A DNA stretch of 22,886 bases, taken from sequence record NZ_CP072383.1, one strand, 5' to 3'. The notes beneath the pieces are model-generated. The model searched no databases. It was not told the origin of the DNA and saw only the letters and a program-made list of their open reading frames with translations. The position numbers were made by a program, and so were the translations under genes. Of this stretch, positions 1-22,886 are shown piece by piece. Origin of the DNA: a plasmid. How positions within the stretch are numbered: the first letter of the stretch is position 1; every line of letters starts with the position of its first letter.

Positions 1-2245
1 GACTACAAGTATCCTGGTCATCTAAAAACTCCGTACCATCAATGCCAAATACGGCATGCCCGGTAAAATCTAACGTATCGGCAGGATTATCAAATACCCA
101 ACCGAATTCCCCACCTTGCGCCCAGTTTTTCAAACGACGGGCAAGGGAGTTTTCTTTTTCGGCTTTAGTTGAGCCTTCCGGCAAATGTTCAATCACGCGT
201 GAAATCGGATAACTGCGGTATTCCATATCAAATTCCATCACCGATTTAACCGCCTTGAATAATTCTTCTTCATCGAGTGATGACAACGTTCTGCCGTTAC
301 GCGTAACTAACATTTTCATCAACGTGGAAAGGAAAGACAGATTTTCCGGCGTGTTTTCACACATAAACGGATTAAAACCGGTCGGCACACCTTTACGGAT
401 CAGCATGTATTTTCCGCCCATGGCACGAATACAGGCTTCCGCACCGTAATCTTTATCCAGATATACCATTGTCAATTCACGTTTTACCGAGGTCGGTAAA
501 AAAGTAGAGGTATGTCTGAATTTATCCAGTTGTGTCATGAGAAACGTCATCAACATAGTTTTACCGGAACCCGCTTGCCCGAATACTGCGGTATTCCCCA
601 ACCGTTTTTCGCCTCTGTCATCAACACCGGGTGCGCTTTGGTGAAAGTTAAAATAGTACGGTTGACCGTTTGGCGTTTTCAGTAACGTTACCGCGTCTCC
701 CCAAGGGTTCCCGTTGCGTTTACCGGAGGCAAAATTATGTAAAGAAGTTAGCGACGCATAATTTCTTGAACTTAACATTGCCAGGCGTGGACGGTAGGCA
801 AAATTTGCCGGGAATTGACCGAAATAAGACGCGCTTAACGCCGTATTTGCCAATGTAATAATCAAACCTAAACTACTTAATACCGCAATAATTTCATTGG
901 TTTTATCAGTAACATCTTTTATAGAATCACCGTACACCATCATGCCAAAATGATAATAACCAAAGGATAAACGACCACTTGCTAAATCATCCAATGCAAC
1001 AGTTAAATTATCAACTTGCGAAATGGCAGCCTCGTTTGAGGAATTTAAGCGTTTTTGCTGTCTGTCTAACTTCTCTTTTGCAACATTGCTTGGCATGGAC
1101 TGAAAAGATTGTGTAATGACATAATCGGCATTGATATACATTAATGCGTCAAAAAAACCCTCACAGGTTTCTTCCGTATAATCTTTAATTTCAAGACAGC
1201 GGAAGAAACGGCTTTCACCATTAAAAGTAATTTGCCCAGTTTCTTTGCCAAAATGTAAATCGGTATTCCCCAGTAAGTGATAAAACGACGTGGAGGTAAC
1301 GCGTACAGGTTGCCAACGATTTGTAATCAGATAGTTGTAAAACGATAATTGTTCAGAATAAAGCGCACCGCCTTTACTAAAGGTTGTTAACGCTTCACCG
1401 CGAAAATCTTCCAGTGCTTTATCCAAGCGGGAACACATTTCTTGCATAGTCTCTAACTGATAAGCAAGCTCCTGTTTTTTATCCTTTAACTTGCTTGTTT
1501 TACGAGATATTTTTTCCAGTTTTGAATAAGGGGTATAAACCAACGTAACGTATAGTATGTTACGTTGTAATGTTCCATTATTAAAACCGGCATAGTATTT
1601 ATCATTTACTTCCTGCGTAAACTCGGAAGAAAAATGACCATCCAAGGTTTCATTGACTTTATGGCGAATATTATGCTGATAAAAACTAACCCCTTTTTTA
1701 GAAAAAGATTGGATTAAGGTATTCAACTTTTCTTTACTAAGATTGAGCTCATAATTTTCTGCGGTTTCAAACGTCACCCCTTTACAACACCAGGTGGCGA
1801 CTAAATCACCGTTACGGGTAATCACGACATTCGGTGCAATATGAGAAGAATAAGGAATGAATTTGGAATAATCCTTTTGTTCACCCAGTTTAATACCTAA
1901 TGTTTCGATTCGATTTTCAGAAAAAGCGGTTCGATTGTATTTTTGTGCCGTAAACGTTTTACTGCCAAAAAAACGCACGATCTTACCTAACCCGCTATTT
2001 GTCTTAAAATTGAGCATATTCAATGTTAAAAAATCCCTATCTGTTTCATACAGTAATCTTGTGCCAATAAGTAGCGGAATAGCCGGTAATACGGCATATA
2101 ATTTCCCGCTGATGAAATATGCCAGACCACTAAGAAAAGCAATGGCAAATATTATTGGAATGGGGATACCGCCGATCGTGGCTTGTGTTATCATGCCTTT
2201 AAAAAGCGGTTCACCACTGATTGTATTTTCTGAATCGGCTTGCAT
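1..2245 (-). CDS. virB4: VirB3-VirB4 fusion, N-terminal 748 codons (type IV secretion ATPase). The gene continues across the window junction into 22886..22360.
   Basis: Minus-strand translation from ATG at 2245 gives MQADSENTISGEPLFKGMITQATIGGIPIPIIF...RLLYETDRDFLTLNML, matching the VirB3 signature LFKG.T...GVP with two TM segments. It continues without a stop into a VirB4 body with Walker A GQAGSGKT near 590..615. There is no stop codon before position 1. RBS AAGG/GAAGG lies about 7 nt upstream. This ORF is absent from the ORF track because it lacks an in-window stop. Confidence 0.85.
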   Translation of the reverse strand, partial: MQADSENTISGEPLFKGMITQATIGGIPIPIIFAIAFLSGLAYFISGKLYAVLPAIPLLIGTRLLYETDRDFLTLNMLNFKTNSGLGKIVRFFGSKTFTAQKYNRTAFSENRIETLGIKLGEQKDYSKFIPYSSHIAPNVVITRNGDLVATWCCKGVTFETAENYELNLSKEKLNTLIQSFSKKGVSFYQHNIRHKVNETLDGHFSSEFTQEVNDKYYAGFNNGTLQRNILYVTLVYTPYSKLEKISRKTSKLKDKKQELAYQLETMQEMCSRLDKALEDFRGEALTTFSKGGALYSEQLSFYNYLITNRWQPVRVTSTSFYHLLGNTDLHFGKETGQITFNGESRFFRCLEIKDYTEETCEGFFDALMYINADYVITQSFQSMPSNVAKEKLDRQQKRLNSSNEAAISQVDNLTVALDDLASGRLSFGYYHFGMMVYGDSIKDVTDKTNEIIAVLSSLGLIITLANTALSASYFGQFPANFAYRPRLAMLSSRNYASLTSLHNFASGKRNGNPWGDAVTLLKTPNGQPYYFNFHQSAPGVDDRGEKRLGNTAVFGQAGSGKTMLMTFLMTQLDKFRHTSTFLPTSVKRELTMVYLDKDYGAEACIRAMGGKYMLIRKGVPTGFNPFMCENTPENLSFLSTLMKMLVTRNGRTLSSLDEEELFKAVKSVMEFDMEYRSYPISRVIEHLPEGSTKAEKENSLARRLKNWAQGGEFGWVFDNPADTLDFTGHAVFGIDGTEFLDDQDTCS

Positions 2246-2257
2246 GTTTTACCTTCT

Positions 2258-2545
2258 TTAAGGGAATAACCACAGTGCAATTTCAGGAACAACAATTAAT
2301 GTAATCGCACCATAAATCACTTTTGCTATACTTTCGAAAGGTTGCCCTCTCCACATCATTTGATAACCTGCAAATAAACCAGCTAATAAAAAGACAATAC
2401 CAGCAAAACCATGAATTTCAGTTGAGAATTGACTTAAATATTGTTTTGTTTTTTGTAAACCACCGGCAAAAGCGGGGTTGGTTGCCATCATGAAAAGCGC
2501 TGGAATAAGTGTGTAATGCAGTTTATGAGAAAGTTTATTAAACAT
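2258..2545 (-). CDS. virB2: VirB2/TrbC-family T-pilin
   Basis: 95 aa with a signal-like N-terminus ending AFA|GG and two hydrophobic helices. It sits directly between virB1 and virB3/4. Confidence 0.7.
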   Translation of the reverse strand: MFNKLSHKLHYTLIPALFMMATNPAFAGGLQKTKQYLSQFSTEIHGFAGIVFLLAGLFAGYQMMWRGQPFESIAKVIYGAITLIVVPEIALWLFP

Positions 2546-2571
2546 CTTTAACGTCCTTTATTGGTTAATAA

Positions 2572-3222
2572 TTAGTTGATAGAAGCAAGTTTCTTATCTT
2601 CTGCCGGCGGTGTTACCGGAGGAAGATTTTTATATAATCTGACTTGATGACGGTTTTTCCTGGCTTGTTGTGGTTTTTTCTCCTTTTTAGTTGTGGTTAC
2701 TTTTGCTACTTCGGCAACAGCAGCAACAGGTAAAGGTTCATTTTTCAAAGAGGGAATCGCAAAACTTTTTTCCGGGGTCGGTTCAAAGAGTTGTGCATGC
2801 ACTCTTTCGACATAACTGGTTCCTCGAAAATCTCTTTTGTATCCACGTAAGAAATTTCCGGAGTAATAGCAACTCAACGCGTCATTGACACTGCCGCTAC
2901 GTTGATAACAGTCTTGCAAAATTTGTTGCGCCACCTGCAGGTTATTACAAGGGTCAAACATTTGCTCAAGTGTTACTCCATAGCGTGAAAAGTTATGTTT
3001 GTTGATTTGCATAAGTCCGACAGAATAGTTTTTCCCCTCCTTTTCAAGTTGTTGTGCGGTTAATACCGCACTATTAAAGTCAGTGGGTTGTTTTACCCAG
3101 CCATCTACTACGCCTATCGCAAATTGATTTAATTTGCTTTCTTCTTTCATCACAGATAACGCAGTATCCGGATGAACGAGCGGGGCGCATATAGCAATCA
3201 TTTGTAGAGCTGTCATTGACAT
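2572..3222 (-). CDS. virB1: VirB1-like lytic transglycosylase
   Basis: SLT-domain motifs ES.LN...GLMQIN and a catalytic E in MKEES. A Pro/Lys-rich C-terminal tail is present. Position is immediately upstream of virB2. Confidence 0.85.
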   Translation of the reverse strand: MSMTALQMIAICAPLVHPDTALSVMKEESKLNQFAIGVVDGWVKQPTDFNSAVLTAQQLEKEGKNYSVGLMQINKHNFSRYGVTLEQMFDPCNNLQVAQQILQDCYQRSGSVNDALSCYYSGNFLRGYKRDFRGTSYVERVHAQLFEPTPEKSFAIPSLKNEPLPVAAVAEVAKVTTTKKEKKPQQARKNRHQVRLYKNLPPVTPPAEDKKLASIN

Positions 3223-3237
3223 AATCTTTTACTCAAC

Positions 3238-3675
3238 TCAGAACGGAATATCATCATCAAAATTATCTGCTGGAGTTCCCGCTTGCGGTTGTGGTGACGT
3301 TACCGGTTTAGCCTGGGCTTGTGCCGGTGCCTGTGTTGATTTCGGATCACCTAACATTTGCAATACATCACCTTGAATTTCAGTGGTATAACGGTCTTGC
3401 CCGCTTTGGTCTTGCCATTTACGCGTTTTTAAACGCCCTTCAATGTACACTTGTGAGCCTTTATGCAGGTATTCACCGCACACTTCCGCTTGACGGCGAT
3501 AAAATACGACACGGTGCCATTCGGTTACTTCCCGGCGTTCGCCGGTATTTTTATCCGTCCAGCTTTCACTGGTCGCAATACTAATATTCGCGACAGCTTC
3601 TCCGTTCGGCATGGCGCGCATTTCCGGCTCATTGCCTAAACGACCAACGATAATGACTTTATTAACTCCAGCCAT
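3238..3675 (-). CDS. ssb: single-stranded DNA-binding protein
   Basis: OB-fold N-terminus ([11 protein letters not shown]...PE.R...G), Q/P-rich linker and the canonical acidic tail DDDIPF. Confidence 0.92.
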
Positions 3676-3686
3676 AACTTTTCTCC

Positions 3687-4664
3687 TTAACGTTCAAAAT
3701 CTCTTGTTTGGGCTTTTTCCAGCTCTTTATTTACGCCTTTGCCCATATTAGCGCGTATTTCTTTATATTTTTCAGCGACACGGATAGCGCTTTCTATTCC
3801 AGCAATTCGCATAGCCACAAATTGCGCAGACTTTTCTTTATCCGAGCCGTTAAAGCTATGTCCGAAATTACCTTCAAGACCAGGCTTGTATTGTTCATGC
3901 AACGCATTTTCAAACGCTGTCTTGTATTCCGGTGATTGTAATTTTTTGCCCAACTCTAACGGGGTAATTTTCTGGTTATCCCAACGGATTAAATCTTCTT
4001 TGGCATTACCGTATTTTTCAGGTGAATTAACGGTCTTTTCGGCAGGATTGATGACCTGTTCTTTTGAACGGTCACGCAATGATTCAATACTGAATTTGGC
4101 AATGTGAACTTCGGCTTGTTGTAAACTGAATTGCGGGTTGCTGTAAGCCTGTAGACGCAAATTATCTTCAAAAGCGGTGTGATAAAGGCTATTTTGTGAT
4201 TTACGGCGCATTTCATCGGTAGATATATCGCCTTTGCGATACAAAGCTAAATCTTTCTGTGCAAGTGTAAATTGCTCACGATAGGCGGGGTTTTGACTAC
4301 TATTTTTCACCCAAGAATCTATTTCATTGCGCAGGGTTTGTTTATCTGCAATCGACTGATAAACCGCAGGTGCAACACTTAGCCCTTTATCCTTGCTTAA
4401 AATAGCGGCATCCAATCTTTCAAAATAACGTTTAATAAACTCCATACTATTTTTAGAAATCGTTCTGATTTCTTCAAAAAAGGAAGAGCGCGCTTCGATT
4501 TGTGGCGGTTTTTGATATTTATCTTCGAGCGCTTGCATAAAAGCTTTTTCATACGCCGGATTATCTAGACGTAAGCGAATCGCCTCAAAATCAGCAACAC
4601 GATGATTTATATCAAAATCCACGTCCTTTTTAAGTTCGCTTTCATTTTGCGGTGTGTACATCAT
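3687..4664 (-). CDS. hypothetical hydrophilic protein with three internal approximately 20-aa repeats (NPAYEKAF.., NPAYREQF.., SPEYKTAF..); no recognisable domain
   Basis: 325-aa ORF with no TM segment, K/E-rich. The motif [NS]P[AE]Y..(A/Q)F..AL...Y.KP recurs three times. It is the second gene of the operon, between the DinJ-like gene and ssb. Confidence 0.6.
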
Positions 4665-4759
4665 TAAGCCCTCTTACTTATTAACTCCAAAAACGGATCG
4701 GTTTTTATAACCGCGTTTATAATCATCTTTAACAGATAATTTCTAGAGGATTATTTGGA

Positions 4760-4963
4760 TTACAGCTTCCTTTCTTTCGCTATGCTTATCAATACAGCAG
4801 AATTTGTTAATTCATTTGGTAATTTTTTTTCATTTGCTATATAGCTTAAATATAGCCTAATGGCGTCAGAAACGGTTAATCCCATTTTTCGTAGTTCTTT
4901 AGCGGCTTGATTTTTCAGCGCCCTACTTGTGCGAACTCTAATTGAAATATCTGAATCTGTCAT
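4760..4963 (-). CDS. RelB/DinJ-family RHH protein (antitoxin-like); no cognate YafQ/RelE toxin gene nearby
   Basis: IRVRTSRALKNQAAKELRKMGLTVSDAIRLYLSYIANEKKLPNEL aligns closely with the E. coli DinJ N-terminal region (ARIDEDLKNQAADVLAGMGLTISDLVRITLTKVAREKALPFDL). It is the first gene downstream of the promoter at 4972..5000. Confidence 0.75.
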   Translation of the reverse strand: MTDSDISIRVRTSRALKNQAAKELRKMGLTVSDAIRLYLSYIANEKKLPNELTNSAVLISIAKERKL

Positions 4964-4971
4964 GTGTCCTC

Positions 4972-5000
4972 ATTGTATCCTTCTTGTGGGTATGGGTCAA
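4972..5000 (-). promoter_or_regulatory. sigma70-like promoter for the dinJ-like/ssb/virB operon
   Basis: Minus strand reads TTGACC-17 nt-TACAAT followed by GAGGACAC-ATG. The -35 is revcomp of 4995..5000 and the -10 is revcomp of 4972..4977. Confidence 0.5.
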
Positions 5001-5344
5001 TAATAAAATACCATAAAAATGAGTTTTTTTAACTTAAAAAATAGATCTTTCTTGATCTTTTTTGTGCATAAAGAGTAGAATAGGGAGCATTAACTTGCTT
5101 TCTGCTCAAGAAATGAGATTTGAGGCGAGAGGAAACTGAAAAAGAAAAAGCACCTCGGCAAAGGTGCTTATTCAAGAAGTGTGTTTTAACGAACTCTACC
5201 AAAGCAACGTTTGAAACACGATTAATAAAATCAGTTAGTATTATACTGGGCTGAATGTTATTTGCAATAGTTTTAAACTAAATTTTTACATTGTGAGTAC
5301 CTTAAAATCGTGATTCAAATGTTGCTTAACAAGAAATAGCAACA

Positions 5345-6352
5345 ATGAAGATTAAACGTAAAAAAATCAACAGAACATTCGGCTTTAAGTCATCAAAACG
5401 AGCTGTCAACTATGAGAAGGCCGCGAAGAAAAAACATCGCAATCTTACTCCTTTCTTTACTCAAAATCTCCAGAGCCGGGAATTTGCTTATACAACGTGG
5501 TTTTTCCTGCAACGTTGTGAAACCCATAATTTCAATAAGAATCCTTACTTGAACGCTTTACGATTAAGTAAATATCAGCGTGAGACTATCCGCCGGGAAC
5601 GTCGGGAAGTCCTTTCTGTTTTGTTGCCAACGCTTATTACGTACTGTGACTTTTCTCCGGCAAGCGATTATCTCTTTGAAGTCCGCTCAAACGTCGAACA
5701 TATCGCTAATATGTGTAATCAGGCTTATGTATCGTGGGATAAGAACGGTAAAAATCGAGTGCGTTACGATACGGTACTCAATGCTATTCAAATGTTGGAA
5801 GACGCTGAATTGATTACTGTATTACGTGAGTATGACCGATTGGGACAAAAGCATAAACCAATGCGGATTTTCTTAAACGTTGAATTCTTTTTAATGTTCA
5901 ACATTACAGAGAAAGAATTAAGAAAAATCCTGGTCGATTTCCATAAATATCAATTTGTGAACAATCGTGTAAATCAAACATTCGAGCGTTATAAAAAACA
6001 TCTAGACAAACTGGAAAATAAAGGTGTGGCTGGTATTAAACAGCACTATTCATTAAAAAACTTACTCATCAAACGCCGAAAGGATTTGTTAGGCGAGCAC
6101 GTCATTAAATTTGTTTCTCAACGTAAGCCGGTAAATTATCTTGATTTAGACATTGAAAGCGACGTTTTTAAACCTTGTTTTCGTTCGTTTGCCGACTGTA
6201 ACACAACGGAAGAAGTACAAAAACTCCGCAAGCGTCTATATGACAAGGAGCGAATAAGACAACGAGCGCGAGAAAAAGCGGCAAACGATATTTTGTACCG
6301 GAAAGCCCTCAAAGAAAGCTACATGACCGATTTACAACATTACGCCTCTTAA
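5345..6352 (+). CDS. repA: plasmid replication initiator, IncFII RepA1-like family
   Basis: Central region RRE..LSVLLPTL...D.....RYDTVLNAIQMLEDAELITVLREYDRLG....PMRIFLNVEFF parallels R100 RepA1 (RRRAIDALLQGL...SITRATRALTFLSELGLITYQTEYDPLIG.YIPTDITFTSALF) as I recall it, not checked by alignment. It is the only large plus-strand gene in this region, followed by an AT-rich non-coding stretch. Confidence 0.65.
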   Translation: MKIKRKKINRTFGFKSSKRAVNYEKAAKKKHRNLTPFFTQNLQSREFAYTTWFFLQRCETHNFNKNPYLNALRLSKYQRETIRRERREVLSVLLPTLITYCDFSPASDYLFEVRSNVEHIANMCNQAYVSWDKNGKNRVRYDTVLNAIQMLEDAELITVLREYDRLGQKHKPMRIFLNVEFFLMFNITEKELRKILVDFHKYQFVNNRVNQTFERYKKHLDKLENKGVAGIKQHYSLKNLLIKRRKDLLGEHVIKFVSQRKPVNYLDLDIESDVFKPCFRSFADCNTTEEVQKLRKRLYDKERIRQRAREKAANDILYRKALKESYMTDLQHYAS

Positions 6353-6702
6353 TTTAATCATCTTTTTTCAGTTGATGGCTTGGTTTTACTAAGTCACGAC
6401 TCAACACATCTACCAATATGAAATTGCTTATAATTTAGGCTATTTCATCTACCTTATTTTTATTTCAGAGTAAAGATTGCATTGATACTAACCAAATTTT
6501 GCTAAATTCATGCGGCATTGTGAGTAAGTTGTGTGTTTGTTGTTAGGTAAATATTATTAAATTCGCCCTTAATTTCGGCACTAAACGTTATTCCATAATT
6601 TATTTTTAAATATAAAAATAAGGAACAGAAAATCTCCGATTTTCAAATAATAGGACCCTTGCTACCGCAAGGGCAAAATACACTCCGATTCAATATTTAT
6701 TG
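6353..6702. other. AT-rich non-coding region downstream of rep; candidate vegetative origin
   Basis: 350 bp with no ORF and very AT-rich (for example atttatttttaaatataaaaataagg). Position relative to a RepA1-family gene matches where IncFII-type ori lies. No convincing DnaA box was seen. Confidence 0.35.
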
Positions 6703-6852
6703 GGTAACAGTATGCAACCAGTTTAAGAAATTTGCTCCTGTGCTTATCAAGGTCAAGCCCTACGGGTTGGCTACGCCAAACCTTGACAATCACCCGCAAA
6801 TTCTTAATGGTTTAGCATACCGTTACCCCCTCATTTGTGCTAAAGCACGATA
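6703..6852. repeat. IR-L, the left copy of a 150-bp perfect inverted repeat (partner 8791..8940)
   Basis: Reverse complement of 6703..6852 is identical base for base to 8791..8940. The copy contains a TTGACA-N16/17-(T)AATGGT promoter-like motif at 6783..6811 and an internal 13-bp imperfect IR (6703..6715 versus 6815..6827, 12/13). Confidence 0.9.
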
Positions 6853-6854
6853 TA

Positions 6855-6892
6855 AACAAAAAGTGCGGTAAATTTCTACCGCACTTTTATTC
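6855..6892. terminator. bidirectional rho-independent terminator built from an inverted USS pair; terminates ardC
   Basis: acaaaaAAGTGCGGTAaatttcTACCGCACTTttattc has a 10-bp stem, a 6-nt loop, and A-run and T-run flanks. AAGTGCGGT is the Haemophilus-type uptake signal sequence core. Confidence 0.7.
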
Positions 6893-6929
6893 TAATATGT
6901 TTAATAATATTTATGTTTTTACATAAATA

Positions 6930-8057
6930 TTATCTTTCCTTCTCTTGTTCTTTGATAGGTTCTTTTTGAAAGGCGAGCTGCGCCTTCAATTTATGATATG
7001 CTTCCACTGCATTTGACTTCATGGATTCATCAAAAGATTTATAGCCCTGATGTTGGGCAAACGAGATAATATGATTGTTTTGTTGAACAGCTTCTTTTGA
7101 TGGAGATTTATCCAAGGTTAATTCTTTGTCATGTAGTGTAATGTAATTTGATACTTTTACAGCCGTTTTTATAGCGTCTTTAAAATCATCATTTGTCAGT
7201 TTACCCGCCATAATCCACCCGCGCAAATATGCCAACGAATTTTTTTCATCGGAAAAATCTCGTTTAGGATTTTGCACGGCAATTTGATATTTCCTGGAAA
7301 GTAACATTGATGAAATTTCAGCTATAAGTTCTTCTTTAGCGTACTCTTTTGAATTCATATCAAAAGAAATTTTCCTATTTAGTCTGGACGGGTGAGAAGT
7401 TGCATGAGACGCTTCATGTAGAAGTGTGCCGTAGTACTCTTTTTTGCCTTTGAACTGTGCCTTATCTGGAATCACGATGAGATCTAAATCCGGTTGATAG
7501 TAAGCCTTATTACTAAACTTTTCCTCAACATTAATATTCATGTTTCTAACAAGTTGTTCTATCCGTTCTATGTTATATAGATCGCGCTTTTTTCGGTCTT
7601 CTATTGTGATTTCCGGCGGGGTATAAGGAGGGAGCCCGGTTGTTTGTTGAGCATTAAAAACAATGTAATATTTTGCTATATAGCCATCAATTATTTCTAC
7701 TTCTCTTTGATTTTTCCCTTCTTGGTCAACAATCGGTTTGCCGTTTTGGTCTTTTTTAATTCGTTCAATTTTATTCGTATAAAATTGTATCAATCGACCC
7801 TTTTCACCTTTCTTAACTTGTCCGCCGAGTGCTTTAATTTGCTTATAAGTAAACCATCGAGGATCATCATACGGGGAAAAATAAAGATTTAACTCATTAA
7901 TGCCGGAGTATGGTCTGCCTGTATTTCCATTTTGGGGATATATATCAAAACTATTCCAGCGTTTTTCCCATTTTGAATCATTATTAATAATGGCATTACG
8001 TATTGTTTCCGCTAACCGATCTTCATAATCTGCGCGAATATCTTTTTTCTCTGCCAT
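6930..8057 (-). CDS. ardC: ArdC-family antirestriction protein (N-terminal ssDNA-binding domain plus C-terminal zincin metalloprotease)
   Basis: 375 aa. A HExxH motif occurs in LLHEASHATSH, and the N-terminal domain (NGNTGRPYSGINELNL, FTYKQIKALGGQVKKGEKG) is typical of ArdC/TraC-primase-N-like proteins. RBS GAGGAAG is present. Confidence 0.85.
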   Translation of the reverse strand: MAEKKDIRADYEDRLAETIRNAIINNDSKWEKRWNSFDIYPQNGNTGRPYSGINELNLYFSPYDDPRWFTYKQIKALGGQVKKGEKGRLIQFYTNKIERIKKDQNGKPIVDQEGKNQREVEIIDGYIAKYYIVFNAQQTTGLPPYTPPEITIEDRKKRDLYNIERIEQLVRNMNINVEEKFSNKAYYQPDLDLIVIPDKAQFKGKKEYYGTLLHEASHATSHPSRLNRKISFDMNSKEYAKEELIAEISSMLLSRKYQIAVQNPKRDFSDEKNSLAYLRGWIMAGKLTNDDFKDAIKTAVKVSNYITLHDKELTLDKSPSKEAVQQNNHIISFAQHQGYKSFDESMKSNAVEAYHKLKAQLAFQKEPIKEQEKER

Positions 8058-8074
8058 ATCTTCTTCCTCATAAA

Positions 8075-8212
8075 CTAATCGTCTGAATTTATTTCCGGAT
8101 CAACTGCCTCTATATCAATTCCTGATGTATCCAAATCATAGATAACACCATCATCGGCTAAATCCTTGTTGATTTCGTCTAAATCAGATTGGCTAATTGG
8201 TAGCGTTGTCAT
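8075..8212 (-). CDS. small highly acidic protein (45 aa), unknown; candidate DNA-mimic or anti-defence protein
   Basis: Minus-strand ORF MTTLPISQSDLDEINKDLADDGVIYDLDTSGIDIEAVDPEINSDD with a GGAG RBS 7 nt upstream. It is below the 60-aa cutoff of the ORF track. It overlaps the end of the upstream ORF by 20 nt and ends 18 nt before ardC. Confidence 0.4.
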   Translation of the reverse strand: MTTLPISQSDLDEINKDLADDGVIYDLDTSGIDIEAVDPEINSDD

Positions 8213-8477
8213 TTTTTTCTCCTTCATCAATACATAAAAAATGAACTACTTTAAAATCATCATTCTTGAAATTATTAATCAAGAACTCTCTAAAATCAGC
8301 TTTAAAGGTAGGATCACTTTTACATTGTTCTTTAATTATTAGATAGGCTTTATAAGCCTTATCTTTATCATTTTTAATCTTATTTTCCTGTTCCTGTTTG
8401 ATACGCAGCTTTTCTTTTTTCTCCTCTAGTTTTAACTGCTCTTTCAACTTTTCAATCTTAGAATTTGTAATCTTCAT
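8193..8477 (-). CDS. hypothetical K/E-rich coiled-coil protein (94 aa from MKITNSK)
   Basis: ORF 8193..8528; the likely start is ATG at 8477 (MKITNSKIEKLKEQLKLEEKKEKLRIKQEQENK...). No domain recognised. First gene downstream of IR-R. Confidence 0.5.
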   Translation of the reverse strand: MKITNSKIEKLKEQLKLEEKKEKLRIKQEQENKIKNDKDKAYKAYLIIKEQCKSDPTFKADFREFLINNFKNDDFKVVHFLCIDEGEKNDNATN

Positions 8478-8566
8478 GATTATTACCTTTTTGTTAAAAA
8501 TATGTGTACCTATAACTTGTCGCGCCACGCTTTTATCGCCGATGGCGACCGTGTGGAAAAATTGTG

Positions 8567-8711
8567 CAAAACTGCTTGCAGTTTTACACCGAATTTTACC
8601 ACACTTAAAAGCTATTTTTGAAAATTATACACAGTCACTTACGCTCGCTTACGCTCACTATTCGGGATAAGAAATTTTTGGGCTTTTTTAGAGCTCCAAA
8701 AATTTCTTACC
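8567..8711. promoter_or_regulatory. structured non-coding region: palindrome, tandem 10-bp repeat and a 14/16-bp-stem hairpin
   Basis: caaaactgc-tt-gcagttttac at 8567..8586. cttacgctcg/cttacgctca tandem at 8638..8657. Inverted repeat taagaaatttttgg (8668..8681) / ccaaaaatttctta (8696..8709) with a 14-nt loop. Confidence 0.4.
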
Positions 8712-8790
8712 ACTCATCCGTTCTTGTGCATAATTTTCAAAAATTTACCGAACTCCGAATCACTTAAATCTTTATTATCAATTTTATCTG

Positions 8791-8940
8791 TATCGTGCTT
8801 TAGCACAAATGAGGGGGTAACGGTATGCTAAACCATTAAGAATTTGCGGGTGATTGTCAAGGTTTGGCGTAGCCAACCCGTAGGGCTTGACCTTGATAAG
8901 CACAGGAGCAAATTTCTTAAACTGGTTGCATACTGTTACC
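8791..8940. repeat. IR-R, the right copy of the 150-bp perfect inverted repeat; carries a promoter-like motif reading leftward into the 94-aa ORF/ardC module
   Basis: Identical to the reverse complement of 6703..6852. The -35 TTGACA is revcomp of 8855..8860 and the -10-like motif is revcomp of 8832..8838. Confidence 0.9.
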
Positions 8941-9029
8941 TCTGATGGTATCACTATTAGCTTAAATCTTCTACATTTCTTTGCGTAAATCTGAGTTTTG
9001 TGTTAGATTTAAGTCCATGTTCTTTAAAG

Positions 9030-9055
9030 GACTAATGCAGGATAGCGACAAGCGC
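9030..9055 (-). other. candidate oriT nic region (IncP/MOBP-type nic core TATCCTG|C on the minus strand)
   Basis: Revcomp of 9037..9044 (gcaggata) is TATCCTGC, an 8/8 match to the RP4/R751-type nic core YATCCTG|Y. It lies 35 to 50 bp upstream of mobC. It is oriented so the mob genes would be transferred last. A nearby 9-bp inverted pair cttaaatct/agatttaag lies at 8962..9024. Confidence 0.5.
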
Positions 9056-9088
9056 CTTAAAGTGATACACCTTAAAAAATAATGTAGT

Positions 9089-9631
9089 ATGATTTCAGAC
9101 AAAAATTGTAGAGTTATTATAACGTTAAATAACTCTTTAAGAAAAAAATTAAATGAAATTTGTGATAAAACTGGAAATAGTTTAAGTAGTTTAGTTGCTA
9201 AAGTTTTATCAAATTATTTTTCTGATGATGTAATGTTTGTTGAAATGCTTCCGTCTCGTGAACTAGAAAAGAAGCAAATTAGAATAAGTCTTACACTTTC
9301 TGAAATTTCTGCATTGGAAATGCACGCAGAAAATCATGGATTTTCGATTAGTGAGGAAATTGTTTTTAGGATTTTATCTACGCTTTCTAACGAACCTAAA
9401 CTTTTGAATGATGAATTATCTGAAATCATAAAATTAAGAACAGCATTAAATCAAGTTGGGCGAAATGTTAATCAGATTGCTAAAAAATCATCTAAAGATA
9501 TAAACGAAAGGGAGCTATTAATAGCATTAAAAAATACTCAATTTTGGATTGATAAATTGGATAAAAAACTTGATGAATTAATTTCAAAAACGGTGGATAG
9601 ATGGGCGTTCGTATCGAAAAAGAATGGTTAG
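9089..9631 (+). CDS. mobC: MobC-family relaxosome accessory protein with N-terminal RHH-like repeats
   Basis: Contains LNQVGRNVNQIAK, matching the MobC signature L.RIG.NLNQIAR. Sits directly upstream of the relaxase. Confidence 0.75.
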   Translation: MISDKNCRVIITLNNSLRKKLNEICDKTGNSLSSLVAKVLSNYFSDDVMFVEMLPSRELEKKQIRISLTLSEISALEMHAENHGFSISEEIVFRILSTLSNEPKLLNDELSEIIKLRTALNQVGRNVNQIAKKSSKDINERELLIALKNTQFWIDKLDKKLDELISKTVDRWAFVSKKNG

Positions 9632-9759
9632 TAAGAAGAGTTAAAAAGGATTCTTCAGTTTCTTATTCTAGCAATAAGAAATTTAGAGAATCTAGCTATT
9701 CCTATAATGCTTCATCCAAACTGAAAACACAGCGTAATTTTCATAATTCTAATGAGGTT

Positions 9760-10335
9760 ATGGTTAAAATTACAAGCAGCGGAAAGAATCTTAAAGCTAT
9801 CAAGTCACACATGGATTATATTTCAAGAAATGGTGATATTCAGTTAGAGGATGAACAAGGGTTAGTTTATAAAGGTCGTGAGGAAGTGCGCGAGCTTAGA
9901 GATTATTTGCGTGATAATGGTGTTAAAATCAAGAAGAAAAATGAGCTTAAACGCGAGTATCGCCAAACGATGAATATTGTTTTTTCTATGCGTGATAAAA
10001 GCATTCCGGAGGAAAAAATTAAGAAGGCTGTTAAAGCCACTTTGAAAAAATTATATCCTGATAACATGTTCGTATTGGCTTATCATGGTGATACGGATAA
10101 TCCTCATTGTCATGTCATTTTAAAAATTGCCGATAACAATGGAAATCGAGTTAATATCAATCTCCATGATTTACAAGAAATCAGAACGCATTTTGCAAGA
10201 TACCTTAATTCATTAAGTGTTGAGGCTAAGGCACAACACCATTCAAAAAATCCGTTAATAAATTGCCTAGCCGAGCTGTCGAAATTGTCGATTTTGGCAA
10301 AGATTTTTATCAGCATAAGCCTGAAAATAAAATGA
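9760..10335 (+). CDS. mobA: MOBQ/MOBP-superfamily relaxase (MobA-like) N-terminal catalytic domain. The reading frame appears interrupted, see 10263..10769.
   Basis: MVKITSSGKNLKAIKSHMDYISRNG parallels RSF1010 MobA MAIYHLTAKTGSRSGGQSARAKADYIQREG with the catalytic Tyr. The 3-His motif HGDTDNPHCHVIL parallels MobA ..ENPHCHLMI. The ORF track extends to ATG 9601 and overlaps mobC; the real start is more likely 9760 (GAGG upstream, short spacing). Confidence 0.8.
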   Translation: MVKITSSGKNLKAIKSHMDYISRNGDIQLEDEQGLVYKGREEVRELRDYLRDNGVKIKKKNELKREYRQTMNIVFSMRDKSIPEEKIKKAVKATLKKLYPDNMFVLAYHGDTDNPHCHVILKIADNNGNRVNINLHDLQEIRTHFARYLNSLSVEAKAQHHSKNPLINCLAELSKLSILAKIFISISLKIK

Positions 10336-10769
10336 GTTATTTTGTGACGTATAAGGGGCAAAATGGCAAAAATGTGACGATATGGAGTAAAACATTAGAG
10401 GAAAGTTTATTATCCTCAGATGTTAAACGTGGCGATGTTATATCGCTTAAAATCAGCCACATTGAAAAAGTTTCTTTGCCTCGATTCATAAATGATAAAT
10501 CGGGAAATATGAGTAATGAAATTATCTTGAATCGTAAGCATTGGAAAGCCGATATTGTTGAACGGTATAAAGGATTATCGTACAAGGCTGATCCATTAAT
10601 TGAATATCAACGTGCAAGACGATTATCAATGCTGAATGCTTTAAATCAAAAAGAACGTATTGCTAAGAGTAATGAAAAAGCCCTTTCTCCGAAAGAGCGT
10701 TATGAGCAAAATAAACGTAAGCTATTAAGTGAACGTAAATTACCGCCTGCACAAGAACGTTTTAGGTAG
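10263..10769 (+). CDS. second ORF overlapping the relaxase 3' end by 73 nt in the +2 frame; likely the relaxase C-terminal region separated by a frameshift, or alternatively a separate MobB-like gene
   Basis: Frame is open from 10230. An A6 run at 10245..10250 lies inside the overlap. The first ATG is at 10332 with a poor RBS; the TTG start at 10263 is the ORF-track call only. Confidence 0.45.
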   Translation: MPSRAVEIVDFGKDFYQHKPENKMSYFVTYKGQNGKNVTIWSKTLEESLLSSDVKRGDVISLKISHIEKVSLPRFINDKSGNMSNEIILNRKHWKADIVERYKGLSYKADPLIEYQRARRLSMLNALNQKERIAKSNEKALSPKERYEQNKRKLLSERKLPPAQERFR

Positions 10770-10772
10770 ATT

Positions 10773-11351
10773 TTATAATGCTGTAGGGCGTAAATCCTCG
10801 AGAATATCACTAGGAAAATAGGCATATATACTTGACTGTGATATGCCTAATTTTTCTGCTATTTTTTTTACCGTCCAACCGGCCTTTAATAGTTCTCTTA
10901 TTATCTCTATATTATCTTCTGTCATTTTAGGCGGGCGTCCTATTCTTACACCCTGTTCCCTTGCAAATTTTATGCCTGCTTTTGTGCGTTCGATGATACT
11001 GTTACGTTCCATTTCTGCAAATATGGACGCAAAATAAAATAACCATTCTCCAAATATTGTTCTTGTGTCTATGTTTTCGATAAGGCTGACAACACTCACC
11101 TTTTTCTCCTTTAGTGTTTCAAGAACCCGGCTTGATTGAGAAATGCTACGTCCTAACCTATCTAATTTCCATACTATGAGCGTATCTCCTTCTCTGAGAA
11201 AAGTTAATGCCTTTTTGAATTCCCTACGGTCATCAGAATTTCCACTCTCCTTTTCAGAAAAAATTTTTTCACATCCGGCATTTCTCAGTGCTTGGATCTG
11301 CATTTCATAGTTTTGTTCTTTTGTCGATACACGGGCATAACCAACTAACAT
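10773..11351 (-). CDS. serine recombinase (resolvase/invertase family)
   Basis: N-terminal YARVST.EQ with the catalytic Ser, a DRLGR motif and a C-terminal HTH (WTVKKIAEKLGISQSSIY). 192 aa. RBS AGAGGTG. Confidence 0.9.
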   Translation of the reverse strand: MLVGYARVSTKEQNYEMQIQALRNAGCEKIFSEKESGNSDDRREFKKALTFLREGDTLIVWKLDRLGRSISQSSRVLETLKEKKVSVVSLIENIDTRTIFGEWLFYFASIFAEMERNSIIERTKAGIKFAREQGVRIGRPPKMTEDNIEIIRELLKAGWTVKKIAEKLGISQSSIYAYFPSDILEDLRPTAL

Positions 11352-11395
11352 AATTCACCTCTTTTTATTCGGATAATAGCTGATTTTACAATGAC

Positions 11396-11490
11396 TTCCA
11401 AAAAGTATTTCTGGAGAACTTTTTAGAACGGAAGGAGGGCGTTTATGAGCTCAATAAAAAAATTCCAAAAACCGATCCGTTTTTGGAATT
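11396..11490. promoter_or_regulatory. res-like recombination or operator region upstream of the recombinase gene: two palindromic subsites
   Basis: Subsite 11461..11490 is aattccaaaaac-cgatcc-gtttttggaatt (perfect 12-6-12). Subsite 11396..11428 is ttccaaaaag-13 nt-ctttttagaa. Confidence 0.5.
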
Positions 11491-11599
11491 TTAGAGGTTA
11501 AATTTAGATAGGAGTTTAGTTGTTACATCCTCTTACTCAACAATTAAGCTCTGTGGTCAAAACTTAAAAAATCATCCCTATAATTGCAAAGATAATAAC

Positions 11600-12448
11600 T
11601 CATAGTGTCCTCTCCTGTTCCTTATTTAAGGAAATTTCAGGCTTTTTTTCGGCTATTTCCTTTTTTTTCGCAACTTCATAGGCAAGTTTAGGATAATCCT
11701 TTTGCCACTGCGGATAGATTACCTGTAATTCACGTTCTATCGAACGTTGTACGGAATCTTTGAGTAACCGGGTAATGGCTTGATAATCGCCCTTATCTGC
11801 GTTTGCTAGCGCGTTGTAATAGTTTTCCCTATCCGTCGGCTCAATAATGGCGATACTGTAACCGGCATTCATCAGTTCAAGATTCATAATTAAACGTCCG
11901 GTGCGCCCGTTGCCATCAACGAAAGGATGAATCCCTACAAAATCCGCATGGAGTTTCGCAATTCGTTCAAGTGCCGGCGTTTGGTTTTCTTTATCCAGGC
12001 GATTTTGTTCAATCAATCGTTCCATGGCGTTTTGTAACAAATAAGGCTGTGGGGGAATATGCTCCGCACCTTGAATCATTACCGGTACACTGCGGTATTT
12101 GCCGGCATAAATTTCTTTCTCTGTGCCTTTCAGTAACAACGCATTAAATTCTTTAATATGGCGTTCGGATAGTGATTCTTTCGCTTTCACTATATCCAAT
12201 AGGTAATTAATGGCTTCCCTGTGGTTGATTACATCCAGGTGATCTTTAAACGGTTTCCCCTTGGCCGTAATCCCATTTTCCAGTAATACCCGGGTTTCAA
12301 TTAAAGTGAGCTGGTTGCCTTCAATCGCATTAGACGCTTGGTTATAACGCAACATAAAATCATCTTGTAAAGATTTTGTCGTAACCGGGTCAAGCGGACG
12401 CTTCGAATCCAATACTTTTTTTAGTTCATTTACAGTATTCATGTTCAC
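11600..12448 (-). CDS. fic: Fic-family protein (AMPylator/Fido), class II with its own N-terminal inhibitory motif
   Basis: Canonical Fic motif HPFVDGNGRTGR. Inhibitory motif (S/T)xxxE(G/N) as SNAIEGN near residue 38. Confidence 0.9.
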   Translation of the reverse strand: MNMNTVNELKKVLDSKRPLDPVTTKSLQDDFMLRYNQASNAIEGNQLTLIETRVLLENGITAKGKPFKDHLDVINHREAINYLLDIVKAKESLSERHIKEFNALLLKGTEKEIYAGKYRSVPVMIQGAEHIPPQPYLLQNAMERLIEQNRLDKENQTPALERIAKLHADFVGIHPFVDGNGRTGRLIMNLELMNAGYSIAIIEPTDRENYYNALANADKGDYQAITRLLKDSVQRSIERELQVIYPQWQKDYPKLAYEVAKKKEIAEKKPEISLNKEQERTL

Positions 12449-12494
12449 CTTTCCATTTTTATGCTTATAAATATTTATGCTTTTGTATAAATAT

Positions 12495-12734
12495 TTATAA
12501 CATGCCTTTTTCTTTTAAATCCTTACTAAGTAAGTCATTAAAATACTCTTTCAACTTAATATCATTAAGTAACGCGTATTTCTTCGCTGCTTTGTAAACA
12601 TCCACCGGAATCATGATGGTAGTTCGTTGTTCGGCAATAGTTACTTCCTCTTTGAGCTGTGGCATAGCCGTTTTTTCAATGCTACCCATAGAAAGCCCGG
12701 ATTTGCTTAGTGTGCCTTTTGTTAATTTACTCAT
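12495..12734 (-). CDS. parG: ParG-like RHH centromere-binding/partition protein
   Basis: 79 aa with C-terminal RHH (TIMIPVDVYKAAKKYALLNDIKLKEYFNDLL). Overlaps the parA stop by 8 nt. Confidence 0.6.
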   Translation of the reverse strand: MSKLTKGTLSKSGLSMGSIEKTAMPQLKEEVTIAEQRTTIMIPVDVYKAAKKYALLNDIKLKEYFNDLLSKDLKEKGML

Positions 12735-13368
12735 ATTGAACTCCTAGTGCAGTTAAAATTTCATTTGTGATTTGATTAATCTCTGCTTTCGCTTCTTTAG
12801 ATTGACTTTCAAAAACCGTATTACCGGAACTTAAGACTTCTGCATAGCTGACGCGTACCGCCGTACTACCCTTTAATAACGGTATTTCAAAGTTTTCGTT
12901 GATAAATTCAATAACTTCTTTAGCTAAATTTGTCTGCTTATTCGTTTGACTGATGACTAACCCGGCTTTGAGCTTATCATCAATTTGCATACGTGCTTGC
13001 ACCAACTCTATCGAATCTTTGCATGCCCAAATATCAAATTGTGATGGTTTCAGCGGGATCAGAATGTAATCGGCAAGTTTAATCGAATCGGTCATGGCTT
13101 TTTCAATACGTGGCGCACCATCAATAATTAAAAAATCCGCTTGGCGACCAAGCGCACGGATTTCTTTTTCGGAGAGCCCTTTATCACAAGCAAACACCGG
13201 GAAGAAATCATCACCGGCAAGCGCATTCCATTCACGCGCGGACGCTTGTGGGTCGGTATCAATTAATGCGACATCAAAACCTTTAAGTTGCAGGCTGCGG
13301 GCAATATTGATAGAAAGCGTGCTTTTACCGCTACCGCCTTTCTGACTTAATACGGATATGACTTTCAT
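12727..13368 (-). CDS. parA: ParA/ParF-type partition ATPase (small type Ib)
   Basis: MKVISVLSQKGGSGKSTLS deviant Walker A. The likely start is ATG at 13368 with a GGAG RBS. The ORF-track N-terminal extension to 13434 is not supported. Confidence 0.9.
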   Translation of the reverse strand: MKVISVLSQKGGSGKSTLSINIARSLQLKGFDVALIDTDPQASAREWNALAGDDFFPVFACDKGLSEKEIRALGRQADFLIIDGAPRIEKAMTDSIKLADYILIPLKPSQFDIWACKDSIELVQARMQIDDKLKAGLVISQTNKQTNLAKEVIEFINENFEIPLLKGSTAVRVSYAEVLSSGNTVFESQSKEAKAEINQITNEILTALGVQYE

Positions 13369-13599
13369 AATAAAGGGTCTCCTTAAAGAATTAAGATTGT
13401 AATGCAACGCGTAACAATGACATGAATTCGGCAAATTCTTTGCCTTTCATCGCCGGAATATGTACCGGTCTGCCAGTTTGGCTTGCGATAAGAAGAGAGA
13501 TAATGATATGATTAAGTTGCATGATTTGTACTCCTTGCTGGGATATAAGTTATGTGCCAACCTCTGATAGTGACCGCTATCGGAGGTTTCTTTTTTGTG

Positions 13600-13905
13600 T
13601 TACCACGAAAATAAGTATATAAGACATAAAAGCATAAATCAATATTTATTTTTTTATATTTTAACATAAAAACATACTTATACTTAAACATGAATATGTT
13701 TTTATTTGAATCATTGTCATTGTTATCAGTTTTATCTATGATGATGGCATTGTTTTAGCCAACACTGAAAAAGTGTTGGACTTAAAATAGACGACGTGGC
13801 TTATATTTCCGCGTTCCTGGCGAAAGGGTAGGGATTTGTAATATCGCTAAGTGTTCTATATCACTAAAGCAATAAAAGCATAAATAAATATTTATGCTTT
13901 TATTT
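13600..13905. promoter_or_regulatory. AT-rich par upstream region with repeated palindromic ATAAAT(N)ATTTAT motifs; candidate centromere/operator, with a palindrome that may also terminate the T4SS operon
   Basis: aaaagcataaatcaatatttat at 13630..13651. 28-bp palindrome aaaagcataaataaatatttatgctttt at 13873..13900. The same core tataaatatttat occurs twice at a 20-bp period at 12466..12499, between parG and fic. Confidence 0.4.
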
Positions 13906-13922
13906 TAATACGTATTTGTTTT

Positions 13923-14255
13923 TTATTTAAACATACATCTTCGACTAAACGGCTTGCGGGCGCATTTGCTCGATAATGCTTGATTAATAGAGTCCTCGTT
14001 AGAATCTGGACACAATTTTAAAAAATTACGACGTTTCTTTAATGTTTCGTGTGGTTTTTTAGCCCGAATTGAATAGAACTTATTTAACGGCGGATGACAT
14101 TCCGGCGTTTTCGCCGCGTCTTTTGGTGAAGATAAGCAAAGTAGAGCTTCACAGGCGGTTTTTGTATCACCGGTTAATTCATCCACAGCATGACTTACCT
14201 GGCTCATACTGCATAAGGCAAGACATATCACAGCGATTTTAAAGGGCTTTTTCAT
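13923..14255 (-). CDS. small secreted cysteine-rich protein (about 110 aa, 10 Cys), unknown; last gene of the T4SS operon
   Basis: Start ATG at 14255 with a GAGGAG RBS (the MSILL.. extension is unlikely). Signal peptide MKKPFKIAVICLALCSMSQVSHA. Confidence 0.6.
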   Translation of the reverse strand: MKKPFKIAVICLALCSMSQVSHAVDELTGDTKTACEALLCLSSPKDAAKTPECHPPLNKFYSIRAKKPHETLKKRRNFLKLCPDSNEDSINQALSSKCARKPFSRRCMFK

Positions 14256-14676
14256 TTTTAACTCCTCTTCTGAAAGTAATATTGACATTATTTTTTAACA
14301 AGTCTTTTGAGTGTGTGCTGATGTTGGCGCTTACCCCATTTGCCTGTAACCAGTATTTATAGGCTTCGGTACGCGCTGGCTGACCGTAGATTTCAATACT
14401 ATCTGCATGATGAGCAAAGTAGAAAAAACGAACTTTTTCTGTTTCATTCACATAATCGCTTCTATCTAAGTTCACATATTGATATACCCAAGGTTGCCCA
14501 TTATGATCGCCGGCGTTTTTTGGCACTATTGCAGTTGGTGTTTGTCGGTACACCTGATTATTTAAATAGATTGCCGGGGCGTCTTCATCGATTTGTGGCG
14601 GTAAAGGCGGTGATGAGCTGCATGCGCTTAAAAAGCAAACAGGGATTAACGTATTCATAATTAAAAATTTTTTCAT
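14239..14676 (-). CDS. lipoprotein (145 aa) encoded immediately after virD4; T4SS-associated accessory lipoprotein, family not recognised
   Basis: Start ATG at 14676 with an AGGAGG RBS. Lipobox FLSAC|S. Confidence 0.6.
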   Translation of the reverse strand: MKKFLIMNTLIPVCFLSACSSSPPLPPQIDEDAPAIYLNNQVYRQTPTAIVPKNAGDHNGQPWVYQYVNLDRSDYVNETEKVRFFYFAHHADSIEIYGQPARTEAYKYWLQANGVSANISTHSKDLLKNNVNITFRRGVKNEKAL

Positions 14677-14709
14677 ATTATCCTCCTGGTTATTCACAGT
14701 TTTTGTGGA

Positions 14710-16446
14710 TTAAATAGATTGGGCGGAAAGCTCACCACTGAACATGGCTTTTTCCAGTTGCGCTTTAGTCGGTAATTTCTTGCCTAATGCACGGAGTTGT
14801 GGGGAAACCGCTTTCAATTTATCGATGAAATAAGGGTCGTTGTAATACACGGCCTTATTACATAGAATCGGTTTACTGTTGTTTAACATCACCACCTCTT
14901 TAAATTCCCCGATTAATCTGAACTCCTGCGGTAAAAGCAACGGTCGCCCGTGGTCGGTAATGCTGTGACTGGACGTTTTTCCGCGACTATGGCTTAATTT
15001 ATCTACAGTACGATTGCCCAGCACTTTTGAATATTCCTCTGCGTCCTCCTGGTTATCCGGGGCGTACAGGATTTTACAGGCGATATTATCCAGGATAGCT
15101 TTAGCACCATCTTTACCGTAACCATTAGGCTTATCAGCACGAAGTTGCCCTTGTGATTGATAAATAATCAATAGGCGTAAACCATAACCGGCGATAAACC
15201 CTACCGATTTATTGATAATGCTCAACATACCGACGGCAGTAAATTCATCCATTAATAGTAATAACTGGTATTTCAATGCCGGATTGGTTTCCGGTAACTG
15301 ATCGATATTATTAGCAATGACCATACTCATGAACAGATTAGCCACTTGCGGAGCCAGGATTAAATCATTTGCCGAAATGTGGAAATAAATCGTGATTTTT
15401 TCCCGGCGCAAAGCACGTAAATCAAAATCACTGGTAGAAGTCGCATGTTCAACGATTTCATTTTGAAAAATGGTTAATGGACTGGTAAAAGTTGAATCGA
15501 TACTACTTTTTGTTTTACCGGATTCGCACGCCATTAAATAAATATTGAGTTTATCGGCGGTAGTTTGGTGAGCAATGCCGGATTGAACGCATAAACGCGC
15601 GTGTTGCGCAAAATCAATATGTTCTATTGAACCGTCTTCTTGCGTTTCATCAAAATCGGCATGTAAGCGTAATAGATTGGCATAGGTCAGTGTCATATCG
15701 GTAAGGCTTTTTTGACGCATATCCCAAAGTAGAAAAGTGGTTGCTACAAAAAGATTCTGTGCCTGGTGCTGCCAAAAGTCTTTATCCGGGTCGCCGGTGA
15801 GCGGGTATAAGCCCATAGCCTGATTTTTTAAATCGAGTTCGGCGCGCGCTCGGTCGCGCATATCAATACAATCCAGCGGATTAAACCGGTGCGTATTACG
15901 GTCAAACGGGGCAAAGCGATAGACTTTTTGCCCTAATATTTTTTGTCGATATTTACTGGTGATACGATAGCATTCGTTTTTAATGTCTTTCACAACCACA
16001 GATTGTTCCCATGCCAGTAAATTTGGAATAACAATCCCTACGCCTTTACCTCCCCGTGTCGGCGCTGCCAGTGAAACAAATTGCGCACCGATAAAGCGAA
16101 GCAGTTTATTACCAAGTTTGCCGACGATAATCCCGTTTTTTTCTTCCAATAAACCCATTTTTTGTACTTCTGATTTTGTGGCAAATTCAGCGTTACCATA
16201 AAGGGATTTTTTAGGTTGATAGAATAGCTTAAGCATGATTAATAAGCTCACTACAAAACTAATAAGGAGAGATTGCCAGATTTTCGGATAATTTCCCAGG
16301 ATGGCATCCAGCGTAAGAGTAGGGTAGTAACGCTTGAACGCTTCAATCAGACGAATTTTATTTGCCAACAGAAGTAAAAGCCCGGTAAGAAAATACGTCG
16401 GAATCATTGTGACAAACAGGAATAGCGCAATATTGGCTTTTTTCAT
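14710..16446 (-). CDS. virD4: VirD4/TraG-family type IV coupling protein
   Basis: 578 aa, N-terminal TM helices, Walker A APTRGGKGVGIVIPNLL, conserved T4CP body. Confidence 0.9.
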   Translation of the reverse strand: MKKANIALFLFVTMIPTYFLTGLLLLLANKIRLIEAFKRYYPTLTLDAILGNYPKIWQSLLISFVVSLLIMLKLFYQPKKSLYGNAEFATKSEVQKMGLLEEKNGIIVGKLGNKLLRFIGAQFVSLAAPTRGGKGVGIVIPNLLAWEQSVVVKDIKNECYRITSKYRQKILGQKVYRFAPFDRNTHRFNPLDCIDMRDRARAELDLKNQAMGLYPLTGDPDKDFWQHQAQNLFVATTFLLWDMRQKSLTDMTLTYANLLRLHADFDETQEDGSIEHIDFAQHARLCVQSGIAHQTTADKLNIYLMACESGKTKSSIDSTFTSPLTIFQNEIVEHATSTSDFDLRALRREKITIYFHISANDLILAPQVANLFMSMVIANNIDQLPETNPALKYQLLLLMDEFTAVGMLSIINKSVGFIAGYGLRLLIIYQSQGQLRADKPNGYGKDGAKAILDNIACKILYAPDNQEDAEEYSKVLGNRTVDKLSHSRGKTSSHSITDHGRPLLLPQEFRLIGEFKEVVMLNNSKPILCNKAVYYNDPYFIDKLKAVSPQLRALGKKLPTKAQLEKAMFSGELSAQSI

Positions 16447-16448
16447 AG

Positions 16449-17480
16449 TTAATCCACCTTGAGAGAGTTCAGTTTGGCCTGCGGATCAAAATAGATTTCC
16501 GTCATATGTCTGCCGTATTCGTGGCTATTTGTAACATGCACGATAATATCTATGGTTTGTTGCAATAAACGACGGATCACATCATAAGAGAGGGTGCGTC
16601 CCTGGTCGTTTTGCAAGGTCATTAAGATAAGCCGTTCCCAAGTTTCAGCAACCGAACCGGCGTGACAAGAGGTAATCGAGCCGTTATGCCCGGAAGAAAC
16701 AACATTGATAAAATCATAGGTTTCCCCTCCGCGTAATTCCGCAAGCAGAATACGATCGGGCTTCATCCGTAAGCAGGATTTCAGTAAAGAGGCTGCTGTG
16801 ATTAAATCGCCGTTTTTCGCTTCACTTGGATAGAATAAGTGGAAATAATTTTTATGTTGGCGTAAGAATAATTCCGGAGTATCTTCGATGGTGCCTAGGC
16901 GTTCATGCAACGGAATATAATCGACCAGGGCTTTCATTAAAGTAGTTTTCCCGGAGCCGGTTTCCCCGGCAATCACAATATTCTTCCCACAGATAACCGC
17001 TTGTTTAAGAAATTCCGCATAATCGCCTTTATGATAAATTTCCAATAATTGTTGGTCATCTTCTGATAAATGATTTTCCGTCTTGATGACACGGCTAAAA
17101 AAGCCGTTGTTGATGTAATAATCCAGGTCAAAAAAAGACTTATTGGGTTTTCGCACCGTAATACTGATGGTTTCCCGTTCACATGCAGGAGGAGTGATAA
17201 CCTGTGTTCGTTCGCCGTTCGGTAGTACCGCAGAAAGAATCGGTTTCATATCACCAATATAATCAGACCGATATTTTGCTAATGCACGTGCAAAAGAATC
17301 ACAGAGATCATAAGTAATATGAGCTGCTTCCTGGTAATACCATACACCATTTTTTTCAAAGAAAATTTCACGGGGGCGATTAATCGCAATCTCTGTAATA
17401 GCTTCATCTTCAAGCAATTCACCAAATAATTTGTTGGCATGGAGTGAAATTGAGACATCTCCGGAAGAATTTATGACCAT
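16449..17480 (-). CDS. virB11: VirB11-family traffic ATPase
   Basis: 343 aa, Walker A GETGSGKTT, PulE/VirB11 architecture. Confidence 0.9.
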   Translation of the reverse strand: MVINSSGDVSISLHANKLFGELLEDEAITEIAINRPREIFFEKNGVWYYQEAAHITYDLCDSFARALAKYRSDYIGDMKPILSAVLPNGERTQVITPPACERETISITVRKPNKSFFDLDYYINNGFFSRVIKTENHLSEDDQQLLEIYHKGDYAEFLKQAVICGKNIVIAGETGSGKTTLMKALVDYIPLHERLGTIEDTPELFLRQHKNYFHLFYPSEAKNGDLITAASLLKSCLRMKPDRILLAELRGGETYDFINVVSSGHNGSITSCHAGSVAETWERLILMTLQNDQGRTLSYDVIRRLLQQTIDIIVHVTNSHEYGRHMTEIYFDPQAKLNSLKVD

Positions 17481-17492
17481 GGTTTATACCTC

Positions 17493-18602
17493 CTATTTCT
17501 GTTTCAATTCGTACACATCGCCAAAATCAATATCTCGTGCAACAAAAATCCCCACTAAATCCCCTTGGTTCTTATAAAGCGTAGGGGGAATATTAATGGT
17601 TTTTTCCAGGATACTTTGTGCAATTTCCGAGCCGGCTTGCACCGTATCAGTTGGATTAAATGTACCCCGTTTGGCTAATTGAGTAGATAATGCACTGGTT
17701 GAATCGGTGATCATGCTTAACATGATGGCATTACCGAAACGTTCCCAAAAATGATTATCTACATAGCCCGGAATACCGGTTCCGCCTAATTCGTCCGTTG
17801 CACCGGAATTAATGTTGATGATGATATTTTTCGGTGTACGGATTTCACTCCAAACCACAAATAAACGTTCTTCGCCTTGTTGGATCTGACCGTTACGGAA
17901 TTCACCAAACACGGTAGAGCCTTTTTCAATCAGTAATACCGTACCGTTTGCACTATATACATCGTTTGCCACAACGCAGCCTAGATTGCCGGCTACGGTG
18001 GAAACAAGTTTTGTGCGTAAGGAACATTGTATAAACGTGCCTTTTGCCAACAATAAATTAGCATTAACCGGGAGTTTATGAGCTTTACCCGCTTTAAACG
18101 TGCTGACGTTATCTTCAAACATATCGCCTTTTGCCGGTTCCGGTGGTTGGTTAGTTACCGTGTCAGTTGTATCTGTATTCTGAACATCTGAAACGGCTTG
18201 TAATGTTTCGCCATCGATAGTACCCGGAGACAATCCTTTGATTAAACGGGGGGCGGATGGCATATCTAACGCCTCTGTCGTACTATGATTTTCTACTGGA
18301 GCGGTTGCGGTAGAAATTGGTTGTGGCTCCGGATTTAAAATCGCCGGGATTTCTGCCGGTGGTGCCGTAAATGTTTTTGAACGCACTGTCGTACCGAATT
18401 CTTCTTTTTCCTTAGCCTGTGCCGGTTGCGTATCCTTTTTATTCAAAAAGGAATAACCCAAAAACGCCACGGCAAGCAGTGCAATAATCAGAAAAATAAA
18501 TAAATTTTGGTTTTTACCGCGTTTGGCAATTTTGCTGACTTCCGGTTGATAATCAGTTTCCGTTTTGTCATCCTTCGGCTGAATGGTTTTGTTATCGTTC
18601 AT
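17493..18602 (-). CDS. virB10: VirB10/TrbI-family protein
   Basis: N-terminal TM segment, Pro-rich linker (PPAEIPAILNPEPQPI), conserved C-terminal barrel domain. Confidence 0.85.
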   Translation of the reverse strand: MNDNKTIQPKDDKTETDYQPEVSKIAKRGKNQNLFIFLIIALLAVAFLGYSFLNKKDTQPAQAKEKEEFGTTVRSKTFTAPPAEIPAILNPEPQPISTATAPVENHSTTEALDMPSAPRLIKGLSPGTIDGETLQAVSDVQNTDTTDTVTNQPPEPAKGDMFEDNVSTFKAGKAHKLPVNANLLLAKGTFIQCSLRTKLVSTVAGNLGCVVANDVYSANGTVLLIEKGSTVFGEFRNGQIQQGEERLFVVWSEIRTPKNIIININSGATDELGGTGIPGYVDNHFWERFGNAIMLSMITDSTSALSTQLAKRGTFNPTDTVQAGSEIAQSILEKTINIPPTLYKNQGDLVGIFVARDIDFGDVYELKQK

Positions 18603-18611
18603 CTCTGCCTC

Positions 18612-19481
18612 CTATCGTTCGTCTCTTGCCACATTTGGTGAAATGGTCGTGTTATAAGTTACCGGTGTTTTTCCGTAACTTTGATTGTAAATGCCGACCA
18701 CTTTTTCACCGCTACGTAACACCAATTTTTCTGCTGTTTTTTGGATGACTAATACCTGATAATTACCGTCTTGTTTAACATTGGTATTTAACAGACTTTC
18801 CGTGGATCCTTCTAACAAGAAGGCTGCAGGAAAGGTTTTATTCGGGGCAAAGCCAAGATAAGTAAATATGCCATCATCGTACGCATAGTTCGGTGTAATG
18901 GTTTCGCTACCAGCCTTAACTTTCATTACGTAATCCCAATTTTTCGGTGTTTTGGTACTTTGCAAGGATTTTTCAATGGCTTGCTGTTCACGATCACGTT
19001 TATCTTTTTGACGTTGCGCGACTTGTTGCTTTTCTTTTTCCGTCGGATAGGAGAAATTGACCTGGTAAGAGGAAGTCGAATTTTCCGGGACAAGAATCAA
19101 ATCAAAAGAATAAGTCCGTTTATTAGTGTTGATGAATAAGTTGGTATTCCATTGCCCTGGGGTCGGTTCAAAATAGCTTTCACCTTCACTGCTTTGCTGT
19201 TTGACCGCCAAAGGCTTAATCAACACAAAATTTGCATTATCAGTAATATCCCAACCGTCCTGAAAACCAGTATGTTTGTATGAAATACGTTCATCTTCAG
19301 CAAAAACGATCACAGAAGAATATCCATCTTTCGCATAGACTTTTGTCACATCTAGCGCGTTATAAACTTGTGATTGAATTCGGTCATCATATTTTGATTT
19401 TATCGGTGTGCTAGCCGCGTAAGTTTCCGTGCCGAACACGATAAGCAATAAACAAAGTAATTTGCGCATATTAAGCCTCAT
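18612..19481 (-). CDS. virB9: VirB9/TrbG-family protein
   Basis: Signal peptide, two-domain VirB9-like sequence, position between virB8 and virB10. Confidence 0.85.
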   Translation of the reverse strand: MRLNMRKLLCLLLIVFGTETYAASTPIKSKYDDRIQSQVYNALDVTKVYAKDGYSSVIVFAEDERISYKHTGFQDGWDITDNANFVLIKPLAVKQQSSEGESYFEPTPGQWNTNLFINTNKRTYSFDLILVPENSTSSYQVNFSYPTEKEKQQVAQRQKDKRDREQQAIEKSLQSTKTPKNWDYVMKVKAGSETITPNYAYDDGIFTYLGFAPNKTFPAAFLLEGSTESLLNTNVKQDGNYQVLVIQKTAEKLVLRSGEKVVGIYNQSYGKTPVTYNTTISPNVARDER

Positions 19482-20157
19482 TATCTACCCGGTAATGTGT
19501 CACAATAAATCCTAACGGGTTATCCATGCGGAACCCTTCAACCATATTTTTCACTGGTAAATATTCATAAGTTAAAGAAACTACAATATTTTTTGCCGTT
19601 TCTTCTCCAGTTGACAAATTACGTTGAATTAAACGAACGCGGGCAGTTGCAATATTGCTTGCTTGGCCATCCGTACCAACTTCTTTTTTAGATAACACAA
19701 TAGAAATGATTTCTGGTTTAACGGTGTTACTACTACCTAATTTTTGGTCACGTGCATTCTTACCTTCATAAATGCTACGATAATCCTTCGCAACTTCATC
19801 ACTACTCATCATTTGCGTAAGTTCATATTCTTGTTGCAAGGTGTTGAAATAATAGCCTTCACGTGTTTTGATATATTGACTGATGAAATGTTTATCCATG
19901 GCGTCATCTGTGGTCAACGTTTCCACATCCAAACGAGTAATGACGTCAGGAATACCCGTACCGTTATCACGAATCAGAAACGGGACAACTTCGCGCAACG
20001 GTAAAATACTGACAATGACCGCACCGAGAACGAGGCTAATCAGCCAGGATATTCTGGCCACTTTCCAGGCGCGGGCTTCTGATTTTTCGATATTCTCCTG
20101 GTTTTTGGCTTCTAAATCCCGATTTTGGTCAAGAATGTCTTGTTCGATATTGGTCAT
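19471..20157 (-). CDS. virB8: VirB8-family protein
   Basis: Bitopic topology with a single TM near residue 35..55 and the conserved NPLGF motif in the periplasmic NTF2-like domain. Confidence 0.85.
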   Translation of the reverse strand: MTNIEQDILDQNRDLEAKNQENIEKSEARAWKVARISWLISLVLGAVIVSILPLREVVPFLIRDNGTGIPDVITRLDVETLTTDDAMDKHFISQYIKTREGYYFNTLQQEYELTQMMSSDEVAKDYRSIYEGKNARDQKLGSSNTVKPEIISIVLSKKEVGTDGQASNIATARVRLIQRNLSTGEETAKNIVVSLTYEYLPVKNMVEGFRMDNPLGFIVTHYRVDNEA

Positions 20158-20297
20158 TTTTTATGTTCTCCTTGCGGTTGCATTGTTTTATTAACAGGTT
20201 CAAAGGATGTACCTTTTAAATCATCCGGCCAACTTGACGAACAACCGACCAGATTAAAAAGTACAAAAAATAAGCATAATTTGTGTATTTTTTGCAT
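20154..20297 (-). CDS. virB7: VirB7-like small lipoprotein (47 aa), not in the ORF track
   Basis: Minus-strand ORF MQKIHKLCLFFVLFNLVGCSSSWPDDLKGTSFEPVNKTMQPQGEHKK with lipobox LVGC|S. Its stop TGA overlaps the virB8 ATG (ATGA). It lies between virB6 and virB8, as canonical. Confidence 0.6.
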   Translation of the reverse strand: MQKIHKLCLFFVLFNLVGCSSSWPDDLKGTSFEPVNKTMQPQGEHKK

Positions 20298-20364
20298 AAA
20301 AACCTCTCTTTTAAGTGTAAAAACCTCTACAAAGTAAATTGCATAATGAAAAATAATGGAAAAA

Positions 20365-21366
20365 TTAAGACTTGCCGGCGCGATTCCTTACTGAATTGGC
20401 GACTGCCCGCGCCGTTCGATGTATTGCACTACCGACCTTATAAGCGGTCGGTGCGCGACTGTATCCGGCACCGCTTGCACCCATGCCAAAGCGGGCGGTA
20501 TTTTGTACGGCATTTTTAACACTGCTAAAGATTCCGCCTATTCCTCGTAACCCGGCAGAATAAGCAGCACCTTCTACAGATACTGAAGCTAACTGGGAGG
20601 CGTAAGTTAATGATAGGTAGGATATGAACGCCATAAGAATACCAAATCCTAAAATTTCAAATCCGACCCTTATTAAGTTAAGTTCACTAGCTTGTAATAG
20701 TAATGAAGTGATATTTTTACCAAAGAATGACATTCCCATACGAAGTGAAATACCGATAAACACGACAGTAAGAATATTGGCAAAAATAAGTTGGAGCCAG
20801 TTATTAAACATGTTACGTAAGAAATTATATAGCACACAGAAAACAAAAATTGGCGCAGTAACGGTTAATAGTTTTAATGTGATAGTTGTAAAAATAAATA
20901 TAAAAAATGGTACAAACAAAGAAAAGGCAATACCAATCCAAGCTAAGCCAGAGGCTACTAATCCTTCTGCTGGGACGTATTCAGATTTATCCAAGTCAAA
21001 AAGTTGGCTAGCAATATCTGTACCTAGATCTAACTGGTCATCCATTAAACCGGCTATACCGTTTCCGGTAAAACCGGTTAAATTGGTTTTGAGATCATCA
21101 ATTATTGCTAATGCGCCATCTAAATAGCCACCATAATTCATCATTATAGAAATGATGATCATTTTACTGGCAAAATCATATAAGAGTTCTTTTGCTGGCG
21201 CTTCCATTTTGCCTGCAAATATTGCAAAACCTTTAAGGGTATAATAGAGCAATAAACTAGCACCAACTATACTATAAAGAGAGTTAGCAAAACCCGAACT
21301 CATAGACTGACTGACCGAAGCCAGTAAGTCTGTTATGAATGAATCTATAGTCTCAAAAAATCTCAT
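20365..21366 (-). CDS. virB6: VirB6/TrbL-family polytopic inner-membrane protein
   Basis: 333 aa with multiple TM helices, a Gly/Ser-rich C-terminal tail, and the expected position. Confidence 0.85.
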   Translation of the reverse strand: MRFFETIDSFITDLLASVSQSMSSGFANSLYSIVGASLLLYYTLKGFAIFAGKMEAPAKELLYDFASKMIIISIMMNYGGYLDGALAIIDDLKTNLTGFTGNGIAGLMDDQLDLGTDIASQLFDLDKSEYVPAEGLVASGLAWIGIAFSLFVPFFIFIFTTITLKLLTVTAPIFVFCVLYNFLRNMFNNWLQLIFANILTVVFIGISLRMGMSFFGKNITSLLLQASELNLIRVGFEILGFGILMAFISYLSLTYASQLASVSVEGAAYSAGLRGIGGIFSSVKNAVQNTARFGMGASGAGYSRAPTAYKVGSAIHRTARAVANSVRNRAGKS

Positions 21367-21377
21367 TTTTTATTAAC

Positions 21378-21602
21378 CTAATAATTTCCTCCGCGAATAT
21401 TCGAGCGACGAATACTTGCTTGAGCTTTATTTGCGTTTCGGCAATTAGAATTTGCCATCAGCGGTTCGGCTTTTTTCTCACATTCTTCTAACATTTTTAA
21501 ACGTTCTGTCGTATGTTCTTTATAGTAGTCTATGCTTTTGACTTCTTCAGAACAGGCAGATACTAAAAAAGTTAATGTAACCATCATAAGTAGTTTTTTC
21601 AT
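21378..21602 (-). CDS. small lipoprotein between virB5 and virB6; TrbK/Eex-like entry-exclusion candidate
   Basis: 74 aa with lipobox LVSAC|S. Synteny matches trbJ-trbK-trbL and pKM101 traC-eex-traD. Confidence 0.5.
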   Translation of the reverse strand: MKKLLMMVTLTFLVSACSEEVKSIDYYKEHTTERLKMLEECEKKAEPLMANSNCRNANKAQASIRRSNIRGGNY

Positions 21603-21623
21603 GAGAATACTCCGTTTTATTAA

Positions 21624-22349
21624 TTAATAACTACCACCTTTGCCATTTAGACGACGCTGGGAGGCGAGTTGTTTTTGTTGCTCATTCATTAAGCGACGGT
21701 ATTCCGTTTGCCGTGCGTTGAATAAATCCAACTGGACTTTTTGTGATTGCAATGCGGCCAACTGCACATCCATTGCATTTTTTAAGTCCTGACTTTCCTT
21801 CACATCTTGAGATTTCGCCATCCGTTTAGCGAGCTTATCAATGGTTTTCAATTTACTATTGACGTTACTTTCAAACGAATCTAAGAAACTCATGCTTTCC
21901 ACCGTAGAAACAATATTTGCTTCACAGGAAGTAATTTCACCTTGACGTAAATTCTTACAACGGTCGAAAAGGTTGTATTTTTCAAACAGGCTTTTGGCAT
22001 TCGCGCTTAATGCGTTTTTCCCACCGGAAACTAAATCGATTACCGGGGTAAACTCCGATTTTAAGCCATTTATTTCACCATACAAACTATGAGCTTCACC
22101 GATGAAAGCCTGCACATCACGAATGCCGGTTTGTGAGGCTAATTGGTCGGCATACGCTTTCAGCTCATTTTTATAATGCGAAACTGTATCCGTCCACTGT
22201 TTAGCCTCTTTTGCCCATTGTTGCACGGTTTGAAGCATGCTCATTTGACGTTGACCGGCAGCTGCGGGATCAACAACCGGAATTCCGGCTTGCACCAATA
22301 CCGGCATAGATAAAACAGCAACTAAACTGAGTTTTTTAAACATTTTCAT
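21624..22349 (-). CDS. virB5: VirB5/TrbJ-family minor pilin
   Basis: Likely start MKMFKK at 22349 with an AAGGAGA RBS overlapping the virB4 stop. Signal peptide then GIPVVD (VirB5/TrbJ N-terminal motif) and a helical coiled-coil body. Confidence 0.8.
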   Translation of the reverse strand: MKMFKKLSLVAVLSMPVLVQAGIPVVDPAAAGQRQMSMLQTVQQWAKEAKQWTDTVSHYKNELKAYADQLASQTGIRDVQAFIGEAHSLYGEINGLKSEFTPVIDLVSGGKNALSANAKSLFEKYNLFDRCKNLRQGEITSCEANIVSTVESMSFLDSFESNVNSKLKTIDKLAKRMAKSQDVKESQDLKNAMDVQLAALQSQKVQLDLFNARQTEYRRLMNEQQKQLASQRRLNGKGGSY

Positions 22350-22359
22350 CACGTTCTCC

Positions 22360-22886
22360 TTATACACAACGTTGTTTATAAATCGGAATCCAGTCATTAG
22401 CGGCTTCGCCGACTTCTTCGATAATTTGATGTAGGATTTCTGCGTTATCCTTACTGGTTGACAGAATTTTTAAGTTTTCACGCCCTAAACCGCTTAAATC
22501 TAACTTAGCTAAGGCTGTTTCTAGCCCTTTACGCACTAAGAAAGTACGGGAATCCGGTTGTAATTCACGGATAATTTCAAATTGTTTTTCACTGATTCCG
22601 AAACCATCCACATAATCCACTTTGCGTGCAATCGGGTTAGGTAAACAAATGGTTGTTTCACATTGCTCAACTACCGCGCGAGAAATTGGGCTTTTCAACA
22701 CTTCATCCATACTTTGGGTCATCGGTATGACAATTCCATCTTCTTTCCGAATAACTTTTAATTTGTTATAGGCAAAGTCGGAAAACGCTTCATCTTTTAA
22801 CCATTTCCAGAATTCATCCATAAAAATGATCAAACGACGACCATCTAATAATTTTCCGATACGGTGTAATAAGTAGAAAGAAAGCG
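22360..22886 (-). CDS. virB4: VirB4 C-terminal portion (continuation of the gene that starts at 2245 and wraps around the window ends)
   Basis: Open in frame from the window end: ...LSFYLLHRIGKLLDGRRLIIFMDEFWKWL (Walker B-like DE) ...TTICLPNPIA...LSTSKDNAEIL. The ORF-track TTG start at 22833 is an artefact of window truncation. Confidence 0.85.
   Translation of the reverse strand, partial: LSFYLLHRIGKLLDGRRLIIFMDEFWKWLKDEAFSDFAYNKLKVIRKEDGIVIPMTQSMDEVLKSPISRAVVEQCETTICLPNPIARKVDYVDGFGISEKQFEIIRELQPDSRTFLVRKGLETALAKLDLSGLGRENLKILSTSKDNAEILHQIIEEVGEAANDWIPIYKQRCV

Follow-up and report, generated by a model that had tools for sequence, protein, structure and literature searches.

A segment of about 6.8 kb in conjugative plasmids of the pVT745 family of Pasteurellaceae occurs in nature in both orientations, and the breakpoints lie within two short sites at its ends. 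These are very likely crossover sites of a recombinase at which the segment inverts, a reading that rests on comparative evidence, without read-level counts or biochemistry, while the assignment of the catalyst rests on adjacency and homology. No earlier report of the inversion was found in the literature that could be searched. The plasmid stretch analysed (sequence record NZ_CP072383.1, 22,886 nucleotides, hereafter the window) belongs to this family, and its relevant features are listed in Table 1. The segment contains the relB-like gene, rep, an ArdC-like block, a nikA-like/MobP1 relaxase (oriT region) and the recombinase gene. That is, a complete rep-mob replicon lies inside it, and the remainder of the plasmid has none. 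Site 1 precedes the ATG of orf325 (4664) by 22 nt and follows the relB stop at a distance of 52 nt, and site 2 precedes the ATG of the recombinase gene (11351) by 110 nt. The product of orf325 has no match in Pfam or NCBIfam, and the relB-like gene has no neighbouring toxin gene.

Table 1. Positions of the sites, genes and putative control elements in the window
Feature	Position	Strand	Remarks
orf325	3687..4664	-	Heads the orf325-ssb-virB1-virB2-virB4... operon; ATG 22 nt from site 1
Site 1, 26 bp: CTCCAAAAACGG-AT-CGGTTTTTATAA	4685..4710	.	Dyad centre AT 4697-4698; inversion breakpoint in relatives
Invertible segment, ~6.78 kb	4698..11475	.	Opposite-strand alignment in relatives and stand-alone contig L061
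RelB/DinJ-like ribbon-helix-helix gene, 67 aa	4760..4963	-	
Candidate relB promoter TTGACC-17-TACAAT	4972..5000	-	10/12 matches; consensus scan only
Small serine recombinase, 192 aa	10773..11351	-	Gin-like; Resolvase domain and HTH_7; Leu104, Tyr106
Candidate recombinase promoter TTGGAA-17-TATTAT	11373..11401	-	Consensus scan only
Accessory dyad ('site II'): TTCCAAAAAG-N13-CTTTTTAGAA	11396..11428	.	~63 bp centre-to-centre from site 2
Site 2, 26 bp: TTCCAAAAACCG-AT-CCGTTTTTGGAA	11463..11488	.	Dyad centre AT 11475-11476; inversion breakpoint in relatives
Fic-family gene	11600..12448	-	Closes the parA-hyp-fic unit, outer side of site 2

The 20-mer CCAAAAACGGATCGGTTTTT has two exact matches in the window, at 4687-4706 on the + strand and at 11467-11486 on the - strand, where none is expected from dinucleotide shuffles, and the pairing is not due to chance. 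With a repeat finder the pair grows to 24 nt at 96% identity (4683-4706 / 11467-11490). Positions 11461-11490 read AATTCCAAAAAC-CGATCC-GTTTTTGGAATT, a perfect 12+6+12 palindrome, and positions 4687-4708 read CCAAAAAC-GGATCG-GTTTTTAT. The original prediction, made from the sequence alone, that the same palindrome occurs at both places with these letters was correct. Its statement that the second copy is the first site inverted also held within the window, and rests solely on the two bases flanking GATC. GATC itself is invariant at the dyad centre in all lineages. Since its flanking bases vary among relatives (G, C or T), and since both site centres of the Mannheimia plasmids are CGATCG and thereby fully palindromic, the core has no conserved polarity. 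The sites take the general form TTCCAAAAAC-SG-AT-CS-GTTTTTGGAA. Site 1 is composed of an outer half-site, a, on the orf325/T4SS side and a degenerate inner half-site, b (TTATAAAAAC), on the relB side, the TTAT of b being kept in every lineage but Muribacter; site 2 is composed of an inner half-site, c, on the recombinase side and an outer one, d, on the Fic side. Both sites are kept in plasmids in which the recombinase is just 63-85% identical and the site flanks cannot be aligned, and it is from this survival where the flanks have diverged that selection on the sites is read.

A generic palindrome was considered as an explanation of the motif and rejected, as a 48-nt query around it matched only seven records among 72,556 plasmids, all of the pVT745 family. 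CCAAAAACGGATCGGTTTTT was not found outside the family in the same plasmid set, and a degenerate form of the 20-mer gave 37 stretches in 241 million metagenome records, this plasmid family accounting for about half of the 37. The degenerate form was also present in two viral contigs.

The original prediction held further that these are crossover sites between which a 6.8-kb segment carrying rep, oriT, mob and the recombinase gene can invert. This is supported by near-identical natural isoforms, by breakpoints inside the 24-bp repeat, by the ends of one contig and by the Gin-like recombinase. Assembled relatives were used instead of reads in the search for the inverted isoform, and both orientations were found. 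Naming the window's orientation state A and the opposite one state B, the tally over ~54 contigs was 6 A (five loci by gene neighbours, and L043, from an 84%-identical lineage, by its junction) and 48 B. Region 4683-11490 of the window aligned with six complete plasmids on the strand opposite to that of both flanks; such an opposite-strand alignment of the segment was seen in L002-L007, L011 and others, and the ends of the segment and flank alignments overlap by exactly the 24-bp repeat. Among complete plasmids, the window is colinear only with pRCADGH-2. No contig of the ~54 was in a mixed state, both junctions of every contig being in agreement.

Several of the plasmids that differ in orientation are otherwise nearly the same. 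In flank and segment alike, contig L011 shares 99.81% identity with the window, yet it is inverted, and pRCADGH-2 (A) and pFJ6683 (B) encode identical proteins and have a common cassette insertion. Presence or absence of the cassette and orientation are found in all four combinations, and at least two inversion events must therefore have taken place; counted between near-identical plasmids, there were at least 3-4 independent flips. Contigs L074 (B) and L075 (A), each of 21,290 bp, diverge exactly at the site, with T4SS regions 100% identical over 3,283 bp and segments showing one mismatch in 2,689 bp. The mutual relationship of samples ERZ27295994 and ERZ27295995 is unknown, a caveat to the inversion model. 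In both states, the b arm and the variable bases that adjoin GATC (c=T, b=C) remain with their flanks, and exchange therefore occurred within a 14-bp interval made up of the outer arm and GATC. Furthermore, a 6,774-bp contig of Rodentibacter pneumotropicus (L061, GCA_004795315.1) starts with GGATCGGTTTTTGGAA and ends with AGAAACCGATCC. Its ends are the centres of both sites, precisely at the nucleotides from which half-sites a and d cease to agree, as predicted by a mixture of inversion isoforms and not by an excised circle, though the assembler used for this contig is unknown.

One could argue that the palindromes are merely terminators or operators and that the isoforms are assembly artefacts. 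In favour of this, site 2 on the - strand is terminator-like, with a 14-bp stem followed by a T7 run pointing into the recombinase gene (MFE -15.4 kcal/mol, z -4.0), and short-read assemblers are able to mis-join at repeats. Against it, both types of junction are found in finished records of plasmids sequenced by different laboratories as well as in numerous independent contigs, each of which is self-consistent; the k=141 given in the k141_ contig names exceeds the length of the repeat (24 bp); and in the direction of transcription, from relB to orf325, site 1 does not resemble a terminator. This explanation can be all but ruled out, although, judging from sequence alone, a terminator role of site 2 could possibly coexist with one in recombination.

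Another explanation would be RecA-dependent homologous recombination or replication template switching at the short inverted repeats, without a site-specific recombinase. The 24-bp repeats are near the lower limit for homologous exchange, and the crossover is resolved no finer than the 14-bp interval. However, the segment also contains an internal inverted repeat of 159 bp and 98% identity, for which no orientation variant was seen in any long locus, and general homologous recombination is disfavoured for this reason. The number of independent flips, the conservation of the sites where their flanks have diverged, and their Din-like character next to a Gin-like gene likewise speak against it, and we regard this explanation as very improbable.

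The recombinase has an N-terminal catalytic domain (Ser9/10; PF00239, E 7.7e-41) and a C-terminal HTH (PF02796, E 2.5e-10), and its GYARVST motif aligns with GYVRVST of Gin. Its top match among solved structures is the Gin invertase (142 bits, E 1.5e-40, 44% identity without gaps over 181 aa), and matches to the resolvases Sin (94.6 bits), gamma-delta (94.1 bits) and Tn3 (92 bits) are weaker, with E values of ~1e-25. That is, the protein is much closer in sequence to invertases than to resolvases. Changes at H107 and F105 of Hin lead to independence from Fis and the enhancer (PMC3798978, PMC4513852), and the plasmid enzyme, unlike Hin, naturally has Tyr and Leu, respectively, at these positions. 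Tyr106 and Leu104 hint against a need for a Fis-bound enhancer, and an excess of synonymous conservation in the ~25 first codons hints in favour of an enhancer, which in Din systems normally lies in cis within the 5' part of the recombinase gene.

The system was compared with the Din invertases, namely Hin/hix (Salmonella flagellar switch), Gin/gix (phage Mu), Cin/cix (P1), Pin/pix (e14) and Min/mix (plasmid p15B). The hix, gix, pix and mix sites are 26 bp long and run from TTC to GAA (PMC3241671), and the plasmid sites share this span, with an A-tract then C in each half. In addition to the kinship of the enzymes, the recombinase gene adjoins one site and, as with hin, lies within the invertible segment, and the product is an inversion, as judged comparatively, not biochemically, from natural isoforms with breakpoints in the sites. 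The likely effect, which is inferred, would also be as for Hin: a change in which promoter of the segment transcribes an operon that itself stays in place. There are differences, however. Relative to the dix pattern (TTC...AAAC- / 2-bp core / -GTTT...GAA), the AAAC block and its A-tract are displaced outward from the dyad by 1 bp and the inner bases are not the same; the core is a symmetric AT inside GATC, whereas an asymmetric AA or GA gives polarity to the Din sites; the 6.8-kb segment carries rep, oriT/relaxase and anti-restriction genes instead of tail-fibre or flagellin functions; and a recombinase-type accessory dyad accompanies one of the plasmid sites.

This accessory dyad has the consensus TTCYAAAAAR-N13-NTTTTTGGA, for which there are no binding data. 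The half-site pattern TTCYAAAAAS matches four times in the window, always within 11396-11488, and the window scan gave no match near site 1 besides the crossover site itself. The spacing and position of the dyad are kept in the pVT745, Rodentibacter, Mannheimia and Muribacter plasmids, and it always accompanies the recombinase gene. Its right half is the -35 hexamer of the candidate recombinase promoter. We infer that the dyad may serve autoregulation or assist synapsis. As an additional function, the alternative offered by the original prediction, in which both palindromes are operators of a single regulator, is still possible, given this second recombinase-type dyad overlapping the candidate recombinase promoter.

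A crossover site together with a longer-spaced, putative accessory dyad upstream of the recombinase gene, overlapping its candidate promoter, resembles the resolvase/res systems (Tn3, gamma-delta TnpR, Sin of staphylococcal plasmids, beta of pSM19035). Site I of Tn3/gamma-delta also has a symmetric central AT, and the beta recombinase is also able to invert. Unlike these systems, the plasmid recombinase is much less similar to resolvases and Sin than to Gin, the dyad is found at only one of the two partner sites, and the natural products are inversions, not deletions. The presence of the dyad at a single partner site counts against the inversion model as well, since the arrangement matches neither the classical resolvase nor the classical invertase scheme. 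The symmetric AT core and the outward shift of the A-tract weigh in the same direction.

Among plasmids, the staphylococcal beta-lactamase plasmids pI524/pI258 (Bin recombinases of Tn552) similarly carry a small serine recombinase that inverts a plasmid segment between inversely oriented res-like sites; host phylum and recombinase subfamily differ, and their segment has no replicon and does not abut a T4SS operon. The shufflon of R64/IncI is also an inversion on a conjugative plasmid that alters a conjugation function, but Rci, a tyrosine recombinase, has multiple sfx sites as its targets, and shuffles pilV C-terminal exons and not backbone or promoter context. FLP/FRT of the yeast 2-micron plasmid likewise flips an origin-bearing part relative to the rest by site-specific inversion; FLP differs in being a tyrosine recombinase, with 599-bp inverted repeats and a known role in copy-number amplification. 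Nothing in the data on the pVT745 family shows such a role.

In the mechanism we propose, dimers of the plasmid-encoded Gin-like recombinase would bind both 26-bp sites, cut around the central AT of GATC and exchange strands, so that the block with relB, rep, the ArdC-like gene, oriT/relaxase and the recombinase gene would change its orientation with respect to the part with the T4SS and parA-fic. The recombinase as catalyst and cleavage at AT are inferred. In state A, relB and its putative promoter are directly upstream of orf325-ssb-virB and co-directional with it, and the recombinase gene lies downstream of fic, behind the terminator-like hairpin. In the commoner state B, the recombinase gene is divergent from orf325, and relB converges on fic.

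As the start codon of orf325 is just 22 bp away from site 1, the operon promoter must lie across the site. Only in orientation A does the T4SS operon follow relB immediately and in the same direction, and the candidate relB promoter then reads through relB and site 1 into orf325-ssb-virB. No sigma-70 match of >=9/12 pointing into the T4SS operon was found for state B in the consensus scan; match counts in these scans were near the shuffle expectation. The claim that inversion swaps the promoter feeding this operon is thus plausible and remains an inference, there being no room for a promoter after site 1 and a relB promoter upstream in the window's orientation only. Whether flipping indeed changes transcription of the T4SS operon could go either way.

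Alternatively, the inversion could be real but a neutral by-product, without effect of orientation on T4SS expression. The true job of the recombinase would then be multimer resolution and/or autoregulation at the gene-proximal site, made up of the crossover site ('site I') and the accessory dyad, and the distal site would be a remnant, such as one left when a small rep-mob replicon became fused to a T4SS module. The dyad lies beside the recombinase gene only and overlaps its candidate promoter, as in a typical res site; the two orientations are unequally represented; the segment is a full replicon and the rest has none; and B is common although no strong promoter is predicted for it. On the other hand, the distal site is kept in every lineage, down to 63% recombinase identity with unalignable flanks, the recombinase is far nearer to invertases than to resolvases, and the 22-nt gap places the operon promoter across the site. 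Moreover, no deletion junction (a|d or b|c) was seen among the contigs compared, and fusion junctions and a free 6.8-kb plasmid were looked for without being found. On balance we lean against this explanation.

A bolder version of the inversion model, which is no more than possible, is that the flip is a heritable and reversible conjugation switch. State A would fuse the T4SS operon to the relB promoter, whereas in state B the operon would be severed from it, behind recombinase-bound sites and an RBS-occluding leader. If so, the mating apparatus would be expressed from no more than a fraction of the plasmid copies. Its natural Tyr106 and Leu104 would allow the invertase to work without a Fis enhancer. 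Furthermore, since the crossover AT lies in the central GATC, which the original prediction had noted as a Dam site, hemimethylation after replication or entry of transferred DNA could time the flip; there are no methylation data, and a role of Dam remains speculative. Plasmid pVT745, which is in state B, is reported to be self-transmissible, and, if so, state B is therefore not simply an OFF state. The predominance of state B (48 to 6) could indicate that flips are rare events rather than a frequent switch.

The window is a nearly complete circular plasmid of the pVT745 family (conjugative, MOBP/MPF_T, Pasteurellaceae), 98.8% identical to Pasteurella multocida pRCADGH-2; Haemophilus parainfluenzae and Aggregatibacter actinomycetemcomitans also carry relatives. 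An Rfam search of the window returned no known RNA.

Features of the plasmid and of its two palindromic sites (window positions unless indicated)
Feature	Position	Strand	Remarks
T4SS operon		-	one long operon, orf325-ssb-virB1-virB2-virB4...virD4-cag12-trbM
parA-hyp-fic	after T4SS operon	-	
Segment between the sites			6.8 kb; relB-like, rep, ArdC-like, nikA-like and MobP1 relaxase, 192-aa serine recombinase
Site 1	4687-4708		CCAAAAAC-GGATCG-GTTTTTAT; by orf325
Site 2	11461-11490		AATTCCAAAAAC-CGATCC-GTTTTTGGAATT; by recombinase gene
24-nt inverted repeat	4683-4706 / 11467-11490		repeat finder
Exact 20-mer copies	4687-4706; 11467-11486	+; -	CCAAAAACGGATCGGTTTTT
RelB/Fic observation	4760-4963 and 12495-12734 / 11600-12448		
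159-bp inverted repeat	6703-6861 / 8782-8940		98% identity; repeat finder
ArdC-like/zincin gene	6930-8057	-	
MobP1 relaxase gene	9601-10769	+	388 aa
CA 2-bp insertion	10232-10233		in relaxase gene
Conserved recombinase 5' part	11277-11351	-	first ~25 codons
Accessory dyad	11396-11428		TTCCAAAAAG-N13-CTTTTTAGAA
Cassette position	11535-11558		in relatives L001 18114-22189 and L003 24527 onward

Each of the two sites spans 26 bp, from the outer TTC through the outer GAA, with an A-tract followed by a C in each half and a symmetric AT core within an invariant GATC. The original prediction had described them as sharing their arms, with the centre inverted in one copy. This description held, both on direct reading of the sequence and because the exact 20-mer occurs within the window at these two places only, on opposite strands (shuffling leads one to expect no copies). 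The objection that such a motif might be common throughout genomes failed: it is present in 7 of 72,556 plasmids, all seven being pVT745-family members. In degenerate form the 20-mer was found in 37 stretches among 241 million metagenome records, about half of them from the pVT745 family, and also in two viral contigs. By these counts, the site motif is not a generic palindrome. The two bases flanking the GATC vary and both Mannheimia sites read CGATCG, so that the core has no conserved polarity; from sequence alone, we infer that the inversion outcome must be dictated by synapse architecture. Very similar perfect palindromes, e.g. GATTCCAAAAACGGATCCGTTTTTGGAATC, lie on unrelated environmental/viral contigs (L053 45-66, L030 427-446 and L058 6424-6445), where they could serve related recombinases or be terminators that arose by chance.

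The flanks of the sites will be named a (towards orf325), b (towards relB), c (towards the recombinase gene) and d (towards fic). State A, found in the window, has the junctions a-b and c-d, and state B the junctions a-c and b-d. In six complete plasmids (pFJ6683, two H. parainfluenzae plasmids, pVT745, pS57 and pS23A) the region corresponding to window 4683-11490 lies on the opposite strand to both flanks, corresponding to state B, and the alignment ends at the state B junctions overlap by exactly the 24-bp repeat. The only complete plasmid colinear with the window was pRCADGH-2. Among all fetched loci, 48 were in state B. On the basis of their neighbouring genes, five (the window, L001, L069, L075 and L079) were assigned to state A, a sixth state A locus, the 84%-identical relative L043, being recognized via its b-a junction. 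No contig mixing the two states, no a-d or b-c junction and no free 6.8-kb plasmid was found among these loci.

Both orientations occur in near-identical plasmids. The relative L011 shows 99.81% identity to the window in the flank (1-4706) as well as in the segment (4686-11490), yet is inverted. Plasmids pRCADGH-2 (state A) and pFJ6683 (state B) encode identical proteins and share the same resistance-cassette insertion point, and the insertion is absent from both the window (A) and the locus L004 (B); since all four combinations of cassette and orientation occur, at least two inversion events are needed. Furthermore, L074 (B) and L075 (A), two 21,290-bp contigs whose source analyses bear adjacent accession numbers, show 100% identity across 3,283 bp of the T4SS and a single mismatch across 2,689 bp of the segment, and they part exactly at the site. 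The comparison of these three pairs indicates that the flips are recent and recurrent. It is therefore very likely, on strong comparative evidence, that the sites are recombinase crossover sites at which the 6.8-kb segment inverts, which supports the main reading of the original prediction. In the index of public assemblies, 1,344 blocks contain exactly this recombinase protein. A scan of species-representative genome contigs for the recombinase gave only two unrelated loci, in Legionella and in a MAG; these genomes evidently lack a pVT745-type plasmid.

In a single isolate, Rodentibacter pneumotropicus GCA_004795315.1, the segment forms a separate 6,774-bp contig that starts with GGATCGGTTTTTGGAA and ends with AGAAACCGATCC. 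The half-sites differ in this species (AAAAAT in a, AAAAAC in d), and the contig ends precisely at the last base before the a and d neighbours would differ. A 24-bp repeat by itself would not break a contig, and such ends are what an assembly graph yields if the reads include both the a and the d neighbour. Alternatively, the contig could be an excised 6.8-kb circle. This was rejected: the ends include the a/d-derived base at +3, and thus fit an inversion mixture and not a b-c hybrid site; in an excised circle, the divergence would have set in one base sooner. A search for the complementary contig of this isolate by SSB homologues did not recover the exact protein.

The half-sites of pRCADGH-2, pFJ6683 and L004 can be told apart by the GATC-adjacent bases (G in a, C in b, T in c and G in d) and by the arms (ATAAAAAC in b, CTCC in a). 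Each marker keeps its own flank in both states. Therefore, exchange must take place between inner position 3 and outer position 13, leaving an interval of 14 bp that includes the dyad centre; cleavage at the central AT is inferred from how serine recombinases work. General homologous recombination between the repeats would be another explanation for the flips. The segment itself carries a 159-bp inverted repeat, six times the length of a site, but no orientation variant of the block within it was seen, the orientation being the same in every long locus. General homologous recombination is thus disfavoured. The 159-bp repeat is found in every family plasmid, encloses the ArdC-like/zincin gene together with two small ORFs, and is where many short-read contigs stop (L015-L019, L060 and L072-L078). 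Its place beside the nikA/oriT region raises the possibility of a duplicated element, either oriT-proximal or single-strand.

The 192-aa recombinase contains Resolvase and HTH_7 domains, and its best match among solved structures is the Gin invertase (E 1.5e-40, 44% identity over 181 residues without gaps), compared with E values of about 1e-25 for Sin, gamma-delta resolvase and Tn3 resolvase. Given this gapless alignment, and since Gin numbering equals Hin numbering minus one (PMC4513852), Leu104 and Tyr106 can be equated with Hin Phe105 and His107. In Hin, the changes F105L and, most notably, H107Y make inversion possible in the absence of Fis and the enhancer (PMC3798978, PMC4513852). Among 120 homologues, WLFY or MLFY is confined to the pVT745 clade, and the His is kept in nearly all others. 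By analogy with Hin, these residues suggest, short of demonstrating it, that the enzyme is independent of a Fis enhancer. Counting against such independence, synonymous-codon identity among the window, Rodentibacter and Mannheimia recombinase genes is 0.89-0.95 in the first ~25 codons and 0.4-0.65 in the remainder of the gene. This could reflect an embedded cis element, e.g. a recombinational enhancer, or merely a translation-initiation constraint.

The pattern TTCYAAAAAS has four matches in the window, all within 11396-11488. Two make up site 2, and the other two form the accessory dyad, whose spacing and distance of ~63 bp from site 2 are kept in the pVT745, Rodentibacter, Mannheimia and Muribacter plasmids while the surrounding DNA has diverged. 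The right half of the dyad is the -35 hexamer (TTGGAA) of the sole promoter-like match upstream of the recombinase gene. In the absence of binding data, the dyad is inferred to be a recombinase-binding accessory and operator site. Because it always travels with the recombinase gene, there is one complete and one bare site in each state.

By mode of action, the closest known systems are the Hin and Gin invertase switches. At 26 bp the sites have the span of hix, gix, cix, pix and mix (table in PMC3241671), and an A-tract then C is present in each half; the AAAC block, however, lies here one base further from the dyad, and the inner bases differ. Where Din-family sites have AA or GA at the core, the present ones have a symmetric AT set in GATC, and so lack the core asymmetry that is a defining feature of that family. 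The accessory dyad and symmetric core are res-site-like, but a resolvase scheme fails on partner-site symmetry and product type. The system represents a naturally occurring relative of Gin that is unusual in three ways (symmetric core, hyperactive-type tyrosine and res-like accessory site), and a ready test case for invertase control without the classical Fis enhancer. No description of inversion in these plasmids was found in the searchable literature, which was incomplete and did not include the original pVT745 paper; this is not proof of novelty.

Site 1 lies 22 nt from the orf325 ATG, ribosome-binding site included, and the genes after orf325 are spaced by 11-15 nt. Given these distances, the operon promoter must sit beyond site 1, in the invertible segment. 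A candidate relB promoter, TTGACC-17-TACAAT, matches the consensus at 10 of 12 positions. In state A it would be predicted, at consensus level, to read relB and then, through site 1 (no T-run follows), orf325. In state B, orf325 is instead preceded by the divergent recombinase gene; no sigma-70 match of at least 9/12 toward orf325 was found in this state, the best candidate by eye being TTTATT-17-TACAAT (8/12). The state B leader would fold as a 12-bp hairpin in which the ribosome-binding site of orf325 pairs with the c flank (-18.2 kcal/mol, z -3.7). In the window, site 2 and the c flank make up a terminator-like hairpin with T7 ahead of the recombinase gene. All these promoter and hairpin consequences are consensus-level predictions. 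Plasmid pVT745, in state B, is self-transmissible, so that state B is probably not fully OFF. That the flip alters T4SS operon regulation is thus a reasoned inference with, at best, an even chance of being right, and the promoter swap of the original prediction remains an inference of the same tentative standing. A role of Dam methylation at the crossover GATC is speculative.

Plasmids of the pVT745 type occur commonly in oral and respiratory Pasteurellaceae of humans, and P. multocida versions carry ESBL, cfr and other resistance genes. If true, a built-in inversion that re-wires what lies upstream of the entire T4SS operon would give a plasmid a new route to conjugation heterogeneity within a population, and would also account for assemblies of these plasmids disagreeing or breaking at the sites.

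Several minor observations concern the surrounding genes. The blaVEB-18, aadB, arr-2 and cmlA5 cassettes of pRCADGH-2 and pFJ6683 are inserted on the fic side of site 2, at a distance of 47-70 bp, and pFJ6683 has IS256, IS26, cfr and erm as well. A 152-aa hypothetical gene of L004 and L069 is absent from the window at this spot. A Tn402-type 'res hunter' origin of the pRCADGH-2 cassettes was dropped, as the Tn402 terminal repeat was not found. Relative to the 99.8%-identical L011, the CA insertion breaks the relaxase up into two ORFs (244 and 168 aa), reflecting either a transfer-defective copy or a sequencing error; the relaxase annotation is fragmented in pS57 and pS23A too. The orf325 gene, without match in Pfam or NCBIfam, is missing from pVT745 and pS57, and the endpoint of this deletion (or insertion) coincides precisely with the outer arm of site 1 (...tttttCC/AAAAAC; window 3721/4688, L002 480-500). 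About 14 kb of pS23A is also found in A. actinomycetemcomitans chromosomes (PMC3688926); this part (11732-24102 plus 1-1754 of pS23A) is essentially the T4SS/parA region outside the invertible segment, and its ends do not match the two sites. The RelB/DinJ-like gene has no toxin partner and is therefore more likely to encode a ribbon-helix-helix regulator. A VbhA-type antitoxin precedes the Fic gene in the relatives from Mannheimia and Muribacter, suggesting that a Fic toxin-antitoxin pair may adjoin site 2.

Follow-up and report, generated by a model that had tools for sequence, protein, structure and literature searches.

Inverted copies of a strand-asymmetric hairpin beside oriT in a pVT745-type plasmid: a candidate single-strand promoter or priming signal

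The window analyzed here, a plasmid stretch of 22,886 nucleotides, contains two inverted copies of a 150-nt unit (IR-L and IR-R), each of which forms a long hairpin with relatives in several bacterial phyla. We consider it probable that each arm is a strand-specific single-stranded DNA (ssDNA) hairpin that rebuilds a sigma-70-type promoter, with a use similar to that of Frpo, ssi or sso elements. This interpretation draws on the repeat and its fold, structural covariation, an asymmetry between the strands, promoter boxes on one arm and the genomic contexts of the family.

The inverted pair and its surroundings

As the sequence-only reading had reported, 6703-6852 is the exact reverse complement of 8791-8940 along its full 150 nt. 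The match is extendable to 159 nt at 98% (6703-6861 / 8782-8940), and the similarity ends sharply at the outer edges. The pair is the sole long repeat within the 22.9-kb window; a pattern describing the hairpin base matched both sites and nothing in shuffled sequence (0/100), and a model of the apex found no copies in the window beyond IR-L and IR-R. The surrounding features are:

5345..6352, plus strand: IncFII-RepA-like replication initiator (rep)
6703..6852, minus strand: IR-L, full unit copy; the plus strand reads 'X', with the favored single-strand form, 'rcX', on the minus strand, the putative transferred strand
6859..6888, no strand assigned: bidirectional intrinsic terminator with uptake signal sequence (USS) AAGTGCGGT, ending ardC
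6930..8057, minus strand: ardC, 375 aa (ORF; ArdcN and zincin-like metallopeptidase domain match)
8075..8212, minus strand: 45-aa ORF, no family match
8193..8477, minus strand: 94-aa ORF, first gene after IR-R, no family match
8478..8790, minus strand: highly structured leader from IR-R to the 94-aa ORF (fold)
8791..8940, plus strand: IR-R, full unit copy; rcX on the plus strand, the putative retained/complementary strand
8941..9088, minus strand: oriT region, predicted nick (slash) between 9038 and 9037, 5'-TATCCTG/CATT-3'
9089..9631, plus strand: NikA-like accessory gene
9601..10769, plus strand: MobP1 relaxase, split into two ORFs in the window

The earlier assignment to a leading region agrees with this map, as the only YATCCTGY of the whole plasmid (minus strand, 9037-9044) is found 97 nt from IR-R, beside the NikA-like/MobP1 operon. 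The nick motif is located where homology to pVT745 breaks, pVT745 itself being divergent in the motif; judged from this 7-nt motif and the homology breakpoint, the minus strand is likely the one transferred. The ArdcN and zincin metallopeptidase domains confirm the proposed identity of ardC. Searches of Pfam and PHROGs returned nothing for the 45-aa, 94-aa and 325-aa ORFs; the 94-aa ORF is conserved in both the ardC-type and the pVT745-type cargo variants. IR-R faces the 94-aa/45-aa/ardC operon, and a fold of the leader plus the first part of IR-R (8478-8835) has a z-score of -6.2. On the other side, rep, an AT-rich spacer (6353-6702) and IR-L make up a module common to plasmids with other transfer systems, and the position of IR-L, ~350 nt 3' of rep, is the canonical place of the hairpin family.

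The same inverted pair is present in 12 independent assemblies of the pVT745-type family (eight from deposited plasmids/the window, four metagenomic contigs), and the assembly artefact that the sequence-only reading had named as a possible refutation is thereby dismissed. The two arms are identical in eight of these assemblies, differ at one position in three and at nine in pVT745. Within individual plasmids the arms are homogenized, with plasmid-specific changes common to both; the arms thus do recombine, and this pattern supports concerted evolution by gene conversion, an origin of the identity that had been suggested beforehand.

Given such recombination, the pair might act as a switch, the cassette being turned round by RecA-mediated crossover between the arms. 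Such inversion would place 94-aa/45-aa/ardC under the control of IR-L and allow early expression from the transferred strand; in the observed state the operon would be readable only from duplex DNA or the other strand. The perfect 150-bp arms are well over the length that RecA recombination needs, their shared changes show that they exchange sequence, and the flipped state would reproduce the arrangement that is canonical in three other replicons (L004, L005 and L034). Against this, both orientations, as expected in nature of an invertible segment, were not seen: the cassette is flipped in 0/12 assemblies, a count of consensus assemblies in which minority flipped molecules are invisible. Copies on the rep side always have the rep-side inner flank and those on the oriT side the oriT-side inner flank, orientation is constant over three cargo types and four host genera, and no dedicated recombinase is found at the arms. 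We regard a switch as improbable.

Inverted repeats around a ~1.9-kb gene cassette also have the geometry of a transposon or IS, for which the sequence-only reading had found the pair atypical. We concur, as the arms enclose neither a transposase nor an integrase and no target-site duplication is seen, the flanks ATTTATTG and CTCTGATG being different. Nor does the unit always come as an inverted pair; other replicons contain it as single copies or direct repeats, in each of six other multi-copy replicons the copies share one orientation, and the window is alone among the seven in having an inverted pair. In addition, the pair occupies the same site in all members of the pVT745 family while the cargo varies. 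Mobile-element ends, like an artefact of assembly, which the 12 assemblies contradict, are effectively refuted. Acquisition of the cassette as a unit finds no support either, since the same pair encloses three different cargos and pVT745 retains a 3' remnant of ardC. Of the three origins initially offered (inversion, unit acquisition and duplicated promoter modules), the last comes nearest to the outcome of the present analysis.

Hairpin fold, apex and promoter boxes

Beyond what the sequence-only reading had noticed, each arm is itself an imperfect palindrome of ~125-130 nt that folds into a hairpin with -32 to -38 kcal/mol and z-scores of -7 to -9.5. Its parts are:

6703..6827, minus strand: IR-L long imperfect hairpin (GGTAAC...GTTACC), fold energy -32 (plus strand) and -37.8 kcal/mol (minus strand)
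6720..6750, minus strand: IR-L boxes on the non-template arm, TTGATA 6750-6745 and TAAACT 6725-6720
6749..6786, minus strand: IR-L apex, three-way junction (apex alignment/model)
6837..6848, no strand assigned: mini-hairpin GTGCTAAAGCAC after a conserved CCCCCTC, inside the 150-nt unit
8816..8940, plus strand: IR-R long imperfect hairpin, mirror image of 6703-6827
8857..8894, plus strand: IR-R apex, three-way junction (apex alignment/model)
8893..8923, plus strand: IR-R boxes on the non-template arm, TTGATA 8893-8898, 19-nt spacer with a purine bulge, TAAACT 8918-8923

The mini-hairpin has its mirror copy at 8795-8806, and a similar small hairpin is seen at this position in other lineages. The IR-L apex consists of P1 (AAGGT/ACCTT), a linker (CAAG), P2 (CCC-TAC-GGG) and P3 (TTGGC-TAC-GCCAA), with both loops being C-GTA-G when read on the minus strand. 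This strand asymmetry is general: rcX folds more stably than X in 19 of 21 lineages, the apical loops on rcX are C-GNA-G DNA mini-hairpins, and the P2 loop, left free in the search pattern, is GNA on rcX in 18/23 cores.

The apex was found at 52 further loci, in Pasteurellaceae, Leptotrichiaceae, Burkholderiales, Aquificota and Cyanobacteria. Pairing holds in 94% of the cells of the apex alignment (21-44% in slid controls), and double changes occupy 73 cells, against 23 in shuffles; P3 is paired throughout (100%) with at least five pair types, and compensatory changes occur in 20/37 pairs of the full stem, across unrelated stem lineages. A blastn search of the unit against 72,556 plasmids matched Pasteurellaceae plasmids only, plus three short apex matches, and no Gram-positive plasmid. 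The hairpin-base pattern, which recovers the window and the loci, had no match in species-representative genomes, and two scans of viral contigs found no hairpin. Literature searches with the motif sequences gave unrelated primer matches only, and those on sso and Pasteurellaceae nothing specific. The hairpin defines a widespread family of plasmid elements that seems undescribed.

The promoter boxes lie on the 3' arm of rcX and recur even where the stem sequences are unrelated. In at least five unrelated stem lineages this arm has TTGAC(A/G) or TTGATA, 19 nt, and then TAAACT, TAAAAT, TAGAAT, CATAAT or TAAATT, a layout that can be summarized as a TTGACA-like box, ~19 nt and a mostly unpaired TAnAnT box. 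The full alignment shows the -10 hexamer largely unpaired, with A2, A4 and T6 invariant; GC-rich lineages have a weak -10 only (TACGCT-like). P1 and part of the -35 box were set in the search pattern, so that their conservation is partly built in. The promoter-like motif previously noted in each copy is indeed present in the orientation described (in IR-L, TTGACA 6783-6788, a 16-nt spacer and TAATGG 6805-6810), and that of IR-L does point at the USS terminator, a bidirectional one (6859-6888). As the functional promoter, this duplex TTGACA-16-TAATGG was rejected, as its -10 is without the final T and the X arm is without a -10 box in other lineages. The relevant promoter is more likely TTGATA-19-TAAACT on the opposite arm, reconstituted by the hairpin. 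From this promoter, RNA is predicted to start at ~8824-8828 in IR-R, running leftwards into the cassette, and at ~6815-6819 in IR-L, running rightwards, where the terminator at 6859..6888 would also halt it.

A structure of this kind could also act as RNA, in the form of an antisense or counter-transcript, a leader structure or an insulator/terminator, with copies that simply bracket the operon. Covariation by itself is blind to RNA versus DNA, the G.T/G.U asymmetry is a classic argument for a transcribed strand, and small Rep plasmids are often regulated by antisense RNAs. Nevertheless, an Rfam search of 6300-9200 at E<=1 gave a chance match to the L20 leader only, and the favored strand is antisense to all downstream genes, with no conserved promoter placed to transcribe it. 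Its loops obey the C-GNA-G rule of DNA mini-hairpins, and the element occurs beside four unrelated Rep types as well as in leading regions distant from rep. An RNA role would also leave the fixed spacing of -35 and -10 on one arm and the unpaired -10 with its invariant A/T positions unexplained, and we find it very improbable.

Replicon contexts and proposed mechanism

The contexts of the hairpin in other replicons fit a role in ssDNA, in large and in minimal plasmids. An F-like nick motif, TTTGCGTGGGGTGT, is present on the minus strand of an F-type plasmid (L004), where it was found by reading the region (a pattern search for the F nick decamer at one mismatch gave no match). All three hairpin copies of this plasmid have rcX on the nick-motif strand, each upstream of an operon pointing towards oriT, and two of the three are situated 4.6 and 6.9 kb from rep, within the leading region. 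The arrays downstream of hairpins encode establishment genes (ParA, DUF1456, a DUF4942 methyltransferase, zeta toxin/TopoIII/SSB and radC), and in another replicon (L034) ArdC follows immediately. At the other extreme, the hairpin is found in replicons of 1.3-1.7 kb whose only gene is RepL or Rep_trans; those with RepL include p9L (1,338 bp) and pHha1733 (1,733 bp). RepL/MobV plasmids carry it too. In a Rep_trans circle of ~1.7 kb (L060) the active form is on the Rep sense strand, from which alone the displaced strand of the mini-replicons was assigned. The order rep, AT-rich spacer of ~380 nt, hairpin is kept across Rep lineages of at most 74% identity and three different transfer systems. 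In all, four unrelated Rep types are found beside the hairpin (IncFII-like RepA, RepL, Rep_trans and Pseudanabaena RepA), which also occurs far from any rep; a Rep-specific double-strand origin was rejected on these grounds.

In the mechanism that we propose, the hairpin would form once the DNA becomes single-stranded and rebuild a sigma-70-type promoter in its stem, with the -35 box adjoining the three-way-junction apex and the -10 (TAAACT) mostly unpaired within the 3' arm. The hairpin would be bound by host RNA polymerase, which would transcribe outward through its base, and the RNA may serve as mRNA for downstream genes, as primer for the complementary strand, or both. Frpo/ssi elements of F-like plasmids and the sso of rolling-circle plasmids act in this manner. 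The two copies are oppositely oriented and, therefore, each DNA strand holds exactly one copy in the active form. That of IR-L would be on the putative transferred (minus) strand, with an RNA that heads towards oriT and could prime complementary-strand synthesis over the 2.3 kb that enter first. That of IR-R would be on the plus strand, at 97 nt from the predicted nick and facing the 94-aa/45-aa/ardC operon, and gene conversion would keep the arms identical. Two observations sit uneasily with this mechanism. If the nick assignment is right, the active form of IR-R is on the non-transferred strand and classic early expression from the incoming strand is, therefore, inapplicable to the ardC cassette; moreover, there is no gene downstream of IR-L, just the terminator and antisense ardC.

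The same mechanism may operate in a different physiological setting, with IR-L and IR-R as the leading- and lagging-strand initiation sites of the IncFII-like replicon in vegetative replication. This sub-case is in keeping with the conserved order of rep, spacer and hairpin, with the hairpins of minimal replicons and with the predicted IR-L RNA, which is directed away from rep as is leading-strand synthesis in R1. However, other carriers of this rep module contain a single hairpin copy, so IR-R is not needed for replication, and the extra copies of the F-type plasmid are kilobases off rep in its leading region. We therefore hold this setting to be possible and rather unlikely.

Returning to the ssDNA promoter/primer in its general form, a bolder extension would make the inverted pairing itself functional, with one active promoter/primer hairpin per strand. 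In the donor, peeling of the T-strand from the nick would expose IR-R on the retained strand 97 nt downstream, and IR-R might then fire leftwards, priming the replacement strand and coupling induction of 94-aa/45-aa/ArdC to transfer. Complementary synthesis across the same 2.3 kb would be primed in the recipient by IR-L of the incoming strand. The broad part of this extension is that the hairpins may form a universal, sequence-recognizable class that joins rolling-circle sso with conjugative leading-region promoters across phyla. Both parts holding together is a tentative proposition, and we think it unlikely as a whole.

Relation to known single-strand signals

We read the hairpin as a sequence class that is new within a known kind of element, the RNA-polymerase-type single-strand promoter/priming signal similar to Frpo or sso. 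The Frpo/ssi ssDNA promoters of F and ColIb-P9 constitute class 1 (Masai & Arai 1997, as cited in PMC11541004), and class 2 and 3 ssDNA promoters are found in IncI1/IncF leading regions (Wen et al. 2025, PMC12672017). Like Frpo/ssi, the present element is a long imperfect hairpin of one DNA strand, more stable than expected by chance (as indicated by its z-scores and by covariation of stem and apex), with -35 and -10 on the non-template arm and the -35 towards the loop. The F-type plasmid extends the likeness to location, as its copies (3/3) lie on the transferred strand and precede leading-region operons directed to oriT. Multiple near-identical copies per plasmid and a possible double role as promoter and primer are further points in common. 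In contrast to Frpo, which is ~300 nt long, this hairpin has ~125 nt, and it differs from Frpo/ssi by its sequence-conserved three-way-junction apex with two GNA mini-hairpins, its cross-phylum distribution and its presence in minimal Rep-only replicons. The window also departs from the Frpo type in strand use, its copies being inverted, with IR-L on the putative T-strand without a gene and the gene-facing IR-R on the opposite strand. No homology to known Frpo/ssi1-3 was detected in the blastn search of plasmids, and the apex model had no significant match in the F leading region or R388.

The second parallel is with the single-strand origins of rolling-circle plasmids (ssoA, ssoU and others) and sso1 of ICEBs1 (PMC4595007). 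These are likewise non-coding, orientation-specific hairpins of ~130-200 nt that are swappable modules next to unrelated Rep genes, with host RNA polymerase presumed to prime the complementary strand. The present hairpin occurs in minimal Rep plasmids and is exchanged between Rep families in the same manner, insofar as the displaced strand follows from the Rep sense. The RSB and CS-6 motifs carried by ssoA were not recognized in it on informal inspection, and the ssoA primer runs towards the loop, whereas the boxes described here would send RNA out through the base into genes. The element further differs from sso in occurring ahead of gene arrays on large conjugative plasmids.

The oriV of RSF1010 offers a precedent for opposed signals, as its single-strand initiation signals ssiA and ssiB face opposite ways and serve one strand each, and R1 has a G-site at a fixed distance downstream of oriR, which resembles the spacing of a priming signal after an IncFII-type rep/ori seen here. 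Those signals, however, are read by a plasmid primase (RepB') or DnaG and are without promoter-like structure, and ssiA and ssiB are close together inside oriV, whereas these hairpins are 1.9-4 kb apart around cargo beside oriT.

To our knowledge, ssDNA promoters have been characterized almost only in enterobacterial IncF/IncI plasmids and were found there by homology. A short, structure-defined apex signature that holds across phyla could be used to annotate leading regions in non-model plasmids, to predict the transferred strand and to find early-expressed anti-defence genes such as ardC; relatives in the pVT745 family carry blaVEB, cfr and other resistance genes. As the hairpin occurs in both Rep-only mini-plasmids and the leading regions of conjugative plasmids, 'sso' and 'Frpo' may be two uses of one device, and the inverted pair beside oriT lends itself to testing whether priming is strand-symmetric or expression is coupled to transfer.

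Inverted arms on a conjugative plasmid

The window is a pVT745-type conjugative plasmid of Pasteurellaceae with a MOBP1 relaxase and a VirB-type T4SS, 98.8% identical to P. multocida pRCADGH-2. VirB4 appears to span the window ends, where its two pieces total 2,772 nt, and the window therefore looks like a complete circular plasmid of 22,886 bp.

Features of the window
1-2245 + 22360-22886: VirB4, two pieces
3687-4664, minus strand: 325-aa ORF directly upstream of ssb
6703-6852: IR-L, left arm
8791-8940: IR-R, right arm, oppositely oriented
9601-10335 + 10263-10769: MobP1 relaxase, two overlapping ORFs (244 and 168 aa)
6903-6934, 12467-12498, 13621-13660, 13867-13915: AT-rich repeats (ATAAATATTTATGCTTTT...)

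The relaxase is a single 388-aa protein in relatives, and its split here is a frameshift or sequencing error. The 325-aa ORF, carried by part of the family and lacking in pVT745, had no match in Pfam or PHROG. The AT-rich repeats, found in the vicinity of parA and a short way downstream of ardC, are possible partition sites or operators.

A single long repeat is present in the window, 6703-6861 / 8782-8940 (159 nt, 98% complementary), and the exact 150-bp reverse complementarity claimed by the sequence-only reading extends over 6703-6852 / 8791-8940. Arm identity ends sharply at the outer edges and tapers off across ~9 nt on the inner side; a flanking duplication was sought beside both arms and none was found, in line with the absence of a target-site duplication noted in that reading. 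The inverted pair was seen in every pVT745-family member examined (12 assemblies) and is therefore no artefact, which disposes of the assembly error considered earlier.

Arm pairs are identical in 8 of 12 cases, with a mean arm difference of 1.5 within plasmids versus 2.65 between them. Because plasmid-specific changes are shared by both arms (the loop A of the window, a C-to-A change in pS23A, an extra C in pFJ6683 and pRCADGH-2), the sequences indicate gene conversion between the arms, one of the origins already suspected for their perfect identity. A fixed historical inversion maintained by conversion is one of three options that we infer for the inverted pairing; another is a rare RecA switch. 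No flipped cassette was found among the assemblies examined, across three cargo types, which argues against the cassette inversion proposed by the sequence-only reading. Beside IR-L, pVT745 keeps an ardC 3' remnant (L002 6448-6725 vs window 6930-7387), so its cargo was exchanged within a frame that stayed fixed, 4-5 hypothetical genes having taken the place of the 45-aa gene and of the remainder of ardC. The third cargo type, with a 124-aa first gene, is that of the metagenomic locus L062.

A larger segment (4686-11490, 6.8 kb), comprising RelB, rep, both hairpins, the cassette, oriT, mob and a serine recombinase (10773-11351), is oriented as in pRCADGH-2 and is inverted against the T4SS/par backbone relative to L010, L003, pVT745 and S57. 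The breakpoints overlap exactly in a 24-nt inverted repeat (4683-4706 / 11467-11490) that looks like hix/gix-type crossover sites, making the segment a candidate invertase switch that would flip the replication/transfer module.

A structured hairpin family with promoter-like boxes

The first 125 nt of the unit form an imperfect palindrome (GGTAAC...GTTACC), which together with a following CCCCCTC and a 12-nt mini-hairpin makes up the 150-nt perfect unit. Folded as ssDNA, the palindrome reaches -32 kcal/mol (z -7.2) as X, the plus strand at IR-L, and -37.8 kcal/mol (z -8.0) as its complement, rcX. The apex is a three-way junction of P1 (AAGGT/ACCTT), a CAAG linker, P2 (CCC-TAC-GGG) and P3 (TTGGC-TAC-GCCAA). 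Of 56 distinct sequences, 54 fold more stably as rcX, as do 19 of 21 lineages, owing to G.T pairs at positions that are A.C on X; in pVT745 and L062, a diverged IR-R copy keeps the boxes described below, and its changes make G.T pairs on rcX. Both apical loops of rcX are C-GNA-G, a DNA mini-hairpin motif of very high stability, familiar from phage single-strand origins, and the P2 loop, left free by the apex search pattern, is GNA on rcX in 18 of 23 cores. The functional strand is predicted to be rcX.

By blastn, unrelated Pasteurellaceae plasmids carry the hairpin part alone (positions 1-131), either once or as direct copies, and the ~40-nt apex also occurs in plasmids of Sebaldella (Fusobacteriota) and Pseudanabaena (Cyanobacteria). 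With a structure-aware apex pattern, species-representative genomes yielded 10 loci, metagenomes yielded 42 and viral contigs none; distinct apex cores number 23. In an alignment of 24 apex sequences the paired fraction of cells is 94.4%, compared with 78.5% after shuffling and 21-44% in slid controls; 73 cells are changed on both sides, where 23 would be expected. Pairing in P3 is complete (100%), and all three of its free pairs show compensatory changes; in 13 full-length hairpins of unrelated stem lineages such changes occur at 20 of 37 consensus pairs. Nothing in Rfam matches the hairpin, and a literature search with the motif sequences found no paper carrying it. The arms belong to a widespread structured hairpin family.

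The 3' arm of rcX carries TTGAC[A/G] or TTGATA, a 19-nt spacer with a purine bulge (GAGC), and TAAACT, TAAAAT, TAGAAT, CATAAT or TAAATT, boxes kept by lineages whose stem sequences are unrelated; the X arm lacks a -10 box at the corresponding place. The -10 hexamer lies mostly within an unpaired stretch, with A2, A4 and T6 invariant in the full alignment, as would be expected of a pre-melted -10 element read off the non-template strand. The geometry dictates that predicted transcription would exit via the hairpin base along the 5' arm, so that the RNA would be sense of the genes after X.

Orientation of the copies relative to oriT

The sole YATCCTGY of the plasmid, TATCCTGC (9037-9044, minus strand), falls within conserved intergenic DNA adjoining a NikA-like gene and the MobP1 relaxase. 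Homology to pVT745 is 96% up to 9037 and collapses to unalignable from 9038; this break falls precisely on the predicted nick, where recombination would be expected to leave one. It separates pVT745 from the rest of the family and points to relaxase-mediated recombination at oriT in the past. If, as we presume, the RP4 geometry applies, it is the minus strand that transfers, with IR-R, the cassette and IR-L as the first part to enter. IR-L has rcX on this inferred transferred strand, at the canonical post-rep position, with a bidirectional USS terminator (6859-6888) and antisense ardC beyond it. IR-R, facing the 94-aa, 45-aa and ardC genes, has rcX on the other strand; there is thus one active-form hairpin per strand. 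In six other multi-copy replicons all copies are co-oriented, so the inverted arrangement is peculiar to the pVT745-type family.

A GC-rich terminator-like hairpin (6655-6674, minus strand) lies ~30 nt outside IR-L, which therefore has terminators on both sides. Between IR-R and the 94-aa ORF, a highly structured leader (8478-8835, minus strand; -106 kcal/mol, z -6.2) contains a 20-nt inverted repeat (8614-8633 / 8725-8744) with TATAAT-like boxes in its arms and a duplex promoter-like site (8622-8593); it may represent another single-strand element or else act as a regulatory RNA.

The F-type Glaesserella plasmid L004 has TTTGCGTGGGGTGT|GT on the minus strand upstream of its tra genes, which we take to match the F nick region, and its minus strand is therefore presumably transferred. 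A covariance model found three hairpin copies there (21.1, 25.7 and 28.0 kb), all with rcX on the minus strand and each ahead of a plus-strand operon pointing to oriT. Two are 180-nt perfect direct repeats 2.3 kb apart (25673-25852 and 27980-28159), so it is usual for copies of this hairpin to match perfectly. This leading-region pair is a diverged lineage with TTGACA-18-CAAACT and a P3 loop of TCT instead of GNA.

Predicted role in single-strand priming

Genes downstream of hairpins elsewhere encode ParA, DUF1456, DUF2958, RadC, a DUF4942 methyltransferase, zeta toxin/TopoIII/SSB and MazE, and ArdC directly follows the hairpin in a ~4.2-kb Fusobacteriota-like circle. Type-A hairpins have their apex ~410-450 nt after an IncFII-RepA-like rep in plasmids with three different transfer systems. 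No notable non-coding feature other than the hairpin is seen in a ~1.7-kb Rep_trans circle, which has rcX on the Rep sense strand, or in RepL plasmids of 1,338 and 1,733 bp; in such minimal Rep replicons the hairpin is the putative signature of a single-strand origin. In several Pasteurellaceae contexts, the hairpin is followed in first or second place by a gene for a protein family without a Pfam match:

L064 486-1064, after the apex: ~190-200-aa protein (equivalents in L016 and L058)

The L004, gene-array, Type-A and minimal-replicon contexts appear to fit a single-strand promoter or primer. We predict with fair confidence that each arm is a copy of a single-strand promoter/priming hairpin of the RNA-polymerase type, which would be a new sequence class of the kind represented by Frpo, the ssDNA promoter of F-like plasmids, and sso, the single-strand origin of rolling-circle plasmids. 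According to recent work, hairpins of this kind are also able to stall synthesis of the complementary strand (bioRxiv 10.64898/2026.01.09.698686); on the incoming strand, both copies might do so. The remaining option for the inverted pairing is that it serves priming or expression on both strands, where the two copies would act on the strand retained by the donor and the T-strand in the recipient, or on the lagging- and leading-strand templates.
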